DNA from: Dehalococcoidia bacterium | Lineage (GTDB): Bacteria > Chloroflexota > Dehalococcoidia > Plut-88900 | Reading direction: 5' to 3' | Length of the DNA stretch: 64,000 nucleotides | Assembly: GCA_965197585.1 (NCBI GenBank) | Contig: OZ240215.1 | Location: 1,376,642-1,440,641 of the forward strand | In this document: one piece after another, positions 1 through 64,000 of the stretch | How the letters are laid out: the number at the start of each line of letters is the position of its first letter | Numbering within the stretch: the first letter of the stretch is position 1 | Translations under genes and position numbers: made by a program | The notes under the pieces: model-generated | Databases searched by the model: none | Seen by the model: only the letters and a program-made list of their open reading frames with translations | Told to the model about the DNA's origin: nothing

Positions 1-2
1 AG

Positions 3-98
3 AGGACTTTGCCCAAGTTCGAAGGCGTAGTCGAAGCATTGCCCGCCGTAACCACCGAGCTCATTCAGATTGCTAACGGAAAGGACGGCTCCCACTAG
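3..98 (+). CDS. 3' end of an upstream ORF running off the window edge (possibly the molybdopterin-like half of a split ActB)
   Basis: The frame is open from the window edge to TAG 96-98 (..TELIQIANGKDGSH*). The next gene starts 20 nt later behind a GGAGG. It is too short to identify, so the product is guessed from context only. Confidence 0.35.
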   Translation, partial: RTLPKFEGVVEALPAVTTELIQIANGKDGSH

Positions 99-118
99 CC
101 GTACCCAGGAGGTAATCC

Positions 119-826
119 TTGGCAGACCAAAACAAATTCAAATGGGGTATGGTGATCGACGTCGACCGGTGTACCGGTTGTGAGGCATGCGTAGTAGCTT
201 GCCAGGCCGAGAACAATATCCCCCTGAATGAAGAGGACAGGTTCCACCAGGGACGCGCCATAGAATGGATCCGGATCGAGCGCTACTGGGAGGGTGAATA
301 CCCGAACGTGAAGGCCAAGTTCCTTCCCGTCCTTTGCCAGCACTGTGACAACGCCCCCTGCGAGCCCGTCTGTCCTGTGTATGCCACCTACCACAACGAC
401 CAGGGCATGAATGTCCAGGTCTACAACAGGTGTGTAGGCACCCGATACTGTGCAAACAACGATCCCTACCAGGTGCGGTTTTTCAACTTTTGGGAGCCCG
501 AGTGGCCCGAGTCCCTGGAAAATCAGCTAAACCCGGACGTTACCGTCCGCACTCGAGGGCTGATGGAGAAGTGCTCCTTCTGTATCCAGCGTATCCGGCG
601 CACGGAACGCGACCTCAAAAACGACGGCCGAGATCTCAGGGACGGCGAATTGCAGCCTGCCTGCGCTCAGACCTGCCCCACAGACGCATTGGTATTCGGA
701 AACATGAAAGACCCGGAAAGCCGTGTCTCTAAGCTCGCCAAGAGCGACAGACACTACAAACTGCTCGAAAACCTGGGCACGGAGCCCAACGTGATTTATC
801 TGAAGAAAGTGGAGCGTGATGTCTAA
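119..826 (+). CDS. 4Fe-4S iron-sulfur subunit of an ACIII/molybdopterin-oxidoreductase-type complex (ActB2/NrfC/PsrB-like)
   Basis: TTG start 5 nt after GGAGGT. Cys clusters CTGCEACVVAC, CQHCDNAPCEPVCP, CVGTRYC and CSFC...CAQTCP are typical of multi-[4Fe-4S] NrfC/PsrB-type subunits. Confidence 0.9.
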   Translation: MADQNKFKWGMVIDVDRCTGCEACVVACQAENNIPLNEEDRFHQGRAIEWIRIERYWEGEYPNVKAKFLPVLCQHCDNAPCEPVCPVYATYHNDQGMNVQVYNRCVGTRYCANNDPYQVRFFNFWEPEWPESLENQLNPDVTVRTRGLMEKCSFCIQRIRRTERDLKNDGRDLRDGELQPACAQTCPTDALVFGNMKDPESRVSKLAKSDRHYKLLENLGTEPNVIYLKKVERDV

Positions 827-2258
827 CGGCGAACACGAAGAGCTCCACTCTTTAGTCGAAATTCCCCGGCCGACGTCGCAGCAGGTCAACGACGACCTTC
901 TCTCCCAGACTAACACCTTGGGTCAGCGGTTCAAGACTGCAACCCCCATATTCGGTGTTCTGGTGGCCGTGGGGGTCATCGGCTTCATTATCAAGGCCCT
1001 GGACGGCTTTGACGACCGCAAGGACTGGGGTTACTACGCCGCCATTTTCGCCTTCCTGTTCACCACTTGTCAGAGCGCTCTGCTTGTATCCGCAACCATG
1101 AGGCTGGCTAAGACTCACTGGCGCCGCCCCCTCGCCCGGGTATCCGAGCTCTTCGCCATCGTCGGAGTCTTCAACCTAATTATTTTCCTTCCCCTCCTAT
1201 GGACAATACCCGAGGCCGAAGGCCGCAACAGCATTTGGTTCGAATGGCCTTGGGGCGCTCCCCGGCTCCTTGATGCCTTGGCCATGATTTTCCTGGTCCT
1301 TAACGGCCTTGCCCTTCTTTGGGCTTCCTCCCTTCCTGACTTAGCGCTTTACGGGCGTAGGTACGGAGGCGTTCGTGGCGCTCTTGCCCGGCTCATGTCC
1401 AGGGGTTGGAAAGGCACTCCCCTCCAGTGGACCGTTCTCAAGAGCGGCCAGATTGCCCTCGGCACTTTCTACTTTATATTCCTTATAGGAGTCGTCTTCA
1501 TCATATCTTCCGACTTCTCGATGGCTTTAGTGCCTGGCTGGATCGACGCCATATTCCCCGCTTTCCAGGCCATCACCGGTATCCAGGCGGGTATCGCAAC
1601 CACCATGCTCACCCTTTACCTCGTGCGACGCTTCGGCGGCCACGAGAAGTACATTTACATGGAAGTATTCTGGGCGTTGAGCAAGATCCTGATAGCCTTC
1701 ACCCTGCTCTGGATATATTTCTGGTTCGCCGGATTCATAACTTTCTGGTATGGCCGCAAACCGGTGGAGGAGAACGTCCTCCAGCTACTCATGATCGGGC
1801 CCTACCGCTTTGCTTTCTACTTGGCCGTGTTCCTGAGTTTCGTGGTGCCCTTCCTGATCCTCATGTGGAATTGGGTGCGCAAGACACCTGCGGGCCCGTC
1901 CATAGCCTCGGCGGTCATCATCTGTGGCGTCTTCTTCGATAAGCTGCGGCTGTACGTTGCCTCTTATTCCTTCACCAACGACGAGTTGGCAGCCGCTCTC
2001 CATCATGAGTCGGAATTCGTCAACACGACCTTTCCGGCCACCGGCGCCGATATTCCCCACTTCTTCGTGACTAACTGGCCGGACTATACCGACATTATGG
2101 TTATCCTCGGTGGCTTGGCCATGCCCTTCTTTGTCTATCTGATCGCCACCAAGCTTCTTCCGGTCATTTCCATCTGGGAAACTAAGGAAGGCTACCTATT
2201 GAGTTCGGTTAAGACCATTCTGAAACGCCGGTACCTGGTACTGGCCAAGCCTGATTGA
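816..2258 (+). CDS. NrfD-family polytopic membrane subunit (ActF/ActC-type)
   Basis: 480-aa, strongly hydrophobic multi-TM protein. Its start (GTG 816 / ATG 819) overlaps the stop of the Fe-S subunit gene, and it is a paralog of the next gene. Confidence 0.8.
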   Translation: MMSNGEHEELHSLVEIPRPTSQQVNDDLLSQTNTLGQRFKTATPIFGVLVAVGVIGFIIKALDGFDDRKDWGYYAAIFAFLFTTCQSALLVSATMRLAKTHWRRPLARVSELFAIVGVFNLIIFLPLLWTIPEAEGRNSIWFEWPWGAPRLLDALAMIFLVLNGLALLWASSLPDLALYGRRYGGVRGALARLMSRGWKGTPLQWTVLKSGQIALGTFYFIFLIGVVFIISSDFSMALVPGWIDAIFPAFQAITGIQAGIATTMLTLYLVRRFGGHEKYIYMEVFWALSKILIAFTLLWIYFWFAGFITFWYGRKPVEENVLQLLMIGPYRFAFYLAVFLSFVVPFLILMWNWVRKTPAGPSIASAVIICGVFFDKLRLYVASYSFTNDELAAALHHESEFVNTTFPATGADIPHFFVTNWPDYTDIMVILGGLAMPFFVYLIATKLLPVISIWETKEGYLLSSVKTILKRRYLVLAKPD

Positions 2259-2293
2259 CAATCCCAACGCAAAGAGGTTAGCGGAGACTCTTA

Positions 2294-3670
2294 ATGCAAG
2301 AACGAGTCCCTGTTCCCGATTCCGAAATAAATCGAGAACTCCTAAGTCCCATAGAAACTCACCCTAAGTGGTTTTTCATTACTGTGGCAGTTCTGGCCCT
2401 GATCGTGGCCACCGCGGGCGGGGCGTTGGGCTGGATGATAAATCAGGGTCTGGGTGTCACTGGCCTTAATCGGCCGGTGATGTGGGGCTTCTTCATCTCC
2501 AATTTCGTATTCTGGGTCGGCATCAGCCACGCTGGCGTTATGATCTCCTCGATACTCAGGCTCAGCCAGGCAGAATGGCGGAGGCCTGTAACCCGTGCCG
2601 CCGAGGTCCTCACTATCTTCTCCCTGATGACCGCCGCCCTCTTCCCACTGATGCACGCTGGGCGGCCCTGGCGCATAGCCTACTGGATCTTCCCCTATGA
2701 CTTCGCCAGAGGTATATGGCCTAACATACGCTCTCCCCTGGTATGGGACCCGGCCGCTATATTCACCTATCTGACTGGAGCCACTCTATTCGTTTTAATA
2801 GCCCTGGTCCCGGACTTCGCCGTAATGCGAGACCGCAACAAGGGTGTAAGGAAGCAGATATACGGATTCTTGTCCCTCGGGTTCCGGGGCACGCCACGTC
2901 AGTGGAGGCTCCAGGCCATCGCCGGAATCCTGCTCTCTGCGTTGATACTGCCAGTGTTCGTCTCAGTGCACAGCATTGTGTCCTGGGACTTCGGTATGGC
3001 TGTATCCGTCGCGAGCTGGCACACGACTGTGATGGCCCCCTACTTCGTGATCGGTGCCGTGCACTCGGGTGTATCGGCCGTAGTTACGATGATGGCCCTG
3101 CTGCGCTGGGTCTTCAAATGGGACAAGTTCATCCGTCCCGAACACTTCGACGGCCTGGGCCGTCTCCTCATCGTCGTCGGCACCGGCTGGTTCTATTTCT
3201 TCATCCTGGAGTTCATATTCGGCCTCTACAGCCAGGAAACTTCCGAGGTCACGCTCAGAAATATGCTGCTCTATGAGTGGCCGTGGAACTTCATGTTCTT
3301 CACATTCCTGGCGACCTCATACTTCATCCCGATACCGATGTGGCTGTTCAGGGGAGTGAGACGCAACGTGTTGCTGATGTTCCTCACCTCCATCCTAGTC
3401 AACATCGGCATGTGGCTCGAGAGGTTCTTGATCATCGTTCCGGGCCTGATGAGAAAACAGGAGTTCACTTTCGTCTGGGCCAACTACAGGCCGAGCGTCG
3501 TTGAGATATTGCTTGTTGTCGGGTCCTTTGCGTTTGTGACCATGATGGTGCTGCTCTTCTCCAAGGTCTTCCCTCTCATTCCTCTGTTCGACCAGAAGGA
3601 GGGCAAGATACTGGAGGCCACCACCAGGGTAGGCAGGCGGAATGTTCCGTCCATTGTCAGAGAAGAGTAA
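2294..3670 (+). CDS. NrfD-family quinol-interacting membrane subunit (ActC-type)
   Basis: 458-aa polytopic protein. The N-terminal region NRPVMWGFFISNFVFWVGISHAGVMISSILRL is typical of NrfD/PsrC/ActC. Confidence 0.85.
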   Translation: MQERVPVPDSEINRELLSPIETHPKWFFITVAVLALIVATAGGALGWMINQGLGVTGLNRPVMWGFFISNFVFWVGISHAGVMISSILRLSQAEWRRPVTRAAEVLTIFSLMTAALFPLMHAGRPWRIAYWIFPYDFARGIWPNIRSPLVWDPAAIFTYLTGATLFVLIALVPDFAVMRDRNKGVRKQIYGFLSLGFRGTPRQWRLQAIAGILLSALILPVFVSVHSIVSWDFGMAVSVASWHTTVMAPYFVIGAVHSGVSAVVTMMALLRWVFKWDKFIRPEHFDGLGRLLIVVGTGWFYFFILEFIFGLYSQETSEVTLRNMLLYEWPWNFMFFTFLATSYFIPIPMWLFRGVRRNVLLMFLTSILVNIGMWLERFLIIVPGLMRKQEFTFVWANYRPSVVEILLVVGSFAFVTMMVLLFSKVFPLIPLFDQKEGKILEATTRVGRRNVPSIVREE

Positions 3671-3679
3671 GGTGAAGCC

Positions 3680-4213
3680 ATGACCACATTTGTACCTAAA
3701 AAGAGCGTGCTGGGGGTCTTCCCCAACGCCGACACCGCGGCGGATGCCGTGGAGGGACTCCAGTCGAATAAGTTCGACGACAAGGAGTTCGAGATAATGT
3801 CGGGCACTCCGTATCCCGAGGGAGCCTTCGGTGAGAAGAAGTCATCCCACCGGCTGTACGTCTTCCCCTTCATTGGGGCAGCCATAGGCTTTACGGTGGC
3901 CATACTGCTTACCACCGCCACGCAGGTCTCCTACCCTCTCGTCACAGGTGGTAAGCCGATCCTATCCATTCCTCCCATGGCAATCATCACCTACGAAGGG
4001 ACGATGCTCGGGGCCATAATCTTCACGGTTCTCGGCATCGTCTTCGAGTCCCGCCTGCCGAGAAGTAAGCTGGGCCTCTATGACGAGCGCATTATGGAAG
4101 GCTACGTCGGAGTCCTGGTAACCGCCCCTGAGGACCGGATCCCCGTGGCGCAGAACGTGCTGAAGGAGGCAGGCGCAGAAACCATCAAGGAAGGCGAACC
4201 CGTCGGGGTCTGA
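3680..4213 (+). CDS. ACIII subunit ActD-like (DUF3341)
   Basis: 177 aa with a soluble N-terminal part followed by two TM helices. It sits directly after the NrfD-like subunits, as ActD does in ACIII operons. Confidence 0.7.
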   Translation: MTTFVPKKSVLGVFPNADTAADAVEGLQSNKFDDKEFEIMSGTPYPEGAFGEKKSSHRLYVFPFIGAAIGFTVAILLTTATQVSYPLVTGGKPILSIPPMAIITYEGTMLGAIIFTVLGIVFESRLPRSKLGLYDERIMEGYVGVLVTAPEDRIPVAQNVLKEAGAETIKEGEPVGV

Positions 4214-4234
4214 CGGAGGGTAACCCGGAGCGTT

Positions 4235-5275
4235 ATGGAGTTTCACATCGGTATGGGACGTAGCGAAACGATCCACGAGATCGGCCCATTGGCGCGCATC
4301 GCCGAGGACGCTGGATTCACTCATATCAACTTCCCAGATCAGCCACCACTCAACCGGGATGTGTTTCTGAACATGGCTATGGCAGCCCAAAGCACTACCA
4401 GGATATCGATGGGGCCAGGCATAGTTACCCCATATACCTACCATCCAGCTGTGATCGCCAATGCCACCGCAACCGTAGACGAGTTGTCGGGGGGGCGGGC
4501 GTTTGTCGGCATAGGTGCCGGGGGCAGCGCAGTAATGAGCATGGGCCTCAAACCGCGTCCCATGCGTGAGCTGCGCGAGGCAGCCCAGTTCATCAAGAAT
4601 TTCATGTCCGGCAGGGAAGCAGAATTCAAAGGCGGAAAGACTCACTCAGAATGGATCAAGCGTCCAGTGCCAATGTACATCGCGATTGACGGACCCCGAG
4701 GCCACGAGGTCGCCGGTGAATTTGCCGATGGCGTATACGTCCAAAGCGTTCACCCCGACGTGTTCGAATGGAGAAAATCCCTGATTGAGCGGTCAGCTGT
4801 AAAGGCAGGCCGGGACCCGTCGAAAATCAAGATCATCCCCTCGACCATCGTCTACATCACAGACGATCGCGAAAGTGCCCGCCGGGAGGTAGCCCCACAA
4901 GTTGCTTCCAAGCTCAGACGGGCCTTCCCCATGTGGAGAAGCAGTCACCCGGACATGGTGGCCCTGCGGGAGCAGCTTGAAAAAAACGACCCCGGGCTTG
5001 TAGATGAGATAATCCAGGTCGGGGACCGTATTAACGAAGTTTTTGACGAGCACCAGCACGAGAAAATCGACTCACCCCAGGCCGAGCCGGTGACTTGGAG
5101 GCTGATTGACTACTATATGCTCGTCGGGAGTGAGGAAGAGGTCTGTGAGCGGATACAAGACCTTAGGAATCGGGGGCTGGCCGGACTAATGCCCCTTATT
5201 TACACCATACAGGACAAGCAAACGATGATGCAGGAGATCGGCGCCCGGATCATCTCCCGATTCGGAAACAACTAA
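4235..5275 (+). CDS. LLM-class (luciferase-like) flavin/F420-dependent oxidoreductase
   Basis: 346-aa TIM-barrel-like sequence (GFTHINFPDQ..., ELSGGRAFVGIGAGGS) typical of the luciferase-like monooxygenase family. Confidence 0.8.
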   Translation: MEFHIGMGRSETIHEIGPLARIAEDAGFTHINFPDQPPLNRDVFLNMAMAAQSTTRISMGPGIVTPYTYHPAVIANATATVDELSGGRAFVGIGAGGSAVMSMGLKPRPMRELREAAQFIKNFMSGREAEFKGGKTHSEWIKRPVPMYIAIDGPRGHEVAGEFADGVYVQSVHPDVFEWRKSLIERSAVKAGRDPSKIKIIPSTIVYITDDRESARREVAPQVASKLRRAFPMWRSSHPDMVALREQLEKNDPGLVDEIIQVGDRINEVFDEHQHEKIDSPQAEPVTWRLIDYYMLVGSEEEVCERIQDLRNRGLAGLMPLIYTIQDKQTMMQEIGARIISRFGNN

Positions 5276-5278
5276 GCC

Positions 5279-5851
5279 ATGAGAGCGTTAGCCGCAATAA
5301 GAAAATCAGGCTTCAAGTGGACCCTACTATTGGTCGTACTCGGGACCGTTGCCCTCGCCTGCTCTACGGGCAGCTATCCCGTGGACATTTTCACGGAGAT
5401 GCACTACCAGCAGTCCTACCGTTCCCAGGAACCTCCGCGGCTCTTGACTGCCGAGGGCGCAGTCCCCTTTACCGATGAGTCTATGGCCCTTCGCCCCGCC
5501 GAGCCTGCATCCCAAGGTGAAGCCCTGATTCCAAACCCGATTGAAGCGTCTGCTGATAACCTGGTCCGCGCCCAGCAGGTATTTACCCGCAACTGCTCCA
5601 TGTGCCACGGGGTCTCCGGCGCAAGCGACAGTTTCATATCCGTGACCTTCACCTCCATGGGCATCAAGCCGCCCGCCAACTTCGCAGAGGCCGGTTCCAT
5701 AACGCCCGATGGCAGCTCCGACGGTCTGGCTTTCTGGATCATGACGGACGGGCTCGGAAACATGCCTTCCTTCCGTCACCTCCTCTCCTATGAAGACCGG
5801 TGGGGAGTCATTCACTACCTGCGTGTCCTCTCCCAACAGGCCGGACAGTAG
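5279..5851 (+). CDS. Monoheme c-type cytochrome lipoprotein (ActE-like)
   Basis: Signal peptide with a lipobox (GTVALAC), a single CSMCH heme motif, and a distal Met region GLGNMPSF. Confidence 0.85.
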   Translation: MRALAAIRKSGFKWTLLLVVLGTVALACSTGSYPVDIFTEMHYQQSYRSQEPPRLLTAEGAVPFTDESMALRPAEPASQGEALIPNPIEASADNLVRAQQVFTRNCSMCHGVSGASDSFISVTFTSMGIKPPANFAEAGSITPDGSSDGLAFWIMTDGLGNMPSFRHLLSYEDRWGVIHYLRVLSQQAGQ

Positions 5852-5856
5852 TCCCC

Positions 5857-6438
5857 ATGTCCCGTTTCCAGGGAACGCACACCGGCGGCGTCCGGTTCCC
5901 GACTACTTTTAACGCCGCCCTCAGGATAACCCCGTTCTTAACGGTCATCTTGGCCATCCTTATTGTTCTGTCCGCAGCCGCTTGCGCCACCGAGACCCCA
6001 ACCCTCGAAGAGCGCGCTCAGTCTATTGACCAACGCCTCATGTGTCCCGTCTGTCCCGCAGAGACCATCGACCAGTCCCAGGCAGACGTCGCCATCCAGA
6101 TGCGGGAGCTAGTCCGCGAGAAACTCCGCGCCGGGGAATCCGAAGACCAGATATTCAATTTCTTCGTCGACCGTTATGACAAGGGAGTCCTTGCCGAGCC
6201 TCCCGCAGAAGGCTTTAATATCCTCGTCTGGGTTATCCCACCCTTGGCCTTCCTGTTAGGTCTGGCTCTCATTTGGTTGGGGTTCCGACAGTTGACTCGC
6301 TCCCCGCACCACTTCACCCCCACTTCCGGTGGTGACTGGCAAGCCGATTCTGAAAGCTATCTGAGGGAGATCGACGAAGAGTTCGAAGCCTTCCGGCGCA
6401 CCACAGGCTCCGGCACTGCTCCCGAACACAGCCTTTAA
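5857..6438 (+). CDS. ccmH: Cytochrome c-type biogenesis protein CcmH/NrfF
   Basis: LMCPVCPAETIDQS (CXXC motif of CcmH) plus a C-terminal TM helix. ATG 5857 lies just past the cytochrome c stop, whereas the longer ORF from 5800 would overlap it. Confidence 0.85.
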   Translation: MSRFQGTHTGGVRFPTTFNAALRITPFLTVILAILIVLSAAACATETPTLEERAQSIDQRLMCPVCPAETIDQSQADVAIQMRELVREKLRAGESEDQIFNFFVDRYDKGVLAEPPAEGFNILVWVIPPLAFLLGLALIWLGFRQLTRSPHHFTPTSGGDWQADSESYLREIDEEFEAFRRTTGSGTAPEHSL

Positions 6439-6453
6439 GAGGGAGGTTTAACC

Positions 6454-8454
6454 TTGGCCGAGCTTGGAACCCTATCCCTCTTTTTCGCCCTGATACTAGC
6501 CCTCTACGCTTGCGTGGGCTCGGTATTCGGCGTCCGGAGAAGCCTCCCGGAGCTGGTTACCAGCGCCCGGTACAGCGCCTACCTGACACCCCTCCCTGTA
6601 GCTATCGCTGTTCTCGCCCTGGTGGGCGCTTTCTTGTCTCGGGACTTCGATGTCAAATACGTGGCCGAGCACAGTAACGCGGCTATGTCCCGCGCCTACG
6701 CCTGGGTCGCCTTTTACGCAGGCAACGAAGGGTCAATCCTATTTCTCGCCGTAGCGCTCTCCATCGCTGCGGCTATCGCCCTTGCCTTGGCTCCGAGGCT
6801 CCACCAAGCCAGTCTCGCCTATACCTGCTCAATTATTACGGGAGTCCTCGCCTTCTTCCTGGCCGTACTCGTCTTCCTCGCCAATCCTTTCGAAACTACC
6901 GCCGTCGCCGTCCCCGACGGCCGAGGCATGAACCCCCTTCTCACCCACCCGGGCATGTTCGTGCATCCTCCTATGTTGATGACCGGGCTCGTCACCGTCT
7001 CCATTCCCTTCGCCTTCGCTATGGGTTCCTTGCTCGCAGGTAGGACTGGAGACGAGTGGGTCGATACTGGCAGGACGTGGGCCCTCGTCTCCTGGGGCAT
7101 CCTTGGCACTGGCCTGCTGCTCGGCGGCTGGTGGGCTTACACGATACTGGGGTGGGGTGGATTCTGGGCATGGGATCCCGTGGAGAACGCCGGTTTTATG
7201 CCGTGGCTCGTGCTAACCGCCTTTGTGCATTCGATAATGGTGCAGAAGAGGCGGGGCATGTTCAGAGTGTGGAATATTGCCTTGATCAACGTGGCCTTCA
7301 CATCTTCTCTCCTTGGTATGTTCATCAACCGTGGTGGCCCGACACCCTCGGTCCACTCCTTCGCCGAATCTGTCTTGGGATGGGTGTTTCTCGGCTTCAT
7401 GGTTGTTACCGCACTGTTCTCATTCGGCGTACTTTTCCGCCGCATGTCACTCCTACGCAACGCACAGCAACTGGAATCCAAGCTTTCCAGGGAGACTGCG
7501 TTCCTCGTCAATAATCTCCTCTTCCTTGCTATCGCCTTCGTCATCATCTGGGGGCAGGTCTTTCCCGTTATCTCGGACACCGTGACCGGGGTCTCCATCA
7601 CTGTCGGGGAGCCTTTCTACAACCGGGTCAACGGGCCCCTGCTCCTGGCCGTCGTGTTCCTCATGGGCATCGGGCCCCTCATCCCCTGGCGCCGAGGATC
7701 TTTGACCCAACTCCGTAAAGCTCTGCTAATACCCTTCGCCATCGCACTTGCCGTTGACCTCATCCTCATCGGGTTCGGTATTGCCAAGGCGTTCCCCCTG
7801 CTCGCTGTTGGGCTTTCGGTTGCAGTGGCGGTCGGAATCTTCAGAGAGTGGTACCGTGGAACCAGGGCCCGACACCGCGGCGGCGAATCTTACCCTGTCG
7901 CCTTCCTCCGCCTCATCTCGGCTAACCGACCCCGCTATGGAGGCTATGTTGTCCACCTCGCCATCGTGATGATGGCCCTCGCAATAGTCGGCACCTATTT
8001 CTTTGACACACAGAAGGACGTCCGACTAGCCGAAGGTCAAAGCGCTGAAGCCGCCGGATACACCATCACATATCTCGAAACCGAACAGAGAGACTTTCCG
8101 GACCGCACCCAACGCATAGCAAGCGTGGAAATCTCGGACGCAGACGGCGAGTCTTTAGGCATTTTCAAGCCCGAGCAGTCCTTCTATCCGGCCTTCAGCC
8201 TGAGGCCCGCCCGCGCCGCAATCCGCTCTACCCCCCTGGAGGATGTCTACATCATTCCCAACGATTTCTTCCCCGACGGTACAGTCGGATTCCGCATACT
8301 GGTGAACCCTCTTGTGATGTGGATGTGGGTCGCCGGACCTGTGATGGTCCTCGGCACCCTCATAGCTCTGTGGCCGGGAAGGCGCGCAAGCCGGGCCCCG
8401 GCGCCTGCTCCGACGCCGTCCATAAACCCGGCATACGCGTCGGCATCAAAGTGA
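6454..8454 (+). CDS. ccmF: Cytochrome c heme lyase subunit CcmF
   Basis: 666-aa polytopic protein with the WWD motif region WGGFWAWDPVENAGFMPWL. TTG start lies behind GGGAGG. Confidence 0.92.
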   Translation: MAELGTLSLFFALILALYACVGSVFGVRRSLPELVTSARYSAYLTPLPVAIAVLALVGAFLSRDFDVKYVAEHSNAAMSRAYAWVAFYAGNEGSILFLAVALSIAAAIALALAPRLHQASLAYTCSIITGVLAFFLAVLVFLANPFETTAVAVPDGRGMNPLLTHPGMFVHPPMLMTGLVTVSIPFAFAMGSLLAGRTGDEWVDTGRTWALVSWGILGTGLLLGGWWAYTILGWGGFWAWDPVENAGFMPWLVLTAFVHSIMVQKRRGMFRVWNIALINVAFTSSLLGMFINRGGPTPSVHSFAESVLGWVFLGFMVVTALFSFGVLFRRMSLLRNAQQLESKLSRETAFLVNNLLFLAIAFVIIWGQVFPVISDTVTGVSITVGEPFYNRVNGPLLLAVVFLMGIGPLIPWRRGSLTQLRKALLIPFAIALAVDLILIGFGIAKAFPLLAVGLSVAVAVGIFREWYRGTRARHRGGESYPVAFLRLISANRPRYGGYVVHLAIVMMALAIVGTYFFDTQKDVRLAEGQSAEAAGYTITYLETEQRDFPDRTQRIASVEISDADGESLGIFKPEQSFYPAFSLRPARAAIRSTPLEDVYIIPNDFFPDGTVGFRILVNPLVMWMWVAGPVMVLGTLIALWPGRRASRAPAPAPTPSINPAYASASK

Positions 8455-8467
8455 GGAAGGCCGTCTC

Positions 8468-8941
8468 GTGGTCATAGCCATCGGCGTCCTTCTGGCCTTA
8501 GTGTGTCTGGCGGTAGCGGCTATTCCTTTTCTCAAATACCGACACTCTCGCCAGACCGTGGACCCTCTTCAGGTGATATCTGAGCTTCAGACTCAGCGTC
8601 AACGCCTCTACAAGGAACTCCTCACCCTGGAAGACAATAACAAGACAGGCGCCGTCCCCGAGCCCGAGTTCAACGCCGTCTCCCTGACTCTCCGCCGCCG
8701 CGCCGCAGAGAATCTCTGGATTCAACGCCGTTGGGAGGAGCGATTGACCGACCTGGACCTGGCCATAGAGCAGTTGATCTCTCTGCAAAAGCAAGGCGTT
8801 TCTTCCTTGCAAGACGCCACGCCCCATGAGCAGGGCCATAATGCCAAACCTTGTCCCGAATGCGGGGCCGAGGTACCGATAGGCACGCCCATTTGCCCCA
8901 AGTGCGGCGCCCAACCGGAGAAAACACAACCGGCTCCCTAG
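8468..8941 (+). CDS. Membrane-anchored coiled-coil protein with a CcmI-N-like motif and a C-terminal zinc ribbon
   Basis: N-terminal TM helix, then LYKELLTLEDNNKTGAVPEPEFNAVSLTLRRR, which resembles the CcmI/CycH cytoplasmic loop. The C-terminus carries CPECG...CPKCG. Confidence 0.6.
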   Translation: MVIAIGVLLALVCLAVAAIPFLKYRHSRQTVDPLQVISELQTQRQRLYKELLTLEDNNKTGAVPEPEFNAVSLTLRRRAAENLWIQRRWEERLTDLDLAIEQLISLQKQGVSSLQDATPHEQGHNAKPCPECGAEVPIGTPICPKCGAQPEKTQPAP

Positions 8942-8958
8942 AGCCGGAAGTCATTGCG

Positions 8959-10173
8959 ATGCCCAGCTATATGAAAACCCTGTTAATCGCCTTTGCCCTG
9001 GTCCTGGCGATGCTCGCAATTGCTGTAGTCCCCGCCTCGGCTGATGAGCACTTCATTAACGGTCGGGTAGTCAACCAGACTCCCGGCGCCGATCCGCCCT
9101 CAGGTCTGCAGGTCGTCCTCACAATCTTTGAAGACGGGACACCCATAGGGCAACTCACGGCGACAACCAACGCAGATGGCGCATTCGCATTCGAGGACAT
9201 CCCTCGGGTCCTGGGTCTCCGCTACCTTCTGCAACTTCAGTACGATGGTGGCCAGTACCAGACCGAGCTAGACCCAGCCTTATCGGAGCCCGTGCAGATT
9301 GTCGTCTACGACTCCACATCCGACCTCACCTCACTCTCCGTCCTCGACGATACCATCATGGTGACCCGAGAGGAGGGGCAGTACGAGCAGTTAACCGTCC
9401 GGCAGGTTGTCCGAGTCCGAAACGAGACCCTGCAAACCTTCGTACCTTCCTTCGGGGATCCCGGTGCCGGCATGATGAACTTCCTCCGAGTCTCCATGCC
9501 CGCCGGTTTCTCCGAGATGACCATCAGGAGCGATCTCCAGGGTGGTCAGGTGATACCCGTAGACCGGGGTGTGGGCATCACGACTGCCGTTCCTCCCGGC
9601 ATTCACGCCATAGTGTTCTCCTACGCCGCCCCCTATGATCGGTCGGACCTCATTTTCGAACCCCTCTACCCGCAGGGCGCAGACATGGTGCGTGTCCTGG
9701 TGCGAGAGGACGTGGGTCTGCTAATCGGCGCCGACCTCCGTGAAGAGGCCCCCGTTACAGTCTCCGGCAGCAGCTTCAAGGTCTACAGTATCGGCCCCGT
9801 CCCCATTGGCAACCGAGTCACTCTCGGATTCACCGATCTTCCCCAGGCCCCCTGGACCACCACAATCGCCGATGCCTTCACGACCCAGTGGAAAATTACG
9901 GCCATCATACCCGGCGTTACCGCATTGATTTTCCTGGTACTCCTCGGATATGCCTGGAGGCTCCAGAAGCGAGACCCGCGCCCCGTGGACGCCGCCATTC
10001 TTACCGCCAACATACAGAGCCAGCCCGACCAGATGGAGCTCGTACGACAAATCGCCGGCCTGGACGAACGGCGTGAAGCGGGAGAGACGCAGGACTCCGC
10101 CTACGAGCAACGCAGGTCTCTTCTGAAACGCAGACTTCTTTCCCGAGCGCTAAAGGACGCATCCTCGGCCTGA
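8959..10173 (+). CDS. Secreted/membrane-anchored protein with a CarboxypepD_reg-like N-terminal domain and a cytoplasmic CcmI-like tail
   Basis: Signal peptide MPSYMKTLLIAFALVLAMLAIAVVPASA. A beta-rich domain (INGRVVNQ...ADGAFAFEDIP) is followed by a late TM helix and the tail LVRQIAGLDERREAGETQDSAYEQRRSLLKRRLL. The ATG at 8959 was chosen over the 8851 ORF start, which overlaps the upstream gene. Confidence 0.65.
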   Translation: MPSYMKTLLIAFALVLAMLAIAVVPASADEHFINGRVVNQTPGADPPSGLQVVLTIFEDGTPIGQLTATTNADGAFAFEDIPRVLGLRYLLQLQYDGGQYQTELDPALSEPVQIVVYDSTSDLTSLSVLDDTIMVTREEGQYEQLTVRQVVRVRNETLQTFVPSFGDPGAGMMNFLRVSMPAGFSEMTIRSDLQGGQVIPVDRGVGITTAVPPGIHAIVFSYAAPYDRSDLIFEPLYPQGADMVRVLVREDVGLLIGADLREEAPVTVSGSSFKVYSIGPVPIGNRVTLGFTDLPQAPWTTTIADAFTTQWKITAIIPGVTALIFLVLLGYAWRLQKRDPRPVDAAILTANIQSQPDQMELVRQIAGLDERREAGETQDSAYEQRRSLLKRRLLSRALKDASSA

Positions 10174-10219
10174 TCCCCCAGCACCCTAGACCTGTCCAGA
10201 ACCCGAAAGGTCATTCACA

Positions 10220-10738
10220 GTGTGGGACCTCTTCGACATCCTGGCCCTCATAGTCCGATCCGTCCACGCCGTTTCCTCCGTGCTTTGGATTGGCGGCAGC
10301 ATCTTCTACCTCATTGTCCTCAGGCCCGCGCTCCGGGATGCGGAGAAATCAGGAGCCCCGCCTGGCAGGATAGTATCCCGTCTGGTCGCTCTCCATTTCA
10401 GGGAATGGGTACACGTGTCGATGATCGCGCTGCTGGTGAGCGGGGCCATTCTCACCTTCGACCGGCTCACCGAGCCCACGGTGTCAGCTCTCTACATCGG
10501 GGCCCTTGCATCCAAGATCGGCATAGCATTCTGGCTCTTCGGCATCGGCACTGCCACCTACAGGAAGAAACTGATAGAGCGGAGGCATGAGGCCGGTGAT
10601 ATGGGAGAAGGGAAAAGAAACATCGCCTCCCGTTGGCTGCAACCTCTCGTTTCCCCATCGATGATCGTGTACGGGGGCCTCGTAGTCATCCTCCTCAGCG
10701 ACCTCCTAAACGCCACGTTCATAAAGGGCATCTCCTGA
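10220..10738 (+). CDS. Integral membrane protein (CopD-like HxxxxxxWxGG motif)
   Basis: 172 aa with about 4 TM helices and the motif VHAVSSVLWIGGSIFY near the N-terminus. GTG start. Confidence 0.6.
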   Translation: MWDLFDILALIVRSVHAVSSVLWIGGSIFYLIVLRPALRDAEKSGAPPGRIVSRLVALHFREWVHVSMIALLVSGAILTFDRLTEPTVSALYIGALASKIGIAFWLFGIGTATYRKKLIERRHEAGDMGEGKRNIASRWLQPLVSPSMIVYGGLVVILLSDLLNATFIKGIS

Positions 10739-10785
10739 TCTATCTTCACCGGTGGGGAATAAATATACCGAATGAGTACACCGAC

Positions 10786-10814
10786 TTGACGCCACATTTC
10801 ACCTATTGTAGTAT
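10786..10814 (+). promoter_or_regulatory. sigma70-like promoter (TTGACG-17-TAGTAT)
   Basis: -35 TTGACG at 10786-10791, a 17-nt spacer, and -10 TAGTAT at 10809-10814, in the intergenic region upstream of the NYN gene. Confidence 0.45.
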
Positions 10815-10880
10815 TGACCTGTACATCTTCCCTGGCGTCCGCCTTTGAGCGCACGTCAGGTTGGTATTAGGTCCCGTGGA

Positions 10881-10908
10881 CGGAGCGCTCTTTTGGGCGC
10901 TCCGTTTT
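10881..10908 (+). terminator. Intrinsic terminator-like hairpin with a T-tract
   Basis: CGGAGCGC (10881-10888) pairs with GCGCTCCG (10897-10904) across an 8-nt loop, followed by TTTT (10905-10908). Confidence 0.6.
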
Positions 10909-11497
10909 GCATGAGGAGAACAAAGGGCGTTTGGCTGGACGTGTAGCCATCTTCATAGACGGGGCCTATCTGGATCGTGTCTTGAAAGACGAATTCAGCG
11001 GAAGCCGTATAAGCTATCGGGCACTGTCACAGGAGCTTGCCCAAAGCTCAGACATCTTAAGGACCTACTATTATCACTGCCGGGTTTACCAGAGTCAGCC
11101 TTCGACCCAAGATGAACGCATACGCTATTCTGCACAAGGAAGGTTTTTTGAAGCCTTGGAACGCCTGCCAAGATACACCGTCCGCCTGGGTAGGTTGGCT
11201 TTGCGTGGAACTGATGCTAAGGGCTTACCCAAGTATGAACAAAAGAGAGTTGACATTCTGCTGGGGGTGGACATGGTGTTACTAGCCGCCAAGCAGCAGG
11301 TCCAGGAAGTGGTGTTGGTGGCGGGAGACAGCGACTTTATTCCCGCAATTTCGGTCGCTAAGTCTGAAGGCGTTTTAGTAAGGCTGTATCACGGAGAACG
11401 CCCCCACTCCGACCTCCTCCGAGAAGCCGACGAAAGAACCCGCATCGACAAGTCCTTCGTAGATTCCGTCTTGCTCACCAAACCCCAGTCCAACTAA
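10907..11497 (+). CDS. NYN-domain (LabA/DUF88-like, PIN-fold) protein
   Basis: AIFIDGAYLDRV...RVDILLGVDMV...VVLVAGDSDFIPAI are the acidic motifs of NYN/LabA nucleases. The start is uncertain: TTG 10907 overlaps the terminator T-tract, and TTG 10931 is an alternative. Confidence 0.8.
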   Translation: MHEENKGRLAGRVAIFIDGAYLDRVLKDEFSGSRISYRALSQELAQSSDILRTYYYHCRVYQSQPSTQDERIRYSAQGRFFEALERLPRYTVRLGRLALRGTDAKGLPKYEQKRVDILLGVDMVLLAAKQQVQEVVLVAGDSDFIPAISVAKSEGVLVRLYHGERPHSDLLREADERTRIDKSFVDSVLLTKPQSN

Positions 11498-11578
11498 CCC
11501 GTTATCCTCGGTTTTAAACAGTCAAGTTGCCGTCTGACTTGGGCCGGGGGTTCCTCAATGGGTCTATTCTCCCATTCC

Positions 11579-11607
11579 TTGAATCCCCGCGTCTTACCAT
11601 CTATCAT
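11579..11607 (+). promoter_or_regulatory. sigma70-like promoter upstream of ccmA (TTGAAT-17-TATCAT)
   Basis: -35 at 11579-11584, a 17-nt spacer, and -10 at 11602-11607. The ccmA start candidates (GTG 11618, ATG 11636) follow almost immediately, so the mRNA may be short-leadered. Confidence 0.35.
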
Positions 11608-11617
11608 TTAGTAGTTA

Positions 11618-12355
11618 GTGACGCCCATCACAACTATGAGTGCCAACGCGACACCACAATCCCCCGCCATCCAGACCCGAGACCTCACCCGAAAATACGG
11701 TCGTGTCACCGCCATAAACAGCCTGGACATCACCATAGAGCCGGGAGAGAAGGTAGTTCTCGTAGGGCCGAACGGCTCCGGTAAAACGACCCTGATCAAG
11801 CTCCTTTCCACCCTCATCAAACCCACGTCCGGTGACCTATTCATCCACGGATACGACGTCGCCAAGCATGACGCCGGTATCAGGTCCACAATTGGGGTAG
11901 TCCTCCACGAACCCCTCCTTTATGGTCGGCTCACCGCCGCCGAAAACCTCCGCTTCTACGCAAGAATGTTCCACGTTCCTGATGCGGAGCAGAGAATCGA
12001 TGCCCTGGCCGATCAGCTCGACCTCACCCCCTTGCTCAAGACCCGGATCGACATTCTCTCCCACGGTCAGCGCAAGCGCGTCTCCATGCTCAGGGCCGTC
12101 CTCCACAACCCGGGGATTCTCCTTCTGGATGAGCCCGACTCAGGCCTCGACAGCGCAGCTCTTCAACGCCTCTTTGACTTCTGTAACAGCCAACCCCGCA
12201 CCATCATTATGTCGACACACAATATCGATAACGGCCTCCGGATAGCTGATCGGGCTCTCTTCCTGAAGAGAGGACGAGTAGTGATGGACTCCGGCGTGGA
12301 AGCGTTAGAGAAAGACGTTTTAAACACTCGATACCAGGCCTTGGCCGTCGGCTAG
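11618..12355 (+). CDS. ccmA: Heme exporter ATP-binding protein CcmA
   Basis: ABC ATPase with Walker A GPNGSGKTT, signature region LSHGQRKR and Walker B LLLDEP. It lies directly upstream of ccmB/ccmC. Confidence 0.9.
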   Translation: MTPITTMSANATPQSPAIQTRDLTRKYGRVTAINSLDITIEPGEKVVLVGPNGSGKTTLIKLLSTLIKPTSGDLFIHGYDVAKHDAGIRSTIGVVLHEPLLYGRLTAAENLRFYARMFHVPDAEQRIDALADQLDLTPLLKTRIDILSHGQRKRVSMLRAVLHNPGILLLDEPDSGLDSAALQRLFDFCNSQPRTIIMSTHNIDNGLRIADRALFLKRGRVVMDSGVEALEKDVLNTRYQALAVG

Positions 12356-12365
12356 TCTGCGAATC

Positions 12366-13037
12366 ATGTCCTACTGGCAAGCCATAGCAGCAATAGTGAA
12401 GAAGGACCTCCTGGTCGAGGTACGGGGCAAGGAGGTCGTCCTTGCCGTCAGTTTCTTCGTTCTGCTCATGGTCTTCACCTTCAACTTCGCCTTCAGGCCC
12501 GGGTCGGTGCCCACTGAAGTCATGACCCCCGGCGTCCTCTGGTTCACCTTCCTTTTCGCCGGCATGCTCAGCTTCCAGCGAGTGGTGAGTTCCGAGCAGG
12601 AAAACGGTTGCCTGGACGGCCTCATGCTATGCCCCTATGGCCGGGACGTGATCTTCATCTCCAAGACCATAAGCAGCTTCCTATTCGTCATGATGGTCGA
12701 GGCCATAGCCATCCCCATTTTCGCGGTGGTCTTTAACCTCTCCAGCGTTCCCATTCAACTTATCCTGATAATCCCCGTGGCCACCCTCGGCATAGCGATA
12801 GTCGGCACTTTCCTCGCGGCCCTGTCCATGAACACCCGACTCCGAGAAGTGATGCTGCCCGTTCTGATGATTCCCCTGGTCGTGCCTGCGGTCATCGGCG
12901 CTGTGGAGTCCACTGGGGACGCCTTCGAAGGCGCAGGCTGGGCCGCCGTTCAGCCTTGGATTTACGTACTTATCATATTCGACGTAGTATTCCTGGTAGT
13001 CGGCTTTCTTACATTCGAGCACGTGCTGGAAGAATAG
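12366..13037 (+). CDS. ccmB: Heme exporter membrane protein CcmB
   Basis: 223-aa, 6-TM protein positioned between ccmA and ccmC. Confidence 0.88.
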   Translation: MSYWQAIAAIVKKDLLVEVRGKEVVLAVSFFVLLMVFTFNFAFRPGSVPTEVMTPGVLWFTFLFAGMLSFQRVVSSEQENGCLDGLMLCPYGRDVIFISKTISSFLFVMMVEAIAIPIFAVVFNLSSVPIQLILIIPVATLGIAIVGTFLAALSMNTRLREVMLPVLMIPLVVPAVIGAVESTGDAFEGAGWAAVQPWIYVLIIFDVVFLVVGFLTFEHVLEE

Positions 13038-13046
13038 GCATCACGT

Positions 13047-13748
13047 ATGGAACAAACTATAAATGCCCCTTCTCGCCGACGCAGGTTCACTTGGATGGAC
13101 AGTTTGTTCGCCCTGATCACCGTCCTGATGATCGTCAATGTCTACTTGATTTTCCTCTGGGCCCCGGAGGAGGTCAAACAGGGCAACGTTCAGCGCCTCT
13201 TCTACTTCCATCTCCCCATGGCATGGATTGCCTATCTGGCCTTCTTCCTGGTGTTCATATTCAGCATCCTGCACCTTCGGAAACACAGTGCCCGGTGGGA
13301 CAGGTGGGCCTATTCTTCCGCCGAGTTGGGCGTAGTATTCACCTCCGCAACTATAGTTTCAGGCATAATCTGGGCCAAGCCGATCTTCGGCGTCTGGTGG
13401 ACTTGGGACGCCCGGCTCACGACCACCGCCCTCCTCTGGCTCATCTACGTCGGCTACCTCATGGTCGGGGCTTACTCCGAGTCCTCTGAAAGGTCCTCCC
13501 GACTACGGGCTGTCGTGGGCATCATGGGCTTCGTGGTAGTCCCAATTAACTATCTGTCCGTCTACCTCTGGGACACTGTGCACGTGGAGCCGATAATAGG
13601 CGGCGGTGAGGAGGCATTCCTCAGCTCCGAGATGTACACCACGTTGATGTTCAGCCTCGTTACATTCACTTTGCTGTTCTTTGTCCTGCTGAAAACTAGA
13701 GTAATGCTGAGAAAGAGCGAAGAGACCGCCGCCGGTCTCGACTCCTGA
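13047..13748 (+). CDS. ccmC: Heme exporter/heme-handling protein CcmC
   Basis: WWD motif region WAKPIFGVWWTWDARLTTT in a polytopic protein. Confidence 0.9.
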   Translation: MEQTINAPSRRRRFTWMDSLFALITVLMIVNVYLIFLWAPEEVKQGNVQRLFYFHLPMAWIAYLAFFLVFIFSILHLRKHSARWDRWAYSSAELGVVFTSATIVSGIIWAKPIFGVWWTWDARLTTTALLWLIYVGYLMVGAYSESSERSSRLRAVVGIMGFVVVPINYLSVYLWDTVHVEPIIGGGEEAFLSSEMYTTLMFSLVTFTLLFFVLLKTRVMLRKSEETAAGLDS

Positions 13749-13763
13749 CCTGGAAGAGGAGCT

Positions 13764-14219
13764 ATGGAAGACAATTTCGGATACCTTTTTGCCGGTTTTG
13801 CAATAGGCTGGGGGATCTTTATGGGCCTGGCGTACTGGATCTACAGGCGCGTTGCCCGCGTCGGCCAGGACATCGAAGAGATGAAACGGGCTCGCGTCCC
13901 CCGCAGCGACAAATACCCAATGGCTACGGACTCTCACGTTGACCCCGCCATCGAGGCGTATACTCCTTGGCTGTCGCCGCGCAAGAAAACCATTACCGGG
14001 GCTATAGTTATAGCAATCGCTCTAGCGACCTTCGTCTCTCTTTCCATCATCTTCTTAGTCATCACGAGGGAAGACAATGCAGGATATCTCTATGCCGGTT
14101 TCACAATAGGTTGGGTCATCTTCATAGGCCTGATATGCTGGGTATATAGGCGTGTAGCCCTAGTCAGCCAGGACGTCGGATGGCTCAACCGGGCTCGCTA
14201 TACTCATTCACACGATTAA
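13764..14219 (+). CDS. ccmD: CcmD-like protein fused in frame to a duplicated CcmE membrane anchor and a second CcmD-like module
   Basis: Two CcmD-like TM modules (NFGYLFAGFAIGWGIFMGLAYWIYRR and NAGYLYAGFTIGWVIFIGLICWVYRR) flank a copy of the CcmE N-terminus (DPAIEAYTPWLSPRKKTI + TM). Confidence 0.7.
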   Translation: MEDNFGYLFAGFAIGWGIFMGLAYWIYRRVARVGQDIEEMKRARVPRSDKYPMATDSHVDPAIEAYTPWLSPRKKTITGAIVIAIALATFVSLSIIFLVITREDNAGYLYAGFTIGWVIFIGLICWVYRRVALVSQDVGWLNRARYTHSHD

Positions 14220-14372
14220 CCTATGGCTTCAGATTCCCGCATAGATCCCGCCATCGAGGCGTATACCCCGTGGCTATCCCCGCGCAAGAAGACCATCGTG
14301 GGGGGGATAGTCCTCATTCTGGCCCTCGCTACCATCATTTCTCTCATTGCCTTCAACGTCGGGCAGGCTTTC
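13767..14372 (+). repeat. Diverged tandem duplication, 2 x 303 nt (ccmD + 5' end of ccmE)
   Basis: gaagacaat at 13767 recurs at 14070 (offset 303 nt = 101 codons). cccgccatcgaggcgtata...cgcgcaagaa recurs at about 13943 and 14246. The two units are clearly alignable but diverged. Confidence 0.8.
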
Positions 14373-14690
14373 CTGGAGGTGAGCGAGGTACAGCAGAGAG
14401 GCTCGATGATCCATGGGCAGGACATCAAAATCAACGGCATCATCGTCCCCGGCTCCATCGAATACGGCGACCAGGAAGACGTGTCCTTCCAGGTGCTGGA
14501 CGCCAAGAAGAAGTCGGGCGAACCGCTGGATGTGACATTCGCGGGCGTACCTCCCGGACAGTTTGACGTCCCGTCGGTAGAGGTCGTCCTGGAGGGCAGC
14601 CTGGAACCCGACAACATATTCCACGCCACCAGCATCATAACGAGGGAGTCCCGACAGTACATACCCGTCACCGAGCAGGAGTCCAACTGA
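14223..14690 (+). CDS. ccmE: Cytochrome c maturation heme chaperone CcmE (non-canonical: no His or Cys at the heme-attachment position)
   Basis: N-terminal anchor plus OB-fold region (INGIIVPGSIEYG...VEVVLEGSL) alignable with E. coli CcmE. The C-terminal segment reads ITRESRQYIP where E. coli has [10 protein letters not shown]. Confidence 0.8.
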   Translation: MASDSRIDPAIEAYTPWLSPRKKTIVGGIVLILALATIISLIAFNVGQAFLEVSEVQQRGSMIHGQDIKINGIIVPGSIEYGDQEDVSFQVLDAKKKSGEPLDVTFAGVPPGQFDVPSVEVVLEGSLEPDNIFHATSIITRESRQYIPVTEQESN

Positions 14691-14716
14691 AGGACAAGGA
14701 AACGAGATAAACACCC

Positions 14717-15859
14717 ATGAAAGCAGTACAGCTGATCACGAGTGGCGACTACATGTCACACTACCTGGTCGATGACCATGAATCCTGGAAGGCAGAAGTG
14801 CAAGTCCATGAAGGCTACGGGCTCGACAGGTTCGAATACACGGATATACCCCGCCCCGAGCCCGGTCTCGGTCAGGTAGTTGTCCAGATCAAGGCCTGCG
14901 GTCTGAACCATTTGGACGCCTGGGCCGCCAAGGCTCCCAGGGCTGCAATCAGGGAGAAACCGGTAACTCCCGGGGCGGATATGGCTGGTGTCGTAGATCA
15001 GATAGGACCTGGAGTGATGAATGTCTCTGTAGGGGACCGAGTAATGGTCTACCCCGGCGTCAAGTGCAACAGTTGCCGATATTGCCTGGCAGGCCGCGAC
15101 AACCTCTGCCCCAACAAGCCCGGTTTCGGGAGCGGTTGGGACGGCGGGCTCGCCGAGTACGCACTGGTACCCGAGCAGAGCATCATCCCCGTCCCCGACA
15201 ACGTATCCCTCATCGACGCCGCCTCCATGCCCATAATCTTCATGACCGTCTGGCATATGCTGGTCACCAGGGCCCGAGTCCAGCCGGGCGACACTGTGCT
15301 TGTTAACGCTGCGGGAAGCGGCGTGGGTATCGCCGGGATTCAGATAGCCAAGCTTTTCCACGCCCGAGTGATTGCCAGCGCCGGCTCCGACCCCAAGCTC
15401 GAGAAGGCCCGGAAGCTCGGGGCAGACGACGTCATCAACTACACCACCTCCTCCATTAAGGAAGAGGTAAAGCGGCTCACCGACGGCTACGGCGTCGACA
15501 TCGTTGTAGACAGCCTTTCAGGCAACCTGGCAGAGGAGAGCATCGAGGCCTTAGCTGTCGGCGGCCGGTTCGTTAACTGCGGTTGCACGCTGGGCAACTG
15601 GGCAACGGTCAACGTAGCCCGCATGCTGTTCAAGGAGACATCAGTACTGGGCTCGGTGATGGGCACCCATCGGGAGCTCGTCGAGTGTCTGCGCCTGGTC
15701 TCGGAAGGGAAGCTTCGCGCTGTCATCGACCAGGTGTATCCCCTGTCGCAAGTCCGGGACGCGGTGGCTCACTTGCTGGAGCGTCGCATATTCGGGAAGG
15801 TCATGGTAGTCCCCGACAGCCAGTACCCGCCCTCCGAGCCCTACTCCACCCTGGACTAA
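14717..15859 (+). CDS. Zinc-type alcohol dehydrogenase / MDR-family oxidoreductase
   Basis: GLNHLD, CNSCRYCLAGRDNLC (structural Zn Cys cluster) and a Rossmann motif VNAAGSGVG. Confidence 0.85.
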   Translation: MKAVQLITSGDYMSHYLVDDHESWKAEVQVHEGYGLDRFEYTDIPRPEPGLGQVVVQIKACGLNHLDAWAAKAPRAAIREKPVTPGADMAGVVDQIGPGVMNVSVGDRVMVYPGVKCNSCRYCLAGRDNLCPNKPGFGSGWDGGLAEYALVPEQSIIPVPDNVSLIDAASMPIIFMTVWHMLVTRARVQPGDTVLVNAAGSGVGIAGIQIAKLFHARVIASAGSDPKLEKARKLGADDVINYTTSSIKEEVKRLTDGYGVDIVVDSLSGNLAEESIEALAVGGRFVNCGCTLGNWATVNVARMLFKETSVLGSVMGTHRELVECLRLVSEGKLRAVIDQVYPLSQVRDAVAHLLERRIFGKVMVVPDSQYPPSEPYSTLD

Positions 15860-15878
15860 CTCCGAAGCCCCACGCTTC

Positions 15879-17180
15879 TCACATGAGACGCGTGGGCATG
15901 GGTGTATTCCCATTCTTGAAGCGGTCCACGGAGAAATGTTGCCAGGGGATGGAAGACTTTCCATCGACTATCAGGTCAGCGGTCAGCTTTCCCGCCACGG
16001 GGCCCAAGCCGAACCCGTGCCCGCTGTAGCCCATGGATAGAAATAGGCCTTCCGGTTTGCCGGCAGGACCGAGTACCGGCACCAGGTCCGGAGTGGTGTC
16101 TATGTAGCCCGCCCAGGACTTTTCGATTCGAAGCTCGCGCAGCTTGGGTATCAGTTTGCCCGCCGCATTAAGCTGGCGCCTCACCTTGTGCAAGGCCCTT
16201 TTCGGCTCCTTGCCGACCGGTGCGACGACCGTGGATCGGTTACCCTGGAGCGAAGCCAGGAACAGCTTAACGTCGTGCTTCAGCAGCTCCATGTCCACAC
16301 GCATGGTTATGCTCTTGCGCTGCTTAATGAGCCTCGGGAGCCACACTTTCAGGTCTCGAAGATCGTGCAGCGATAGTTCATGATAGACGTCCTGACGTCG
16401 ATACCCGTTGCTGACCCGGACCGGGCCTGAGGCCGTCTGCCTGAAGCAGTAGTAACCGCCCCTCACGAATTGCTCGATAATCGGGGGCGCGGGCCCGGTC
16501 TCCCCCTGCGACAGCGTCACTATCTGTACGGGAATGTGGACACCCAGCCGGTCGGCGAGACGGTATGCCCAGACACCCGCTGCAAGCACCACGACGCCGG
16601 TCTCAATCTCTCCCTGGGTAGTCTCGACTGACGAGACTCGGCCCCCGGTGACTCCTATGTTGGTCGCCACGCAGCCGGTACGGATCTCAGCGCCGTTCTC
16701 CCGGGCAGCGTTGGCAAAGCCGTTCACCACCCTGGTCGGGTTCACGTGTCCCTCGTCAGCGGAGTAGGCCATCGCCTCAAGGTGGCCCTCCACCACCGGG
16801 AACCGGGTCCTGACCTGCTCTGTGGTCAGCATCTCCAGTTGGATGCCCCCGTCGCGCGCAGCCTCCACCATCTCCTCGAAAAACGGCATGTCCTCTGGCG
16901 ACTCGGCAGGCAGCAGGCGGCCTTTCTTGATGAACTCGATCTCGGAGCCGATGTCCTCGCTGAGGCCGTCGTAGATGGCAAGGCTTTCCCGAGCCAACTC
17001 GAACTCCCCGGCCTGCTTGCCCAGCAGTCCCACCGCCGCAACGGTCCGCCCGGAGGCCTCATAGGCCACGTCATCCTTCTCGATAACCACCACCCGCTTG
17101 CCCCTCCTGGACAGGTTGTAGGCTATGGAGCATCCCGTAATTCCGCCGCCTATCACTACGGCATCAGCCTTGGTTAACAT
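15879..17180 (-). CDS. FAD-dependent oxidoreductase (DAO/sarcosine-oxidase-beta-like)
   Basis: N-terminal dinucleotide fold ADAVVIGGGITGCSIAYNLSRRGKRVVVIEKDD. Paralog of 17722-19038. Confidence 0.85.
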   Translation of the reverse strand: MLTKADAVVIGGGITGCSIAYNLSRRGKRVVVIEKDDVAYEASGRTVAAVGLLGKQAGEFELARESLAIYDGLSEDIGSEIEFIKKGRLLPAESPEDMPFFEEMVEAARDGGIQLEMLTTEQVRTRFPVVEGHLEAMAYSADEGHVNPTRVVNGFANAARENGAEIRTGCVATNIGVTGGRVSSVETTQGEIETGVVVLAAGVWAYRLADRLGVHIPVQIVTLSQGETGPAPPIIEQFVRGGYYCFRQTASGPVRVSNGYRRQDVYHELSLHDLRDLKVWLPRLIKQRKSITMRVDMELLKHDVKLFLASLQGNRSTVVAPVGKEPKRALHKVRRQLNAAGKLIPKLRELRIEKSWAGYIDTTPDLVPVLGPAGKPEGLFLSMGYSGHGFGLGPVAGKLTADLIVDGKSSIPWQHFSVDRFKNGNTPMPTRLM

Positions 17181-17701
17181 TGGGGCCCTTTCTCAACTCT
17201 GCCTGAAAGTTTGACTGTCATCGGGACTTCCACGCAGCCGTTGTTGTGCAGGGGGCAAAATGCACAGTCCTTTTCCAGCTTGGGAATCGGGACCGTGGCC
17301 CTGGCGAAACCCATCCCTTCAAAGGCGCCCGCAGCGTAGGTCTGGGTCAGCGTGTGAAGGGTGTCGTAGCCCTTCTCTCTGGCCGCCTCCTGGCAGCGCT
17401 TGATCAGCTTGGATGCGATACCGCGACGCTGGAACCGCTCCTCGACTGCCAGCGACCTGAGTTCGGCTATTCCGTCGTACTCCATAAGGGACGCGCAGCC
17501 TGCGAACTCGCCCTCGGTAGCGGCTATGAAGAACCGGCCCTCGGACACCAGAGACCGAACTTCATCCTCACCCACCGGCAGGAGAAAACCCTCCGCCTCC
17601 TCCCCCGAGTGCCGGAACCGATATAGCTCAATCAGGCGGCTTATCGGCCCTACGTGCTCGGGGCCTGCTTTTGATATCCGAACGGACTTGGTTACTGTCA
17701 T
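17174..17701 (-). CDS. GNAT-family N-acetyltransferase
   Basis: Acetyl-CoA binding region LRSLAVEERFQRRGIASKL. The C-terminal Cys-containing tail reads CAFCPLHNNGC. Confidence 0.8.
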   Translation of the reverse strand: MTVTKSVRISKAGPEHVGPISRLIELYRFRHSGEEAEGFLLPVGEDEVRSLVSEGRFFIAATEGEFAGCASLMEYDGIAELRSLAVEERFQRRGIASKLIKRCQEAAREKGYDTLHTLTQTYAAGAFEGMGFARATVPIPKLEKDCAFCPLHNNGCVEVPMTVKLSGRVEKGPQC

Positions 17702-17721
17702 GTGTTCAGTCTAGTCCCGAC

Positions 17722-19038
17722 TCACATCAAGCGTGGCGGCACAGGGGTCTTCTCTTCCGCGAACCGGCTCGGCCTGAAGGAATTGATGTCGACCGATGTT
17801 CCTCCATCGATGATCAGGTCTGCCAGCAACTTCCCGACTATCGGCCCAGCCGCAAAGCCATGCCCGCTGAACCCTGTCGCCAGGTAGAACCCCTCAATTC
17901 CCTTCACTGGCCCGATGATAGGCAGAAAGTCGGGCGTCATGTCCACGTAGCCGGCCCACGTCCGAGCCAAACGCAGTCCCTTCATTTCCGGCACAAGCTG
18001 CCCGACCCGCTTCAGCTTGCGGGCAACGTTCTCGGGCTGGGGTCTTGGCTCGGTGCCGACGGGAGCAGGGTTGCCGTTTCCCGTCCCGGTCACTTTCCTG
18101 ACCAGCGATTCAAAGTCCAATTTGAGGATGTCCTTGTTCAACTTCATGGAAACGTCACCCCGGTACTTGAGCAGCCGGGGAATCCACGTTGCCATGTCGC
18201 GGAGGTCGTGGAGCGACAGGTCATGGTAGACGTCCATCTTGCGGTAGCCGCCCGTGACCCGGAACGCCCCCGAGGCCGTCTGCCGTGACCCGTAGGTAGG
18301 CCCCCTCAGGAAGCAGTCGAAGAGTCGGGGCGCGGGTTCCGTCTCCCCCTGCACCACCTTGATTAGCTGTATAGGCAGCTTAACGCCCAGTCGGTCGGCG
18401 AGGCGGTAGCCCCATACACCGGCCGCGTCCAGGACTACGGGAGTAGAAATCTCCCCACGATTCGTGATCACGGATGTCACTCTGCCCGCCCTCGTGACTA
18501 CCTCCGTTGCGAGGCAGCCCGTAACTATCTGCGCACCATACTCCCGGGCAGATCTGGCGAAGGAGTTCACCACTTTGACAGGGTTTACGTGTCCTTCGTG
18601 CTGAGACCACGCAGCCTTGATGAAGGGGCCTTGCAGAAAGGGCCACTTGGCCCGGGCCTGGGGCGCATCGTACCACCGGACTTCCACCCCCGACTCCTCC
18701 GCCCCACTGATCATCTCCTCGAACAGCGGCATGTCTTCTTCGGTGTTGGCGATCACCAGCCTGCCGCCGTTGATGAATTCGATGTCCGTGCCCAGCTCAT
18801 CGTTCAGCCCGAACCAGATCTCCATACTGGCCTTGATTAGAGCAAACTCGTCGGGGTGGTGTTTTCCAACGAGCCCGACGGCCGCCATCGTGCGCCCTGA
18901 GGCCTCGTGTGCGATATCATCCTTCTCGAGGACCACCACCCGCCAGCCACGCTTGGCGAGCCGGTAAGCCGTGGAGCACCCGGTGATCCCCGCTCCGACG
19001 ACTACTGCATCGGCTTCGGTCGGAAATCTGTTATCCAT
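17722..19038 (-). CDS. FAD-dependent oxidoreductase (DAO/sarcosine-oxidase-beta-like), paralog
   Basis: ADAVVVGAGITGCSTAYRLAKRGWRVVVLEKDD. It is collinear with the 15879-17180 product over its full length. Confidence 0.85.
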   Translation of the reverse strand: MDNRFPTEADAVVVGAGITGCSTAYRLAKRGWRVVVLEKDDIAHEASGRTMAAVGLVGKHHPDEFALIKASMEIWFGLNDELGTDIEFINGGRLVIANTEEDMPLFEEMISGAEESGVEVRWYDAPQARAKWPFLQGPFIKAAWSQHEGHVNPVKVVNSFARSAREYGAQIVTGCLATEVVTRAGRVTSVITNRGEISTPVVLDAAGVWGYRLADRLGVKLPIQLIKVVQGETEPAPRLFDCFLRGPTYGSRQTASGAFRVTGGYRKMDVYHDLSLHDLRDMATWIPRLLKYRGDVSMKLNKDILKLDFESLVRKVTGTGNGNPAPVGTEPRPQPENVARKLKRVGQLVPEMKGLRLARTWAGYVDMTPDFLPIIGPVKGIEGFYLATGFSGHGFAAGPIVGKLLADLIIDGGTSVDINSFRPSRFAEEKTPVPPRLM

Positions 19039-19148
19039 TCGGTGACTTTACCAGCACGACTTACCCCATTCAAGACCGTGTATTAATTTGCCAAGCGATG
19101 CCCCTCAACCCCATCCCCTCAAACGTGTACTCTCGATGCCTTTCACTC

Positions 19149-19443
19149 TGTCATCCCGAGGTCCCGCGCTGAAAGTCCGCCGAGGCAGGAGGAATCTCGG
19201 ACTCGCCTCCTCCCGAGGGGAGCCTGTCCGACTAAGGCGGATCATTCCGGCCGCCGAGAACCGGCTATAAGTGCGCCGAGGCGCGAATCCATCCCCAGGG
19301 GCTGAGGGGCCGCTCATCCTGAGCTCCGTCGAAGGGTCGAGCGGGGGACGGCCCACCATGTCAATCCGTCGTGCTTATCTTGACTCCCACCCAACCCTCT
19401 TAACCCCGTCATTCCGAGGCCCCGCGAGGAATCTTGTGTGACG
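19149..19443. repeat. Patch of degenerate GC-rich REP-like palindromic units
   Basis: Related units tgtcatcccgagg...ggaatctcgg (19149-), gctcatcctgagctccgtcgaagggtcgagc (19312-19342) and cgtcattccgaggccccgcgaggaatcttgtgtgacg (19407-19443). Each can form an imperfect hairpin, and no credible ORF is present. Confidence 0.4.
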
Positions 19444-19545
19444 AAGCAGTGATAGAGTTAGGGTCTCGGGGTGCGGCAGGCCGTAGGAATCGTGGTCCTT
19501 CAAGACCGAGCTCTAGCATGGGCCGCCGTACCCTCTCTCATCTAA

Positions 19546-20544
<999 letters not shown>

Positions 20545-20596
20545 GACTTGCCCTCTCACGCCCTTCCTAGCCTTCCTTCCCCTCCCCCTTGGTAAC

Positions 20597-20637
20597 GATA
20601 TATCGGCCATGTTGCTCTGCAACATGGCCGATATATC
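20597..20637. repeat. Perfect 19-bp inverted repeat (hairpin) just downstream of the transposase stop
   Basis: gatatatcggccatgttgc - tct - gcaacatggccgatatatc. No T-tract follows on either strand. Confidence 0.85.
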
Positions 20638-20716
20638 AATAAAACAGGGCGGGTGGGCGGGTACCGATTAAACGGGGTCGGGAGGGGTGTCCCCTTCCAA
20701 ATGTGACACAAACCCC

Positions 20717-20746
20717 TTGACCATACTTGTACACATGTACTATATT
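20717..20746 (+). promoter_or_regulatory. Near-consensus sigma70-like promoter (TTGACC-18-TATATT) driving non-coding element A
   Basis: -35 at 20717-20722 and -10 at 20741-20746. An equivalent promoter sits at the same position in the paralogous element at 51449-51477. Confidence 0.6.
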
Positions 20747-20752
20747 CACCCC

Positions 20753-21340
20753 CGGCTAGCTCGTCACTCACCCTAAACCCAAGGAGGAACCAAAAACCCA
20801 GGGGGAACCCCAGCCCCGGCCCCGAGGACTCAACGTCTAAGCCCATCCCAATGGCCGTCCCGCGGCCTGCGGCTCAAGCAAACGCCGCCATCTCCTCTTC
20901 ACAAGGGCCCCGGCTACCCCTTCCCCCTACTTCCAGGCGATGGAAGGCCCACAGACTATACGCGGCAGGCCCCGTCCAACGACGCCCCTGCCGATTCAAC
21001 GCTTCCCATTACCGGATGCGTTTACCCCGGCCCATTGCGCGCCGGTTTTCCCGGTAGGTCAACCGACCCCCGGTTTAGCAAGGCCCTCGTGTCCTTGTTT
21101 GTCCCGCCGTCCCTGCCATCCGTCTCTACGACCGATGCACCGGGACGCCGGTTCTGAAAGTCCGCCTCAGGCGGCATGTTCCCCGTCAGCGGTCCGGTCA
21201 AGTGCCGCTGCCGGTGGGATCGGCCCCACACAACCCTGACCGCGGCCGACAACGTGTGGGGATAAGCCAGCCCGGCGCCGATGGCCCGGCAACAACCCCC
21301 GGCCTGGATTCTAGTCACGGACCTTCCATCGCCTGCCCCC
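20753..21340 (+). ncRNA. Candidate large structured ncRNA, copy A (unclassified; 3' end uncertain)
   Basis: About 190 nt are conserved with 51484-51680. A hairpin shows compensatory changes, and 20934-20947 is perfectly complementary to 21322-21335. Only Pro/Arg-rich spurious ORFs occur here. Confidence 0.45.
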
Positions 21341-21500
21341 TCCCAAACAAAACCGAGACACCATCACCACATTTCAATAGAACCTGGGAAGCGTAGATCA
21401 TCGCTCCTCATGGAAAGAGGTTCTCCAACTATCGGATATGTACGCACAATTTTGCCCATCCTTGACCCCGCCCCACCCCTGTGCTACAAAGGGGCCGCTT

Positions 21501-22937
21501 ATGGACAACCCATCCGTCCCTCGCCCCGACATCGACGCTATTCTCAATCCCGGCTCCATCGCCGTCGTCGGTGCGTCGACTCACCCCGCAAAGCAGGGTC
21601 ACACCTACGTAAGCGCTCTCCGCGAATTCGGCTTCCAGGGCCAGGTCTACCCCATCAATCCGAAGGCCGAGGAGGTGGCCGGGTACACCTGCTACCCCTC
21701 TCTCAAGGACGTGCCCGGCCCGGTGGACTATGTCATCTCAGCCGTGCCCGCACCCCTTCTCCCTCAAGTCATGAAGGACGCCCGGGGCAAGCAGGTCAAG
21801 GGAATCCACCTGTTCACCGCACGGATGGCCGAGATGGCCACCGAGGAGGGACTCGCTCTGGAGGCCGGCATCATCAGGTCGGCAAGGCAGCTTGGAGCGC
21901 GGATAATCGGGCCCAACTGCATGGGCCTGTACAATCCCGGTCACGGCATCTCCTTCAGACAAAACCTTCCGAAGCAGCCTGGCAGAGTTGGATTCCTCAG
22001 CCAGAGCGGCGGAAACACGGTGGAGTTCGTCTACCGAGCCTCGCTGCGGGGCGTCTTTTTCAGCAAGGCTGTGAGCTACGGCAACGCCGCCGACCTCAAT
22101 GAGTGTGACCTACTGGAGTATTTCACCCACGACCCTGAGACCTCGATCATCGCCTGCTACATAGAGGGCATCAGGGGCGGGCCTCGCTTCTTCGAAGTCC
22201 TTTCGCAAGCGGCATCGGTAAAGCCAGTCGTACTGCTGAAGGGGGGTCGGGGGAAAGCCGGGACACGAGCGGTCGCATCTCACACGGCCTCCCTCGCCGG
22301 GTCCACACAAATATGGCGCTCTGCAGTTACCCAGGCCGGGGCAATCTGGGCCGAGACCATAGAGGAGATGACCGATATAGCGGTGGCCTTGCGCTTTATG
22401 GAGCGGCCCCAAGGCCCGAGGGTCGGGATCATCTGTGGTGGAGGTGGCAACACCGTCCACAGCGCCGACATCTGCGAAGCCGCAGGACTCACGGTCGAAC
22501 CTCTGCCCGAGTCCGCTCGCTCGGGGTTCAAGGAGCATCTCCCAGACACCTGGTTCCACACCAACAACCCCTTTGATCTATCGGGCATTATGTCGAGCGA
22601 CGACCACGGTATGACCATGCCGCTCGCCGTGCGTCTCATGGCCGAAAGCGGGGCATTCGACCTGATCCTCATAGACCCCGACATAGATTTTCACTTCGAC
22701 CATCCCCTGGCTCGGGGGCGGGTTTTCCGCCTGATGGAGGTCCTCACCAAGCTGCCAAAAGAGATCAAGATTCCGGTAGCTATGATCATCCGACCCGGGG
22801 ACGCGGTAGAAGAGTGGCGCTGGCGTGCCGTCACCGAGCTTCAACAAATGGCCTGGGAAGCGGGTGTCCCGGTATACAACTCGATGCCTCGAGCCGCCGC
22901 CTGTATCACCAAGGTCTTGGCCAGTCCAAGGCACTGA
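21501..22937 (+). CDS. CoA-binding / succinyl-CoA-synthetase-like alpha-domain protein (NDP-forming acyl-CoA synthetase family)
   Basis: ILNPGSIAVVGAS...KQGH (CoA-binding Rossmann) and SQSGG / ASHTASLAG ligase-CoA motifs. The ATG at 21501 was chosen because the longer ORF start lies in non-coding sequence. No ATP-grasp partner is adjacent. Confidence 0.8.
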   Translation: MDNPSVPRPDIDAILNPGSIAVVGASTHPAKQGHTYVSALREFGFQGQVYPINPKAEEVAGYTCYPSLKDVPGPVDYVISAVPAPLLPQVMKDARGKQVKGIHLFTARMAEMATEEGLALEAGIIRSARQLGARIIGPNCMGLYNPGHGISFRQNLPKQPGRVGFLSQSGGNTVEFVYRASLRGVFFSKAVSYGNAADLNECDLLEYFTHDPETSIIACYIEGIRGGPRFFEVLSQAASVKPVVLLKGGRGKAGTRAVASHTASLAGSTQIWRSAVTQAGAIWAETIEEMTDIAVALRFMERPQGPRVGIICGGGGNTVHSADICEAAGLTVEPLPESARSGFKEHLPDTWFHTNNPFDLSGIMSSDDHGMTMPLAVRLMAESGAFDLILIDPDIDFHFDHPLARGRVFRLMEVLTKLPKEIKIPVAMIIRPGDAVEEWRWRAVTELQQMAWEAGVPVYNSMPRAAACITKVLASPRH

Positions 22938-22972
22938 GCCAGTAGGGACAGTTCGTCCCTCTCCCCGATTCT

Positions 22973-24694
22973 CTAGCGACGCCCGAATTCCTTTTCAAGC
23001 AGGCTGGAGCTCAAGTGCACCAGCGTGGGCCTGCCGTGAGGGCAGGTGTGGGGACTTTGCGCCTGCTCCAATAGTCGAACCACCTCTTCCATAGACGCCT
23101 GTTGCAGAACGTCCCCTGCGCGAATGGCGCTGTGGCAGGCGATGGATGCAGCTATTCGCTCCTCGGTTTGCTCAGGGGAGGCGGGATCGAGGAGTGAGTC
23201 CAGGACGTCCAGGAAAGCTCGGTCCGGGGCTCGGGCCGAAAGCATGGCCGGGACGGCCCTGAGCACGTATGCCCTATCCCCGAACGGCTCGGCGTCAAAC
23301 CCGTGCCCTCGAAGCAATTCCTCCACCTGGGTCAGGCTTTCTCTTTGCACAGGTGAAAGGTCGACGGTCGCAGGAGCCAGCATCCCCTGTACCTGGACCC
23401 GCTTCTCCGCCCGCTCTTTCAACACCCTTTCGAAGAGCACCCGTTCGTGGGCAGCGTGCTGGTCGACCAGGTACATTCCGTCCGGGCCCTCAGCCACTAT
23501 GTAGGTGTTGCTGACCTGGCCGACCACCCGCAGAAGCGGCAGCGTGCTCTTCGTGAACATCGTGGGAGCAGCAGGTGTTTCGCGCGCCGGAACCCGGGGC
23601 CCCGACGCCCAACCCAGAAGGTCCGACCCTAGGGGAGTCCTCCTGGAAGAAGTGTCGGGTGTTGTGCCGGGGACATTGGTAGCGAAGGCTGCGGAATGCA
23701 CGGGGCTCGATTCGACCAATGCCTGTCTGACCACCCGTTGGACCAGGCTGAACATCTCCCGGTCCTTCTTGAACCTCACCTCAGCCTTGGAGGGATTCAC
23801 GTTGACGTCCACGTCCTCAGGAGACACTTCGATCAAGAGAACGGCCACGGGCCTACGCCCGACCATCAACAGGTTCTGGTATGCCTCTTCCACCGCGTAG
23901 TTGAGCCTCCTGTCCTGGATCCACCGACCGTTCAGGACAAGGGTCACGTACCCCGTCTGGGCTCGACTCACCGTCGGCGGGCCAGCCAACCCCTCGATTC
24001 TCCCAACGCCATCCTCTTCACCCGACAACTCCAGCATTGCAGCGGCAGTGTCCGCTCCATAGACGCTGGAGACCGCTTCACGCAAACCGCCAGCGCCGGT
24101 GGTTGCAAGTGTTTTACGGCCATCGATGGTCAGGCTGAATCTGACCGAGGGCCGGGCCATCGAGTACCGGGTGACCAGATTTCCAATGCGCCCGTTCTCC
24201 GTGGCCACGGATTTCATGAACTTCAGCCTGGCTGGGACGTTTTGGAATAGGTGGGTTACCCGCACGGTGGTGCCCCGTGGCCTGCCCACCGCTTCCCTTT
24301 TCATCAACTCGCCAGCCTGAAGACGGACCCGGGTGCCGGCCTGCTCACTCTCAACTCTCGTCAGCAGCTCCATGTCGGAAACGGAGGCGATGCTCGGCAG
24401 GGCCTCCCCCCGGAACCCGAGAGTGGCAATCTTCTCAAGGTCGCTGCTGGAGGTGAGTTTGCTGGTGGCGTGTCTCAGGAAAGCTATTTCCACGTCGGCG
24501 GACGGGATGCCTGCACCGTCGTCCACTACTCGTATGAGCTTCAGCCCCCCACCCGACACCTCCACTGCGATCTGCGAAGCCCCTGCGTCCAAGCTGTTTT
24601 CGACAAGCTCCTTCACCACGGAGGCCGGTCTTTCCACCACCTCCCCGGCAGCGATCTGGGCAGCAGTCTCAGGAGTGAGTACCCTAATTGCCAT
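22973..24694 (-). CDS. mutL: DNA mismatch repair protein MutL
   Basis: N-terminal GHKL ATPase motifs IAAGEVVERPASVVKELVENSLDAG, VVDDGAGI and GFRGEAL. Confidence 0.95.
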   Translation of the reverse strand: MAIRVLTPETAAQIAAGEVVERPASVVKELVENSLDAGASQIAVEVSGGGLKLIRVVDDGAGIPSADVEIAFLRHATSKLTSSSDLEKIATLGFRGEALPSIASVSDMELLTRVESEQAGTRVRLQAGELMKREAVGRPRGTTVRVTHLFQNVPARLKFMKSVATENGRIGNLVTRYSMARPSVRFSLTIDGRKTLATTGAGGLREAVSSVYGADTAAAMLELSGEEDGVGRIEGLAGPPTVSRAQTGYVTLVLNGRWIQDRRLNYAVEEAYQNLLMVGRRPVAVLLIEVSPEDVDVNVNPSKAEVRFKKDREMFSLVQRVVRQALVESSPVHSAAFATNVPGTTPDTSSRRTPLGSDLLGWASGPRVPARETPAAPTMFTKSTLPLLRVVGQVSNTYIVAEGPDGMYLVDQHAAHERVLFERVLKERAEKRVQVQGMLAPATVDLSPVQRESLTQVEELLRGHGFDAEPFGDRAYVLRAVPAMLSARAPDRAFLDVLDSLLDPASPEQTEERIAASIACHSAIRAGDVLQQASMEEVVRLLEQAQSPHTCPHGRPTLVHLSSSLLEKEFGRR

Positions 24695-24703
24695 GGCTCG
24701 AAC

Positions 24704-27298
24704 CTACTCCGCGCCCCGGCCTTTCTTGGCCTTTTCCTGCAGTTCGTAAAGCTTGAGTATGGCGTCCCGCGGGGTCATGGATGCGATGTCGATTTCGGCG
24801 AGCTCCTTTACCACAGGAGAGGAGTCGGCGGGAAGCGTGAAGAAGGACATCTGCCACGGCCCCGATTCCTCGCTCCGCGGAGCAATACCCGGCGAGGGCT
24901 TTGCGCCGTTTTCCAAATGTTCCAGCACCCGAGTTGCACGGTCTATCACGGTTCTCGGGATCCCGGCCAGTTGGGCCACGTGAATCCCGTAGCTCTTGTC
25001 CGCGCCGCCCGGGACCACCTTGTGCAGGAAGACGGCCTTCCCATCTTCCTCAGCCACCGACACGTTGAAGTTCACTATCCGTGGAAAGGTGTCGGCGAGT
25101 TTGACCAGCTCGTGATAGTGGGTGGCGAAGATGGTCTTGGCTGAGGCCCGGGGGTCGGTGTGGATGTGCTCGATGACCGCCTGGGCGATAGAGAGGCCGT
25201 CATAGGTGCTCGTGCCCCTGCCGATCTCGTCCAGGATGATCAGGGACTTGGGGGTCGCCAAGTGGAGGATCCTGGCCGTTTCCAGCATCTCGATCATGAA
25301 GGTCGAGCGGCCCGTCGAGAGGTCATCCTGCAAGCCGACCCTCGTGAAAATCCGGTCCACCAGTCCGATGTGAGCGCTCTCCGCAGGGACAAAGCTCCCG
25401 ATCTGCGACATCAGGGTTATCAGGGCCGCCTGCCTCATGTAGGTGGATTTCCCCGACATGTTGGGCCCCGTAAGCACGATGATCTGCTGCTCCTCGCCCG
25501 TCAGGCGCAAGTCATTGGGGACGAACACGCCCTCACCGACCACCCTTTCCACCACCGGGTGCCGGCCCCCGACTATGCTGATGACCCCGTCATCCGATAG
25601 CTCGGGGCGCACGTAGCCGTACAGGGAGGCCACCTCGGCGAGGCTGCTGAACAGGTCAATCAGAGCCAGGGTCCCGGACAGTTCGTGAATCTTGACCACC
25701 GAACCCGCCACCTGTGCGCACAGATGCCGGTATATGGCCTGCTCCAGCTCCTCGACCTTCTCCTGCGCCCCGAGAATCAGGGCCTCGAACTCTTTGAGCT
25801 CAGGCGTGACGTAGCGCTCGCCGTTCACGAGGGTTTGCTTGCGGATGTACGCCGCCGGGACCTGGGGCAGGTGGGACCTGCTGACCTCCACATAGTAGCC
25901 GAAAACCCTGTTGTAGCCCACCCGTAGCGACTTGATGCCCGTCTTCCGACGCTCGTCTCGCTCCAGCGCCGCGATGAACCCCCTCGCCTCCGACGAGGCG
26001 TTCCTCATCTTGTCCAGCTCTGCATCGAAGCCTACGCGGACCACTCCGCCTCCCCCCACCGTCGTTGATGGTTCGTCCATTAGGGTCCGCGAAATGAGGT
26101 CGGATACATCTGTACAATCGGGCATCGAGTCCAGTACCCAGGACAGTCCGTTCAGCCCGGCGTCCTGGATAGTCTGTATGATCTCGGGGCCCAGGTCCAG
26201 GCCTCTCTTCAGAGCCATCAATTCCTTGGGGTTGGCGATTCCCCGCTGCACACGCACCGCCGTGCGTTCTACATCTCCCACCTTGGACAGCAACTTCATT
26301 ACGCGTGTCCGGCAAACTCCATCGGCGTAGAAGGCCTGCATCGAGCCCAGTCTCCGGTTCAGGGCCTCCAGGTCAAACAAGGGTTGCCCGATCCACTCCT
26401 TGAGGAGTCGGGCGCCCATGGGCGTGCTAGTGCGGTCCAGCACCCACAGCAGGGAGCCCTCCACCTCATCTCGCCAGGCGCTGCGGAAGAGTTCCAGGTT
26501 TCGCCGCGTCTGCGGGTCCAGGACCACCGTCTTGTCCAGGGAATAGGTTGAAGGGCCGGCCAAGGCCCCCGCCGCCGCCTTCTGAGTCGCCCTCAAGTAA
26601 TCGACCAGCCCTCCCGCGGCCCGGGTGGCCAGCGGCAGGCCCTCGCAGCCAAAGGACTCCAGGCTGGTCACACCGAAGTGCTCCAGCAATACACGTTCCG
26701 CTTCATCGCTGTCGGATGTTACCGGCCCGGCGCGGGTCACGGGTGACGAGGGCCAAGCAGGCTCGGGGCTAACGCTTTGAGGCAGGAGCAGCTCGGATGG
26801 CGCGAGGCGATCAAGCTCGGGGGCGAGAGCGGCTTCGGGGAGCTGGGCTACCCGGAACTCTCCGGTGCTTATGTCGGTGTAGGCGATCCCGGCCTCGGGC
26901 CCGTCCGGCACCACCGAGACCAGGTAGTTGTTCCTCTTGTGGTCCAGGATCTCCGGCTCGACTACCGTGCCGGGTGTGACCACCCTGACAACTTCCCGGT
27001 CCACGAGGCCACGGGCGAGGCTGGCATCGCCCACCTGTTCGCAGATGGCTACCTTAAAGCCTCGGTTAACAAGCTTTGCAAGGTAGCCGTCCAGCGCATG
27101 GTGAGGCAATCCCGCCATCGGGAAGCGCTTTCCGCGACCCATCTCCCTGGACGTGAGGGTGATGGCCAACTCCTTCGAAACTATGCGGGCGTCTTCGTCG
27201 AAGGTCTCGTAAAAGTCGCCCAGCCGAAAGAAGACCAGTACGTCGGGATATTGCTTCTTGATGCCGAGATATTGTCGTCGAATGGGTGTGGAAGCCAA
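24704..27298 (-). CDS. mutS: DNA mismatch repair protein MutS
   Basis: TPIRRQYLGIKKQYPDVLVFFRLGDFYETF (mismatch-binding domain), Walker A GPNMSGKST, and STFMIEM. TTG start. Confidence 0.95.
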   Translation of the reverse strand: MASTPIRRQYLGIKKQYPDVLVFFRLGDFYETFDEDARIVSKELAITLTSREMGRGKRFPMAGLPHHALDGYLAKLVNRGFKVAICEQVGDASLARGLVDREVVRVVTPGTVVEPEILDHKRNNYLVSVVPDGPEAGIAYTDISTGEFRVAQLPEAALAPELDRLAPSELLLPQSVSPEPAWPSSPVTRAGPVTSDSDEAERVLLEHFGVTSLESFGCEGLPLATRAAGGLVDYLRATQKAAAGALAGPSTYSLDKTVVLDPQTRRNLELFRSAWRDEVEGSLLWVLDRTSTPMGARLLKEWIGQPLFDLEALNRRLGSMQAFYADGVCRTRVMKLLSKVGDVERTAVRVQRGIANPKELMALKRGLDLGPEIIQTIQDAGLNGLSWVLDSMPDCTDVSDLISRTLMDEPSTTVGGGGVVRVGFDAELDKMRNASSEARGFIAALERDERRKTGIKSLRVGYNRVFGYYVEVSRSHLPQVPAAYIRKQTLVNGERYVTPELKEFEALILGAQEKVEELEQAIYRHLCAQVAGSVVKIHELSGTLALIDLFSSLAEVASLYGYVRPELSDDGVISIVGGRHPVVERVVGEGVFVPNDLRLTGEEQQIIVLTGPNMSGKSTYMRQAALITLMSQIGSFVPAESAHIGLVDRIFTRVGLQDDLSTGRSTFMIEMLETARILHLATPKSLIILDEIGRGTSTYDGLSIAQAVIEHIHTDPRASAKTIFATHYHELVKLADTFPRIVNFNVSVAEEDGKAVFLHKVVPGGADKSYGIHVAQLAGIPRTVIDRATRVLEHLENGAKPSPGIAPRSEESGPWQMSFFTLPADSSPVVKELAEIDIASMTPRDAILKLYELQEKAKKGRGAE

Positions 27299-27416
27299 GG
27301 GGACTCCTTTAGGCTATTGTACCCGGAACATTCCCTGTCACAAGGGACTTACCGGAGTGGCTCCCCATCCAGGAATAGGTTGTTTCGCAGCGCAGCGAGC
27401 GGGGAGATTCAGAGGC

Positions 27417-27587
27417 TCAACCCCTGCTCTTGCTGAAGAACGCCACAAGGAAGAAAGCGCATCCCAAAAAGAAAGTAACGCTCGCTGCGATACCTACAGG
27501 GTCTCGGGCCAGCAGGCTTTGAGTGATGAACAAAAAGCTGCAAACCAGAAAGACAATCCAGCCCGCAAGCTGAAAGGACCTCTGCAA
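27417..27587 (-). CDS. Possible small two-TM membrane protein (56 aa)
   Basis: TTG-initiated frame (L/M)QRSFQLAGWIVFLVCSFLFITQSLLARDPVGIAASVTFFLGCAFFLVAFFSKSRG*, 8 nt downstream of the fdsA-like stop. It falls below the ORF-track length cut-off, and I saw no SD. Confidence 0.3.
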   Translation of the reverse strand: MQRSFQLAGWIVFLVCSFLFITQSLLARDPVGIAASVTFFLGCAFFLVAFFSKSRG

Positions 27588-27595
27588 AGTGGGGC

Positions 27596-30268
27596 CTAAC
27601 CGACGACAGCGGCCAGCTTAGCCACCCTGGCCCGAGCCCCGCTCCGGGGCACGACCGCCGACGGGGACCGGTTGAGGCTCTGCACCAAGGTGTCGGTGTG
27701 GGGGATTGAGAGATGCATGAAGCCGGCGGGGACGTACTCGCACACCTGGGCCACCGCCTCCGAGGCGCCGGTCTGAGTGATGACCTCAATCTCGTCCCCG
27801 CTATTTATGCCGTTTGACGCGGCATCCTCCGTGTTAATCATGGCCCTGGTTCGGCCATCAAGCTCCACAACTCCCTTGATTTCCCGTAGCGTGCCGCTCA
27901 AAACGAAAATTGGGTAGTCGGGGTTCGCGGCCACTGTGTAAGGTCCAGTCTCGAAGGCCGACAGCAAGCCCTTGCCCCTTGCAATTCCGTCTGAGTGCAG
28001 TACCGGGGTGCCGGGGTGCGAGGCGTCGGGGCACGGCCATTGGAGCCCGACCACGCCCAGTCGGTCGTAGCTGATTCCGCCGTAGGCCGGGACCATGGAG
28101 CTTATCTCTTCCATCACCTTTGCAGGGCTTTCGTGATCGAACCCCGAGGCGCCCATCCTCGCCGCCAGAGCGCTCACCACCCCCGACACCGTCATCGAAT
28201 CCCCAATGCGCTCCACAACTCTGTTAATTCTCTGCACGCGGCGTTCTGCGTTGGTAAATGTTCCGTCCTTCTCTGCGAAGCTAGCCGCGGGGAGCACCAC
28301 ATCAGCCGCCCTCGCAACGTTGGAGAAGAACAGATCGTGGACTACCAGGAAATCGAGGGAAGACAGGGCCTCGGCGTCCAGGTCGGGCGCCTCTCTCTGG
28401 CTGTCGAGAGAAACGAACAGCGCCCGCAATCCATTTTCGCCGCCACCCTGCACCATCTGCCCATAGCTGAGCCCTGCTCCCGAGGGAGCGTCGGAGCCGT
28501 CGACCAGGGACACGTGGCCCGGAAGCATTGAAGGTGCGCAACCCATGTCGGTGGTGCCTTGGCTGTTCGCATCCGACCTCAGCGGGTTCACCCCCGCCGA
28601 CGCCTTGCCAACGTTGCCCGTAATCAACCCCAAGTTTGCCGCGGCCCGAGCAATAGCAGCACCAGGCTCCACGGACCGCGATGTGCTGAAGAACAACGCC
28701 GCCGGCTTCTGACTAGCGTAAGCCCGTGCAGCTTCAATCAGCAGACCCTGATCGACTCCCGTGAGGTCGGACAGACCTTCAAGGGTCAAGTCTGCCAGCG
28801 AGCCGGTCAGCGCATCCAGACCTTCGCATTGACCATCGATGAATTCCTGGTCCTGTAGCCCCTCATCCAATATAACCTTGGCGAGTGCGGCCAGTACGGC
28901 CGCGCCGGTCCCGGGCAGGTGGCGCAGCCAGATCGTGGCCTCCAGGGCCAGTTCAGTCTCCACCGGATCGATGACTATGAGAGTCGCGCCCCGGTCGGCG
29001 GCCTCCTTGACCTGAATGGCGGCCACAGGGTGGTCCCAGGTCAGGTCGCTGCCATAGACCAGGATGCAGCGAGCATCCCTCATCTCGCGGAAGCCGTTGG
29101 TCATTGCGCCCACGCCAAGGGTCTCTCCCAGGGCCGAGACACTCTCTGCATCGCACGTAGCGTCCGTGTGGTCGATATTGTTCGAACCCATCACCGACCG
29201 CGTGAACTTCTGGAGAAGGTAGTTCTCTTCGTTGGTGGCCCGCGGTGAAGCCAGAGCGCCGAAGGCCGACCCCTTGTGCTCGGCGAGTTTTCCGGAGATC
29301 AGGTCCAATGCCTCATCCCACGTGGCCTCGACAAGCTCTCCGTCTTTCTTGATATAGGGCGTCGAGATCCGGTCCTTGTTGTGGACGAACTTGTAGCCGA
29401 ACTTGCCTTTGCCGCAGGCGTTGCCCTGGTTCGCGGGGCCGCTCAGGTCAGGTATGGCGCGTATAACCCGGCCCTTCTTTACCAGCAGTTCAAGCTGGCA
29501 TCCCACGCTGCAGTTGGAGCAGATTGTGGTAACCGATTTCTCCGGCGCGCCCGACCATTTGTGGTCTTTCTCGGTGATTGCCCCGACCGGGCAGACGTCG
29601 ACGCAAGCCCCGCAGAAGGTGCACCCGGAGTCGGACAGGGAGCCGCCAAGGGACGTGCCTATAAGGGTCCGGTCGCCGCGTTCGATGAAGGTGATGGCAT
29701 TGACGCCCTCTATCTCGTTGCAGGCCCTCACGCAGCGCCCACAGACGATGCACAGGTTCATGTCGTGGTCTATGAAGGGGTTGGATGTGTTCAGGGGCTC
29801 GTGCCGGTACTCGTAGGGCAGGTCCGAGTCCTTCATCTGAAGATGGTAGACCACGTCCTGCAACTCACACCGTTCGTTCTGCGGGCATAGCACGCACCGG
29901 TCGACAACGTTGGCATGGCGCAGGCAGATGTCCTGCGGACCACAGTGGTCGATACGCGGGCAGGTCAGGCAACCGTGGGGATGCTCCGAGAGGATCAGGT
30001 CCATGATATTGTGCCGGATCCCGTCAATGGCCTTCCCCTTCGTCGTCACCACCATCCCGTCCATTGCGCCCGTGGTACACGACGCCGGAGTCCCGCGCAT
30101 CCTCTCGACCTGCACCACGCACATCCGGCACGCGCCGAACGCCTTCAGGGTCGGGTGCCAGCAGAGGTAGGGAATGTAGATTCCCGCCTCCCGAGCGGCC
30201 TCGATGATCGTCTGGCCCTTTCTGGCCTTGATCTCCCGTCCGTCTACGGTAAGCGTTATCTCGTCCAC
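27596..30268 (-). CDS. NAD-dependent formate dehydrogenase alpha subunit (FdsA/NuoG-like; 2Fe-2S, 4Fe-4S and molybdopterin domains; Cys-type)
   Basis: N-terminal 2Fe-2S/4Fe-4S Cys clusters (CRMCVV, CLTCP, CIVCGRCVRAC, CTFCGACVDVCP), then a molybdopterin domain (SNCSVGCQ..., NACGKGKF). The GTG at 30268 lies just after the upstream stop. The maximal ORF reaches 30322 but would overlap the upstream gene by 43 nt. Confidence 0.9.
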   Translation of the reverse strand: MDEITLTVDGREIKARKGQTIIEAAREAGIYIPYLCWHPTLKAFGACRMCVVQVERMRGTPASCTTGAMDGMVVTTKGKAIDGIRHNIMDLILSEHPHGCLTCPRIDHCGPQDICLRHANVVDRCVLCPQNERCELQDVVYHLQMKDSDLPYEYRHEPLNTSNPFIDHDMNLCIVCGRCVRACNEIEGVNAITFIERGDRTLIGTSLGGSLSDSGCTFCGACVDVCPVGAITEKDHKWSGAPEKSVTTICSNCSVGCQLELLVKKGRVIRAIPDLSGPANQGNACGKGKFGYKFVHNKDRISTPYIKKDGELVEATWDEALDLISGKLAEHKGSAFGALASPRATNEENYLLQKFTRSVMGSNNIDHTDATCDAESVSALGETLGVGAMTNGFREMRDARCILVYGSDLTWDHPVAAIQVKEAADRGATLIVIDPVETELALEATIWLRHLPGTGAAVLAALAKVILDEGLQDQEFIDGQCEGLDALTGSLADLTLEGLSDLTGVDQGLLIEAARAYASQKPAALFFSTSRSVEPGAAIARAAANLGLITGNVGKASAGVNPLRSDANSQGTTDMGCAPSMLPGHVSLVDGSDAPSGAGLSYGQMVQGGGENGLRALFVSLDSQREAPDLDAEALSSLDFLVVHDLFFSNVARAADVVLPAASFAEKDGTFTNAERRVQRINRVVERIGDSMTVSGVVSALAARMGASGFDHESPAKVMEEISSMVPAYGGISYDRLGVVGLQWPCPDASHPGTPVLHSDGIARGKGLLSAFETGPYTVAANPDYPIFVLSGTLREIKGVVELDGRTRAMINTEDAASNGINSGDEIEVITQTGASEAVAQVCEYVPAGFMHLSIPHTDTLVQSLNRSPSAVVPRSGARARVAKLAAVVG

Positions 30269-30279
30269 TACTGTTACCT

Positions 30280-31974
30280 CTAACCGGGTGTGCTCAGGGC
30301 CGAGCATCGGCCCGCGGGACACACCTTATGGATAATATGAGCTTCCAGCTCGCTGGCGAAATACTTCACCGCCGACTTTATCGGGTTCACCGAAAGCTGA
30401 CCGTGGCCGCAGAGGGAGGTGAGCAGGGTGTCGCCCATCGCGAGCATCTTGTCTACGTCGCCCTCCTTCGCCCTGCCCTCCGTCATGGTCTGGAACATAT
30501 CGAGAATGTGCTTGGTGCCGAGCCGGCAAGGGAAACACTTGCCGCACGACTCCTCGTTGTTGAAGTCGGCCAGTATCGAGGCCATCTCCACGGGGCACGA
30601 GCTTTCGTCGCCGACAATTATTCCACCCGACCCCAGGATCGCCCCTCTTTTCGCCATCTCGTCAAAGTCCAGGGTCACGTCGATCTCCGATGGCCCGAGG
30701 AATCCGCCTAAGGGCCCGCCGGTCTGGAGCAGCTTGATCTCCTTACCCGGGCTCACTCCCCCGGCCACCTCCTCGATGACCTGACGCAAAGTGAGGCCAA
30801 AAGGCACCTCTGCCATCTGGGGCCTGGCGACGTTGCCGGTGAGGCAAACTATGGCCGTACCCTTGCTTCTCTCCGTCCCGATTCCCGCGAACCACTCGCC
30901 GCCCCGCCTCAGTATCTCCGGGACGTAGGCGTATGTCTTCACGTTGTTTATGTTGCTCGGCTTGCCCCACAGCCCCACCTGCGCCGGGAAGGGAGGCCTG
31001 GACCGCGGCATCGCCCGCTTCCCTTCGATGGATTCCATCAATGCGGTCTCTTCCCCCGCCACGTAGGACTCGCCGGTCAGGGAAACAGCTATGTCAAAGT
31101 CGAAGCCGCTGCCCAGGATGTTCTTTCCAAGCAGCCCGTCCCTGTAGGCCTGGTCAATCGCCGTCTGCGTGGTGCGGATAACGTCTCGGTGCACACACCG
31201 GATGAAGACGTATCCCTTGCTGGCGGCGGTCGCATAGCCTGCGATGGTCATCCCTTCCAGTACGGTGTGAGGATCGCTTTCAAGGAGGCCCTTGTCGTTG
31301 TAGGCGCCCGGGTCTCCTTCCTCGGCGTTGCAGAGGATGTACTTGGTCGGGCCCGGGGCCCCGGCCAGGAACCGCCATTTCATCGCCGCCGGGAACGCTG
31401 CCCCACCCCGCCCCCTAAGCCCCGACTTCAACACATCCTCAATCGCTTCCGCGGGAGCCATATCCGAGAGGCAACGGTCGAGTCCGGAATAGCCACCGTT
31501 GGCTATGTACTGGTCGATTTCCGATGGATCGATGGTGCCGCAATTCCGCATGGCAACCCGGACCTGGGGTTTAAGGTCGGGGAGGTCGAAGAGCTTGGGG
31601 AGACCGTCTACCGACTCATCGCCCCGGATGGCGAGAGCGAGGTCGGGCCTCGGGTTTCCACCGACCAGATAGTCTTTGACCAGGGTTTCAGCAATCTCTG
31701 GGGTAACGTTCGCGTAGGTAATACGGGGTCTGCCGGGCGCGATTATGTCGACTAACACCTCTGCATAGCAGAGGCCGATGCAGCCGACCTGGTGTACCTG
31801 CGCCTCGATGCCGCTCTCGGCGATGGCCTTTTCGAAAGCCACCACCACCTGCAGGCCACCCGCCGCCCGTCCACAGGTCGCCGTCCCGACGAATATCCGG
31901 GCCGGGCTACCCTTCATAAGGGAGTCCCAGCTGGCGTCAGCGCGCTGCTTAAGCTGTATGTAGGCTTCCGTCAT
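30280..31974 (-). CDS. NADH-binding FMN/Fe-S subunit (NuoF/FdsB/HoxF-like)
   Basis: SGLRGRGGAAFP (FMN/NADH site), ESCGKCFPCRLG (4Fe-4S), and an N-terminal thioredoxin-like extension. Confidence 0.9.
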   Translation of the reverse strand: MTEAYIQLKQRADASWDSLMKGSPARIFVGTATCGRAAGGLQVVVAFEKAIAESGIEAQVHQVGCIGLCYAEVLVDIIAPGRPRITYANVTPEIAETLVKDYLVGGNPRPDLALAIRGDESVDGLPKLFDLPDLKPQVRVAMRNCGTIDPSEIDQYIANGGYSGLDRCLSDMAPAEAIEDVLKSGLRGRGGAAFPAAMKWRFLAGAPGPTKYILCNAEEGDPGAYNDKGLLESDPHTVLEGMTIAGYATAASKGYVFIRCVHRDVIRTTQTAIDQAYRDGLLGKNILGSGFDFDIAVSLTGESYVAGEETALMESIEGKRAMPRSRPPFPAQVGLWGKPSNINNVKTYAYVPEILRRGGEWFAGIGTERSKGTAIVCLTGNVARPQMAEVPFGLTLRQVIEEVAGGVSPGKEIKLLQTGGPLGGFLGPSEIDVTLDFDEMAKRGAILGSGGIIVGDESSCPVEMASILADFNNEESCGKCFPCRLGTKHILDMFQTMTEGRAKEGDVDKMLAMGDTLLTSLCGHGQLSVNPIKSAVKYFASELEAHIIHKVCPAGRCSALSTPG

Positions 31975-32438
31975 CGGGCCTTCTTTATAATCTCGACTGC
32001 GGCCTCGGGGGTGAGGTCACCATATATCTTTTCGTCAACGATAGCCACGGGTCCGTGGGCGCATGCGGCGGCGCAGGACGTTCGCTTCCAGGTGAATTCT
32101 CCGTCGGTAGTCGTGCCTTCCTCTTCCATCCCCATCTCCTTCTTCACCGCCGACATCACTTCCAGCGCACCCCTCACGTGGCAGGACGGGCCCCAGCACA
32201 CCTCCACGGTGTGCTTGCCGGGAGGAGTGAAGCGGAAGTGGGTGTAGAAGGTAGCTACGCCGAAAACGTCGTTGACTGAGGCGTCGGTGAAGTCGGCGAT
32301 GAGGGGAATAGACTCGGAAGGCAGGAAACCGAACTCTTCCTGGACGTGAATGAGGGATGAGAGAACGGTGATTTCCTCTTTGACCTGTCGATCAAGGGCC
32401 TGAGTGACTCTATCTGTCGTAGAGGCCGTTGGCGTCAT
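31971..32438 (-). CDS. NuoE/FdsG-like thioredoxin-fold [2Fe-2S] subunit
   Basis: CWGPSCHVRG...CAAACAHGP Cys pattern of the 24-kDa (NuoE) family. There is a 4-nt overlap with the downstream subunit gene. Confidence 0.88.
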   Translation of the reverse strand: MTPTASTTDRVTQALDRQVKEEITVLSSLIHVQEEFGFLPSESIPLIADFTDASVNDVFGVATFYTHFRFTPPGKHTVEVCWGPSCHVRGALEVMSAVKKEMGMEEEGTTTDGEFTWKRTSCAAACAHGPVAIVDEKIYGDLTPEAAVEIIKKAR

Positions 32439-32516
32439 GTGAGGTAGTGTCTGCTCGAAGTATGAGGCTGCGACCTATTATGCCCTACACGCGCTTGCCG
32501 TTCAAGCGGGGCAGGC

Positions 32517-33839
32517 CTATCCGCTCCGGTCTTCAATCACCAGATTGGCAATCCGCTCCCCGAGCCGTACGGAGTAGTTCGTCCCCCGGTCCTCCGGATA
32601 AATCTGGGTAGTGTTCGCTAGGTAGAGGTCTTCAATAGGAGTGCGGTGCGCCGGTATCTTCTCGCCGTAGTTAGTCGTCACTATGGGCTGCGCCGCCTCC
32701 TCCCGGTGATAGTAGTACTCCTCGATCCACGACTCTTCGAAATCGGGGTTGAGGCGTTTCAGGTGAGGCAGGTACTCGGCCATCAGCTCTTCACGGCTCA
32801 TCGAGTACATCGGACTTTCCTTGCCCAGGTAGTTGCTCAGATATACGAGGTGCTTCCCGCCATAGTGTGACTTGTCGATGAAATTCGTGTGCTCAATCAC
32901 TGCGAGGAATGGTGTCTTGTATCCACTGATGTTCATCCAATATATGCGGGAGAGGGAACGCTTCAGCACCATAACCACCAGGATCGCGGCGTGGTATTTG
33001 ATCCTCTGCAACGTCTCCGTATATTCCTCCGGGAGCTCGGGGACGAGCCTCGGGAATACGTAAGACGGCGTAGTGGAGATAATCAGGTCAAAGTCCTCGT
33101 ATGCTTCCCCACCCCCCGGCTGCCGGATCTCGAGCCCCGTGGCCCGGTTGTTCTCCACTCTCACTCGGGTCACGGGTGTAGAGAGGTGCACCTCCCCTCC
33201 CATCCCTTCGATACGTTCCGTGAGCACTTCGAACACTTCTCCGAAGCTGCCCATCGGGTAGCCGAGCCTCTCCTTCTGCATGCTCTTGTCCCGGGAGGCG
33301 ACCCTCAGATAGATCTTGCCCCACAGCCAGGCCATGCTGACGTCATCGGCGCTCGCCCCGAACTTGCCGCGCAAGAGAGGGCCCCATACCACGTCGTAGG
33401 CCTGCTGACCGGCCCACTTCACTATCCACTCCTTGGCCGTGACCCCTTCGAACTTCTTCCAGTTGGACGTCTTCTGAAGATAGAGGGTCACCAGCCCCAG
33501 CCGGATTCGGTTGATGAGGCTCAGGGGCTTGAACTTGAGCAGATCGAAGGGGGTGACGAAGTTGTAAATCGTGCCGTCGTGGTAGAAGCCGACTTTGGAT
33601 TCGATCCAGGCCAGCTTCTCTCCGAGACCCAGCTCGTGGATCAGGTCCACCATGTGGGTGTCGCTCTTGAACAGATGATGGTAGCCGCGCTCCAGGCGGC
33701 CGTTGCCAACGTCGAAGGTCGAGGCCTGGCCTCCTACAAAAGGAGCGGCTTCGTAGACCTTCACCGAGTGGCCCTTCTTAAGCAGCTCGTATGCTGCGGC
33801 CAGGCCTGCGGCCCCGGCCCCTATTACGCCTATGTTCAA
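32517..33839 (-). CDS. NAD(P)/FAD-dependent oxidoreductase (amine-oxidase/phytoene-desaturase-like fold)
   Basis: MNIGVIGAGAAGLAAAYELLKKGHSVKVYEAAPFVGGQ dinucleotide-binding motif. Confidence 0.85.
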   Translation of the reverse strand: MNIGVIGAGAAGLAAAYELLKKGHSVKVYEAAPFVGGQASTFDVGNGRLERGYHHLFKSDTHMVDLIHELGLGEKLAWIESKVGFYHDGTIYNFVTPFDLLKFKPLSLINRIRLGLVTLYLQKTSNWKKFEGVTAKEWIVKWAGQQAYDVVWGPLLRGKFGASADDVSMAWLWGKIYLRVASRDKSMQKERLGYPMGSFGEVFEVLTERIEGMGGEVHLSTPVTRVRVENNRATGLEIRQPGGGEAYEDFDLIISTTPSYVFPRLVPELPEEYTETLQRIKYHAAILVVMVLKRSLSRIYWMNISGYKTPFLAVIEHTNFIDKSHYGGKHLVYLSNYLGKESPMYSMSREELMAEYLPHLKRLNPDFEESWIEEYYYHREEAAQPIVTTNYGEKIPAHRTPIEDLYLANTTQIYPEDRGTNYSVRLGERIANLVIEDRSG

Positions 33840-34909
33840 TCCTTGTGGTCTCCTTCTATAGATATCGGGGCCACGGCGCCTGCGCCCGCAGTTGCGGGCC
33901 CGCCTCGCACTAGTTCCATCAGAGAGCGATGTTCAAGCCACAGATACATTATGCCTGCGACGACAACCGGTAGCCACAACACCACGTGAAGCGTCGCCGC
34001 GTACGCCACCGAGATCTCGGGGCTGTACCCGAAGGACACCAGGGTGACCTTTATCGCCCATTCGAATGTGCCGACGTTGCCGGGTGCCGCTGGAAGTGCT
34101 CCCACGAGGTTAGACGTAGCCGTCACCACCATAGCCAGCGCGAAGGATACGTCGAAGTCGTTCCCGAAGGACAGCGTTATCAGGTAGTACATCAAGGATT
34201 CCATGATCCACACAGGCAGTGACATTATGAAGATGACCAGCACTTTTTTGGCGCTGTCCAGGGAACCCAGCCCTTCAATAAAGGTCTCCGCCAACCCCCG
34301 GACCCCGACCCTGAACCGGGCTGGCACGAATAGCAGAAGAATTCCTATCGCCCGGTTCGTCAGGCCGGGTCTCACCGTAAGGGCTACGAATGCCACTATC
34401 GCCCCAACGAACACCACCAGCACCACGGCACTCCCCGCCACCCTTGCCCAAGACACCTCTCCGGCGTCGTTCTTCAGCAGGTCGGCCAAGGGCAGGAAGG
34501 GCCAAACTACCAGGATGAAGAATATAAGGGTTAGCCCGTCGAAAACCCGGTCCACTCCCACGGTTCCCAGCGCCGAGCTGGTACTCATTCGCTCCCGAGT
34601 CGCCAGGTAGTACGAGCGCGCCACCTCTCCAAGACGCACGGGCATGATATTGTTGGCCATGTACCCAACTATCGTCACTGGGTAGAGCCGGGATATCGAG
34701 ACGTCGGCCAGGTGTTTCATCAGGTACTGCCAACGCAGCGTCCTGAACCACAACGACCCGAAATAGACCAAGATGGCCGGAGCGACGTAAAGGTAGTTCG
34801 CACCCTTGAGGGCGTCAAACGTTTCCGAATAGTCGATGCGGAAGAGGAAGAGGGCGAGGAAAAGGGCGCTTACAGCCAGCCCCAGCCAGACCTTTTTAGA
34901 CCTTAGCAA
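33836..34909 (-). CDS. UPF0104 / lysylphosphatidylglycerol-synthase-TM-like (flippase-like) membrane protein
   Basis: 357-aa polytopic protein with the RWQYL and VRLGEVARSYYL motifs typical of this family. There is a 4-nt overlap with the downstream gene. Confidence 0.75.
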   Translation of the reverse strand: MLRSKKVWLGLAVSALFLALFLFRIDYSETFDALKGANYLYVAPAILVYFGSLWFRTLRWQYLMKHLADVSISRLYPVTIVGYMANNIMPVRLGEVARSYYLATRERMSTSSALGTVGVDRVFDGLTLIFFILVVWPFLPLADLLKNDAGEVSWARVAGSAVVLVVFVGAIVAFVALTVRPGLTNRAIGILLLFVPARFRVGVRGLAETFIEGLGSLDSAKKVLVIFIMSLPVWIMESLMYYLITLSFGNDFDVSFALAMVVTATSNLVGALPAAPGNVGTFEWAIKVTLVSFGYSPEISVAYAATLHVVLWLPVVVAGIMYLWLEHRSLMELVRGGPATAGAGAVAPISIEGDHKD

Positions 34910-35004
34910 TGACTGGTACGCCTTGAGGTGGAAGTGATTTCATAGTAAACAGGCGTGCCCCCAGGCCAGCCCAGTTAAAACGATGTGATGACAATGTTGC
35001 TTCA

Positions 35005-35033
35005 ATTATAGGAAGGCCGTCTCTTGTGGGCAA
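35005..35033 (-). promoter_or_regulatory. sigma70-like promoter (TTGCCC-17-TATAAT) for the 34909 gene
   Basis: On the minus strand, -35 is at 35033-35028 and a consensus -10 TATAAT at 35010-35005, with a 17-nt spacer. Confidence 0.45.
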
Positions 35034-35054
35034 CTTGCAGGCATAGACAGCTGT

Positions 35055-37796
35055 CTATTGCTTTTCTTCCGATTCAAACGGTACAGGCCCCAGACGGAAG
35101 AAGACTATGGAATCTTCCGAACCCACGGACTTGTCATCCGCAAGTTCCCTGTTGACGAAGAAGTTCCACCACTGCCGCCAAGCATCGCCGTTTCCCAGTG
35201 CCCCGACGAAATCATCAAGGGGCAAGGGGTCCGACCCGCTCTTATAGGTGGCGAACTCGGGGAACCACGCCCGATGACCGATCCGTTCTCCCTCGCCGAA
35301 AGCGTCCAGGAACTCCGCTGATGCTGCCTCGTTCCTGTAGTGCATCACTATGACCTCGGCTTCGGGCTCGGCGTTCAGGGATGCGCAAGTGGTATCGGAG
35401 GTGTTGGCGTCATAGCAAGGCCATTGAACCCTCTCGTAGTCGCGCAGATACCATCTCCACGGATATCCGAACCCGCTGGTCCTGTCGATGATGATGGGTA
35501 AGTCATAGCCTAGCCCCGTCTCAATTGCTCTCTCCTCGATGTTGGCCATAGTCCGCGTTATGTCGGGTGTGGTCTGGGTGTAGACCAGCATCTCGATGGG
35601 GTAGTCACCCGTCCCCGGCCTGCCGACCCCATATGCCGCCTCCACCCCCACCCTCACCGAGTGGAACCCGACCAACCCCAATACCAATACCCCGACGACA
35701 GCCACCGCCAACCGAGCATCCAAGCGCGGCTTCCAATCGACTCGGGCCAACGCCCTGCCCACGAACCTCGCCGCGAGCAGGGTGATAGGCAGTGCAGTGT
35801 GCACCATGAGCCACGGCATCTTCTCCCCCGCCGCCGAGTACAGGATCAGCGTTGAAGCGAGCCAATAGATCAGGAAGACGTCGATTTTGTTCTCGGGGGT
35901 CAAGGACTTGTATGCGATCACTGATAGGGCTATGAAGAGTACGAGGGCATTCAACGGTTCCTGAGCCGCTGCTATCGAGTTGAAGAAATCGACACTCGTA
36001 GCATCGAACAGCCTCGGAGCCGCCCAGTTGAACGCAAGCAGCAGAAGGGCGGCCACGTTGGCTATCAATAACCTGCTCCGCAGGAACCCCTTGTCGAAAA
36101 TTGCTCCGTACGTAACCAGGACAAACACTGCCCCGAGCAGCATCATGGCCCCGATGATAACTCTGGTATCCGGACTCTCCGGCATCCAGTACGTGTACAG
36201 GACCAGGGCCCCGGCAATTACCCAGAATATCCCCTGGTAGAGCAGCAAGCCCGGCTTCAGTGCCGCCTTCTGCCTCAACAGCAGCCACCCCCCACCTATA
36301 AGCACGATGACGAGGGCCAGAAACTCATAGGTCGCGGTCATAATCAGGTAGTAATACCACGGCTGCGCTCCCCGCCTGACTTCCTGCTGCGCTACCCAGT
36401 ACCCGAGCGACTGCCACAGCCCGCTCCCGAGCCCCTGGCCCGTGTTCGTAAAAAAGGTCGTGAACAGGACTGCGAATATCGACCAGAAGATGACGCTGGA
36501 TATCAGGAACTTCTTGCGGTCCCACTTCATCCCTATGAATATGCTCGCTGCGAAGAGATAGATGACGATTCCCACGGCTATTGCCAGGGTCACGTTGCCG
36601 GAGGGCGCTCCGTCGGGGATGCCGGGCACATGGCTTTCGCTCGCTCCGCCAAATCCGTTTGGGTTGGCGAGGGTGAGGCCGAGAGGCTCCTGAAAAATAG
36701 CCGCCGCCGCTCCCATCAAGGGCAGTGCGAGCAAGACCAGCAGCAACCACGGCGTTCTCCGAAGGTCCCCCATCAACTTCGCAGTATCGATAAACCGTCC
36801 AAAGTCCAGCCATCCATTAAGTCGGGACCTTTTCAGCATCCACAACCAGGGCAGGACTCCCGCGTACACCCCTATAACCACGCCCAGGGAAACAAGGCTG
36901 AATGTCGGGTTCACCCTCCCGAAAACGTCGTATATGTCGAAGGACCATAGGATGGCGGCGACCACCCAGGCCGAAGCGAGGGTGAAGACCAGCGGGTAGG
37001 GCGCAATCCGAGGCCAGAACCATCTTGCCGCGTCGGATACTCCGTCGAGAGTTTTTTGAAGTATCCGTGGGCGCCACTCTCTGCCTCCCTCATTCTCAGA
37101 CTCTTCCCCGGTTTCCCAACCCTCGCGCCCCGCCTTAAACGACAGCAGGAAGAAGAATCCACCCATGATGACCATCAGGATGAACGTGCTCTCCTTAGTC
37201 GCGAAGGCCATCCCAAACAGTGCGGCGGCGCCGTACAGATACCTCGCCTTTCGGCCGGAGGTGTACTTCCAGAGGCAGATGGCCAAGCCGAGGGTCCAGA
37301 CGGCCATATAGGCGTCGTTGCGGGCGAACCGGGTGAAATACAGGATGGACGGGGAGAGGAGGAGCACGAGGCTCGCAATCATGCAGGCCCAGCGGCCCAA
37401 ATAGCTCCGCAGGAAGAATGGCAGCCCCACGAGCACCACCCCGAACACCGCCGCCAACCCCCGAGCCGTCACCTCGCTCTCTCCGAACAGGTTGAAGAAC
37501 AGGTTAAGGCCGAAGAACTGAAACGGGCCGTGGGTCAGGGGGTTGTGCTGGTACGCATTCAGGAATTCCAACGCAAAGAAGGCGTGGATGCTCTCGTCGT
37601 GGTGTATGGCCCGGGTCCCGAGGTCCCAGAACCTCGTCAAAACCGCCAGTGCCACTACGCCGACATAGAAAGCGACTTCCCAACCTGGGAGTCCCCTAAG
37701 CCACATCTCCAGGCGCGCGCTCGTCCTAGCCAGGCGACTTCTCGGCTCGTCGGCGGACATGCCGGCGTCCGTTTCTACTTGGCTCGGTCCAGTCAA
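35055..37796 (-). CDS. TIGR03663-type large membrane protein (GT39/PMT-like N-terminus)
   Basis: 913-aa polytopic protein. The N-terminal region contains the family hallmarks DE (IHHDESIH) and HGP (LTHGPFQFF). It is adjacent to a TIGR03662 member. The start is ambiguous (TTG 37796, ATG 37760). Confidence 0.8.
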   Translation of the reverse strand: MTGPSQVETDAGMSADEPRSRLARTSARLEMWLRGLPGWEVAFYVGVVALAVLTRFWDLGTRAIHHDESIHAFFALEFLNAYQHNPLTHGPFQFFGLNLFFNLFGESEVTARGLAAVFGVVLVGLPFFLRSYLGRWACMIASLVLLLSPSILYFTRFARNDAYMAVWTLGLAICLWKYTSGRKARYLYGAAALFGMAFATKESTFILMVIMGGFFFLLSFKAGREGWETGEESENEGGREWRPRILQKTLDGVSDAARWFWPRIAPYPLVFTLASAWVVAAILWSFDIYDVFGRVNPTFSLVSLGVVIGVYAGVLPWLWMLKRSRLNGWLDFGRFIDTAKLMGDLRRTPWLLLVLLALPLMGAAAAIFQEPLGLTLANPNGFGGASESHVPGIPDGAPSGNVTLAIAVGIVIYLFAASIFIGMKWDRKKFLISSVIFWSIFAVLFTTFFTNTGQGLGSGLWQSLGYWVAQQEVRRGAQPWYYYLIMTATYEFLALVIVLIGGGWLLLRQKAALKPGLLLYQGIFWVIAGALVLYTYWMPESPDTRVIIGAMMLLGAVFVLVTYGAIFDKGFLRSRLLIANVAALLLLAFNWAAPRLFDATSVDFFNSIAAAQEPLNALVLFIALSVIAYKSLTPENKIDVFLIYWLASTLILYSAAGEKMPWLMVHTALPITLLAARFVGRALARVDWKPRLDARLAVAVVGVLVLGLVGFHSVRVGVEAAYGVGRPGTGDYPIEMLVYTQTTPDITRTMANIEERAIETGLGYDLPIIIDRTSGFGYPWRWYLRDYERVQWPCYDANTSDTTCASLNAEPEAEVIVMHYRNEAASAEFLDAFGEGERIGHRAWFPEFATYKSGSDPLPLDDFVGALGNGDAWRQWWNFFVNRELADDKSVGSEDSIVFFRLGPVPFESEEKQ

Positions 37797-40186
37797 TTCT
37801 CCCTCACTTTATATATGGTGATTTGCCCGCTTTCGAAGGCACGATCCATAAATTCGTCGAAGGTGGTTGCCGTGTCCAGGCCATACAAGTCACGTTCCAG
37901 CCCGCCCACGTAGACGTATTCGACGCCGTATTTCTCAAGCAAAGCCTCGACCACCGAGACATCGGCCTCCGTGTAGATCGCTCTGACGTCGTCGGCCCTT
38001 TCCCGGAACCCGCGCCGGCTCCCTCGCCACTGCTCCTCGTGTCCCGCCCAACCGAGAATTGTCGGCACACCGGTGCGCCCCGACACCCGCGCATAGTCGA
38101 GCCTGTAGTCTCCGCCGGGTGTGCCCCGGTCGTCTACTGCCACGGCTTCCACAATCACCGACTCGGGGCCTGAATCTTCCGAGATGAATGCCAGGGCTCG
38201 GGTTTCCGTGGACTCGGAGCCACCGAGGAAAGCCAGGCCGTTAAGGGTCGGCTCTGCCGAAAAGGAGTTCGTCTTGTTGTTCAAAGCGCTCAAAGTAAAC
38301 ATCGCCGATGCAACGATTAGCAATCCTATCAGTCCTACGGCAACCGTGCCCACAGTTCTTCTATAGATGCCCGACCAGTCCCATCCCGACACCAGGTAGT
38401 AGACGCCGAACGCCGACGCCGCGGCTAGCAGTATCCAAGCCTGGTAATAGAACTTGAACACCGTGTTCATCCTGTTGCCAAAAACGTCCACGATTCGAAA
38501 AAATTCCGGGCCGAGTGTCGCGAGCAGACCTGCGAATAACAGGATGAGGGCGAAAGTAGTTGCGGCCCGGCTCTCGTTCTTGGCGTTCAGCCCGAGCTTG
38601 AGAATCAGCCATAGGGCTAGCCCTAGAACCAACAGAAGAGGAAATGTCCCAAGGACCCGTGCCCCGATTTCGTCCAGACCTCCCAAGACATCTCCCTCCA
38701 CAAGGCTTTTGGGCAGTACGATTGCCGCCCAAATCGCGAAGGGGGCCAGCACCAGCAACGTCCCGGAGTGCCACATTCGTCCAGTGTCGGACCTAGCCCG
38801 GAGGTAGCGGAAGGTCAAGGCCAGCAGGAAGGGAACGCTTATGAGCAGGAAGAGCCCCACAACCAGGAAGTAATGGATGTATCGGGTGTGGACTCCCTCC
38901 ACGGGGAGCACCCAGGGGAAGAGGGGCGAGGGCCTGTCCCCGAGGTAGAAGGGCAGGTACAAGACTACCACCGCAGCCACCAGGACCCCGGCGAACAACC
39001 CCCAGCTTTTCATCTGTTCACGTCCCCACCCCACCCCCGACCAGTGGTTCGCGACCAACGTCGTCCCCAGGAACAACCCGAGTCCCAGCGGAAGGTCCCA
39101 GCTGTTGAGGAATCCCAATCCTCCTATACAAAGCGCTATGACCGCAAACCCGACCTTATTCTCCCGCATCCATCGGAGTCTAAATGTCTCTCCCGATGCG
39201 AGAGTTCGCAGACCCAGGCCCAACGCGAGAATCAGGAACGGCAGCGACATCACGTGCGGATGGAGATCGCCCAGGATGAAGCTGAAGCTGGGGAACTCCG
39301 TAATCGCGGGCGTCGACCCGCCTTCTGCGGCCTGGATGACCCGGGTCGTGCGCCACCACCACCAAAAGTCCTGGGAGAACCATGATGAGGTCTCCGGTGC
39401 CGTCGTCGCTCCCTCGACCCCGATCCACGACCACACACCTTCGCCTCCCACCCCCCATGCCCGCACAATCTCAGCAACCGACTGGAGGTTCCCTATCCCC
39501 ACCACCAGCAATGCTGCCAGCAGCCCGACGGCTACCGGAATCTCGCGACCATCCCCGTTGCCCCGTCGATGTATGCCTACCATCTCCGACACCAGCCCAA
39601 ACGCCCCAACTACCGACAACGAGAACAACAGGGCAATCGCAAGGTTGTACGCCACCGCCGCCTCGACGCCCGTGACCTTGGCCAAAACCCCGTGCATCAC
39701 GTACCCGAAGTAGTAGTAGCTCACCGAATGTCCGCTCAACCAGGGGTCTTGGGGGGGCATGGACTCGGCCCTGATAACCGAGTTGAGCAGGGCAAAGTCC
39801 ATCGGCTGTTCCGTGTGGCTGATTGCGGGGTCGTAGGCCCGAGCGGCGGCCCACCCGGCGAAAGCCGCCAGGAACAGCACGTCCACGATGACTATCGTCC
39901 ATCGCTGCTCTCGCACGTACTGCCGGAACTCGTCGAGTCTCCGGCAAACAACCAGGAACGAGGCCGCCGCCAGAACCAGCGCCACCCCCGACACCCAATA
40001 GCGGTTGAGAGGCACGATTCCAGAGAACCCCACCATCCACACCAGGAAGCTGAACAGCAGTATCCCAAGGACTTTGGAGAAGGCATAACCACCGTAGGGC
40101 AGGCGCGAGAACAGGACGAAGGTGACCGGCAAGGCAATGAGACCCAGGGCCTCGACGGCGAGCGCCCAGGAGATGAAGTCGATCAT
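37793..40186 (-). CDS. TIGR03662 'Chlor_Arch_YYY' / DUF2298 membrane protein
   Basis: 797-aa, very hydrophobic protein carrying the YYYxG motif (HSVSYYYFGYV). Confidence 0.8.
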   Translation of the reverse strand: MIDFISWALAVEALGLIALPVTFVLFSRLPYGGYAFSKVLGILLFSFLVWMVGFSGIVPLNRYWVSGVALVLAAASFLVVCRRLDEFRQYVREQRWTIVIVDVLFLAAFAGWAAARAYDPAISHTEQPMDFALLNSVIRAESMPPQDPWLSGHSVSYYYFGYVMHGVLAKVTGVEAAVAYNLAIALLFSLSVVGAFGLVSEMVGIHRRGNGDGREIPVAVGLLAALLVVGIGNLQSVAEIVRAWGVGGEGVWSWIGVEGATTAPETSSWFSQDFWWWWRTTRVIQAAEGGSTPAITEFPSFSFILGDLHPHVMSLPFLILALGLGLRTLASGETFRLRWMRENKVGFAVIALCIGGLGFLNSWDLPLGLGLFLGTTLVANHWSGVGWGREQMKSWGLFAGVLVAAVVVLYLPFYLGDRPSPLFPWVLPVEGVHTRYIHYFLVVGLFLLISVPFLLALTFRYLRARSDTGRMWHSGTLLVLAPFAIWAAIVLPKSLVEGDVLGGLDEIGARVLGTFPLLLVLGLALWLILKLGLNAKNESRAATTFALILLFAGLLATLGPEFFRIVDVFGNRMNTVFKFYYQAWILLAAASAFGVYYLVSGWDWSGIYRRTVGTVAVGLIGLLIVASAMFTLSALNNKTNSFSAEPTLNGLAFLGGSESTETRALAFISEDSGPESVIVEAVAVDDRGTPGGDYRLDYARVSGRTGVPTILGWAGHEEQWRGSRRGFRERADDVRAIYTEADVSVVEALLEKYGVEYVYVGGLERDLYGLDTATTFDEFMDRAFESGQITIYKVREN

Positions 40187-40230
40187 GTCGGGCTAACCAT
40201 GGTCATGGAATGCACACCCATATTATCCAT

Positions 40231-40269
40231 AAAGCCGATGCGTCCGCCTGAGGCGGACGCATCGGCTTT
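40231..40269 (-). terminator. Perfect 18-bp hairpin downstream of ftsY (terminator-like)
   Basis: aaagccgatgcgtccgcc - tga - ggcggacgcatcggcttt. On the minus strand it is followed by TTTAT. Confidence 0.6.
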
Positions 40270-40303
40270 AAATAACCCGTTGTCGGGTGCCGAGGGCAAG
40301 TCT

Positions 40304-41272
40304 CTATCCCAGCAAGGCCGACACAAATTCTTCCGCGTCGAAGGGGGCCATGTCGTCGGGGCCTTCGCCCGTGCCTATGAACCTGATAGGTATGCCCAGC
40401 TCGTCGCAGATGCTAAGGACTACGCCACCCTTTGCGGAGCCATCCAGCTTGGCGAGGAAGATTCCTGTCACACCCGCCGACTCGATGAACTGTCGGGCCT
40501 GGGCCACCGCGTTCTGCCCGATCACCGCATCCAACACCAGCACCACTTCATGAGGCGCGGATGGATCGAACCGGCTGACGACTCTCTTGATCTTCTGGAG
40601 TTCCTGCATCAGGTTGTACTTGGTGTGCAGCCGACCCGCGGTGTCGACTAATACAAGGTCGGCCTTCCGGTTTTTGGCGCTGCTCAGCGCGTCGAAGGCC
40701 ACCGCCCCGGGGTCCGACCCCTGCCGGTGGGCCACAACGTGGGCCCCCGACCTTTCACCCCACACCTCCAGTTGCTCGATAGCCGCCGCCCGAAACGTGT
40801 CAGCCGCGGCCAGCACCACGCTTTGCCCCTCCGAACAGTAGGCGTGGGCCATCTTGCCTATCGAAGTCGTCTTCCCGCCTCCGTTCACCCCGACCACCAG
40901 CACGACACCCGGCCCACCGTTAACGGAGGATAGAAACTCTCGATCTCCTGAGGCCTTGGATAGGATCGACGCCATCTCCTCTCGCAGCGCAGCCCGGATA
41001 TCGTCGGGATTGCCCAGCCTCTCGCTCTTGACCCGTTCCCGCAGGGTCTCGGAGATTCGCGTGGAAGTCTTGACGCCGACATCCGCGGAGATCAGGACCT
41101 CTTCGAGGGTCTCCCAGAACTCCTCGTCTATCTTGGGCGTGTTAAATACGCCGACAATTCGCCGAAGAAAACCCTGTTTCGTACGCTTGAGGCTCTCCTC
41201 GGTCTTCTTTTCACGTCTTCTGAGTCTAAAGAACGGCATGTATGCTCCTGAATCGATGTTAACACTCGCCAA
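40304..41272 (-). CDS. ftsY: Signal recognition particle receptor FtsY
   Basis: NG domain motifs [19 protein letters not shown] and [15 protein letters not shown]. Confidence 0.95.
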
Positions 41273-41362
41273 AAAACACGGTCAACATTTGCCCTCGAAT
41301 TGACACTCCCTCCCCCCGTTCTTATCCTTCCCTCAATCAGACCCTCCCACCAGGAGTATGCC

Positions 41363-42487
41363 ATGCCCGAACCCACCCTCTGGACACCCCTCTGCGATAT
41401 GCTCGGAATCCGGTTCCCCGTTCTGCAGGCTGGCATGGTACCAGGCGGCTCCCCCGAACTAGCCGCCGCAGTCTCTAACGCCGGGGGCCTTGGTGTTCTG
41501 GGCGCTTCCGGCTGGGAACCCGAGGACATCCGCCAGAAAATTCGCTGGATCCGCGACCACACTAATAATCCTTTCGGCGTCGATCTGCAACTTCCCGTGT
41601 CCATGGCTGATGTAGACGACAACCGGGAAGAGGTCAAGGCCACCCTCCACTTCGACTACCCTGACCACGTCGCCTGGGTCAAGGACGCTGTCCAAAGGCA
41701 CTCCGTCCCCGACGCCAAGGCGGGAAAGTCATTCGCCTACAACCCGGCTTTCATCCGACGTCAGGTCGAGGTGATTCTCGAAGAAGAAGTCCCCGTGTTC
41801 GTATCAGCACTGGGCCCGCCCGGCTGGATGACCGAGGACGCTCATAAGCTCGGAATGAAGGTCATTGGCATGGCCGGCAGCCCCCGGCACGCCCGCCGTC
41901 ACGTCGACGCCGGGGTGGACATCGTAGTGGCCCAGGGCAACGAGGCTGGGGGGCACACGGGAAGAATCGCCACGATGGTACTCGTGCCACAGGTGGTCGA
42001 CGCCATAGCCCCGGTCCCGGTAGTCGCCGCCGGGGGGATTGGGGATGGGCGGGGAATCGCCGCCGCTCTTTCTCTCGGGGCCCAGGGAGTATGGTGCGGC
42101 ACGCTGTTCCTCTCCTCCGACGAAGCAGCCGTCCCCGACATCCACAAGCGCCGCATAGTCGAGGGCCGTTCCGAGGACTGGGTAATCAGTCGTCTCAGCT
42201 CCGGCAAGACGGCCCGCTATTTCAACAACGTCCTCGTCCAGGAATGGGCCGACTCCGGCCTGCAGGCCCTCCCCATGCCGCTGCAAGGCATGCTCATCGA
42301 AGACATGGAGCAGGGTGTTGTTGAAGGCCATTTGGAAGAACTGGAGCTGAATTCCGGCGGCCAGGTCGGGGGACTGATCGGGAAGCGAAGGCCCGCCGCC
42401 CGCATCGTCGAAGACCTGGTGAGTGAGGCGTCGGAGGCCCTCGCGCGACTTAGCCGCTATTCCATCGGAGCAGAGGCCCGGAACTAA
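41363..42487 (+). CDS. Nitronate monooxygenase / NMO-family FMN oxidoreductase
   Basis: GIRFPVLQAGM..., VAQGNEAGGHTG..., VVAAGGIGDGRG motifs. ATG 41363 lies behind CAGGAG. Confidence 0.85.
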   Translation: MPEPTLWTPLCDMLGIRFPVLQAGMVPGGSPELAAAVSNAGGLGVLGASGWEPEDIRQKIRWIRDHTNNPFGVDLQLPVSMADVDDNREEVKATLHFDYPDHVAWVKDAVQRHSVPDAKAGKSFAYNPAFIRRQVEVILEEEVPVFVSALGPPGWMTEDAHKLGMKVIGMAGSPRHARRHVDAGVDIVVAQGNEAGGHTGRIATMVLVPQVVDAIAPVPVVAAGGIGDGRGIAAALSLGAQGVWCGTLFLSSDEAAVPDIHKRRIVEGRSEDWVISRLSSGKTARYFNNVLVQEWADSGLQALPMPLQGMLIEDMEQGVVEGHLEELELNSGGQVGGLIGKRRPAARIVEDLVSEASEALARLSRYSIGAEARN

Positions 42488-42513
42488 GCCCCCGATCCAC
42501 GGAGACTCCTGAC

Positions 42514-43146
42514 ATGTACGTGCCCAAGCTCTATGCCGTAACCGACAAACAGCGCAGCTACGACTTCATACGGGATAACGGGTTCGGCATTTTATTCTCG
42601 TCTCAAGGCTCGGGCCCGGTGGCTTCTCACCTGCCCTTCGTCCTTTCCGAGGAGCCCGACGGTCAAGACTTTCTCCTGGGTCACATGGCAAGGGCCAACG
42701 ACCACTGGCGTCACGCCGACGGCAATGAGGTCATGGTGGTCTTTCACGGGCCTCACGCCTACATTTCCCCCACCTGGTACCGGGAACCCGATACCGTCCC
42801 CACCTGGAACTATGCCGTCGTACACGTCTACGGCGCCTTCGAGGCGCTGCACGACAGGGAGGACGCCGTGCAGGTCGTTCAGCAGGTGGTCGACTACTAC
42901 GAGTCCTTCCTGCCACAACCCTGGAAAGCCGACTTCGATTCCCCCTACAACCGTAAAATGATCAAAGGGGTCACCGCCTTTAGGATCAGGATAGACCGGG
43001 TGGTGGGCAAATGGAAGTTGGGTCAGAACCGTCCGGAATACATCCGACGCCGTGCCATCCACGCCCTAAGGACTTTCCCCGGCGACTATGAGCGCAACAT
43101 CGCCGATATGATGGAGTCGGCAATAGACTCCAACAACGAGGGTTAA
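42514..43146 (+). CDS. FMN-binding PaiB-family protein
   Basis: 210 aa with HLPF...GHMARAN...HAYISPTWY...VPTWNY...KLGQNR, typical of the PaiB family. Confidence 0.8.
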   Translation: MYVPKLYAVTDKQRSYDFIRDNGFGILFSSQGSGPVASHLPFVLSEEPDGQDFLLGHMARANDHWRHADGNEVMVVFHGPHAYISPTWYREPDTVPTWNYAVVHVYGAFEALHDREDAVQVVQQVVDYYESFLPQPWKADFDSPYNRKMIKGVTAFRIRIDRVVGKWKLGQNRPEYIRRRAIHALRTFPGDYERNIADMMESAIDSNNEG

Positions 43147-43160
43147 TGGGCGGCGTAAGC

Positions 43161-43853
43161 CTACGACGCGGCGAAACGGTCCAGGGCTTGTTTGGCAGCT
43201 CTCCGTTGCGCTACCCGCTTGGATGTCCCCGTGCCCCTGCCCATTGAACGCCCACCGATGATCACCTTAGTGGCGAAAATCGGGTCACCGGTCTCTGACA
43301 ACTGCTGTGTCGTCTCGTACCGGGGCTGGACTTGAAGCCGCGCCTGGGTGAGCTCCTGAAGCCGCGACTTATAGTCGGTCTCTCCGCCACCGTTGGATAC
43401 GGTTTTAATCCTGGCCTTAAGCGCCTGGACAACGAAGCTGCGAGCCGCATCCAGACCGGCATCCAGCCAGACAGCGCCTATTATCGCTTCCAGGGCCCCC
43501 GCCAGGTTGCGCCGCTTAGTCCTCCCCCCCGACTTCTCCTCCCCCCGCCCCAGCCGCAAATGCTTGCCGAGGTCCATAGCTTCCGCTGCCGAGGCCAGGG
43601 CCTGGGTCGAGACCAACTGGGCGCGCAGGACCGTCATTTCACCTTCGGTGAGTTGCGGCCATTGTCCATACAGATCGTCGGCGATTATGAACCCGAGAAC
43701 GGAATCGCCCAGGAATTCCAAACGTTCGTTGGATTCCTGGGCGGCTTCCGGGTGCTCGTGTAGGTAGGATGAGTGGGTCAGGGCCTGGACCAGCAGGTAC
43801 TCATCGGCCAATTCCACTACTTTGCTTGGTTCGACACCGTTGTTCGGGGACAT
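43161..43853 (-). CDS. rnc: Ribonuclease III
   Basis: Signature ERLEFLGDSVL plus a C-terminal dsRBD (DYKSRLQE...GTSKRVAQRRAA). Confidence 0.93.
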   Translation of the reverse strand: MSPNNGVEPSKVVELADEYLLVQALTHSSYLHEHPEAAQESNERLEFLGDSVLGFIIADDLYGQWPQLTEGEMTVLRAQLVSTQALASAAEAMDLGKHLRLGRGEEKSGGRTKRRNLAGALEAIIGAVWLDAGLDAARSFVVQALKARIKTVSNGGGETDYKSRLQELTQARLQVQPRYETTQQLSETGDPIFATKVIIGGRSMGRGTGTSKRVAQRRAAKQALDRFAAS

Positions 43854-43870
43854 ATTCTTCGGGTGGTGGG

Positions 43871-44491
43871 TTAGTCCCCGGGAGGGGTTGGACGCTTGAT
43901 CTCCTGGAGGTTCGGCACGCCGTTGACAACGCCGAGAACGCTTTCAAACACCTCTCGGGCCTGCTCAGCCGGCGGTGGAGGCATCATCTTGAGGAAAGCC
44001 GAGGCGCCGGTGTCGGTGAACATGGTGGGAACACCGAAGACACCGTAGTTGGCCTTGGCTTCTTCGTAGTCGGAGGCAATGGTCTTCAGGGCCTGGGGGT
44101 CGTTGATGTCCTCGAGGAACTTGTCGATGTCCAGCCCCGCGTCCTTCGCCACGTCCGTCAGAATCTCGAGCTTGTCGATGGCCTTCCGTTGCATGTGACG
44201 GGCATTAAGCAGTCCAACATGGAACTTTTCGAATTTCTCGGCGCCCTGCTTCTTGGCGGCCTCTCCGGCCTTCAGGGCAAGGAGACCTTTGCTGGGGAAG
44301 GACTCATCCTGTTCCCACAACTTCCAGTCGGGGCCTTCCTTCGAGTTAACCTGCTCCAACGGGAAATTCTTCCACGTTATGTTAAGATCGTCTCCGTACG
44401 CCTTCTTTACGTCTTGCAGCCAAACTGCCGCAACCCGAACGTAGGGTCAGAGATAGTCGTAGAACACCGTGAGATTAACTTTTTCAGACAT
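43871..44491 (-). CDS. DsbA/GST-kappa-like thioredoxin-fold protein with in-frame TGA (candidate selenocysteine at residue 15)
   Basis: ATG 44491 lies behind GAAAGGTGGGG. The product reads MSEKVNLTVFYDYL-TGA-PYVRVAAVWL... in frame with the 162-aa ORF (43871-44359), which ends in a DsbA-family C-terminus (GVFGVPTMF). The TGA is at 44447-44449. Confidence 0.6.
44414..44433 (-). promoter_or_regulatory. SECIS-like hairpin downstream of the in-frame TGA
   Basis: mRNA UUGCGGC-AGUUUG-GCUGCAA forms a 7-bp stem that begins 13 nt after UGA. The spacing and the GGUUGC...GCA sequence resemble the E. coli fdhF SECIS as I recall it. Confidence 0.45.
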
Positions 44492-44561
44492 GACGCCCCA
44501 CCTTTCACACTAGAATCAAGACCATTTTAACATCCGGCCACCCTATAATACACCCCAGATC

Positions 44562-45806
44562 ATGGACTACCTGAAGGCACTGCAATACCGGACCCGCCCC
44601 GACCTCTGGGCCTTAATCACGCGCTTAGCTGATCTGGCCGCGGACCGAGCGAGCCCCCTCTACATCGTCGGCGGCCGAGTCCGTGACCTCCTCCTTGAAC
44701 GTCCCGCCGCGGATTTAGACTTGGTCGTCGAAGGCGACGCTCTGGACCTGGTGCGCGCCCTGGCCCTCGACCAGGGCGGCGAGGCCGTCGTGCACCCGAG
44801 ATTTGGCACGGCAACCTACCGTAACGGCACCCTGAGATTCGACCTGGCCACCGCCCGCACCGAAACCTACTCGCGCCCCGGCGTCCTCCCCGATGTCCGC
44901 CCCGGCCCCATTGAAGAGGATCTGGCGCGTCGGGACTTCACCGTCAACGCCATAGCCCTGCGCCTCAGCCCTCCCGATGCGGGAACGTTACTGGACAGGT
45001 TCGGGAGTCGGCAGGACTTAGAAGACCGCCTGATACGCGTCCTCCACGACGGCAGCTTCGTAGATGATCCAACGCGCATAATGCGCGCCATCAGATACGA
45101 GCAGAGGCTCGGGTTCCAGATCGAATCCTCGACCCTCGCCCTCCTGTCGAGAGACCTCCACCTGCTCCCGTCCGTCGGCGTAGACCGACTGCGCCGAGAG
45201 ATCGACCTCTTTCTCCTGGAGCCCGCCCCCGAGCTACCTCTTCTACGTGCCGAAACCCTCGGCGTTCTCCCGACAATCGATCCTGCCCTACATCTCGGCG
45301 CTCGTCTCTCAGAGATTTTCCAGTCGGCCCGCCATGAATTGGGCCAGGTCGAGCCCACCATATTTCTCGCACTGCTTCTCTACTCAGTAGAAACAGGGAA
45401 AGCCATTCAATTTCTTGACCGATACCGCTTTCCGAAGGAGTCGATTGGGACGGTGAAAGGCACACTAGCCTTGAGGGACTCGGAGGTAAGAATCTCGGTA
45501 GAGGGACTCAGGGACAGCCAGGTGTACACTCACTTCAAGGGATTCGACAGCGACTCCGTTAGTGCTTTTGGAATCGCTACCGAGCATGAGGTTGCCAGAA
45601 CCCGCGCCGCCGACTACCTATCCCGGCTCGCCGACGTTCGACCCGAGCTAACCGGCAAAGACTTGATCAACTTGGGCGTGCCTCGCGGCCCGGATATAGG
45701 CCGCGTCCTGAATCGACTTCTTGAGGCTCGTTTGGACGGGCTGACGTCCTCATGCGAAGACGAGGCCGCCCTCGTCAAGGAGTGGCTGGCGGAGTCTGGG
45801 AGCTAG
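44562..45806 (+). CDS. cca: CCA-adding enzyme / poly(A) polymerase-family tRNA nucleotidyltransferase
   Basis: Head-domain motifs YIVGGRVRDLLL, DLDLVVEGD, and RRDFTVNA. Confidence 0.88.
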   Translation: MDYLKALQYRTRPDLWALITRLADLAADRASPLYIVGGRVRDLLLERPAADLDLVVEGDALDLVRALALDQGGEAVVHPRFGTATYRNGTLRFDLATARTETYSRPGVLPDVRPGPIEEDLARRDFTVNAIALRLSPPDAGTLLDRFGSRQDLEDRLIRVLHDGSFVDDPTRIMRAIRYEQRLGFQIESSTLALLSRDLHLLPSVGVDRLRREIDLFLLEPAPELPLLRAETLGVLPTIDPALHLGARLSEIFQSARHELGQVEPTIFLALLLYSVETGKAIQFLDRYRFPKESIGTVKGTLALRDSEVRISVEGLRDSQVYTHFKGFDSDSVSAFGIATEHEVARTRAADYLSRLADVRPELTGKDLINLGVPRGPDIGRVLNRLLEARLDGLTSSCEDEAALVKEWLAESGS

Positions 45807-46686
45807 CCGACTTCTTCTCCAGCCTTCGCCCTTGGAAAAGGTACTGCTGGGCGTAACCCGCGTGCACCCCAAAATAGTCCAGGGCCCAGGTCCGGATCGC
45901 ATCGTAAGAAGGGTTCTCTCCCACCGAGTACCACTCCTCCACCGCCCTCCTGACCCACCGGTCTATGGGAAAGGAGTCCAGCTTTTCCAGGGAGAAAAGC
46001 AATACGCAGTCGGCTACCTTGTCCCCCACCCCGAACAGAGTCCTCAGGTCCTTCTTTGCGTCGTCGTAGTTGAGTTCCCGCAAGCCCTCCAGGTCATACA
46101 CGCCGCGGCCGATCCGGTCCGCGGTGTCGGCCAGGTACGGCGCTCTGAACCCCATCCCCATCAACCTCAGTCCAGTTTCACCCAACTCCATCACCTTCTC
46201 GGGGCCCGGGAAGGAGAACCGGACGTGGCCGTCCATCTCCAGCCGGTCGCCCATCTTGCCGCACAGCGATTCTATTGACTGGCTTATCCGGGGGATGTTC
46301 GATGATATGGAGCAGATGAACGACACCAGGCATTCCCACGGCTCCTGCCTCAGAAGCCGCAGACCGAAAAACTGGGCAATCGCCCGACGCATCCTGTCGT
46401 CCCGGCCTATGACCCGGTAGATTTCCGGCAGATCGTCGTCCAGTCTCAGATAGTAGGCCAGCCGATTGACGATCTCCTCTTCGGGTAAGGGGTAGCTGTT
46501 GAATTCGACGCCCAGGAGCGTCTGTCGAATCTTCAGGATGTTGCCGTAAATGACCCCGTAGTACCAATCGCCCTCGCGCCTCCACCTGAAGGCCTGGCCG
46601 CACTCCAGCGTGTGGGTGAGATTGAATGGCTGGTCGATGGGGATCAGCATAAGGTGGAATTGTTGGGCCTTCCCGACCGGCCCCAC
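45775..46686 (-). CDS. HhH-GPD DNA glycosylase (8-oxoguanine glycosylase/AP-lyase, Ogg-like)
   Basis: OGG N-domain-like TLECGQAFRW and the HhH-GPD region LRTLFGVGDKVADCVLLF. Its 3' end overlaps convergently with cca by 32 nt. Confidence 0.8.
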   Translation of the reverse strand: MGPVGKAQQFHLMLIPIDQPFNLTHTLECGQAFRWRREGDWYYGVIYGNILKIRQTLLGVEFNSYPLPEEEIVNRLAYYLRLDDDLPEIYRVIGRDDRMRRAIAQFFGLRLLRQEPWECLVSFICSISSNIPRISQSIESLCGKMGDRLEMDGHVRFSFPGPEKVMELGETGLRLMGMGFRAPYLADTADRIGRGVYDLEGLRELNYDDAKKDLRTLFGVGDKVADCVLLFSLEKLDSFPIDRWVRRAVEEWYSVGENPSYDAIRTWALDYFGVHAGYAQQYLFQGRRLEKKSASSQTPPATP

Positions 46687-46704
46687 CCCCGACCCTTCCC
46701 CAGG

Positions 46705-47382
46705 CTAGACGGGGTTGTAGATGGAAAGGGACCCTTGCCTGAGCCCCGTGCCCGGACGGTACCGCCCCGCCCTGAGCTCGACGAGAAGGTCCTCGTCGGT
46801 GTGAATGTCCCGCTCGAAGACCGTCACGTTGCACCCGACACCGTGATGAGAATGGGCGTCGCTGCCGGCAGTGCAAGGCTTGCCCAGCATCTGGGCGACT
46901 CGGTAGGCGGTCTCGTTCTCTCTCTCGTTGTTGCCGCCATTGAGCGCCTCGATTGCATCAACATATTCGAAGACGCTGTGGCGGCTCTTCCCTTCCAGAG
47001 ACTCGGGCTTGGTGCCGTTGGGCCAAAGCAGGCTGCCTCGGTGGTCGTAGAAGCGGCGGAACGGGTGCATCGACACCATGTAACCGCCGACCTCGTTGAT
47101 CACCTCCCGCAGCTTGGCGACTTTGTGCATTCCGCTCACATAGTGGTGCAAACCGAAAGAGCCGATGTGCCCCATTTCGGTGTCGACCTCCAGGGCGTGA
47201 AAAACCATGATCTCCTGGGAGGCTGAGAATTCGCGAAACTTGGACCAATCCCAGTTCGCACCGTGCTCCGTGAAGCAGATCCCGTCCAGTCCCTGCTTTT
47301 TCGCTTCAAGGACTAAGTCCTGCGGCGAAATGCTGCTGTCGCTCCCCCCGATCATCGTATGGGAATGTAGGTCTATAAGCAC
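46705..47382 (-). CDS. PHP-domain metal-dependent phosphoesterase
   Basis: MLIDLHSHTMIGGSD... and FTEHG, GSDAHS His/Asp motifs of the PHP family. Confidence 0.8.
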   Translation of the reverse strand: MLIDLHSHTMIGGSDSSISPQDLVLEAKKQGLDGICFTEHGANWDWSKFREFSASQEIMVFHALEVDTEMGHIGSFGLHHYVSGMHKVAKLREVINEVGGYMVSMHPFRRFYDHRGSLLWPNGTKPESLEGKSRHSVFEYVDAIEALNGGNNERENETAYRVAQMLGKPCTAGSDAHSHHGVGCNVTVFERDIHTDEDLLVELRAGRYRPGTGLRQGSLSIYNPV

Positions 47383-47474
47383 TTGGGCGGTTTTCTCAAA
47401 TCCCCGCGCCCTGGCTGGGGCGCAAACTGTGAATTATCGAACAAAGCCGCAGTCATTTTATCAGCCGGACACCT

Positions 47475-47906
47475 TCACGACAACAGAAGCGGCATCAACC
47501 AGCCGAACATCCCTGCAAAGGCCAGGCCCAGTAAGTATCCGTCCCGCCAGATCCATTTACGCGTCCATAAAGCCCCGAGCACAACTGCATTCAGGGTGAA
47601 TGCACAAATCCCGATGGAAAAGGCCATGTTGGGACTGCCGATACCCGAGCCCGGTGCCAACGCCTCCGCCCCGATATACAGCGCCCCTATCATCCCACCC
47701 CCGAGTCCCCACGCTCCCATTACCACCAGTGGAAGCAGTGCCGAAGCCGGGATGGTCCCCGGCACCCTGTTCAAGGACCCGAACAAGCCACTGGGTTTGC
47801 GGCCCGGCGCGGTAATGTTGATCGCCCAGAGCATAGTGAACAGGGTGCCAATGAAGAACCCGCATGCAGTGCCAATCAGTAAGGCCACGGTGTCAGCGCG
47901 CCTCAC
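47475..47906 (-). CDS. Small integral membrane protein (about 4 TM), function unknown
   Basis: 143-aa, Gly/Ala-rich hydrophobic protein. Its start overlaps the ispE stop by 4 nt. Confidence 0.6.
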   Translation of the reverse strand: MRRADTVALLIGTACGFFIGTLFTMLWAINITAPGRKPSGLFGSLNRVPGTIPASALLPLVVMGAWGLGGGMIGALYIGAEALAPGSGIGSPNMAFSIGICAFTLNAVVLGALWTRKWIWRDGYLLGLAFAGMFGWLMPLLLS

Positions 47907-48796
47907 TCATCTGTCAATACACGGGGGCCTTGGCCCGGAGTCAGGGTTCTGACCAAACGGGAATCCAGCCCTTTTGCAGTACATTCAGTGACGACCCTTT
48001 GACCTTGTTCAGACCCGTCAACCCGACAAAACAGCGTTGGGCCAGCCCCCGAAAGATGGACCGGCCTGCCCGATGCCTCCTGCAGAATCGACCAGGACCC
48101 GTCGATGCCAGGGAATATCTGGGCAGCGACTCTATCGAAGACGTTGAAAAATGAGTCGTGGGCTATTTCGGAGCCGGCCTCTATTAGTTTGATGAGGTCA
48201 GCGGTCCTGCGACCATCGGTGTGGTCGATGAGGCACAGGGTCTTGTAGGCGATGGCGGTCTTGTTTTCGAGTCGATGGTCCGGGAAGGCGAGCACCAGCC
48301 AGAACGTCGGAGGTGTCTTCACATTCGACACCCGTTCTCCCCTCCCCTCCACCAAGGCAGTCCCCCCTGTCACGAAGAACGGCACGTCCGACCCCAGTTG
48401 CGCCGCCAACTCCTTCATTTCCGCCTCCGCAAGCCCGATACTCCATAAACGGTCGAGGCCCAGGAGAGTGGCCGCCGCGTCGCTGCTGCCGCCACCCAGC
48501 CCCGCCGCCAACGGTATCTGCTTATCGAGGCGGATCTCCGCCCCCGCCGACACCCCCGAAGTCTCCCTGAGCAGCATGCCCGCTCGATAGACCAGGTTGT
48601 CCTGCGTCCCCAGGTCTTCTATCTCAGCCAACACCTTGATTTCGTCGGAGGGGCGAATAGTAAGGGTGTCGAATAGGCTGATTGCCTGCATCACCGACGC
48701 AATTTCATGGTAGCCGTCCAGCCGCTTGCCCAACACTTCAAGTGTCAGGTTCACCTTGCCCGGAGCTTCAATTGTGACCTTCGACACTCCCGTCAC
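47903..48796 (-). CDS. ispE: 4-diphosphocytidyl-2-C-methyl-D-erythritol kinase IspE
   Basis: APGKVNLTLEVLGKRLDGYH and the GHMP motif PLAAGLGGGSSDAAA. GTG 48796 overlaps the rsmA stop (GTGA). The maximal ORF extends to 48823. Confidence 0.9.
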   Translation of the reverse strand: MTGVSKVTIEAPGKVNLTLEVLGKRLDGYHEIASVMQAISLFDTLTIRPSDEIKVLAEIEDLGTQDNLVYRAGMLLRETSGVSAGAEIRLDKQIPLAAGLGGGSSDAAATLLGLDRLWSIGLAEAEMKELAAQLGSDVPFFVTGGTALVEGRGERVSNVKTPPTFWLVLAFPDHRLENKTAIAYKTLCLIDHTDGRRTADLIKLIEAGSEIAHDSFFNVFDRVAAQIFPGIDGSWSILQEASGRPVHLSGAGPTLFCRVDGSEQGQRVVTECTAKGLDSRLVRTLTPGQGPRVLTDE

Positions 48797-49635
48797 CCGA
48801 GCTCCTCCGACAACCTCTCCCACTCTTCGATCGTGAGTGTCGATGGCCTTCTTCGCCCGTCGATACCCACCCGTTCCAAGGCATCCTTCACGAAATCTCC
48901 CTCGGCGTCCAGTCCTTTGACCAGGGAGTTGTGCAACTGCTTCCTCGGGGCCCGGAACCCGGCTTTTGCGACTCTGAAGAAACGGTCCGGGTCGGACACC
49001 AAGGGCTCGGGGTGAACGTCGATAGCCACCACCACCGAGTCCACTTTCGGTTTAGGGTGAAACTTGGCAGCCGGAATGTGTGCCACGATTCTCGGGGCGC
49101 CGTACACCTGTACAGCCAGGCTCAACAGGCCTATCTTCCCGGGCTCGGCTACCATGCTCTCCCCAACCTCCCGCTGCACGGTCACGACCATTTTTACGGG
49201 CTTGTGGTCGGATTCCAGGAAGTGCCGGACTATGGGCGATGCGACGTAGTACGGCAGGTTCCCGGCAACCTTGTAACTGCCATCATTACCCACCAGATCA
49301 CCCCCGTGCTCCCTGAGCAACTGCTCGGGTGCAAAGTCCCTGACGTCGCCTGATACAGTGCGAACGTTTGGGAATTCAGTCAGGTTGGTCTGAAGAAGGG
49401 AGGCAAGGTTGGAGTCGATCTCTACGGCAATGACCCGCCCAAACCTCCGGACCAGGGCCCGGGTCAGGACTCCCGTGCCCGGCCCCACCTCTATGACTAC
49501 TTCATCGGGGCTCGGGTCTGCGGCGTCTACGATTTCCTCGATTATCGCCGCGTCATTGAGAAAATGTTGGCCCAGGGACTTTTTGGCCCACACACCGGTC
49601 ACTTGAGCTCGTTTTCCCGTCGCAGACGCCGACAT
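48793..49635 (-). CDS. rsmA: 16S rRNA (adenine1518/1519-N6)-dimethyltransferase RsmA/KsgA
   Basis: KKSLGQHFL, VIEVGPGTGVLT and GNLPYY motifs. Confidence 0.93.
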   Translation of the reverse strand: MSASATGKRAQVTGVWAKKSLGQHFLNDAAIIEEIVDAADPSPDEVVIEVGPGTGVLTRALVRRFGRVIAVEIDSNLASLLQTNLTEFPNVRTVSGDVRDFAPEQLLREHGGDLVGNDGSYKVAGNLPYYVASPIVRHFLESDHKPVKMVVTVQREVGESMVAEPGKIGLLSLAVQVYGAPRIVAHIPAAKFHPKPKVDSVVVAIDVHPEPLVSDPDRFFRVAKAGFRAPRKQLHNSLVKGLDAEGDFVKDALERVGIDGRRRPSTLTIEEWERLSEELG

Positions 49636-49719
49636 GGCCTCACACTATACCGAAGCCAAGCCGCTGTCTAATCAACCGTTTATGGGAGGTTGAAAAAAGG
49701 GAATCGGAGAGTGTCAACT

Positions 49720-50160
49720 CTACAAGTTCAGAGGCAGTACGCCCAACTGCTTATAGATGTTCATGTTGTCCCGGTATGCGCGGAGGGCCCGGAGCTTGCC
49801 ATCCTTGAACTCGGCGATCTCCATGAACGTCCAGCCGACGCTCTTGCCTGTGCCCGGGATGCCCTTGAAGTCTCCCTGGTGAGTACCGGTCACCGTGGCC
49901 TCGGCGGCGGCCCAGTTCCCGGACGCTATTATCATTTTCCCCGTAATCTGTGAGTCCGGGAATGCCTTCCACCATTCCTTCAGCGCCGCCACGAACAGGT
50001 CCCTGCCCTCGACAGGCGACGGTTTGGAGGCGTCGTGGAACTGGAAGTCATCGGAGCAGAAGGCTCGGAATTTTGCGGGATCGTGGCTGTTGAAACAGAC
50101 GAAAACGTTTTCCAGAAGGGCTACGGTCTCAGCATCTCCGACAGACGGTACGTTACTCAA
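49720..50160 (-). CDS. SnoaL-like / NTF2-fold protein (ester-cyclase-like)
   Basis: 146 aa with GTHQGDFKGIPGTGK...EIAEFKDGK, typical of the SnoaL polyketide-cyclase-like family. Confidence 0.7.
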   Translation of the reverse strand: MSNVPSVGDAETVALLENVFVCFNSHDPAKFRAFCSDDFQFHDASKPSPVEGRDLFVAALKEWWKAFPDSQITGKMIIASGNWAAAEATVTGTHQGDFKGIPGTGKSVGWTFMEIAEFKDGKLRALRAYRDNMNIYKQLGVLPLNL

Positions 50161-50186
50161 GGTTATCTCCGTTCATTTAGGCAGGG

Positions 50187-51026
50187 CTACATGCCCAGCA
50201 CTTTCTTGGCATTCTCCAGCATAATCAAGGGTCGGGCTTCATCCCAGAAGGGCGCTCCCTCGAAGTCCCGGACCCATCGCTCGGGGGTGAGGGCCGGGTA
50301 GTCCGACCCGAACAATACCTTGTGCTTTATCAGTGTGCTGGCGTACTGGATAAGCAAGGGATTGAAGTACTTGGGAGACCAACCTGAGATGTCCATATAT
50401 ACGTTCGGTTTGTGCACCAGCACTGCCAACTGCTCCTCCACCCAGGGGAACGCCTGGTGGGCCATTACTATGGTCAATTCCGGCAGGTCGGCGGCTACGT
50501 CGTCGATGTAGGGGATGGGCTTGGTGTATTTCAGGTGGACGCCCCCTCCCCCCGGCAGCCCAGCCCCGACTCCCGTGGTCCCGGTATGGAACATGGCTAT
50601 CATGCCCAACTCAGCAATTTTTTCGTAAATCGGGTAGAACCTGCGGTCGTTTGGGTAGAACTCCTGGGTCATGGGTATGAACTTGATGCCCTTCATGCCC
50701 AGTTCCTTGCCCGCCCGCTCGACTTCCTTTACCGCAAGCTTGCCCATCCACGGGTCGACCGATCCGAACCCGATGAAGGTATCGGGGTATCGCCGGCTGA
50801 TCGATGCAACCCAGTCGTTGCTGTCCCACGCGTCACCCTGGGCTGTGCGGTCGTCGTTGGCCAGGACCACGGCCATGTAGTCCAGCTCCTTGTACTTGGC
50901 CGCCAGTTCTTCGAGCGTAAGCTCCGGGGGCGACTTGAAATACGTGGCCATTGCCGTGTGGAACCGAGTCGGCGGCGTCCCGGGCTCCTTGGGGGGATGG
51001 ATGTGGAAGTCTATAGCTTTGGGCAC
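50187..51026 (-). CDS. Amidohydrolase-2 family metal-dependent hydrolase (TIM barrel)
   Basis: AIDFHIHP..., MFHTG..., VMAHQAFPW..., FGSDYP motifs. GTG start lies 7 nt after AGGAGG. Confidence 0.85.
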   Translation of the reverse strand: MPKAIDFHIHPPKEPGTPPTRFHTAMATYFKSPPELTLEELAAKYKELDYMAVVLANDDRTAQGDAWDSNDWVASISRRYPDTFIGFGSVDPWMGKLAVKEVERAGKELGMKGIKFIPMTQEFYPNDRRFYPIYEKIAELGMIAMFHTGTTGVGAGLPGGGGVHLKYTKPIPYIDDVAADLPELTIVMAHQAFPWVEEQLAVLVHKPNVYMDISGWSPKYFNPLLIQYASTLIKHKVLFGSDYPALTPERWVRDFEGAPFWDEARPLIMLENAKKVLGM

Positions 51027-51051
51027 GGGCGGCCTCCTGGGGAGAAATTTA

Positions 51052-51322
51052 GATCGTGCACCCCCCGTCGATCAAGTCCCCTTGGCCTGTTGTCCGCCGC
51101 CGGGCTCAGACCAGGCGACCCTACGGCACCCAGAATTGACCGCTTACCGTTGCTTCCTTCCGGACCTGGCGGGGTTCACAGTTTTCTGCCGCGTAGGACC
51201 CAATCTTCAGCGCCCGCCGAACGGGTACAGCGTCCGAAGGTCCAGGACCTCTAGGGGGAATTCAGTCCCGCTTTAGCGGATTGCGGGTTCAGGGCACCGC
51301 TAGCTCCCCACCTAGCACGACC
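51052..51322 (-). ncRNA. ffs: Signal recognition particle RNA, long (Bacillus-type, Alu-domain-containing) form
   Basis: The minus strand reads GGUCGUGCUAGGUGGGGAGCUAGCGGUGCCCUGAACCCGCAAUCCGCU... The domain IV core is CCAGGUCCGGAAGGAAGCAACGG, and the sequence continues ...GAUCGACGGGGGGUGCACGAUC. It is collinear with B. subtilis scRNA (271 nt). The 5' GGUCGUGC pairs with the 3' GCACGAUC. Confidence 0.9.
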
Positions 51323-51329
51323 TGGACAT

Positions 51330-51358
51330 ATGTTATTTGACGCCCATTCCGGTGTCAA
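51330..51358 (-). promoter_or_regulatory. sigma70-like promoter of the SRP RNA gene (TTGACA-17-TAACAT)
   Basis: On the minus strand, -35 TTGACA is at 51358-51353 and -10 TAACAT at 51335-51330. The predicted start, about 7 nt downstream, coincides with the SRP RNA 5' end. Confidence 0.65.
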
Positions 51359-51448
51359 TTAAAAGACGGATATGTGACAGCGCGTGTCTCGGTAGCTGAG
51401 CGCCCCGCCAAAATGATCCCGTTCACATAGAGGGGTGACATATCCCCC

Positions 51449-51477
51449 TTGACTTTATAAGACAGGTGTTCTATTAT
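51449..51477 (+). promoter_or_regulatory. Near-consensus sigma70-like promoter (TTGACT-17-TATTAT) driving non-coding element B
   Basis: -35 at 51449-51454 and -10 at 51472-51477. It is homologous in position to the promoter at 20717-20746. Confidence 0.6.
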
Positions 51478-51483
51478 TGGGCC

Positions 51484-52135
51484 AGTCTAGACCCGACACT
51501 CACCTTAAGGAGGTAACCACAACCCAGGGAAGCCCACCCGGCCCCACCCGAGGACTCAACGTCTAAGCCCATCCCAAAGGGCGGCCCACAAGCCGCCCCA
51601 CGGCTCAAGCAAACGACGCCATCTCCTCATCCCCACCGGGTCCCGTGCACCCTTCCCTGACCCCCAGGCGATGGAAAGACGCCCTGGTTCGCTATCGTTC
51701 CATGTGAACCCCCTCTAAGACGCTTCAGCCTCTTACAGGGAAAATCTCCCTTGGGAGTAACCTGCTCTTTAGAGCGGAATTGCAGTCGGATAGGCCCGGC
51801 GCCGAGGTCCTCTCGGTGCCCCGACTGCTCAATAAAGCCGGGAGCCGGTGGTCCCTGCGCTCCGGGTCGCACCGGCAAACTTGGACACATTACACCTGCA
51901 AGAGGCTCACGCCGGACGCTGGACGAGCCTCCTTGCCGCCCTTATGCGGTGCAGCCAACCCCCGGAGTCGGGCTCGGACCTGCTGGCCCTGTCGGTCCCT
52001 TCCCATGTCCAGCGTATACAGGGCCACAGGCCGCAGCAGCGGCAAAAGCGGGCCGGACGCCCTTGCCCCGGGGCGTCGGAGCACCCGAAGCACATGAACG
52101 GGGGCATCGTCCAGCAAGCGTCTTCCATCGTCAAC
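51484..52135 (+). ncRNA. Candidate large structured ncRNA, copy B (unclassified; 3' end uncertain)
   Basis: Its 5' domain is homologous to 20765-20947. A long-range helix pairs 51669-51682 with 52118-52130. The 1.0-kb gap has no credible ORF. Confidence 0.45.
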
Positions 52136-52495
52136 CCAAAACCCAACAGACAGAACTGAAACCGAACCCCCACAATCGAAGATGCTGCAAGTCCGTCGTA
52201 GGCGGGGAACATCCTCCTCTGGAGGATCCGCCACTGGAGGACTGAAGAAAAGGCCAGTGTGTCACTAATCTGCCGAACGAGTACACTCAATTGAGCCGGA
52301 GTCCCATTTGTGATAACCTAGCGCCCGTCGGGGCTTGGAACCATTGGCCCGGGAAAGCGACGTCAGACAAGCAATACTACGGTTATTTCCTCGCAATTCC
52401 TCCTCCAAGCGGACCTTACCCGACAGGCGAAAGCCAACTACAGCTGAATCCGGCGTTGCGCCAGGTTCAGACTCACATCATGATGGGGTAAGGCA

Positions 52496-53569
52496 TTGGC
52501 TAAGGCCGGAAGGCTAGCCGGTAGCGTCATAGGCGCAATAGTGGCCGCCCTGCTGGGGCTGGGCATCGGCCTTTCTCTTTCAGAAGCCGGCATATTCGAA
52601 GGCTGGAACACCTGGATAACCCTTGGCGCGAGCGTTCTGGGATTTGGGTTTGGACTAATTGCCACCGCCCTTGTAATCATCCCTGGAGTGCAAAGGGCAG
52701 CCGGGAGCCTCTCGTCCCTTCGGCCGGAAGTTGCCTTCTCGGGGACCGTAGGTGCACTGGTCGGAGTAGTCCTCTCAGGCGTCTTGATCTACGCCTTTGC
52801 GGTGGCATCTCTTGCCTACCCCTGGAATGCCATAACCCCCGGCCTGCTGGTGCTCACACTGGCTGGCCTCGGGGGCTGGGCCAGTGCATCCAGGGCCACA
52901 CAGGTGATCTCCATGCTCGCCCGAGGCACTATCCCGGAAAGGGTCGCCGCCCCGGCATCCGTTAACGGGGCACAGAACGGGCGCTGCATCCTTGTCGACA
53001 CGTCCGCGATCATCGATGGACGCATCGCCGAGATCACCCACACCGGTTTCGTAGACGGCGATCTTCTCATACCTCGATTCGTTCTGGAAGAACTCCAGTA
53101 CGTCGCAGATTCCCCGGACAGCCTCAAGCGCAATAGAGGCCGCAGGGGTCTCGACGTCCTCAACCAACTCCAGAAAGACAGTAACGTGGAAGTCCAGATT
53201 ACCGAGATCGACGTCCCCGACCAGGACGGCGTCGACAGCAAGCTCGTGAGCCTGGCAAAACGCTCCGATTACTCACTCCTCACCACCGACTTCAACCTGA
53301 ACAAGGTCGCCGAGCTTCAGGGCATCAGGGTTCTCAACATCAACGACCTTGCCAACTCCCTTAAACCAACGCTCATACCCGGTGAGGAGCTGAATCTCCA
53401 CATCACCCAGGAGGGCAAGGAGGAGACCCAGGGAGTCGGGTTCCTGGACGACGGCACCATGGTAGTCGTCGAGGGAGGTCACAAATACCTGAACTCCCAG
53501 CTGCCGGTGGTAATCACGCGGGTGCTGCAAACCTCGGCGGGCCGGATAATCTTCGCCCACTTGAAATAG
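52496..53569 (+). CDS. Membrane-anchored PIN/TRAM-domain protein (YacL-like)
   Basis: N-terminal TM helices, a PIN domain (ILVDTSAIIDGRI..., LTTDFNL), and a C-terminal TRAM-like domain. It lies upstream of ispD-ispF, as yacL does in Firmicutes. Confidence 0.8.
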   Translation: MAKAGRLAGSVIGAIVAALLGLGIGLSLSEAGIFEGWNTWITLGASVLGFGFGLIATALVIIPGVQRAAGSLSSLRPEVAFSGTVGALVGVVLSGVLIYAFAVASLAYPWNAITPGLLVLTLAGLGGWASASRATQVISMLARGTIPERVAAPASVNGAQNGRCILVDTSAIIDGRIAEITHTGFVDGDLLIPRFVLEELQYVADSPDSLKRNRGRRGLDVLNQLQKDSNVEVQITEIDVPDQDGVDSKLVSLAKRSDYSLLTTDFNLNKVAELQGIRVLNINDLANSLKPTLIPGEELNLHITQEGKEETQGVGFLDDGTMVVVEGGHKYLNSQLPVVITRVLQTSAGRIIFAHLK

Positions 53570-53574
53570 GGGCT

Positions 53575-54294
53575 GTGGTAGACCAGGAGCGGCCCCCGGC
53601 ACCCGACCAGTCCGTCGGCGCTTTGGTCCTCGCCGCGGGGCGCAGCCAGCGAATGCAGGGTATCGACAAGACCTTCGCCTCCATCTTGGGTAAGCCACTC
53701 ATCCTCCACACTATTTCCGTTTTTCTCGACTGCCCCGACATCCGGAGGGTTGTACTTGTCCTACCCGAGCCAAATATCGAAAAGGCCCGCGCTCTGCTTG
53801 AAGGGCTCAATAATTCCGGGAAGCTCACGCTGTGCGCCGGAGGTGAAAGGCGGCAGGACTCCGCAACCAGGGGCCTCGACACCCTTGGACAGTGTGGCTG
53901 GGTCGCCGTTCACGATGGCGCACGCCCTTGCCTTTCCCCTGACATTCTCCAGCGTGCACTTGCCGACGCCCGACTTCACGGCAGCGCCGTCGTCGCAGTT
54001 CCGGTGACCGACACCGTAAAACGCGCAGATTCCGAAGCCTTCATATCTGCTACCGTGACCCGCGAAGGTCTCTGGGCCGTTCAGACTCCCCAGGTATTCC
54101 CCTTCGCCGTGTTGGAGCGCGCCTATCGAGAAGTTAGCGATAACGCTACCGACGACGCCTCAATGGTCGAGCGGCTGGGCGTTAAGATAAAGTTGACTCC
54201 CGGTTCTCCGACCAACTTGAAAGTAACCAACCCAGAAGACCTGAAACTCGCCGAGATGATCCTCAAGTCCCGGGGCCAGGCCTCAGACAGGTAG
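53575..54294 (+). CDS. ispD: 2-C-methyl-D-erythritol 4-phosphate cytidylyltransferase IspD
   Basis: ALVLAAGRSQRM...DKTF, VAVHDGARP, and PVTDTVK motifs. Confidence 0.92.
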   Translation: MVDQERPPAPDQSVGALVLAAGRSQRMQGIDKTFASILGKPLILHTISVFLDCPDIRRVVLVLPEPNIEKARALLEGLNNSGKLTLCAGGERRQDSATRGLDTLGQCGWVAVHDGARPCLSPDILQRALADARLHGSAVVAVPVTDTVKRADSEAFISATVTREGLWAVQTPQVFPFAVLERAYREVSDNATDDASMVERLGVKIKLTPGSPTNLKVTNPEDLKLAEMILKSRGQASDR

Positions 54295-54308
54295 CCACTC
54301 AGAAAATT

Positions 54309-54797
54309 ATGCGCATAGGAATGGGAATCGACGTTCACGCCCTTGTCGAGGGCCGACCCCTCATATTGGGTGGCGTCACCGTACCGCACTCTCTCGGACT
54401 GTCCGGCCACAGCGACGGAGACGTTCTCACCCACGCCGTGGTCGACGCTCTCCTGGGGGCGGCGGGGATGGGGGATATCGGGGGCCGGTTCCCGTCCTCC
54501 GACGACACCTACAAGGACGCAGACAGCCTGACTTTCCTCTCCGCCATTGCCCCGGAACTCGCTAAGGCAGGTTGGAGCATCGAAAACGTGGATGCTACAA
54601 TAATCGCCCAACGGCCCGCCCTTTCCCCATTCGTCAAGGAGATAGCAGCAAACATGGCTCGGGCCCTGGCCATAGACCCAAACCAGATCAACGTAAAGGC
54701 CACAACCAGCGACCGGCTGGGAATAGCCGGCAGAGAAGAAGGGATAGTAGCTTTCGCCGTGGCTCTCCTGGAACGGCAGAAGCCCCCCGACCGGTAA
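54309..54797 (+). CDS. ispF: 2-C-methyl-D-erythritol 2,4-cyclodiphosphate synthase IspF
   Basis: MRIGMGIDVHAL...GHSDGDVLTHAVVDALLGA..GDIG motif. Confidence 0.95.
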   Translation: MRIGMGIDVHALVEGRPLILGGVTVPHSLGLSGHSDGDVLTHAVVDALLGAAGMGDIGGRFPSSDDTYKDADSLTFLSAIAPELAKAGWSIENVDATIIAQRPALSPFVKEIAANMARALAIDPNQINVKATTSDRLGIAGREEGIVAFAVALLERQKPPDR

Positions 54798-54802
54798 CGC
54801 CA

Positions 54803-56281
54803 ATGCAAATCTACAACACCCTGACCCGTACTAAAGAGGAGTTCGTCCCCCTGGGCGACCCCGTCAAGATGTACGTCTGTGGCATCACTCCTTACTCGGC
54901 CTCCCACGTAGGCCACGCCATGAGCTACATCACCTTCGACGTGGTCCGCCGCTACCTCGAGTGGCGCGGCTACAACGTGCTGCACATCCAGAACTTCACC
55001 GACGTCGACGACAAGATAATCGATCGTTCCGCATCCATCGGGTCTTCACCGAAAGACCTCGCCGAGGGCCTGATCCAGGACTATTTCAACGAGATGGACG
55101 CCCTTAACATCAAGCGCGCCCACATCTACCCCCGCGCAACCGAGGAGATCGCCAAAATCCTCGAGATGACCCAGGGCCTGGTAGAAAACGGGACCGCATA
55201 CGCAGTCGACGGAGACGTCTACTACCGCATCAGCAGCTACGCCGACTACGGCAAACTCAGCCACCGCACCCTGGAAGGCATGATGTCCGGGGCACGGATC
55301 GAGGTCGACAACCGCAAAGAGCACCCGATGGACTTCGCCCTGTGGAAAGCCGCCAAACCCGGCGAACCTTCCTGGGAAAGTCCTTGGGGCCCCGGCCGAC
55401 CCGGCTGGCACATGGAATGCAGCGCCATGTCCCTCAAATATCTCGGGGAGAGATTTGACATCCACGGCGGCGGCCTTGATCTGATATTCCCCCACCACGA
55501 AAACGAGATAGCACAGACCGAGGCTTTCACCGGCGTATCCCCTTCCGTACAGTATTGGCTCCACAATGGCCTGCTCCAACTTGATGATGAGAAGATGAGC
55601 AAGTCCCTCGGGAACCTGGTAACCGTCAATGAGGTCCTCGACGGCCATTCCGCCGACGCCCTACGCCTCTTCTTCCTAGGTTCCCACTACCGCAGCCCTC
55701 TCAGCTTCAGCGAACGCGGTCTCGAAGCGATGGAGCGGGGCGCAACCCGCCTTCGGAACGCCGCACAGCAGGCGGACGCAGGACAAGGCAACGGGGTTCA
55801 AGTCTCCACCGACGGCTACCGTGAGCGATTCATCGAGGCCATGGACGACGATTTCGGCACCTCCCAGGCCCTCGCCGCACTGTATGACCTAGCCCGCGAC
55901 ATTAATCGCGGCGCCGACTCAGGCTCGAATGTGGCAGACGCCGTAGTAATGCTTCGGGAGTTGGCCGGTGTCCTGGGCCTCACCCTCGAAGGCCAGACCG
56001 CCGGGTCCGGCGTCGATGACAAGAACTTAGCGGAACTGGTCGAGCAGGTGTCCTCCAATTTGGAAGCTGCCGGTCAGATGGAGACTGCAGGACAGCTTTC
56101 AGCCAGCCTTTCTGGCGAGAGCTCGGGGCCCGACGATTACGTCAAAATCCTGATAAACGTGCGGGAAAAACTTCGCAAGAGTCGGGAGTTCGCACTAGCC
56201 GACCAGATCCGGGACTCCTTAACTGAAAGGGGCGTTGCCCTCAAGGACTCACCTACCGGCACCACCTGGGAGTTTGTCTAA
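54803..56281 (+). CDS. cysS: Cysteine--tRNA ligase
   Basis: MYVCGITPYSASHVGHA (HIGH), KMSKSLGN (KMSKS), and WHMECSAM. ATG 54803 lies directly after the ispF stop. The longer track ORF (from 54572) overlaps ispF. Confidence 0.95.
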   Translation: MQIYNTLTRTKEEFVPLGDPVKMYVCGITPYSASHVGHAMSYITFDVVRRYLEWRGYNVLHIQNFTDVDDKIIDRSASIGSSPKDLAEGLIQDYFNEMDALNIKRAHIYPRATEEIAKILEMTQGLVENGTAYAVDGDVYYRISSYADYGKLSHRTLEGMMSGARIEVDNRKEHPMDFALWKAAKPGEPSWESPWGPGRPGWHMECSAMSLKYLGERFDIHGGGLDLIFPHHENEIAQTEAFTGVSPSVQYWLHNGLLQLDDEKMSKSLGNLVTVNEVLDGHSADALRLFFLGSHYRSPLSFSERGLEAMERGATRLRNAAQQADAGQGNGVQVSTDGYRERFIEAMDDDFGTSQALAALYDLARDINRGADSGSNVADAVVMLRELAGVLGLTLEGQTAGSGVDDKNLAELVEQVSSNLEAAGQMETAGQLSASLSGESSGPDDYVKILINVREKLRKSREFALADQIRDSLTERGVALKDSPTGTTWEFV

Positions 56282-56331
56282 CCGGAGCCCTTGGCCCGCC
56301 AACCCGTCCCAAGGCCACTCTTTGAGATTCC

Positions 56332-56778
56332 ATGTACAGGGAAATAGAAGTCCCGCCCAAGGTTACCCCCGACGACGACTCCGGCTATTTTGAGGAGCTA
56401 ACCAAAGCCATCTTCCGCTCGGGCTTCTCTTGGCGCGTGGTACGCAATAAATGGGCCAATTTCCGGGCGGGGTTCGACGACTTCCACATCTTCAAGGTCG
56501 CGGCCTACGGAATTGAGGAGATGGAGCGGCTCTTCCAGGACGAGGGGATCGTCCGCAACCGCCGCAAGATCATTGCTACGGTGGAAAACGCCAGAAAGTG
56601 TCGGGTAATCGTCGCTGACCACAGCTCCTTCTACAACTACCTCCGCTCCATGGACGAACTCGACTACCGGGCCAAGGTGAAGGCCCTCACCAAAGAGTTC
56701 TGGGGTCTCGGGAACACGGGCGCTTTCGTATTCCTGCATTGCGTCAACGAAGACACGCCGACCTGGGATGAGCGTTAG
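56332..56778 (+). CDS. tag: DNA-3-methyladenine glycosylase I-like (Tag family)
   Basis: YFEELTKAIFRSGFSWRVVRNKWANFRAGFDDF is typical of the Tag/Adenine_glyco family. Confidence 0.8.
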   Translation: MYREIEVPPKVTPDDDSGYFEELTKAIFRSGFSWRVVRNKWANFRAGFDDFHIFKVAAYGIEEMERLFQDEGIVRNRRKIIATVENARKCRVIVADHSSFYNYLRSMDELDYRAKVKALTKEFWGLGNTGAFVFLHCVNEDTPTWDER

Positions 56779-56798
56779 CTTCTCAACTCCGAATAACA

Positions 56799-56829
56799 AT
56801 CGGGCGGCTGGCCAAGCCAACCGCCCGAT
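56799..56829. terminator. Hairpin between convergent genes (possible bidirectional terminator)
   Basis: atcgggcgg-c-tggc-caa-gcca-a-ccgcccgat. A T-rich tract follows on the plus strand (gattctctcttt). Confidence 0.45.
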
Positions 56830-56853
56830 GATTCTCTCTTTGGCCCGTTGCGG

Positions 56854-57963
56854 CTATGCGATATCCAGCCTGTCCTTCACCCACTGGTTAAACCGGAGCA
56901 CGTGAGGCTCCGCCGGCCCGAGCACTCCCTGCTTGTGGGCCCTTGAGCGAATTCCCTGGTGGGCAAGCTCACACACCCCGAAGTCCTGCTTATTGAACAG
57001 GTCCCAGAAGTCAATGGTGTCGCTGCCATCGAAGTTTGGACTGTCCACCTGCTCCGCATCGAAGAAGAACTCGTTGGTTATCTTCGTCCTGTTTGGCCCA
57101 TCCGGCCACATCACAATGGTCACTACGGATTCAGGCTGGAATGCCAGGACCACATTCGGATACAGGGATATGCTCCTGAAAAGTCCCATGTCCTCTTCGA
57201 TAAGGCCCTTTAGCATCGGGCGATTCGTCCTGCCATCGGCAGTCATGGTCGCCCTTTCATCCAGGAACCGCGTTCCCATTATTGAATCCCGGCCCGTCAG
57301 GCCGGTCTTGTATATCGGCACCACTTCGCACAGTTCCGGATGGACACTCGGGCAGTGGCCGCACTCGCTGGCATTCTCCCAGATCTCTTTCCAGTTGGAC
57401 TTTACATCATAGTGAAACACGTGCCCCGACTTAAGGCTCCCCAATCCGTACCTGGCCAGAATAGGGTTAAGGTCTCCAAAATCTGCCATAAAGGGCTCGG
57501 GATTGGGATCCAGGTTGATGAAAATCAGCCCCTGCCAGACCTCAACCGGCACACGATAGAGGGGGTAATTCCCCTTGGGCAGGTCGTCCATATACATCTC
57601 TTTCGGAATCGCGACAAGGTCCCCGTTCATGCCGTAAGTCCAGCCGTGGTATCCGCAAGTCAGCGCCCCACCCGGCGCCCGACCGGCTTCTTGTGTGCAA
57701 ATTCTCGATCCACGGTGTCGGCAAACGTTGTAGAAGGCATGGACCTGCATGTCCCGGTCTCGGGTAATGACGATGCTCTCGTCGCAGATGGTGCGGACAA
57801 CATAGTCGCCGGGTTCCGGCAAGTTACTGTCGTGGGCCACAAAGAGCCACGACTTGTAGAAGATGCGCTCTTTCTCAAGCTCGTAGATGTCGGGGCCCCA
57901 GTAGTAGCGGCTTGGAAGCGTCTTCCCTATCTCGGACGATTCCCTGACTATCTGACCTACCAT
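56854..57963 (-). CDS. Rieske [2Fe-2S] aromatic-ring-hydroxylating oxygenase alpha subunit
   Basis: Rieske motif CRHRGSRIC...CGYHGW and a catalytic-domain His region (ECGHCPSVHPE). Confidence 0.88.
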   Translation of the reverse strand: MVGQIVRESSEIGKTLPSRYYWGPDIYELEKERIFYKSWLFVAHDSNLPEPGDYVVRTICDESIVITRDRDMQVHAFYNVCRHRGSRICTQEAGRAPGGALTCGYHGWTYGMNGDLVAIPKEMYMDDLPKGNYPLYRVPVEVWQGLIFINLDPNPEPFMADFGDLNPILARYGLGSLKSGHVFHYDVKSNWKEIWENASECGHCPSVHPELCEVVPIYKTGLTGRDSIMGTRFLDERATMTADGRTNRPMLKGLIEEDMGLFRSISLYPNVVLAFQPESVVTIVMWPDGPNRTKITNEFFFDAEQVDSPNFDGSDTIDFWDLFNKQDFGVCELAHQGIRSRAHKQGVLGPAEPHVLRFNQWVKDRLDIA

Positions 57964-57988
57964 AGCGATTCCTCCGTGTGAACCCGGT

Positions 57989-58828
57989 TCACAGTAAAAC
58001 TCGCTCCAGGACTACATCGCTTCCCACTCGGGCCCCGGTCCGGGCCGCCGCATTGCCGTTTCGCTCCGCTATCTCCACGTATCCCGCGCTGCCTACTAGA
58101 GGGAATAGGTCTTCTCCCTCGGCAAAAGTACGTGCAAGAGCACTGATGGGAAGTTTGTCAACCATAGCCCTCACTGCGCCTTCAGGCAACTGGTCTGCGC
58201 GTATGCTTGTTATGAGGTTGCCATACCTGTCCACGTGCACCACCTCGCCTACTACCCTACCCTGTTCATCGACCTTAGCCGAAGGCCGAGGAAAGGCCAG
58301 CACCGACGTAATCGGCTCACCCATGTCTGCAATCTCAACATCCGGCAGTTGGGACGCGACCGGGGCGAAGATGTCCCGGCCGTGGAAGGTGTTGCTTACT
58401 TCCAGAAGCCAATAACGTGAATCCGTCAACCGGACACCCTCGAAACCCTCTGGTAGGGGACACGGGTGGGCTTGATCGTCATCTTCGGACACCGGCGCCT
58501 CGTCTTCAGTCCAGACATCGGCTAGTACGTGGCTGAAAACGCCGTTGTCCGGGCCTACGAAGAACTGGCCCATCCCGCTGAGGCACAGCGCATTTCGCTC
58601 AGTCCCAACCCCGGGGTCAACCACCACAAGATGGACGGTATCCTTGGGAAAGTACTTGTACGACATCCCCAGGACGAAAGCCGCGCTCTTCACGTTGCCG
58701 GGCTCAATATCGTGGGTTATGTCTACTATCTGGGCCTGCGGGCTGATCGCCAGAACAACACCCTTCATCATGCCGACGTAGCCGTCGCTCAGCCCGAAGT
58801 CCGTGATCAGCGTTACTATCGAGGCCAA
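57989..58828 (-). CDS. SAM hydrolase / SAM-dependent halogenase-family protein (DUF62)
   Basis: VTLITDFGLSDGYVGMMKGV..., VVDPGVGT..., VGPDNG..., FHGRDIFAP motifs. Confidence 0.85.
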   Translation of the reverse strand: MASIVTLITDFGLSDGYVGMMKGVVLAISPQAQIVDITHDIEPGNVKSAAFVLGMSYKYFPKDTVHLVVVDPGVGTERNALCLSGMGQFFVGPDNGVFSHVLADVWTEDEAPVSEDDDQAHPCPLPEGFEGVRLTDSRYWLLEVSNTFHGRDIFAPVASQLPDVEIADMGEPITSVLAFPRPSAKVDEQGRVVGEVVHVDRYGNLITSIRADQLPEGAVRAMVDKLPISALARTFAEGEDLFPLVGSAGYVEIAERNGNAAARTGARVGSDVVLERVLL

Positions 58829-58883
58829 TTGATTAGCGCAGTTACTGCTCGATGACTAGTTCGGGCCGAGGGACGCGGGCCTG

Positions 58884-59099
58884 TCAGGAAAAGCGCACAC
58901 TGAGAAATGAGATGAGGATAAATACGGCGATCAGGCCGATGGTAACCTGAAAAAGGGTCTTCTCCAACCCGCGGCGTGTGCGGAAACCCGTGCTGGCCCC
59001 GCCGAACACTCCACCCATCCCTTGCCCCTTCACCTGGAGCAGGATCACCGCAACCAGGGCCACCGAAATAATTATCTGGACTACGTTTAGCAATGACAT
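58884..59099 (-). CDS. secG: Preprotein translocase subunit SecG
   Basis: 71 aa with two TM helices and the central motif LLQVKGQGMGGVFGG. Confidence 0.85.
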   Translation of the reverse strand: MSLLNVVQIIISVALVAVILLQVKGQGMGGVFGGASTGFRTRRGLEKTLFQVTIGLIAVFILISFLSVRFS

Positions 59100-59134
59100 G
59101 TAGATAACGCCTTACGATCTCGCCCATTCGCGGG

Positions 59135-60649
59135 CTATTTCATACGCTCCCTGAGAAGCTCGTTCACTTTTGCCGGGTTCGCTTTGCCCCGGGTCGCCTT
59201 CATAACCTGGCCTACCAGGAATCCAATCGCTCGGGCGTTCCCTGCCGCAAAGTCAGCCACCGCTTGCGGATTTTGAGCCAGCGCCTCATCAACCACTGCG
59301 GATATTTCCCCTGAATCCGTAATCTGCACCAGTCCCCTATCCTTAACGATGTCCGAAGCAGCCTTGCCGGTCTCGTACATCTCCTGGAATACGTCCTTGG
59401 CCATCTTCCCGGAAAGGGTGCTGTCATCTACCAGGTCGATTAGCTTAGAAAGGCCTGAGGGAGAAATCTTGGCTTGGCCTATGTCTTCTCCGGCAGCGTT
59501 AAGGTGCTGTGAGAAGTCTCCCAGCAGCCACACCCCCACGTCCCGTGCCCTCTTCCCCGCTTTGCCATTCTTGCTTTCGTTACTGCAAGCGACAGCCTCT
59601 TCGAAGAAGTCAGCCATCGCCTTGTTGTTGACCAGGGTATCGGCGTCCTTGGGCTGAAGGCCAAAATCCGAGATGAATCTCTCGACACGGGCTTCCGGCA
59701 GCTCCGGGAGCCGAGCCCTGATTTCATCGACCCAGGCAGGGTCGATTTTCATTGCAGGTAGGTCGGGTTCCGGGAAGTACCTGTAGTCGTGGGCGTATTC
59801 CTTGCTCCGCTGGGACACCGTGATTCCCTTGTCTTCCACCCAACCCCGGGTCTCCTGGTGAATCGGAAGCCCTTCCGAAGTGGCCCGCACCTGCCGTTCG
59901 AACTCGTATCTGAGAGCTCGATACACGGCGCGAAAGCTGTTCATGTTCTTAACTTCGACCTTCGATTGAAGGCCGGTCGAGCCCCGGGGCCTTATGCTAA
60001 TGTTGGCGTCGCAGCGGAAGCTGCCTTCTTCCATGTTGCCCGTCGAAACGCCCAGATATTGCAAAATGGTGCGCAGCTTTACGAGGTACTGACGCGCTTC
60101 TTCGGCTGAACGCAGGTCGGGCTCCCCGACTATCTCCATGAGCGGCGTGCCTGACCGGTTCACGTCCACCCGAGACCAGCGCTCACCGCCATCCCCATCC
60201 ACGTGCATTAGTTTCGCCGTGTCTTCTTCAAGGTGCACCCTGGTCAGCCTCGCGTTCCTGATTCCATCCTCAGCCTCCACGGACAGCCAGCCACCCCCGC
60301 AAAGAGGCATGTCGAACTGGGAAATCTGGTATCCCTTCATCAGGTCCGGGTAGGGATAGTTCTTCCGGTCGAACTTCGTATGCTCGGCAATGGTGCTGTT
60401 GAGTGCAAGACCGGTCATGATTGCGTATTCCACCGCCTTGCGATTAATGACAGGAAGGGTTCCCGGCATCCCGAGACATACGGGGCAGACCCGGGAGTTG
60501 GGATCGGTGTCCGTGTAGGCTGACGCGCAGCCACAGAACATCTTGCTCCGGGTCTTGAGTTGGGAGTGTACTTCCAGTCCGATTACTGCCTCAAACTTAT
60601 CGAGAGGCAGGTCTTTAGTCTGGACAGTGGCCGTTTTGGTAGTAGTCAA
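59135..60649 (-). CDS. gatB: Asp-tRNA(Asn)/Glu-tRNA(Gln) amidotransferase subunit B
   Basis: VIGLEVHSQLKTRSKMFCGC..., DANISIRP..., EVKNMNSF..., C-terminal GatB_Yqey domain. Confidence 0.95.
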   Translation of the reverse strand: MTTTKTATVQTKDLPLDKFEAVIGLEVHSQLKTRSKMFCGCASAYTDTDPNSRVCPVCLGMPGTLPVINRKAVEYAIMTGLALNSTIAEHTKFDRKNYPYPDLMKGYQISQFDMPLCGGGWLSVEAEDGIRNARLTRVHLEEDTAKLMHVDGDGGERWSRVDVNRSGTPLMEIVGEPDLRSAEEARQYLVKLRTILQYLGVSTGNMEEGSFRCDANISIRPRGSTGLQSKVEVKNMNSFRAVYRALRYEFERQVRATSEGLPIHQETRGWVEDKGITVSQRSKEYAHDYRYFPEPDLPAMKIDPAWVDEIRARLPELPEARVERFISDFGLQPKDADTLVNNKAMADFFEEAVACSNESKNGKAGKRARDVGVWLLGDFSQHLNAAGEDIGQAKISPSGLSKLIDLVDDSTLSGKMAKDVFQEMYETGKAASDIVKDRGLVQITDSGEISAVVDEALAQNPQAVADFAAGNARAIGFLVGQVMKATRGKANPAKVNELLRERMK

Positions 60650-60679
60650 CGTCTATCTGGGTATGAAACTTGTTAATTC

Positions 60680-60708
60680 AGTATAGCATCGGCCCCCGAC
60701 CCTAACAA
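60680..60708 (-). promoter_or_regulatory. sigma70-like promoter upstream of gatB (TTGTTA-17-TATACT)
   Basis: On the minus strand, -35 is at 60708-60703 and -10 at 60685-60680, with a 17-nt spacer. Confidence 0.4.
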
Positions 60709-60742
60709 CGCGCATAGTCCCGCACCCTACCTGGGACTGGCC

Positions 60743-61351
60743 TCAACTCTTCCACGCCCCGTCTCCGATAAGCGGGACGAAACGACACTGGGCCAACCCC
60801 TTGACCCTGGGCTTGCTCTTTCGCCTTTCAATGAGTTTCAGGTCCTGCACCTCCCTGTCACCGACGGGGAGCACCATCTTCCCACCCACCGCCAGCTGCT
60901 CCATCAGCACATCCGGTATCCGCGGCGCCGCCGCCGACACCACAATCGCATCATACGGCGCAAGCTCCGGGTACCCCAATTGCCCTTCCACCCACTCCAC
61001 CCGGACGTTGCTGAACCCAAGTTGATCCAATCGCACACGGGCATCCCGCGCCAGTTCCGGCACCCGTTCCACTGTCACCACTCTAGCCGACAGCTGTGCC
61101 AGCAGGGCCGTCTGGTACCCGCTCCCCGTCCCAACCTCCAGCACTGACTCGTTTCCATTTAGAGACAATGCTTGCAGCATCAGGGCCACTATGTATGGCT
61201 GGGATATGGTCTGACCGAAGCCTATGGGCAGCGGGTGGTCCCTATAGACGAACTCACGCGAGACCATCGGTACGAATGCTTCCCGGGGAGTGCGGGCAAA
61301 GGCGTCGAGGACTCTTCGGTCTTTTATTCTGGAGGCGAGGTCGTTCATCAT
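60743..61351 (-). CDS. pcm: Protein-L-isoaspartate O-methyltransferase
   Basis: RVLDAFARTPREAFVP, QTISQPYIVA and VLEVGTGSGYQTA motifs. The ATG at 61351 gives a typical length. The maximal ORF extends to 61435. Confidence 0.9.
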   Translation of the reverse strand: MMNDLASRIKDRRVLDAFARTPREAFVPMVSREFVYRDHPLPIGFGQTISQPYIVALMLQALSLNGNESVLEVGTGSGYQTALLAQLSARVVTVERVPELARDARVRLDQLGFSNVRVEWVEGQLGYPELAPYDAIVVSAAAPRIPDVLMEQLAVGGKMVLPVGDREVQDLKLIERRKSKPRVKGLAQCRFVPLIGDGAWKS

Positions 61352-61454
61352 CCCTTGTTGGGCGATGTCCAATGCACCCCAGTCCCCATTTTGAGCCACG
61401 TTTACCTCACCCCCTGGCCCGAGTCGGTGATTCAATTAGAGTGTACCAACGCAG

Positions 61455-62264
61455 GTGCGTCTCCGCACCGGTGCTATAATCTCGAGACCCATCCCGTACA
61501 GGAGTGTCGATATCGAGCCGGAGAGAATTAAGTCCATCCTGGAGCAGGTTAAGGGCGGGTCCTTGAGCGTTGACGAAGCATTCGAGGGGCTCCGATTTCT
61601 GCCCTACCAAGACTTGGGATTCGCCAAGATAGACCATCATCGGAGCCTCCGCAAAGGTGTCCCGGAAGTGGTCTTTGGCGAGGGTAAGACCGTCCCGCAG
61701 ATCACGGCCATCACCAAGGAGCTCGCCGACCAGGCTGGCCGGTTCATGGTTACCCGCACCTCACCGGAAACCTTTGAGGCCGTGTCCAAGCAGATCCCCG
61801 ACACTCGATACAACGAGCCCGCAAGGATAATCTGGCTTGACCGCCGAGAGAACATCGCCCTTAAACAGGGAGTGACGATAGTCACCGCAGGCACCGCCGA
61901 CCTCCCCGTCGCTGAAGAAGCAGCCGTCACCTGCCGAATCATGGGCCACGACCCCCTCACCCTCTACGACGTCGGTATAGCCGGCATTCACCGGCTGCTG
62001 TCCAACGTTGAACTCCTGCAGAAAGCCAACGTCATCGTGGCCATTGCAGGGATGGAGGGCGCGCTTCCGAGCGTAGTCGGAGGCCTGGTCCAGGCCCCCG
62101 TTATCGCAGTCCCAACAAGCATCGGCTACGGCGTCGGCGTCGGCGGCCTGGGCGCGCTGATGACAATGCTCAACAGTTGCTCCCAAGGCGTGGCCGTGGT
62201 CAATATCGACAACGGTTTCGGGGCCGGGTACCTGGCCGCGATTATCAACCAGACCCGGTCGTGA
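61455..62264 (+). CDS. larB: Nickel-pincer cofactor biosynthesis protein LarB (PurE-like)
   Basis: LSVDEAFEGL...AKIDHHRSLRKGVPEVVFGEGKT...AGTADLPVAEEA...AGMEGALPSVV motifs. GTG start. Confidence 0.85.
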   Translation: MRLRTGAIISRPIPYRSVDIEPERIKSILEQVKGGSLSVDEAFEGLRFLPYQDLGFAKIDHHRSLRKGVPEVVFGEGKTVPQITAITKELADQAGRFMVTRTSPETFEAVSKQIPDTRYNEPARIIWLDRRENIALKQGVTIVTAGTADLPVAEEAAVTCRIMGHDPLTLYDVGIAGIHRLLSNVELLQKANVIVAIAGMEGALPSVVGGLVQAPVIAVPTSIGYGVGVGGLGALMTMLNSCSQGVAVVNIDNGFGAGYLAAIINQTRS

Positions 62265-62354
62265 TCACGGCGCTCCCCCCAAGGGACCCAACCAAGACCG
62301 CCTTCAGATTCGGTTTTCCCTGAACAGTAATGCGACCGGCGCTTGAGCGCCTCG

Positions 62355-62582
62355 TTATCCGGCCTTGCGGACTTCGAGTACTTCTCCCGGCGCCAGGGCC
62401 ACGCGTCTTACGTTAACGCCAAACTTCAGTAACCAGTACCACAATGTGCCCTTGTTGACTTCCATGTCCTCCGCCATACCGGGCAGCCCCATGCGGTTGT
62501 ACATCTCCGGCAGCAGTTCCTCCAGCGGCCGGTTGTAGCGTTCCTCGACGCGACGCATCAATTTACTCTTGCGAGTAGCCAA
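62355..62582 (-). CDS. Small basic protein, possibly HTH DNA-binding
   Basis: 75-aa ORF with a TTG start 7 nt after GGGAGG. The segment KGTLWYWLLKFGV resembles an HTH recognition helix. No family was recognised. Confidence 0.5.
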   Translation of the reverse strand: MATRKSKLMRRVEERYNRPLEELLPEMYNRMGLPGMAEDMEVNKGTLWYWLLKFGVNVRRVALAPGEVLEVRKAG

Positions 62583-62819
62583 AATAACCTCCCACCTCCT
62601 GAGGTTGGCTTCACTCTAGCATCGCTTTAGAACCTGGTCAAGATTTTGTCACAAATGGTCTAGGTCAGTTACAGTACTGGCTATAGAAACATTCAGAACT
62701 TGATTGAAGCTCAATCCGGGCAGGCTTGTTTACCATCCGGCGTCCATGGCAAAATACCCCCGAGTGGTGACCTATTCCGCCGACTGCCTAACTAGCCAGA
62801 GTACAACGAGCATCGAAGA

Positions 62820-63326
62820 GTGTTAAACAAACAACCGCCTAACCCCATCCTGGCCACCCGCCAGAACCATGCCCTGGAGCACGCTACAATTGCCATTCTC
62901 CTCCAGCGCAGTGGTGTCAATACCAGAATCGCGGGTCGAGCCTCCGCGGGTGGATTCCACCTTTACGGGAACCTGTCCACCCCCGTGGTCGAGGATGCGG
63001 CCCGGGAGGCCCTCCGACGCCTGAGGAACGGTGAGGCAGAATTAGCCCTTTCGCCTTTCTGTGGCACTAACATCGCCGTCGCGGGTATATTGGCCGGGGT
63101 GGCTTCCATCTTGGCTATGGGCTCAGGCAACAGGTTTCTCAACCTGCCCAGAGTCATCCTTGCCACTATGGTAGCGGTGCTGGCCGCCCAGCCGCTGGGC
63201 AAACTGGTGCAGAAGAGGCTGACCACTCACACGGACCTGAGCAGTATGGCAATCACCGCCGTGTCAAAGTCGGGCCTGGGCCCCTGGTCTTCCCACAGAA
63301 TAGACACCGCTTTTACGATAGAATAG
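62820..63326 (+). CDS. Hypothetical membrane-associated protein
   Basis: 168 aa with a GTG start, motifs NHALEHAT and SPFCGTN, and hydrophobic segments. No family was recognised. Confidence 0.5.
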   Translation: MLNKQPPNPILATRQNHALEHATIAILLQRSGVNTRIAGRASAGGFHLYGNLSTPVVEDAAREALRRLRNGEAELALSPFCGTNIAVAGILAGVASILAMGSGNRFLNLPRVILATMVAVLAAQPLGKLVQKRLTTHTDLSSMAITAVSKSGLGPWSSHRIDTAFTIE

Positions 63327-63363
63327 GCCCGGGTGCCGAGCGTCGGGCCACGAGACTGAGTCC

Positions 63364-63439
<76 letters not shown>

Positions 63440-63510
63440 GCCCCCCAGGTCCGCGCTACGCATATCCAAAACCCAAGCTAGTGCAGAGTGAGACGAACAA
63501 GGAGGCTACG

Positions 63511-63834
63511 ATGATCTACGAACTCAGGTCCTACTACGCCGCTCCCGGCAAGATGGACGCCCTTAACAGCAGGTTCCGGGACCACACCTGCGAAATCTTC
63601 GAAAGGCACGGAATGACGGTCGTGGGCTTCTGGACGCCCGAGGGCAAAGAGCAGGAGCTCCTGGTCTACATGCTTGGCTTTGAAGACGCCGAGCACATGA
63701 AGAAGTGCTGGGCATCCTTCGGCGCCGACCCCGAGTGGAATAAGGTCCGCGCCGACAGCGAGGTCGACGGCGAACTCGTATCCAGCCTCGAAAGCTCGGT
63801 TTTCATCCCCACCGACTACTCGGCAATCAAATAG
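63511..63834 (+). CDS. NIPSNAP-family protein
   Basis: MIYELRSYYAAPGKMDALNSRF...VGFWTP... is typical of NIPSNAP. ATG lies 6 nt after AAGGAGG. The longer track ORF (63412) overlaps the tRNA. Confidence 0.8.
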   Translation: MIYELRSYYAAPGKMDALNSRFRDHTCEIFERHGMTVVGFWTPEGKEQELLVYMLGFEDAEHMKKCWASFGADPEWNKVRADSEVDGELVSSLESSVFIPTDYSAIK

Positions 63835-63860
63835 CCCACCGACCGAACAGCGCTAAAGCA

Positions 63861-63897
63861 AGAGAGGGGAGCGGCTCTGCCGCTCCCCTCTCTTTTA
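63861..63897 (+). terminator. Intrinsic terminator
   Basis: Perfect 14-bp stem agagaggggagcgg / ccgctcccctctct with loop ctctg, followed by TTTAT. Confidence 0.8.
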
Positions 63898-63947
63898 TCC
63901 CGTCCGGCAATGGACCCCGGTCGGGTCTAGTTTCGTATCTTGTTTCC

Positions 63948-64000
63948 TACTGGATGTCGGCGAGGAATTCTTCCATTCTCTCAGCCAGGGAGTCCAGGTT
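63948..64000 (-). CDS. 3' end of a minus-strand ORF entering from the right edge
   Basis: Open frame ...NLDSLAERMEEFLADIQ* with the stop at 63948-63950. It is too short to identify. Confidence 0.3.

Follow-up and report, generated by a model that had tools for sequence, protein, structure and literature searches.

A probable family of non-autonomous mobile elements carrying a predicted large structured RNA in Dehalococcoidia

Two related non-coding loci

The window analysed here, a stretch of 64,000 nt from contig OZ240215.1 of a Dehalococcoidia bacterium, contains two related loci, copy A and copy B (Table 1), with an IS110 element upstream of copy A. The initial annotation described copy A as a promoter-driven, ORF-free region with a look-alike at copy B. 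Its alignment and all of its sequence statements hold; what it overlooked is a multi-copy family and the insertion polymorphism of that family. The extent that it gave for copy A (20680-21400) is also too short, as the C/A-rich tail and a probable diverged 3' extension reach ~21450.

Alignment of the two loci proceeds in blocks, beginning some 15 nt before the -35 hexamer and continuing through GGCGATGGAA. The blocks CGGCTCAAGCAAACG, CGCCATCTCCTC and CCAGGCGATGGAA are common to both, as is an identical 31-mer, whose matches in the window at three or fewer mismatches are these two alone (0 in 100 shuffles). A hairpin between the blocks differs in sequence while its pairing is kept (GGCCG/CGGCC in copy A vs GGGCGGC/GCCGCCC in copy B). 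Besides copies A and B, no further fragments of the element were found in the window.

The promoter proposed for copy A is present, and copy B has a counterpart. Over the aligned copies of the family the promoter hexamers are near-invariant while the spacer varies freely, which indicates selection for transcription. The promoter alone sets the predicted strand and ends of the RNA. Behind an SD-like AAGGAGG, none of the copies offers an ATG, GTG or TTG at a usable spacing, and the copies differ by indels whose lengths are not divisible by three and which interrupt every frame, so that a small ORF following this motif can be set aside. The absence of a conserved ORF is further borne out by the internal ORFs, which have no Pfam match. 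Minus-strand ORFs encoding 'MGLDVESSG' were also considered and rejected, since they have only the 31-mer in common.

Table 1. Positions of the features of copies A and B in the window.
Feature	Position	Strand	Remarks
Copy A, whole	~20700-21450	+	
Left end	20700..20716	+	AAAT/GTGACAC (GTGACAC at 20703-20709), then AAACCCC
Promoter TTGACC-18-TATATT	20717..20746	+	predicted transcription start ~20753
P0, short palindrome at the predicted start (GGCTAGC)	20754..20765	+	from alignments
Conserved 5' domain	20779..20952	+	covariance model R1, 182 bits
SD-like AAGGAGG	20781-20787	+	
P1	20800-20807/20921-20928	+	
P1a	20812-20815/20912-20915	+	
P2	20818-20822/20905-20909	+	
P3, GAGGA/UCCUC	20824-20828/20893-20897	+	
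31-mer	20821-20851	+	
P4	20853-20857/20863-20867	+	
Closing helix, 5' strand	20934..20950	+	CAGGCGATGGAAGGCCC
Central domain	20951..21318	+	type A
Nested 22-nt REP hairpin	21154-21175	+	in central domain; missing from L012 and L021
Closing helix, 3' strand	21319..21335	+	GGACCTTCCATCGCCTG
C/A-rich tail, end TTCAAT	21336..21378	+	family consensus ...CACAA CTSAAT
Probable diverged 3' extension	21379..21450	+	predicted boundary; end GTACGCACAAT (compare GTACACTCAAT in copy B)
Copy B, whole inserted element	51414..52291	+	~877 bp; missing from syntenic loci L001-L004
Promoter TTGACT-17-TATTAT	51449..51477	+	
5' domain	51505..51683	+	R1, 131 bits
AAGGAGG	51507-51513	+	
31-mer	51547-51577	+	
Closing helix	51667-51682/52119-52133	+	encloses type-B central domain
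Tail	52134..52291	+	C/A-rich up to CACAA (52171-52175)
Nested REP-like insert	52176-52241	+	in tail
Conserved 3' extension	within 52134..52291, after the insert	+	CTGAAG to GTACACTCAAT

Similarity of copy A to other copies starts at -139 to -127 relative to a 20-mer anchor at 20829 (pairwise BLAST extents and left-flank table), and the extents of copy B agree with those of L007/L024 at -141..+737.

Membership and distribution of the family

Copies A and B probably belong to a previously undescribed multi-copy family of non-autonomous, apparently mobile elements of ~0.7-0.9 kb in one Dehalococcoidia lineage, with a large structured-RNA gene as their sole cargo. Beyond the window, 29 further members were found, making 31 in all: 22 in four long-read Dehalococcoidia MAGs (20-mer scan), five in the metagenome LXNJ01 (independent-anchor scan), and L110 and a divergent copy in L112, which were added by covariance model R1. 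Pattern matching in the metagenome gave 83 matches, of which 78 arose by chance and were removed with nhmmer. Counted with one 20-mer, the copies per genome range from one to nine or more.

Phages and plasmids gave no BLAST match to the element, and the 20-mer was not found in viral contigs; three two-block pattern matches there were all negative with the covariance model. In the literature, no Dehalococcoidia RNA or repeat of this kind was found described. Because the family is known only in ~6-7 genomes of a single lineage, its conservation could largely reflect recent spread and not selection.

A generic member has, some 20 nt in from its left end, a sigma-70-type promoter, followed by the SD-like AAGGAGG without an ORF, a 5' domain of ~175 nt with helices P1-P4, a closing helix of 11-17 bp, a central domain of 350-475 nt, and a C/A-rich tail. 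The predicted RNA is ~600-750 nt long.

Structure of the predicted RNA

To judge from the sequences, the element is likely to be transcribed into a folded RNA. In the 5' domain, a long stem (P1-P1a-P2-P3) is predicted to enclose P4, a hairpin that covaries, and two C/A-rich loops that hardly vary (CUCAACGUCUAAGCCCAUCCCAA, CGGCUCAAGCGAACGCCGCCA). The loops are invariant across 23-31 nt. The model combines a hand-defined structure with a covariance model; RNAalifold on a plain MAFFT alignment did not suffice for this domain because the variable arms were misaligned. In the R1 alignment, which is itself fitted to the structure, 91.6% of cells are paired, as against 44-57% when the partners are slid. 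Compensatory change is seen at 16 pairs (4-7 in slid controls), and none of 500 shuffles reaches the covariation score of 0.245 (controls, 0.04-0.08). Covariation, which the initial annotation had proposed to examine, thus supports the 5' domain.

Across copies, P2 shows a series from GC through GU to AU, and G.U intermediates on the plus strand occur in P1, P2 and P4; the asymmetry between G.U and A.C in the 5' domain is weak (27 vs 16). The P3-enclosed core of ~75 nt is tandemly duplicated in one genome (L112), which indicates a function of the RNA itself. At P0, other copies carry different perfect palindromes (GATTGGCCAATC, GGCTGGCCAGCC, GTCTAGAC, GTTCGAAC), and pairs 5-16, 6-15 and 7-14 covary.

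The long-range helix proposed for copy A stands as a 17-nt inverted repeat with 94% complementarity, and its equivalent in copy B had escaped notice. This closing helix is conserved in sequence (GGCGAUGGAAG/CUUCCAUCGCC), and covarying pairs extend from it into the multi-hairpin central domain. Two thirds of the RNA are taken up by this domain, which is swapped wholesale between copies and exists in at least eight unrelated sequence types. The GC-rich domain of 375 nt noted earlier is present in copy A, but it is merely one of these non-homologous types. Type A is shared by copy A with L006, L010, L011, L012, L016, L017 and L021 (85-92% identity), and type B is common to copy B, L007, L015, L019, L022, L023 and L068.

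For type B, 94.9% pairing (34-47% slid) and eight compensatory pairs (0-5 slid) come from six sequences from which the structure was itself predicted, and are weaker than the values for the 5' domain. Type A has one compensatory pair, its copies being too alike for a covariation test. Paired columns vary less than unpaired ones in both type A (11% vs 32%, p=3e-6) and type B (27% vs 52%, p=2.5e-7), and this sparing of helices supports the central folds, which were predicted from these same sequences. The helices at the base of the domain covary between types (GUCC/GGAC vs ACGC/GCGU; GACUA/UAGUC and GACUC/GAGUC vs CUGG/CCAG). An invertible segment between the closing-helix repeats was considered and rejected, as the central types are in no case reverse complements of one another and there are 0 minus-strand matches.

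Folding-energy z-scores of the plus strand lie between -3.2 and -6.4. In most copies the minus strand, too, has a more favourable fold than its shuffles, with a mean z of -2.8 vs -4.4 for the plus strand. Raw minimum free energy is misleading for the choice of strand, since the G-rich minus strand is always lower by ~48 kcal/mol; the z-scores favour the plus strand modestly. The negative minus-strand z-scores therefore leave room for single-stranded or cruciform DNA structure.

Insertion sites and neighbouring genes

Copy B is missing from four syntenic relatives (L001-L004), in which the flanking gene has 95-73% amino acid identity. The gap at the empty site has the same limits as the similarity shared with other copies, and its junction is ambiguous by at most 3 bp (AAT); a clean empty site is known at this one locus only. 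At site A, the ortholog L111 is also without the element, and homology to it is regained at 21455, at a native promoter (TTGACC, 21462-21467). L110 has a flanking protein of 97% identity, yet its site A is occupied by another variant, with ~80% identity in the 5' domain and a different central type. Filled and empty orthologous sites, the latter clean at one locus, together with many copies in unrelated contexts, make it highly probable that the element is mobile and non-autonomous. Recombination takes place between copies: L007/L024, L026 and L008/L016 are mosaics. In L022 and L023, a stretch of 685 nt, beginning at -133, is 100% identical at two loci.

No transposase or nuclease recurs near the copies. 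Upstream ORFs of 386-438 aa in L014-L019 were considered as a partner gene and rejected, since by eye they encode an FAD oxidoreductase, an amidohydrolase and an IS481-type transposase, and not TnpB.

The initial annotation saw in copy A a candidate large structured RNA. Read as a family of trans-acting cellular ncRNAs, it would provide an OLE/ROOL-like RNP scaffold, or a sponge that titrates a protein or other factor with affinity for C/A-rich or SD-like sequences, and would have spread by duplication, with mobility being incidental. The size, the promoter, the covariation and the lack of an Rfam match would all be expected, the invariant single-stranded loops recall protein- or ligand-binding RNAs, and the invariant AGGAG has an alternative pairing with CUCCU of the P3 3' strand. 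Nevertheless, this reading is quite unlikely: copy B is absent even where the flanking gene is 95% identical, site A holds a different variant in L110, most of the RNA is replaceable, and copy number is not stable between genomes. Given absence in relatives, central swaps and copy-number variation, a selfish element fits better than a housekeeping RNA.

The genes downstream of the copies, as read by eye from translations, are functionally unrelated (LutA-like, enoyl-CoA hydratase, Def and SecD, agmatinase, UvrA, a PIN/TRAM protein and a CoA-binding protein); they do not form one family or pathway, as the targets of a riboswitch or cis-acting leader would. Of 21 copies, 16 have the next gene in the same orientation, with its start 50-300 nt past the right end (one-sided binomial p ~0.013), and the right junctions of copy A, copy B, L008, L016, L024 and L010 abut the -35 hexamer of a native promoter or lie within ~11 nt of it. 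No intrinsic terminator was found after the element, and its C/A-rich tail is poor in G. These observations would suit a mobile promoter or leader cassette that acts in cis, supplying host genes with a strong outward promoter, while the folded RNA serves as a stable 5' leader, insulator or processing module and the tail modulates Rho-dependent read-through. 'Putative mobile promoters' are a documented concept (PMC3575422). Such a cassette is an unlikely explanation, however, as 600 nt of conserved structure and the long invariant loops would be superfluous for promoter delivery, the remaining five of the 21 copies face a convergent gene, the downstream genes retain promoters of their own, and the core module is duplicated in L112.

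No terminal inverted repeats were found, the sole pair being the 7-nt subterminal GTGACAC/GTGTCAC; in copy B, GTGTCAC lies at 52259-52265 within the 3' extension and is the inverted form of the left-end GTGACA motif. No firm target duplication was found at the single empty site. The left flank has a recurrent motif, CCCAAA(A/T), and copies sit in REP-rich islands. Together with the small junction ambiguity and the foldable minus strand, this would be compatible with a repeat that works at the DNA level through single-stranded or cruciform hairpins, of a REPIN- or PATE-like IS200/IS605 type or of a rolling-circle (IS91/Helitron-like) type, with the promoter and RNA fold as by-products. The P0 palindromes are loop-less and better suited to DNA than to RNA, and the subterminal pair is accompanied by a hairpin at the right end (CGGU/ACCG). 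Yet the promoter hexamers are conserved around a variable spacer, G.U intermediates appear on the plus strand, no TnpA, RAYT or TnpB genes were found near the copies, and REPINs and PATEs are far smaller and lack a covarying domain of 175 nt with invariant loops, so that this explanation is improbable.

Relationship to the neighbouring IS110 element

The IS110 element beside copy A, whose presence upstream the initial annotation had recorded correctly, lies outside the element. It is a separate insertion into a REP; CT cores bound it at 19433-34 and 20541-42, and 150 nt separate its end from the element. Its boundaries were defined with L018, which carries the uninterrupted REP target.

The element could conceivably be a non-autonomous derivative of this IS110, with the 5' domain being a bridge or seek RNA. 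At site A, in the window as well as in L110, an IS110 is found 150-215 nt upstream of the element. The topology of the 5' domain, in which a 5' hairpin precedes a stem whose internal loop is large and conserved, recalls that of bridge RNAs (PMC11208160). The element and IS110 share a 9-mer, TCTAAGCCC, and there is weak similarity at the ends (GTGACACGAAC vs the IS left end GTGTGACGAAG; CACAACTG vs the IS right end CACAGTTG). Finally, the 3' loop holds CGGCUCAA, whose complement TTGAGCCG forms the right flank of copy B. This match is treated as chance because it is unique to copy B, the complement of CGGCUCAA being present in 0 of 29 other loci searched.

The derivation from IS110 is already largely refuted and only a very faint likelihood is left to it. 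With the window transposase as tblastn query, an IS110 transposase is found within 2.5-3 kb of 0 of 22 other copies. The IS110 has CT-flanked ends of its own, and the two site-A copies (window and L110) differ from each other, with 75-85% nucleotide identity and different REPs. The bridge-RNA region of the IS110 itself matches Rfam sX15 antisense (E=2.5e-5, 39 bits, below the gathering score of 55 bits), whereas the element RNA does not. Like the element, IS110 bridge RNAs and IS1111 seekRNAs have a promoter-driven RNA of ~170-180 nt at the left end, with a 5' hairpin and then a stem with a large internal loop. Unlike them, the element has no recombinase gene, its invariant loops fail to match the flanks when copies are compared, and it does not resemble the bridge-RNA region of the IS110 in the window.

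Comparison with known RNAs and mobile elements

No Rfam 15 family matches copy A or copy B. The gathering-score scan of the whole window returned SRP RNA and one tRNA only, and at E<=10 copies A and B gave chance matches only (mir-4433 at 17.9 bits, outside the RNA, and a Flavi repeat at 21.6 bits). Across seven family members there is no match in Rfam 15, the five metagenomic ones among them giving no consistent hit. The families covered, none of which was matched, include OLE, GOLLD, ROOL, HEARO, raiA, group I and II introns, RNase P, tmRNA, 6S and SRP.

OLE, GOLLD and ROOL resemble the element in size (~600-800 nt), in their many hairpins and in the lack of an ORF. GOLLD and ROOL are linked to mobile DNA. 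Unlike these RNAs, the element is conserved only over ~175 nt and one helix, the remainder being exchanged among the central types, and the family is multi-copy within genomes and insertion-polymorphic. The single-locus RNA of OLE/GOLLD/ROOL type with one architecture, proposed from copy A, is therefore not borne out.

HEARO or IscB omega-RNA (IS200/IS605 superfamily, with ORF-less copies and PATEs) is likewise a large structured RNA housed in a mobile element with many copies. As here, genomes differ in copy number, there are copies without an ORF, terminal inverted repeats are lacking, and insertion occurs beside a short conserved flank motif without clear duplication. In contrast to HEARO, the element has no Rfam HEARO or IS605-orfB match, no IscB, TnpB or TnpA gene adjoins the 24 copies examined (neighbours read by eye), and transcription is predicted to begin at its left end, from a promoter within the element, with no guide segment identified. 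HEARO RNAs had a similar appearance until their role as guide RNAs of IscB was recognised, while bridge RNAs lay hidden in the ends of IS110.

The sRNA gene ssr9 of ISPpu9, an IS110-family element of Pseudomonas putida, is a selfish module that occurs solo at several loci, with the transposase thought to be encoded elsewhere (PMC12288879). Like the element, ssr9 is associated with REP-rich regions, and here too an IS110 lies beside one copy. However, ssr9 shares end boxes with its IS and mostly lies directly behind the transposase (PMC12288879), while here the IS110 is an independent REP insertion with different ends, the RNA is several-fold larger and the central domain is variable.

With putative mobile promoters and MITE or REP repeats, the element shares homologous, promoter-bearing, non-coding intergenic sequence in many copies before unrelated genes and in REP-rich islands. 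It is 5-10 times longer than MITEs and REPs, lacks the terminal inverted repeats and carries a covarying RNA domain. Neither a group II intron nor a retron fits well. Intron_gpII and group-II-D1D4 gave no match at E<=10, and the element lies in intergenic DNA with its own promoter inside the left end; flanking inverted repeats like those of retrons are present as the closing helix, and no RT-like gene was noticed by eye in the flanking ORFs.

Proposed mode of spread and implications

In the preferred reading, that of a mobile, non-autonomous element, the RNA would presumably be the functional product. The P3-enclosed core may provide a binding platform for a protein encoded elsewhere, and an enzyme supplied in trans may copy the element to new sites, often just upstream of the -35 hexamer of a co-oriented gene. 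By analogy, such mobilisation would resemble that of ORF-less HEARO/omega-RNA elements or of the ssr9 module on ISPpu9. That the RNA itself takes part in mobilisation is possible, though rather doubtful. A more speculative reading is a selfish element made of RNA only, where a transcript of ~650 nt would recruit a host or trans-encoded enzyme through its invariant 75-nt core and would direct or catalyse the transfer of DNA copies of itself to A/T-rich sites that border promoters on their upstream side, with the swappable central domain as a modular payload. This is improbable; if true, it would constitute a new RNA-dependent mobile class, distinct from group II introns, omega-RNA and bridge-RNA systems.

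If the RNA is expressed, it represents a new class of large bacterial structured RNA, not in Rfam 15, from an uncultured and environmentally important lineage. As mobile DNA, the element is unusual in that its entire content is a promoter and an RNA gene. The combination of an invariant RNA core and an exchangeable module of 400 nt in an element free of ORFs could likewise point to an unrecognised RNA-protein partnership. With a strong promoter beside host genes and recombination between its copies, the element may shape gene expression and genome rearrangement.

Insertion sites

The locus of copy B, one of two copies of the element in the window, was retrieved from four relatives by way of the flanking PIN/TRAM protein (95, 89, 82 and 73% amino acid identity). 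The gene order, amidohydrolase, SRP RNA, PIN/TRAM and IspD, is identical in all four, whereas the intergenic length is ~590 nt in the relatives and 1470 nt in the window. The alignment has a clean gap in every relative, and the element therefore measures ~877 bp. The empty site reads ...CCCCCAAAATTGAGCCGG..., and the filled site has the left flank ...CCGCCAAAA, the element TGATCCCG...GTACACTCAA and the right flank TTGAGCCGG.... The junction register is ambiguous by AAT, which corresponds to a duplication of 0 to 3 bp, and the limits coincide with those of similarity to two other members, L007 and L024 (-141 to +737). Judged by these empty sites, the element is an insertion and not a fixed gene. 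A family of cellular trans-acting RNAs is a rival reading; this polymorphism speaks against it, and the conserved promoter and covariation described below speak for it.

The SRP RNA gene next to this site (bacterial large type, 187 bits) has a promoter-like sequence just upstream, and copy B lies ~55 nt past it, within a divergent promoter region.

At the site of copy A, the ortholog in OY760104.1 (86% amino acid identity) has a 380-nt intergenic region without the element, REPs or IS, and its similarity to the window picks up again at 21455, where the gene's own promoter lies. The closest relative at this site, L110 (97% amino acid identity), carries the element, with ~80% identity to copy A in the 5' domain and a different central type.

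The right end is often found 0-11 nt upstream of the native -35 box of the downstream gene (copy B, 52289-52320; copy A, 21450-21490; L008, L016, L024 and L010). With the junction marked by a caret, copy B reads AAT^TGAGCC-17-TAACCT, a promoter also conserved in the relatives' empty sites, L008 reads CAAT^TTGTAC-18-TATAAT and L016 AT^TGTAAG...TATAAT; in L024 and L010 the -35 box is within 5 nt. This small sample hints at a target preference for DNA at the upstream edge of promoters. A mobile promoter or leader is a rival reading of the element, in keeping with the co-orientation of the downstream gene in 16 of 21 cases. The functions of the genes downstream of 24 copies, assessed by eye from ORF translations, are unrelated.

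Distribution and recombination of the family

The homolog search suggested in the initial annotation found further members in MAGs, one metagenome and the loci L110 and L112. The 20-mer CTCAACGTCTAAGCCCATCC, scanned against one genome per species, gave 22 matches, all within four long-read Dehalococcoidia MAGs (5, 9, 7 and 1 copies). A metagenome scan with an anchor chosen to avoid the 31-mer shared by both window copies, CGCCATCTCCTC N30-60 GCGATGGAA, gave 83 loci; the five retained by nhmmer all belong to assembly LXNJ01, where the 31-mer itself is variable (e.g., ACGCCCAAGCCC). With R1, a covariance model built on the 5' domain (177 positions, 29 pairs), 29 copies scored 107-190 bits, and the window had no match beyond copies A and B. 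The model added the copy in L110 and a divergent one in L112, a 3.0-Mb Dehalococcoidia chromosome (~940-1790, minus strand). In the latter, the core enclosed by helix P3 (~75 nt; GAGGACUCAACG...CCAUCUCCUC) is doubled in tandem, and the second unit has an extra hairpin at the position of an insertion in L025.

Comparison of the copies points to exchange between them. Over 685 nt (-133 to +551), L022 and L023, which share the contig CBDCTF010000007.1, are 100% identical; their C/A-rich tails and flanks differ, which is evidence of a very recent duplication or gene conversion excluding the tail. L007 and L024 have 5' domains that are 96% identical and different central types, and L008 and L016 have different central types upstream of orthologous genes. 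On this evidence, the copies recombine with one another.

The finding goes beyond the initial view because the family is apparently mobile and modular. It is less striking elsewhere: the family occurs narrowly, in one lineage, recent spread may account for much of its conservation, and the RNA is a predicted one.

Organisation of the element

The initial observation is genuine. The near-consensus promoter of copy A, the identical 31-mer and the long-range inverted repeat are all present as described, and the block-by-block likeness of the two copies extends from GTGACA (~15 nt upstream of the -35 box) through GGCGATGGAA. No further match to the 31-mer with up to 3 mismatches occurs in the window, nor in 100 shuffles. 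The closing helix of copy B encloses a longer interior, unrelated to that of copy A. Predicted folding is stronger in both copies than in their dinucleotide shuffles (z = -4.8 for A and -9.1 for B). The presumed lack of a known RNA family or coding content also held: neither copy has a credible Rfam match even at E<=10, Rfam 15 yielding only the SRP RNA and one tRNA over the window, and none of the seven ORFs within the copies matches Pfam.

Features of the two copies and their surroundings
Feature	Copy A region	Copy B region	Description
Element limits		51414/5-52290/1	
Left end			~20 nt upstream of -35; usually ...CCCAAA(A/T)^GTGACACGAACCCC; one subfamily, copy B included, starts TGATCCCGTTCACATAGAGGGGTGACAT
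Promoter	20717-20746	51449-51477	TTGACC-18-TATATT (A); TTGACT-17-TATTAT (B)
Inferred start (P0)	20754-20765	51485-51492	Short perfect palindrome directly after the -10 box; same place in all copies
5' domain			C/A-rich leader, AAGGAGG (invariant, without start codon), helices P1, P1a, P2, P3
31-mer	20821-20851	51547-51577	Identical
Closing helix	20934-20950 / 21319-21335	51667-51682 / 52119-52133	GGCGAUGGAAG/CUUCCAUCGCC; bounds central domain of 350-475 nt
Tail			3' of closing helix; C/A-rich, ends ...CACAA CTSAAT
Nested REP-like repeat	21154-21175	52176-52241	
Other REP-like repeats	19100-19434; 20541-20690		Also in flanks of L005-L026
IS110-family element	19435-20540		Complete, ~1.1 kb
IS110 transposase	19597-20544		DEDD_Tnp_IS110 and Transposase_20 domains
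CT cores	19433-19434; 20541-20542		Border IS110
Inverted repeat	20597-20637		Perfect, 19 bp, 3-nt loop
SRP RNA		51054-51320	Minus strand
SRP promoter-like sequence		51330-51358	TTGACA-17-TAACAT, minus strand

Across the copies, the promoter hexamers are conserved while the spacer varies freely, as would be expected if selection maintains the promoter. The P0 palindrome is copy-specific (GGCTAGC, GATTGGCCAATC, GGCTGGCCAGCC, GTCTAGAC, GTTCGAAC; cores GCTAGC, TGGCCA, TCTAGA and TTCGAA) and, being loop-less, is more suggestive of a site acting in the DNA (operator or crossover site) than of a hairpin in the RNA. P3 (GAGGA/UCCUC) is invariant and surrounds two nearly invariant loops and a variable hairpin, P4. 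In several copies, copy B among them, the tail is followed by an additional conserved stretch of ~50 nt (…GGTGTGTCACTAATCTRCCGAACGAGTACAC…) that holds the left-end GTGACAC in inverted form; terminal inverted repeats were not found in the element copies. The REP-like hairpin nested in copy A (22 nt, CTGAAAGTCCGCCTCAGGCGGC) is missing from L012 and L021.

Conservation of structure and strand

A DNA-level repeat, a reading to which the loop-less P0 would lend itself, has to be weighed against the pairing in the 5' domain. In an alignment that was fitted to the structure, and in which P3 has no variation, 91.6% of cells pair, and sliding the 3' partners by 1-3 columns lowers this share to 44-57%; two-sided changes occur in 16 of 29 pairs (4-7 in slid controls), covariation scores 0.245 (0.04-0.08), and none of 500 shuffles reaches the observed values. 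P2 forms the series GGCCC/GGGCC, GGCCC/GGGUC and GACCC/GGGUC, and in the mosaic copy L026 P1 is maintained via two G.U pairs.

The central domain exists in at least eight types (A-H), mutually unrelated by BLAST. Its base helix is GUCC/GGAC in types A, E, F and H and ACGC/GCGU in B, C, D and G, and the next helix is GACUA/UAGUC or GACUC/GAGUC versus CUGG/CCAG; as aligned here, the base helices covary among the types. For type B (six sequences, 75-91% identical; RNAalifold structure of 117 pairs), 94.9% are paired against 34-47% when slid, and eight pairs are compensated against 0-5, with many one-sided changes to G.U. The eight copies of type A, that of copy A, differ too little for this comparison: 95 of 120 pairs are invariant and only one is compensated. 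Columns predicted to pair vary much less than unpaired ones in type A (11% vs 32%, p=3e-6) and type B (27% vs 52%, p=2.5e-7), a measure biased by the predictor's preference for conserved pairs.

The sense strand (20750-21350, and in all copies) has ~40% C versus 26% G, and its unpaired parts are almost only C and A. Such C-rich, G-poor composition is unusual among structured RNAs and typical of Rho-binding sites; the tail presumably resembles a site of Rho utilisation, and the predicted transcript may end there. Because of this composition, the minus strand always has the lower raw MFE. Mean folding z-scores (-4.4 for plus, -2.8 for minus) prefer the plus strand only modestly, and the ratio of G.U to A.C in the 5' domain is 27:16; the strand assignment therefore leans mainly on the conserved promoter.

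Comparison with known systems

Together, these observations fit a non-autonomous mobile element with an RNA gene as cargo. A structured-RNA gene carried on such an element is of a known kind, with a small chance of a categorically new nature; literature searches found no published description of this particular element. It qualified in none of the runnable membership tests, which covered bridge RNA, omega-RNA, group II introns, MITEs, retrons, riboswitches and the Rfam families. The likeness to OLE, GOLLD and ROOL, noted initially as one of size class, extends to size only, and in life style the element is like HEARO and the ssr9-type 'selfish RNA genes'. No recurrent enzyme gene was found beside the copies, nor any consistent pairing of the RNA loops with the flanks across copies. 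Our best guess is that the invariant core would serve as a protein-binding platform and that the element would be propagated by an enzyme encoded elsewhere, in the manner of HEARO copies that lack an ORF or of the ssr9 module of ISPpu9 (PMC12288879).

Neighbouring IS110 and REP-like repeats

The IS110 upstream of copy A interrupts a REP-like sequence, GTCATTCCGAGG..CGAGGAAT^CT^AGGACTTG, which is intact in L018, 150 nt upstream of that locus's own element copy. The left end of IS110 (19458-19608) has an antisense match to Rfam sX15 (E=2.5e-5; 39 bits, short of the gathering score of 55 bits), and within it the RNA segment AGGAAUC..GUCCU corresponds to the target flanks; we take this to be IS110's own bridge-RNA region. 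The proximity of the two could suggest that the element is an IS110 derivative. However, IS110 has its own CT-flanked REP insertion, and no IS110 transposase was found close to any of the 22 other element copies searched, so IS110 is a bystander; in L110, another IS110 (75-85% nucleotide identity) occupies a different REP in the same island. IS110s target REPs and the elements are in REP-rich islands, which explains their proximity.

The element-bearing intergenic islands are dense in REP-like repeats of at least five classes, some nested in elements: GTCATTCCGAGG..CGAGGAATC; CTCATCCTGAGC..GTCGAAGGGTCGAGCGGGGG; AAAGTCCGCC-loop-GGCGG; CCCCTCCCCCGTAGGGGCGACCGGCCGGTCGCCC; and TCCCCTCTCCC..GGGAGAGGGCTAGGGTGAGGGTGA. 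The 19-bp inverted repeat (GATATATCGGCCATGTTGC / GCAACATGGCCGATATATC) has a weak Rfam match to mir-4433, attributed to chance. The same hairpin occurs upstream of the L018 element, and the sequence just 3' of it occurs near L006, L015 and L009; it is a separate repeat family.

Follow-up and report, generated by a model that had tools for sequence, protein, structure and literature searches.

An in-frame TGA very probably encodes selenocysteine at the active site of a DsbA-type protein family of Chloroflexota

Results

A DsbA-type gene read through an in-frame TGA

The stretch of DNA analysed here, a 64-kb contig segment from a Dehalococcoidia bacterium (the window), carries on its minus strand a gene that we regard, with high confidence, as a real selenoprotein gene in which an in-frame TGA supplies selenocysteine (Sec) as the only reactive residue. 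Its product is very probably a 206-residue cytoplasmic redox protein of the DsbA type. The features of the locus are the following.

43871..44491, minus strand: proposed full selenoprotein coding sequence (206 codons and the stop TAA; Sec is codon 15; from translation)
44489..44491, minus strand: ATG start codon, read from the sequence
44496..44503, minus strand: Shine-Dalgarno-like AGGTGGGG, 4 nt from its end to the ATG
44447..44449, minus strand: in-frame TGA, taken as the Sec codon, residue 15
44438..44449, minus strand: active-site motif U-P-Y-V (translation)
44414..44433, minus strand: SECIS-type hairpin (5' arm 44433-44427, loop AGUUUG 44426-44421, 3' arm 44420-44414)
43871..44359, minus strand: shortened 162-aa ORF of mechanical gene calling, which begins at TTG 44359
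43161..43853, minus strand: rnc (RNase III), which follows the proposed selenoprotein gene after 17 nt; the identical product matches Pfam Ribonuclease_3/dsrm

A preliminary description of this DNA, made from the sequence, had proposed that the ATG at 44491 opens the frame of the shortened ORF and runs through the TGA. Translation of the minus strand bears this out: the ATG (44491-44489), directly preceded by GAAAGGTGGGGCGTC as described, is followed by MSEKVNLTVFYDYL, the TGA at 44449-44447 and then PYVRVAAVWLQDVKK..., up to the TAA at 43873-43871, with the residues after the TGA starting PYVRVAAVWL. The AGGTGGGG stretch would act as the Shine-Dalgarno sequence; similar purine-rich GGAGG/GGTGG stretches are found 5' of the start in relatives, and 66 of 74 parsed homologs have a start codon 13-14 codons ahead of their Sec/Cys codon.

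The codons that precede the TGA belong to the protein domain. When Cys is substituted for the stop, the product matches the Pfam DSBA model (PF01323) over residues 7-161 with 66.6 bits (cut-off 25.6); because the match starts at residue 7, the apparent extension is the first strand of the domain. Across 11 close relatives, the 14 codons 5' of the TGA show 39 synonymous versus 13 non-synonymous codon changes, and in one locus (L005) all seven codon changes in this segment are synonymous. These substitution patterns indicate that the 14 upstream codons are translated, in frame and under purifying selection.

Strand 1, the active site and helix 1 are all missing from the 162-aa ORF, which is not the real product. 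The same 162 residues are called in public assemblies and the calls in relatives range from 107 to 193 aa; an exact look-up of the 162-aa sequence returned no record. Every call among the nearest relatives found by protein search (60-97% identity) is short. Several of these open with M[RGHY]xAAVWL, three residues past the TGA site, and the first residue called differs from one relative to another. The farther relatives (40-50% identity) are full length and carry FYDYxCPYV, and the Cys homologs align from residue 1. A family start at an internal codon, which would have undermined the proposal, is thus contradicted by full-length homologs in which the Cys of FYDYxCPYV is aligned with the TGA. 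Public names, found for two of three sampled clusters of shortened calls, are 'DsbA family protein, partial', 'hypothetical protein' and 'protein-disulfide isomerase-like protein with CxxC motif'.

The TGA is conserved and alternates with cysteine codons

A scan of one genome per species yielded 80 loci, 79 of them labelled Chloroflexota and one (L075) labelled Proteobacteria. The Chloroflexota loci span Dehalococcoidia, SAR202, Thermomicrobiales and the cultured Thermalbibacter longus. Of the complete genomes, OZ244800.1 (93.7% nt identity over 6.6 kb) and OY764147.1 are the nearest to this one. The codon aligned with the TGA of the window is TGA in 60 of the 80 species loci and TGC or TGT in the remaining 20; with the window and one more locus (L081) added, the 82 sequences comprise 62 TGA and 20 Cys codons. 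The preliminary description had placed the TGA exactly where the catalytic residue belongs and had called for a check of residue 15 in homologs; in these 20 sequences the residue is Cys, and conservation extends on both flanks of the in-frame UGA. The TGA loci retain 43-98% protein identity, and Sec would be the majority state, in 75% of the sampled Chloroflexota species. In the tree, several deep clades are filled by TGA forms and three TGA forms are nested among Cys forms, which suggests that Sec and Cys have been swapped more than once.

The preliminary description had asked for a check of the read support; independent assemblies gave the same codon. Logan contigs from three DNA runs of three studies (depth 45-94) show no alternative base at 44447-44449, and sponge metatranscriptome contigs from four RNA runs of three studies show no variant at the TGA. 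The metatranscriptome contigs cover the gene, the TGA and the ATG and end at 44499-44522, before the divergent neighbouring gene; the gene is therefore transcribed across its start and its TGA. Reassignment of the codon was considered and ruled out, since TGA is the stop of 11 of the 33 long ORFs in the window.

At a larger scale, a profile search of 1.84 billion representatives gave 146 clusters with E <= 1e-30, and among the 150 best-ranked clusters about 37 start, at the protein level, just past the Sec/Cys site, a pattern that suggests more miscalled Sec forms.

A SECIS-type hairpin is conserved in the TGA forms

A 7-bp hairpin had been noticed 13 nt after the UGA. We recovered it in the RNAfold minimum-free-energy structure as UUGCGGC-AGUUUG-GCUGCAA, with one G-U among its seven pairs. 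Considered as a single sequence the hairpin is only mildly unusual (for the 76-nt region, z = -2.2, and RNAfold gives an equally good fold for 6 of 200 shuffles); its significance comes from comparison.

We scored the hairpins with our own script, instead of bSECISearch, using the published bSECIS criteria: a loop of 3-9 nt, a stem of 4-16 bp, a G within the first two positions of the loop, a UGA-to-loop distance of 16-37 nt and an energy of <= -7.5 kcal/mol (PMC13188914). The window hairpin has a loop of 6 nt, a stem of 7 bp, a spacing of 20 nt and an energy of -8.8 kcal/mol, four values within these limits, and its loop carries G then U at positions 2-3. Loop, stem and spacing lay within the limits in 48 of 48 distinct TGA forms, in one register in 46 of them. 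Mean stem energy was -8.0 kcal/mol in the TGA forms versus -2.9 kcal/mol in 18 Cys forms, and the four core pairs were complete in 45 of 47 distinct TGA forms versus 3 of 18 Cys forms (Fisher p = 5e-10).

Pairing across the alignment followed the same division. In the TGA forms 79.9% of cells pair, a value matched by none of 500 shuffles, while in the Cys forms 58.3% of cells pair, which 205 of 500 shuffles matched. Compensatory changes among the TGA forms were seen at 17-36 (AU/UA/CG/GC), 18-35 (UA/CG) and 24-29 (CG/GU), and the loop GU is invariant (47/47 distinct TGA forms). Synonymous positions are constrained as well: of 47 distinct TGA forms, 46 have A or G as the wobble base of the first Ala codon, whereas no more than 38% of Ala codons in the window are purine-ended, and all 47 have G at the wobble position of the Leu codon; in the Cys forms the same synonymous sites vary freely. 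Four of the eight pairs are largely fixed by the peptide A-A-V-W-L, so the case for an RNA element is carried by the synonymous sites, the outer pairs and the contrast with the Cys forms. Since the sequences share ancestry, the pairing counts cannot be taken as independent, yet TGA and Cys forms still differ clearly. As judged from these alignments, the hairpin fits the bacterial SECIS model and is selected for in the TGA forms only.

The preliminary description had also pointed to a likeness to the SECIS of E. coli fdhF, and the comparison agrees: both are stem-loops within the coding sequence, directly past the UGA, with G-U in the apical loop, and both have GGUUGC at nt 15-20 counted from the U of UGA. 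The fdhF query used had 100% identity in the matches listed and 99% or higher identity in 5413 E. coli records. The two elements differ in that the stem of the window hairpin is longer (7 bp), its loop G-U falls at nt 25-26 instead of nt 23-24, and, as folded, it has no bulged U. Bacterial SECIS elements are short and diverse. A permissive Rfam scan of 44360-44500 matched no SECIS family, and the Rfam scan of the window at gathering thresholds returned an SRP RNA and a tRNA and nothing else.

The product has a DsbA-type fold with a single active residue

The window protein has no Cys anywhere and hence no resolving Cys, and it lacks the CxxC/UxxC pair of the classical DsbA/FrnE dithiol oxidoreductases, having U-P-Y-V in its place. 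No hydrophobic leader of the kind found in a signal peptide could be read from the sequence: the protein starts MSEKVNLTVFYDY, with strand 1 from about residue 5. The fold was read from the AlphaFold model of a Cys homolog (P0014) that is 50% identical to the window protein. This model (pLDDT 95.6) has a thioredoxin fold with a helical insertion, and in it the aligned Cys15 comes after strand 5-11 and immediately before helix 16-35, which places it at the N-terminus of helix 1. Residue 15 is thus predicted to cap helix 1 of the thioredoxin fold, the classical active-site position. In DsbA, FrnE and Rv2466c the nucleophilic Cys sits at this N-terminal cap.

The Foldseek list for the P0014 model was filled by DsbA-family structures. 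The best match, in sequence as in structure, is DR_2335 of Deinococcus radiodurans (PDB 7dk9): homology is full length (phmmer E = 1.3e-12 over residues 9-203; TM 0.85 for the P0014 model), its single conserved Cys, in ..FDFLCPYAW.., is aligned with U15 at the helix-1 cap, and the C-terminal ..I(K/R)RP.. motif is shared. It differs in having Cys, not Sec, and its identity to P0014 is about 27-28%. A C24S mutant of DR_2335 has also been solved (PDB 7dka), and Cys24 is exactly the residue aligned with U15. DR_2335 is a predicted cytoplasmic DsbA-like protein with one conserved Cys, for which reviews report no function or expression data (PMC8945050, PMC6300522), so that it offers no mechanism to borrow.

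The next structural matches were YjbH, Rv2466c, GST-kappa, HCCA isomerase and FrnE. Rv2466c, GST-kappa and HCCA isomerase share the DsbA-type fold with its helical insertion (TM 0.59-0.72) and place their active residue at the same helix cap; Rv2466c, a mycothiol-dependent reductase, has CxxC, and GST-kappa and HCCA isomerase use Ser. All three work with a low-molecular-weight thiol, the type of partner that a one-residue Sec enzyme needs. The Rv2466c-like Pfam match was marginal (24.5 bits, cut-off 27). Among NCBIfam models, NF041057 (Rcas_1661 family thioredoxin-like (seleno)lipoprotein) reached 24.2 bits over residues 70-156, below its cut-off of 190, and no other model matched the window protein.

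Sec machinery and other selenoproteins

ARAGORN detected no tRNA-Sec in the 64-kb window or in any locus, and a motif scan of the window and of all fetched locus flanks detected no SelA, SelB or SelD. A coding-potential scan of all TGA-interrupted frames in the window produced no second selenoprotein candidate. The matches in that scan were adjacent genes that by chance share a frame. The formate dehydrogenase alpha subunit of the window, a 908-aa FdhA-like ORF at 27596-30322 on the minus strand, has Cys at the Sec-aligned site and is a Cys form, as had been stated.

FdhA with a TGA at NQARI-U-HSSTVPGLG is present in three related loci (L032, L033 and L063); the filtered scan of all loci for Sec/Cys pairs had yielded the present family and a single FdhA match of unfiltered quality (L032), and the TGA of the other two emerged from follow-up BLAST. 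Several cultured Chloroflexi, among them Sphaerobacter, Thermomicrobium, Nitrolancetus and Dehalogenimonas, are listed with SelD, SelA and SelB (Peng 2016 supplement), and BSepDB (2026) credits two Dehalococcoidia MAGs with 46-49 selenoprotein genes. Sec decoding therefore exists in the phylum Chloroflexota.

Gene neighbourhood

The rnc gene is directly downstream in 37 of the 80 loci and is probably co-transcribed with the selenoprotein gene. The dephospho-CoA kinase gene coaE is directly upstream in 29 of the 80 loci, and three divergent representative clusters show a fusion of coaE with the domain; the fusion hints, if weakly, at a connection with coenzyme A. No redox partner was found in the neighbourhoods, which hold housekeeping genes only: rnc, coaE, an ABC-F ATPase and the CCA-adding enzyme.

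Discussion

We propose that translation begins at ATG 44491 and that the UGA at codon 15 would not be taken as a stop. The hairpin within the coding sequence, 13 nt downstream and with G-U in its loop, would recruit SelB with Sec-tRNA(Sec), as at E. coli fdhF, so that Sec would be inserted and translation would run on to the TAA at 43871. In the protein, a disulfide or some other oxidised substrate would be the target of the selenolate, with the selenenyl-sulfide so formed resolved by an external thiol. The U-P-Y-V motif and the lack of cysteine lead to this presumed one-residue selenol mechanism. Both the SelB-dependent insertion and the redox chemistry with its substrate are inferred from the features described above.

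Three other accounts of the TGA have to be weighed against Sec insertion. That it is an error of assembly or sequencing in a Cys codon deserves almost no credence: a single base does separate TGA from TGC or TGT, but none of the three DNA runs or four RNA runs has an alternative base and the same TGA recurs in 61 further independently assembled sequences. Its retention in 60 of 80 species means that it is neither an error nor a pseudogenising mutation, and this also counts against the view that the TGA is a true stop, leaving either a pseudogene or a shorter protein made from an internal codon (TTG 44359, 162 aa). Mechanical ORF calling and the public gene calls agree with a true stop, as does the absence of Sec machinery from the 64-kb window. 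We nevertheless hold it to be very improbable. A pseudogenising stop is unlikely to be kept at one codon in 60 species with the gene otherwise intact; an internal start would strip a fold modelled at high confidence of its strand 1, its active-site residue and the greater part of its helix 1; the internal starts differ in position between relatives; and the 14 codons ahead of the TGA stay in frame and under purifying selection behind a conserved start codon.

It is also improbable, if somewhat less so, that the UGA is read by a near-cognate tRNA (Trp or Cys) with no Sec system involved, the hairpin just slowing termination. Structure-stimulated read-through of stop codons is a known phenomenon, which counts in favour of such an account. 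Against it, the codon alternates with Cys codons only, and does so at the catalytic position; the hairpin has the traits of a SECIS bound by SelB, with a small-loop G-U 20-21 nt from the UGA and the fdhF-like GGUUGC; related genomes have canonical FdhA Sec codons, and the class includes the two MAGs rich in selenoprotein genes; and the low efficiency of read-through makes it a poor route to a conserved housekeeping protein. Insertion of Sec thus remains by far the preferred reading of the TGA.

That DsbA-like proteins are a reported bacterial selenoprotein family, as the preliminary description stated, agrees with the literature (PMC1088965, PMC13188914). DsbA-like selenoproteins of the UxxC type have been catalogued since the Sargasso Sea study of 2005 (PMC1088965), a 2016 survey counted 45 in 41 organisms (PMC5029168), and a 2026 review distinguishes form 1, UxxC, from form 2, DxxUP, the example of which is called a crotonase family protein (PMC13188914). 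With form 1 the window protein shares PF01323, Sec in place of the first active-site Cys and a bacterial SECIS just downstream. However, the window protein and most of its relatives have U-P-[YFW]-V, U-P-Y-C being found in two loci only (L030 and L037), and with no resolving Cys they would not form the intramolecular selenenyl-sulfide of a UxxC protein. Moreover, form 1 is assigned to COG2761 (FrnE-type), whereas the window protein is nearest DR_2335. With form 2 it shares one Sec and the DxxUP string within a PF01323 domain (D12-Y13-L14-U15-P16 in the window), and D-x-x-U-P is found in every TGA form read; it differs from the form 2 example, as that protein is named, in that no crotonase domain was detected in it. 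These proteins might constitute a distinct, uncatalogued monoselenol (one-residue) subfamily of the DsbA fold, possibly with coenzyme A as thiol partner, but we think this rather unlikely. If coenzyme A were the partner, mixed disulfides of CoA or CoAlated proteins could be the substrates that these enzymes reduce.

For annotation, current calls of the gene and of at least 60 orthologs from species-representative genomes of Chloroflexota fall 13-50% short and leave out strand 1 and the active site. In the absence of an NCBIfam model, selenoprotein naming pipelines based on NCBIfam would probably miss the family. The protein family and the decoding mechanism are of kinds already known, and the understanding of Sec decoding is unchanged; the finding is a sound annotation correction and gives a useful lead on how an uncharacterised family works chemically. 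Dehalococcoidia/SAR202 have recently been reported to be rich in selenoproteins (BSepDB, 2026), and to the selenoproteome of the sponge-associated and marine members of this group the present gene, which is transcribed in sponge microbiomes, very probably adds one widespread family. Sec at this site would mark out the one Cys conserved in the DR_2335 family as the nucleophile of a redox reaction, and it offers a concrete starting point for the function of that family.

Genes flanking the DsbA-like gene

The DsbA-like gene is followed directly, on the same strand, by the gene for RNase III (rnc). An rnc gene directly downstream was likewise found in 37 of the 80 loci that carry homologous DsbA-like genes, and the pairing is kept across Dehalococcoidia/SAR202-type loci. 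Two RNA genes were also annotated in the window.

Window 43161-43853, (-) strand: RNase III (rnc), directly after the DsbA-like gene, 17-nt gap
Window 51054-51320, (-) strand: bacterial large SRP RNA (Rfam RF01854, 187 bits)
Window 63364-63439, (+) strand: tRNA-Arg(TCT)

The locus L074 holds two copies of the DsbA-like gene: besides the main one, a second, likewise with the in-frame TGA, lies ~1 kb further upstream at ~1988-2600. A second, related version of the window's gene was seen in the sponge-derived DNA runs X1 and X4 (loose ends, window 44399-44449), reading ..VFYDYT and then the same TGA; close relatives therefore share these samples.

Selenocysteine decoding and formate dehydrogenase

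In three loci (L032, L033 and L063), the DsbA-like gene is of the Cys form and adjoins a gene for the formate dehydrogenase alpha subunit (FdhA) whose frame contains a TGA at the canonical NQARI-U-HSSTVPGLG site. Sec seems to be decoded in these genomes while the DsbA-like protein retains Cys. The FdhA-like ORF of the window carries Cys where the L032 FdhA has its Sec in the alignment (31% identity, 64 residues), in agreement with the preliminary description, in which the formate dehydrogenase alpha subunit of the window was taken to be a Cys form.

L032 ~3831-5300, and the matching place in L033 and L063: FdhA gene with in-frame TGA
Window 27596-30322, (-) strand: NuoG/FdhA-like ORF, 908 aa

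Active-site motifs and domain architecture

Two TGA forms present a U-P-Y-C motif (L030:3043 and L037:3037), and a few Cys representatives present C-P-[FY]-C (P0179 and P0270). Because such members occur, the family comprises both one-residue and two-residue active-site motifs. Separately, proteins of 636-1196 aa (P0185, P0198, P0215 and others) were matched by the family profile over 5-11 stretches each; in the two run against Pfam (P0185 and P0215), the repeats are DSBA/Thioredoxin_4 domains.

Association with coaE

In 29 of the 80 loci, the DsbA-like gene is immediately preceded by the gene for dephospho-CoA kinase (coaE), in Sec and Cys forms alike.

L013-L076 (29 loci), same strand as the DsbA-like gene, upstream by ~100-700 nt: coaE

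Moreover, three divergent representative clusters (P0154, P0157 and P0190) contain fusions of coaE with the DsbA-like domain. Adjacency and fusion may weakly hint at a link between the DsbA-like family and CoA.

Follow-up and report, generated by a model that had tools for sequence, protein, structure and literature searches.

An apparently mobile, multi-copy family of non-coding elements with RNA-type structure in Dehalococcoidia

The intergenic element analyzed here (copy B), which lies in a window of 64,000 nucleotides from a Dehalococcoidia bacterium (contig OZ240215.1), belongs to a previously undescribed, multi-copy and apparently mobile element family; nothing of this kind was described in the literature searched. 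Copy B is, in our judgement, probably a member of a set of lineage-specific, MITE-like, non-coding cassettes of 0.65–0.9 kb, which are mobilised in trans and express a stable, structured non-coding RNA (ncRNA). Close relatives have gained, lost and exchanged copies. The B subfamily appears to have imperfect terminal inverted repeats at its ends, flanked by 5-bp direct duplications (3/5 in copy B itself), and compensatory substitutions preserve an RNA-type structure. The family is narrowly distributed, being found in a small group of Dehalococcoidia.

With regard to the insertion itself, orthologous-site comparison showed that the intergenic site between the SRP RNA gene and yacL is without the element in the relatives L001, L002, L003 and L005. 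In L001, the empty site reads CCCCCAAAAT followed directly by TGAGCCGG, and homology to the window ends at 51414 and restarts at 52289–52292; in the other three relatives, the empty site carries AAAATTGA. The insertion site has no REP sequence and is intact in these four relatives of graded distance. Since AAT is present at both junctions, the ends of copy B are uncertain by approximately 3 nt. The insertion and its ends comprise the following features:

51415..52291, + strand: whole inserted element, copy B (877 bp, discrete insertion)
51410..51414, no strand: left copy of the 5-bp duplication-like flank, AAAAT (flank comparison)
51414..51445, + strand: left terminal inverted repeat TGATCCCGTTCACATAGAGGGGTGACATATCC (identical terminus in L011 and L031, with homology starting exactly there)
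52257..52286, + strand: right terminal inverted repeat GTGTGTCACTAATCTGCCGAACGAGTACAC (identical right end in L011, L012, L014 and L031)
52287..52291, no strand: right copy of the duplication-like flank, TCAAT (flank comparison)

Comparison of the left end with the reverse complement of the right end gave TG..C.CGTTC...AGA...GTGACA.A, that is, 18/32 positions with one gap, the repeats of the B subfamily thus being imperfect (8/11 at the tip plus the GTGACA box). Both ends were recognised only in B, L011 and L031; these three B-type copies, at unrelated loci, have both termini in common and are flanked by 5-bp direct repeats, namely CCCCT/CCCCT in L011 and TTGCT/TTGCT in L031 (both 5/5) and AAAAT/TCAAT in B (3/5). 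The right terminus in L034 is a one-mismatch version of that of copy B, and this copy is flanked instead by a 17-nt C-rich direct repeat. Terminal repeats are not evident in most non-B-type copies and are not reported by the repeat finder; most other copies abut REP-like repeats, and no ends could be assigned to them.

A further copy of the same family, already proposed in the first-pass annotation, is present in the window and proved to be real, since B 51435–51676 aligned with window positions 20703–20945 at 72% identity (E 1.5e-28):

20690..21452, + strand: copy A (promoter TTGACC at 20717–20722 and TATATT at 20741–20746)
20934–20950 with 21319–21335, + strand: closing helix of copy A (pairing)

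A covariance model of the 5′ domain scored 214 bits for A and 170 bits for B, the rest of the window being at noise. Four related Dehalococcoidia genomes and one metagenome together yielded around 29 family members. Twenty-three copies were in four Dehalococcoidia MAGs (5, 10, 8 and 1 with the exact 18-mer), and L035 added one; copy number is 5–10 or more per genome. Of the 55 matches obtained when a metagenome was scanned using an independent anchor, three were true members. No relatives were found in plasmids or phages, and two 16-mer matches in viral contigs were dismissed as chance.

Turnover was apparent from several comparisons between relatives. Copy A is missing from the orthologous locus in L036 and L037, where flank homology restarts at approximately 21455. 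When A was compared with L035, the flanks were 94.5–100% identical, whereas the 5′ domains were only 80.5% identical and the cores differed. Similarly, between L012 and L022 the neighbouring gene was 92% identical and the 5′ domain 87%, while the cores were unalignable at 47%. In three genomes (L012, L022 and L032) the element occupies the same locus, upstream of a lutA-like gene, so some copies are old residents; such long residence is as compatible with a host gene family as with a transposon.

The mobility of the elements (clean insertion of copy B, absence of A in relatives, multi-copy occurrence) also accounts for the two copies at unrelated loci, from which a trans-acting or autonomous RNA, rather than a gene-specific leader, had previously been argued. 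The reading as an autonomous RNA and not a leader holds, given the unrelated downstream genes, but mobility had been overlooked. The genes downstream of the copies include those for DAO, CCG-domain, enoyl-CoA hydratase, ornithine cyclodeaminase, ATP-grasp, transglutaminase-like and arginase proteins, among others, and represent eight different Pfam families. Based on rough ORF calls, approximately 14/22 copies are co-oriented with the next gene and approximately 8/22 are opposite, copy B pointing into yacL. A gene-specific 5′ leader or riboswitch was thus ruled out by the unrelated downstream genes and the copies in opposite orientation.

The promoter of copy B and the adjoining SRP RNA gene are arranged as follows:

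51449..51477, + strand: copy B's own promoter, TTGACT (51449–51454), 17 nt, TATTAT (51472–51477); 10/12 matches
51330–51358, − strand: SRP RNA promoter TTGACA-17-TAACAT, running from 51358 to 51330 (promoter scan)
51054–51320, − strand: SRP RNA (Rfam RF01854, 187 bits)

The TTGACT-17-TATTAT promoter described in the first-pass annotation is present, and it is the sole promoter-like site on the + strand within 51300–52600; from its position, transcription of copy B is predicted to start near 51484. All copies keep a near-consensus sigma-70 promoter of the form TTGAC[C/T], 17–18 nt, TA[T/C][T/A]AT. The back-to-back arrangement with the SRP RNA promoter was likewise found, with a distance to the element's −35 box of approximately 95 bp (about 90 bp in the earlier description). 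Because copy B is a mobile insertion, this placement is read as an insertion accident and not as a functional arrangement.

In line with the earlier claim that copy B contains no credible ORF, the three codon positions had accumulated substitutions at approximately 1:1:1, and the frame is disrupted by indels. Long stop-free frames were noted, with one of 194 aa in B. Pfam analysis of a 164-aa ORF returned nothing, and a search of 1.84 billion proteins matched only nine clusters, all of them ORFs miscalled across other copies; a decayed protein gene was ruled out on these grounds. No transposase gene was found inside any copy by Pfam, ORF, protein-search and codon-statistics analyses. The mobile-element remnant with protein homology that the first-pass annotation had named as a refutation was therefore borne out as to mobility but not as to protein homology. 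Rfam searches of the window, the B region and 18 loci with copies, at both gathering and permissive thresholds, assigned no family; the best match in 51300–52600 was an unrelated flavivirus motif at 21.6 bits (gathering score, 43). Neither tRNA- nor tmRNA-like modules were found in the element, and a Csr-type GGA sponge was unconvincing, as GGA was enriched only 1.4-fold.

We also searched for genes that could mobilise the element. Neither the window nor the 92 loci examined contained a cognate transposase or an autonomous IS with the termini TGATCCCGTTCAC...GAACGAGTACA, and no companion mobility gene adjoined the copies, whose recurrent neighbours were metabolic paralogs only. The IS110 element at 19435–20540, next to copy A, inserted independently into a REP repeat, L025 having the same flank without the IS; both this IS110 and that in L035 lie within REP-like repeats. 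Since a tblastn search with the IS110 transposase against 23 loci gave no match, a role of the element as part of IS110 (bridge RNA) was ruled out by the L025 flank and by the lack of IS110 near other copies.

The predicted RNA of copy B comprises the following parts:

51479..51668, + strand: 5′ domain of the RNA (alignment A2; covariance-model match 51473–51691, 170 bits)
51479–51494, + strand: 5′ hairpin P1, in the 5′ domain
51507–51513, + strand: unpaired AAGGAGG with no start codon after it, in the 5′ domain
51550–51574, + strand: invariant block GAGGACUCAACGUCUAAGCCCAUCC, in the 5′ domain
51579..51598, + strand: hairpin P3, GGGCGGC-CCACAA-GCCGCCC (fixed position, covarying stem)
51601–51615, + strand: invariant block CGGCUCAAGCAAACG, in the 5′ domain
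51618–51628, + strand: invariant block GCCAUCUCCUC, in the 5′ domain
51667..51682, + strand: closing helix, 5′ strand GGCGAUGGAA(A)GACGC (pairing across copies)
51683..52117, + strand: variable core of the B-like subfamily, multi-hairpin, non-coding (435 nt)
about 51798–51820, + strand: core hairpin GGCGCCGAG-GTCCT-CTCGGTGCC (direct reading)
52118..52132, + strand: closing helix, 3′ strand GCGUCUUCCAUCGUC (G.U pair at the outer end)
52133..52190, + strand: C/A-rich, G/U-poor unstructured tail (composition)
52191..52256, + strand: extra 3′ module of B-type copies only, with REP-like hairpins at 52201–52232 (inverted repeat I6)

The 5′ domain, of approximately 215 nt and common to all copies, alternates invariant blocks with covarying helices and is 69–100% identical among copies (median 80%). 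Default RNAalifold on the MAFFT alignment of this domain gave a poor structure because length-variable hairpins were misaligned; per-copy folds together with a covariance-model alignment were used instead. In the resulting structure-aware alignment (A6), 92.3% of cells were paired, compared to 41–52% in slid controls, and double changes occurred in 15/28 pairs; doubly changed cells numbered 48, compared to 12.2 ± 2.9 in shuffles, and none of 500 shuffles reached this value. The signal in a sequence-only alignment was weaker, with the doubly changed cells reached in 4/500 shuffles. The stem of P3 took at least eight different sequences at a fixed position among 27 copies, with 5/7 pairs compensated and a mean z of −2.7 against shuffles.

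The long-range helix is far beyond chance and is maintained by compensatory change. The CGAUGGAA/UUCCAUCG pairing with its GACGC/GCGUC extension, as first proposed, was reproduced at all coordinates: by direct reading, CGATGGAA lies at 51669–51676 and TTCCATCG at 52123–52130, an A is bulged at 51677, and GACGC (51678–51682) faces GCGTC (52118–52122). The helix, of 13–18 bp and −31 to −44 kcal/mol, was present in approximately 20/22 complete copies. Its positions were 85.7% paired, compared to 26–55% with partners slid, and its 20 doubly changed cells, compared to 8.0 ± 1.9 in shuffles, were reached in 0/500 cases. The earlier suggestion of selection for pairing was borne out across 22 copies, where GACGC/GCGUC alternates with GGUCC/GGACC at three fully compensated positions.

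The core enclosed by this helix (210–450 nt) falls into several unrelated subfamilies. That of copy B, described beforehand as a divergent segment of about 435 nt with short shared islands and local hairpins and found to be so, is unrelated to A-like cores, 83% identical to that of L011 and approximately 72% identical to those of L020, L026, L029 and L030. A consensus fold of the B-like core was also computed. On the 3′ side, the mean composition of the tails across all copies is 42% C, 38% A, 11% G and 10% T, and no intrinsic terminator was found in the element. The hairpin previously noted at 52201–52232 is present in the extra 3′ module, which is partly deleted in L011 and L031. Every copy B coordinate in the first-pass annotation was recovered by direct sequence reading.

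With regard to the strand, pair counts in the core do not single out the + strand (A.C ≥ G.U), the C/A-rich composition confounding this count, and the minus strand of copy B has a lower absolute folding energy than the plus strand. For full-length B, the + strand fold had a z-score of −3.7 and the − strand fold one of −2.3. As the G.U versus A.C counts are indecisive, strand assignment rests on the promoter, the wobble pairs in the closing helix and P3, and the better z-score.

Taken as a trans-mobilised cassette, the element might function as follows. A DDE-type transposase encoded elsewhere would move the cassettes in trans, as for a MITE. The promoter just inside the left end would transcribe the + strand into a predicted RNA of about 530–750 nt, whose small 5′ hairpin and exposed AAGGAGG without a start codon may act as a 5′ stabiliser by analogy with the STAB-SD elements of Firmicutes. 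Three nested helices together with P3 would hold four invariant, mostly unpaired blocks in a junction, which is the likely functional or ligand-binding site, and the 13–18-bp helix would close off a core that appears to tolerate insertions and may be replaced wholesale via recombination between copies. The RNA would end in a C/A-rich, G-poor tail resembling a Rho-loading site, a reading adopted because no intrinsic terminator is present. The product would be an autonomous, stable, structured ncRNA that may serve as a scaffold for a protein partner or be needed for persistence of the cassette, rather than a leader of the neighbouring gene. That the element works through its RNA, either because the cassette requires it in cis or in trans to move or to be retained (the RNA being a guide, ribozyme or primer that acts with a protein encoded at another locus) or because it represents a new class of large ornate RNA, with the conserved 5′ junction as a catalytic or binding platform and the exchangeable core as a specificity module, seems to us rather improbable, although it would explain why the junction is invariant and the closing helix present in every copy despite swapped cores.

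Other explanations were weighed against this reading. An unlikely one is a paralogous family of host ncRNA genes that is not mobile, with presence/absence and core swapping produced by homologous recombination, gene conversion and deletion in REP-rich intergenic regions. The shared lutA-like locus in L012, L022 and L032, a 5′ domain about as conserved as the neighbouring genes (87% versus 92%), the REP-like repeats rather than clear terminal repeats around most copies and the failure to find a transposase all fit such a family, but the base-precise insertion of copy B at a REP-free site intact in four relatives does not, nor do the three B-type copies that have both termini and 5-bp direct repeats at unrelated loci; moreover, 5–10 or more near-redundant copies per 3-Mb genome would be unusual for a host regulatory RNA.

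We consider it distinctly improbable that the element is a mobile promoter or cis-regulatory cassette that acts through read-through into, or insulation of, the downstream gene, with the RNA body being incidental. A promoter requires no RNA of approximately 650 nt with invariant blocks and compensated helices, and the downstream genes retain their own promoter regions (TTGTA(C/A)...TATAAT in the lutA flank; an intact 52292–52495 before yacL). The strong conserved promoter, the lack of a detected intrinsic terminator inside the element and the co-orientation of approximately 14/22 copies with the next gene, including that of B with yacL, would agree with this explanation, against which stand the approximately eight copies oriented away and a C/A-rich tail suggestive of Rho termination ahead of the next gene. 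Finally, a decayed insertion sequence or pseudogene remnant without RNA function, conserved by recent amplification only, appears highly improbable: its multi-copy, mobile-element-like character, long stop-free frames (194 aa in B) and the proteins predicted by gene callers on other copies are offset by 1:1:1 substitutions over codon positions with frame-breaking indels, and by the lack of a real protein family among 1.84 billion representatives. In addition, 5′ domains diverged to 69–100% identity (median 80%) have nevertheless kept their invariant blocks and compensated helices, which is a pattern of selection and not of recent copying.

In comparison with known systems, the trans-mobilised cassette that we favour resembles MITEs and other non-autonomous bacterial transposable elements carrying promoters, such as the Correia elements of Neisseria, which are typically 100–400 bp. 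Like them, it is multi-copy, intergenic and devoid of a transposase gene, with filled and empty sites between relatives, a built-in sigma-70 promoter and, as it appears for the B subfamily, terminal inverted repeats (imperfect here) and short target duplications. Unlike MITEs, it measures 650–880 bp, has no known parent IS, and combines an interior under structure-preserving selection (approximately 215 nt plus the long-range helix) with a modular core. With OLE, GOLLD, ROOL and raiA it has in common a length of 500–800 nt, non-coding character, many helices, conserved junction sequences, conserved helices that close variable peripheral domains, and a lineage-restricted, sometimes mobile-DNA-associated occurrence; it differs from these RNAs in that no Rfam model matches any copy examined, and in its 5–10 or more copies per genome, transposon-like ends and exchange of the core between unrelated subfamilies. 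Similarly, a structured RNA conserved within a mobile element recalls the IS110 bridge RNA, the IS200/IS605 omega RNA (HEARO) and group II introns, but no recombinase, TnpB/IscB or reverse transcriptase adjoins the copies, the element, unlike IS110, IS605 or introns, appears to generate duplications and to end in inverted repeats, and it lacks a match to intron domain V/VI. STAB-SD 5′ stabilisers occur in Firmicutes mRNAs (cryIIIA, ermC); the likeness, a resemblance limited to one sub-feature, consists of a perfect Shine-Dalgarno-like AAGGAGG approximately 25–30 nt from the predicted 5′ end, after a 5′ hairpin and with no start codon following.

Non-autonomous bacterial transposons are usually viewed as inert DNA between two ends, and large structured bacterial RNAs are rare, most having no known function. 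The present family joins both kinds, as a transposon-like cassette with an interior that has evolved in the manner of a functional RNA gene with modular domains. The element is worth masking and annotating in Dehalococcoidia MAGs, in which gene callers now predict spurious proteins there. If transcribed as predicted, it would constitute a new class of large ncRNA from a poorly studied phylum, and its many paralogous copies with exchangeable cores would offer a natural system for the study of RNA function and of the spread of RNA genes.

We compared the region of copy B, the element under study, with four syntenic loci from related genomes, whose YacL identity ranged from 95% to about 74%. Gene order was the same in all of them. 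On one side lies an amidohydrolase gene and, on the other, a gene for a PIN-domain protein (names of its homologs in the protein search included YacL and PIN/TRAM domain-containing protein), with ispD next. These flanking genes mark the window as part of a Dehalococcoidia-like Chloroflexota genome. The amidohydrolase–yacL gap measured about 560–650 bp in these relatives versus 1470 bp in the window. In the alignment with L001 (L numbers denote loci fetched from related genomes or metagenomes), homology ended at window position 51414 and restarted at 52289–52292, and the empty site in L001 read CCCCCAAAAT directly followed by TGAGCCGG, with AAAATTGA present there in all four relatives. Because homology breaks at these points and the site is empty in the four relatives, 51415–52291 (877 bp) is a discrete insertion, which coincides almost exactly with the coordinates that the first-pass annotation had given to a large non-coding element. 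Direct reading of the sequence recovered every feature which that annotation had placed in copy B:

51449–51454 and 51472–51477, + strand: promoter TTGACT, 17-nt spacer, TATTAT
51669–51676 with 52123–52130, + strand: closing-helix core, CGATGGAA with TTCCATCG
51677, + strand: bulged A in the closing helix
51678–51682 with 52118–52122, + strand: closing-helix extension, GACGC with GCGTC
Between the closing-helix strands: enclosed core of 435 nt
Local hairpin: GGCGCCGAG/CTCGGTGCC
52201–52232: further hairpin

A consensus scan of both strands found exactly two promoter-like sites in 51300–52600, namely that of copy B (+ strand, 10/12 matches) and that of the SRP RNA (− strand), the latter RNA being confirmed at 51054–51320 (−). 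The SRP RNA promoter (TTGACA-17-TAACAT, 51330–51358, −) lies directly upstream of the Rfam-defined RNA, and its back-to-back arrangement with copy B is an accident of the landing place. A tRNA gene is also present in the window at 63364–63436 (+). In genome CBDCTF01 (L029; features at 1554–1900 (−), 5465–6230 (+) and 6343–6695 (+)), the tmRNA gene is preceded by a co-oriented element copy about 110 nt away, and RNase P RNA is 3.5 kb distant; taken with the place of copy B beside the SRP RNA gene, this may hint at a preference for housekeeping-RNA regions, or be chance.

The claim of a second window copy with the same 5' domain was borne out, since the 5' domain of copy A (20703–20945) was 72% identical to that of B across a 255-nt alignment (E 1.5e-28). 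A covariance model of this domain gave 214 bits for A and 170 bits for B, and no third copy rose above noise in the 64-kb window. The orthologous DAO/CoA-ligase intergenic region lacked copy A in L036 and L037. L035 had flanks 94.5–100% identical to the window at this site but carried a different element variant, with a 5' domain 80.5% identical to that of copy A and a different core. Similarly, at the orthologous loci L012 and L022 the neighbour gene was 92% and the 5' domain 87% identical, with cores unalignable at 47%. Element turnover is thus fast, given that the cores differ despite similar flanks or neighbour gene.

Several further repeats surround copy A. A complete-looking IS110-family IS (1106 bp, 19435–20540, +; ORF 19597–20544 with DEDD_Tnp_IS110 and Transposase_20 domains) sits just upstream, at a CT dinucleotide within a REP-like repeat (GTCATTCCGAGG...CGAGGAATCT); its 160-nt non-coding 5' part (19435–19596) is the expected place for a bridge RNA. 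We considered this IS as part of copy A and rejected this, since L025 shows the same flank uninterrupted, without the IS, which is therefore a separate insertion. At the same locus, L035 has another IS110 copy (68–80% nucleotide identity) in a different REP-like repeat. The REP-like cluster at 19150–19434 (CTCATCCTGAGC...CGAAGGGTCGAGCGGGG; GTCATTCCGAGG...CGAGGAATCT; GTCCGNC...GGCGGA hairpins) recurs at many related-genome loci, often just upstream of element copies. Between the IS and copy A, the 150-bp segment 20541–20690 shares 81% identity with the sequence to the left of copy L025 in another genome. Within it, especially at 20598–20637, some 20 bp form a perfect stem (GATATATCGGCCATGTTGC...GCAACATGGCCGATATATC), which bears two compensated changes in L025 (CAGCCGTG...CACGGCTG); a terminator, another small RNA or a piece of a longer left arm of the subfamily are candidates for this segment.

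When one genome per species was scanned for the 18-mer GACTCAACGTCTAAGCCC, four Dehalococcoidia MAGs yielded 23 true copies (5, 10, 8 and 1, respectively); four further matches were due to chance. In metagenomes, scanned with an independent anchor (GCCATCTCCTC, gap, GCGATGGAAG), only three more members were found, all in one assembly, and no match was found in the plasmid and phage collections; the family is therefore narrow. Its members share the following architecture:

Box: GTGACAC, common to all copies
Promoter: TTGAC(C/T), 17–18 nt, TA(T/C)(T/A)AT, all copies
5' domain: about 215 nt, all copies; invariant blocks (AAGGAGG; GAGGACTCAACGTCTAAGCCCATCC; CGGC(T/A)CAAGCGAACG; GCCATCTCCTC; GGCGATGGAAG) alternating with variable segments
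Long-range (closing) helix: all copies
Core: 213–441 nt, several unrelated subfamilies
Tail: about 50–60 nt; 42% C, 38% A, 11% G, 10% T

The predicted RNA is 530–750 nt long, and a terminator scan found no intrinsic terminator in the element. Some copies contain, at tolerated sites, a mini-hairpin, (G)AAAGTCCGCCTCAGGCGGC, about 22 nt in length: it occurs in the core of copy A (about 21163–21186), in the 5' domain of L032 and in the core of L026, and is missing at the same position in L016 and L028. Given its similarity to the generic REP hairpin of this genome, it may be a very small mobile hairpin that inserts into the element.

With regard to the ends, B and two other B-type copies, L011 and L031, all three at unrelated loci, have TGATCCCGTTCAC at the start and GAACGA(A/G)T(A/G)CA at the end; together the two ends form an imperfect inverted repeat (TG..C.CGTTC...GTGACA, 18/32 positions matching). 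A 5-bp direct repeat borders each of them (CCCCT/CCCCT in L011, TTGCT/TTGCT in L031, and AAAAT/TCAAT in B, the last matching at 3 of 5 positions), and L012, L014 and L034 have the same right end. Most non-B copies adjoin REP-like or C-rich repeats, and their ends are not definable. On both sides of the L034 element stands a direct repeat of 17 nt (CCTTTCCCCTCCCCCCA), C-rich direct repeats of 9–11 nt are present in L018 and L015, and the right flank of L011 has similar C-rich sequence; these repeats fit a simple 5-bp duplication model poorly and suggest a preferred C-rich target or another insertion route for some copies. A survey of neighbour genes revealed no recurring transposase, recombinase or reverse transcriptase, the recurrent neighbours being expanded metabolic paralog families, and no autonomous parent was found in the window or in the 92 loci examined. 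The element is a self-contained cassette that has been gained, lost and recombined.

Evidence for a conserved RNA structure came from the closing helix, recovered in about 20 of the 22 complete copies (−31 to −44 kcal/mol) and occurring in two versions that compensate each other (GAAGACGC...GCGUCUUC and GAAGGUCC...GGACCUUC). Here, 85.7% of cells were paired versus 26–55% with the partners slid, and 20 cells were doubly changed versus 8.0 ± 1.9 in shuffles (0/500 reaching the observed value), with three positions fully compensated and seven G.U cells. Within the 5' domain, independent per-copy folds gave five helices: P1, P3 and the nested long-range Ha, Hb and Hc. The stem of hairpin P3, fixed in its position, had eight or more different sequences among the copies (mean z −2.7 versus shuffles). 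In a purely sequence-based alignment, 86.8% of cells were paired versus 43–53% slid, and covariation was modest, 4/500 shuffles reaching the count of doubly changed cells. In the covariance-model alignment (28 distinct members), these values rose to 92.3% pairing, double changes in 15 of 28 pairs (5/8 compensated in Hb) and 48 doubly changed cells versus 12.2 ± 2.9 (0/500). Since the latter alignment leans towards the model, the true covariation should be somewhere between these counts; Hc (GAGGA/UCCUC), being invariant, stays a predicted helix. The cores gave consistent multi-hairpin folds, from few independent sequences. The element interior is under structure-preserving selection.

A strand-symmetric count of G.U versus A.C did not favour the + strand, and the G-rich minus strand had the lower absolute folding energy, with a better folding z-score on the + strand (−3.7 versus −2.3). 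The assignment to the + strand rests mainly on the conserved promoter.

The element is non-coding. No frame was open throughout all copies, and in B-like copies substitutions were distributed 1:1:1 over codon positions and indels broke the frame. A 194-aa stop-free frame in copy B matched only nine clusters among 1.84 billion proteins; these are miscalls, because their P/R/A/G-rich ORFs pass uninterrupted through the 5' domain in other copies. Among public gene calls, the database entries P0241–P0249 (67–255 aa) are spurious annotations, being translations of element copies, one of which reads through the invariant 5' domain. No copy matched any Rfam family, and the element contained no tRNA-like module. 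A gene-specific leader was rejected, as the downstream genes are unrelated to each other and the ratio of copies co-oriented with the next gene to those facing the other way is only about 14 to 8. The reading as an autonomous RNA, favoured by the first-pass annotation, is supported; that annotation did not include mobility.

As to how the element might work, a DDE-type transposase acting in trans would move the cassette and make the 5-bp duplications, and transcription of the + strand would start at about 51484. P1, together with an exposed AAGGAGG that no start codon follows in any copy of the alignment, resembles the STAB-SD elements known from Firmicutes as 5' stabilisers, and the two may act in the same way. 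The nested helices would present the invariant blocks as a junction, a candidate functional site in the modelled fold, while the closing helix may isolate a core tolerant of REP-like hairpin insertions, such as those seen in the L032 5' domain, A-like cores and the L026 core. Cores would be exchanged through recombination between copies, and the C/A-rich tail is a putative Rho-loading site.

Compared with known systems, the element resembles MITEs in being multi-copy, in lacking a transposase and in its filled and empty sites, and, in one subfamily only, in its terminal repeats and duplications; however, it is 2–5 times larger than a typical MITE, and the evolution of its interior is like that of an RNA gene. 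In size and organisation it is similar to the large ornate OLE, GOLLD and ROOL RNAs but matches none of them, and, unlike IS110, IS605 and group II intron RNAs, it has no adjacent protein gene. We file it as a new, narrowly distributed family. That the junction is invariant while the periphery is swappable argues that the RNA itself, and not just the DNA ends, is preserved, and the mobility of the element is an important addition to its reading as an autonomous RNA.
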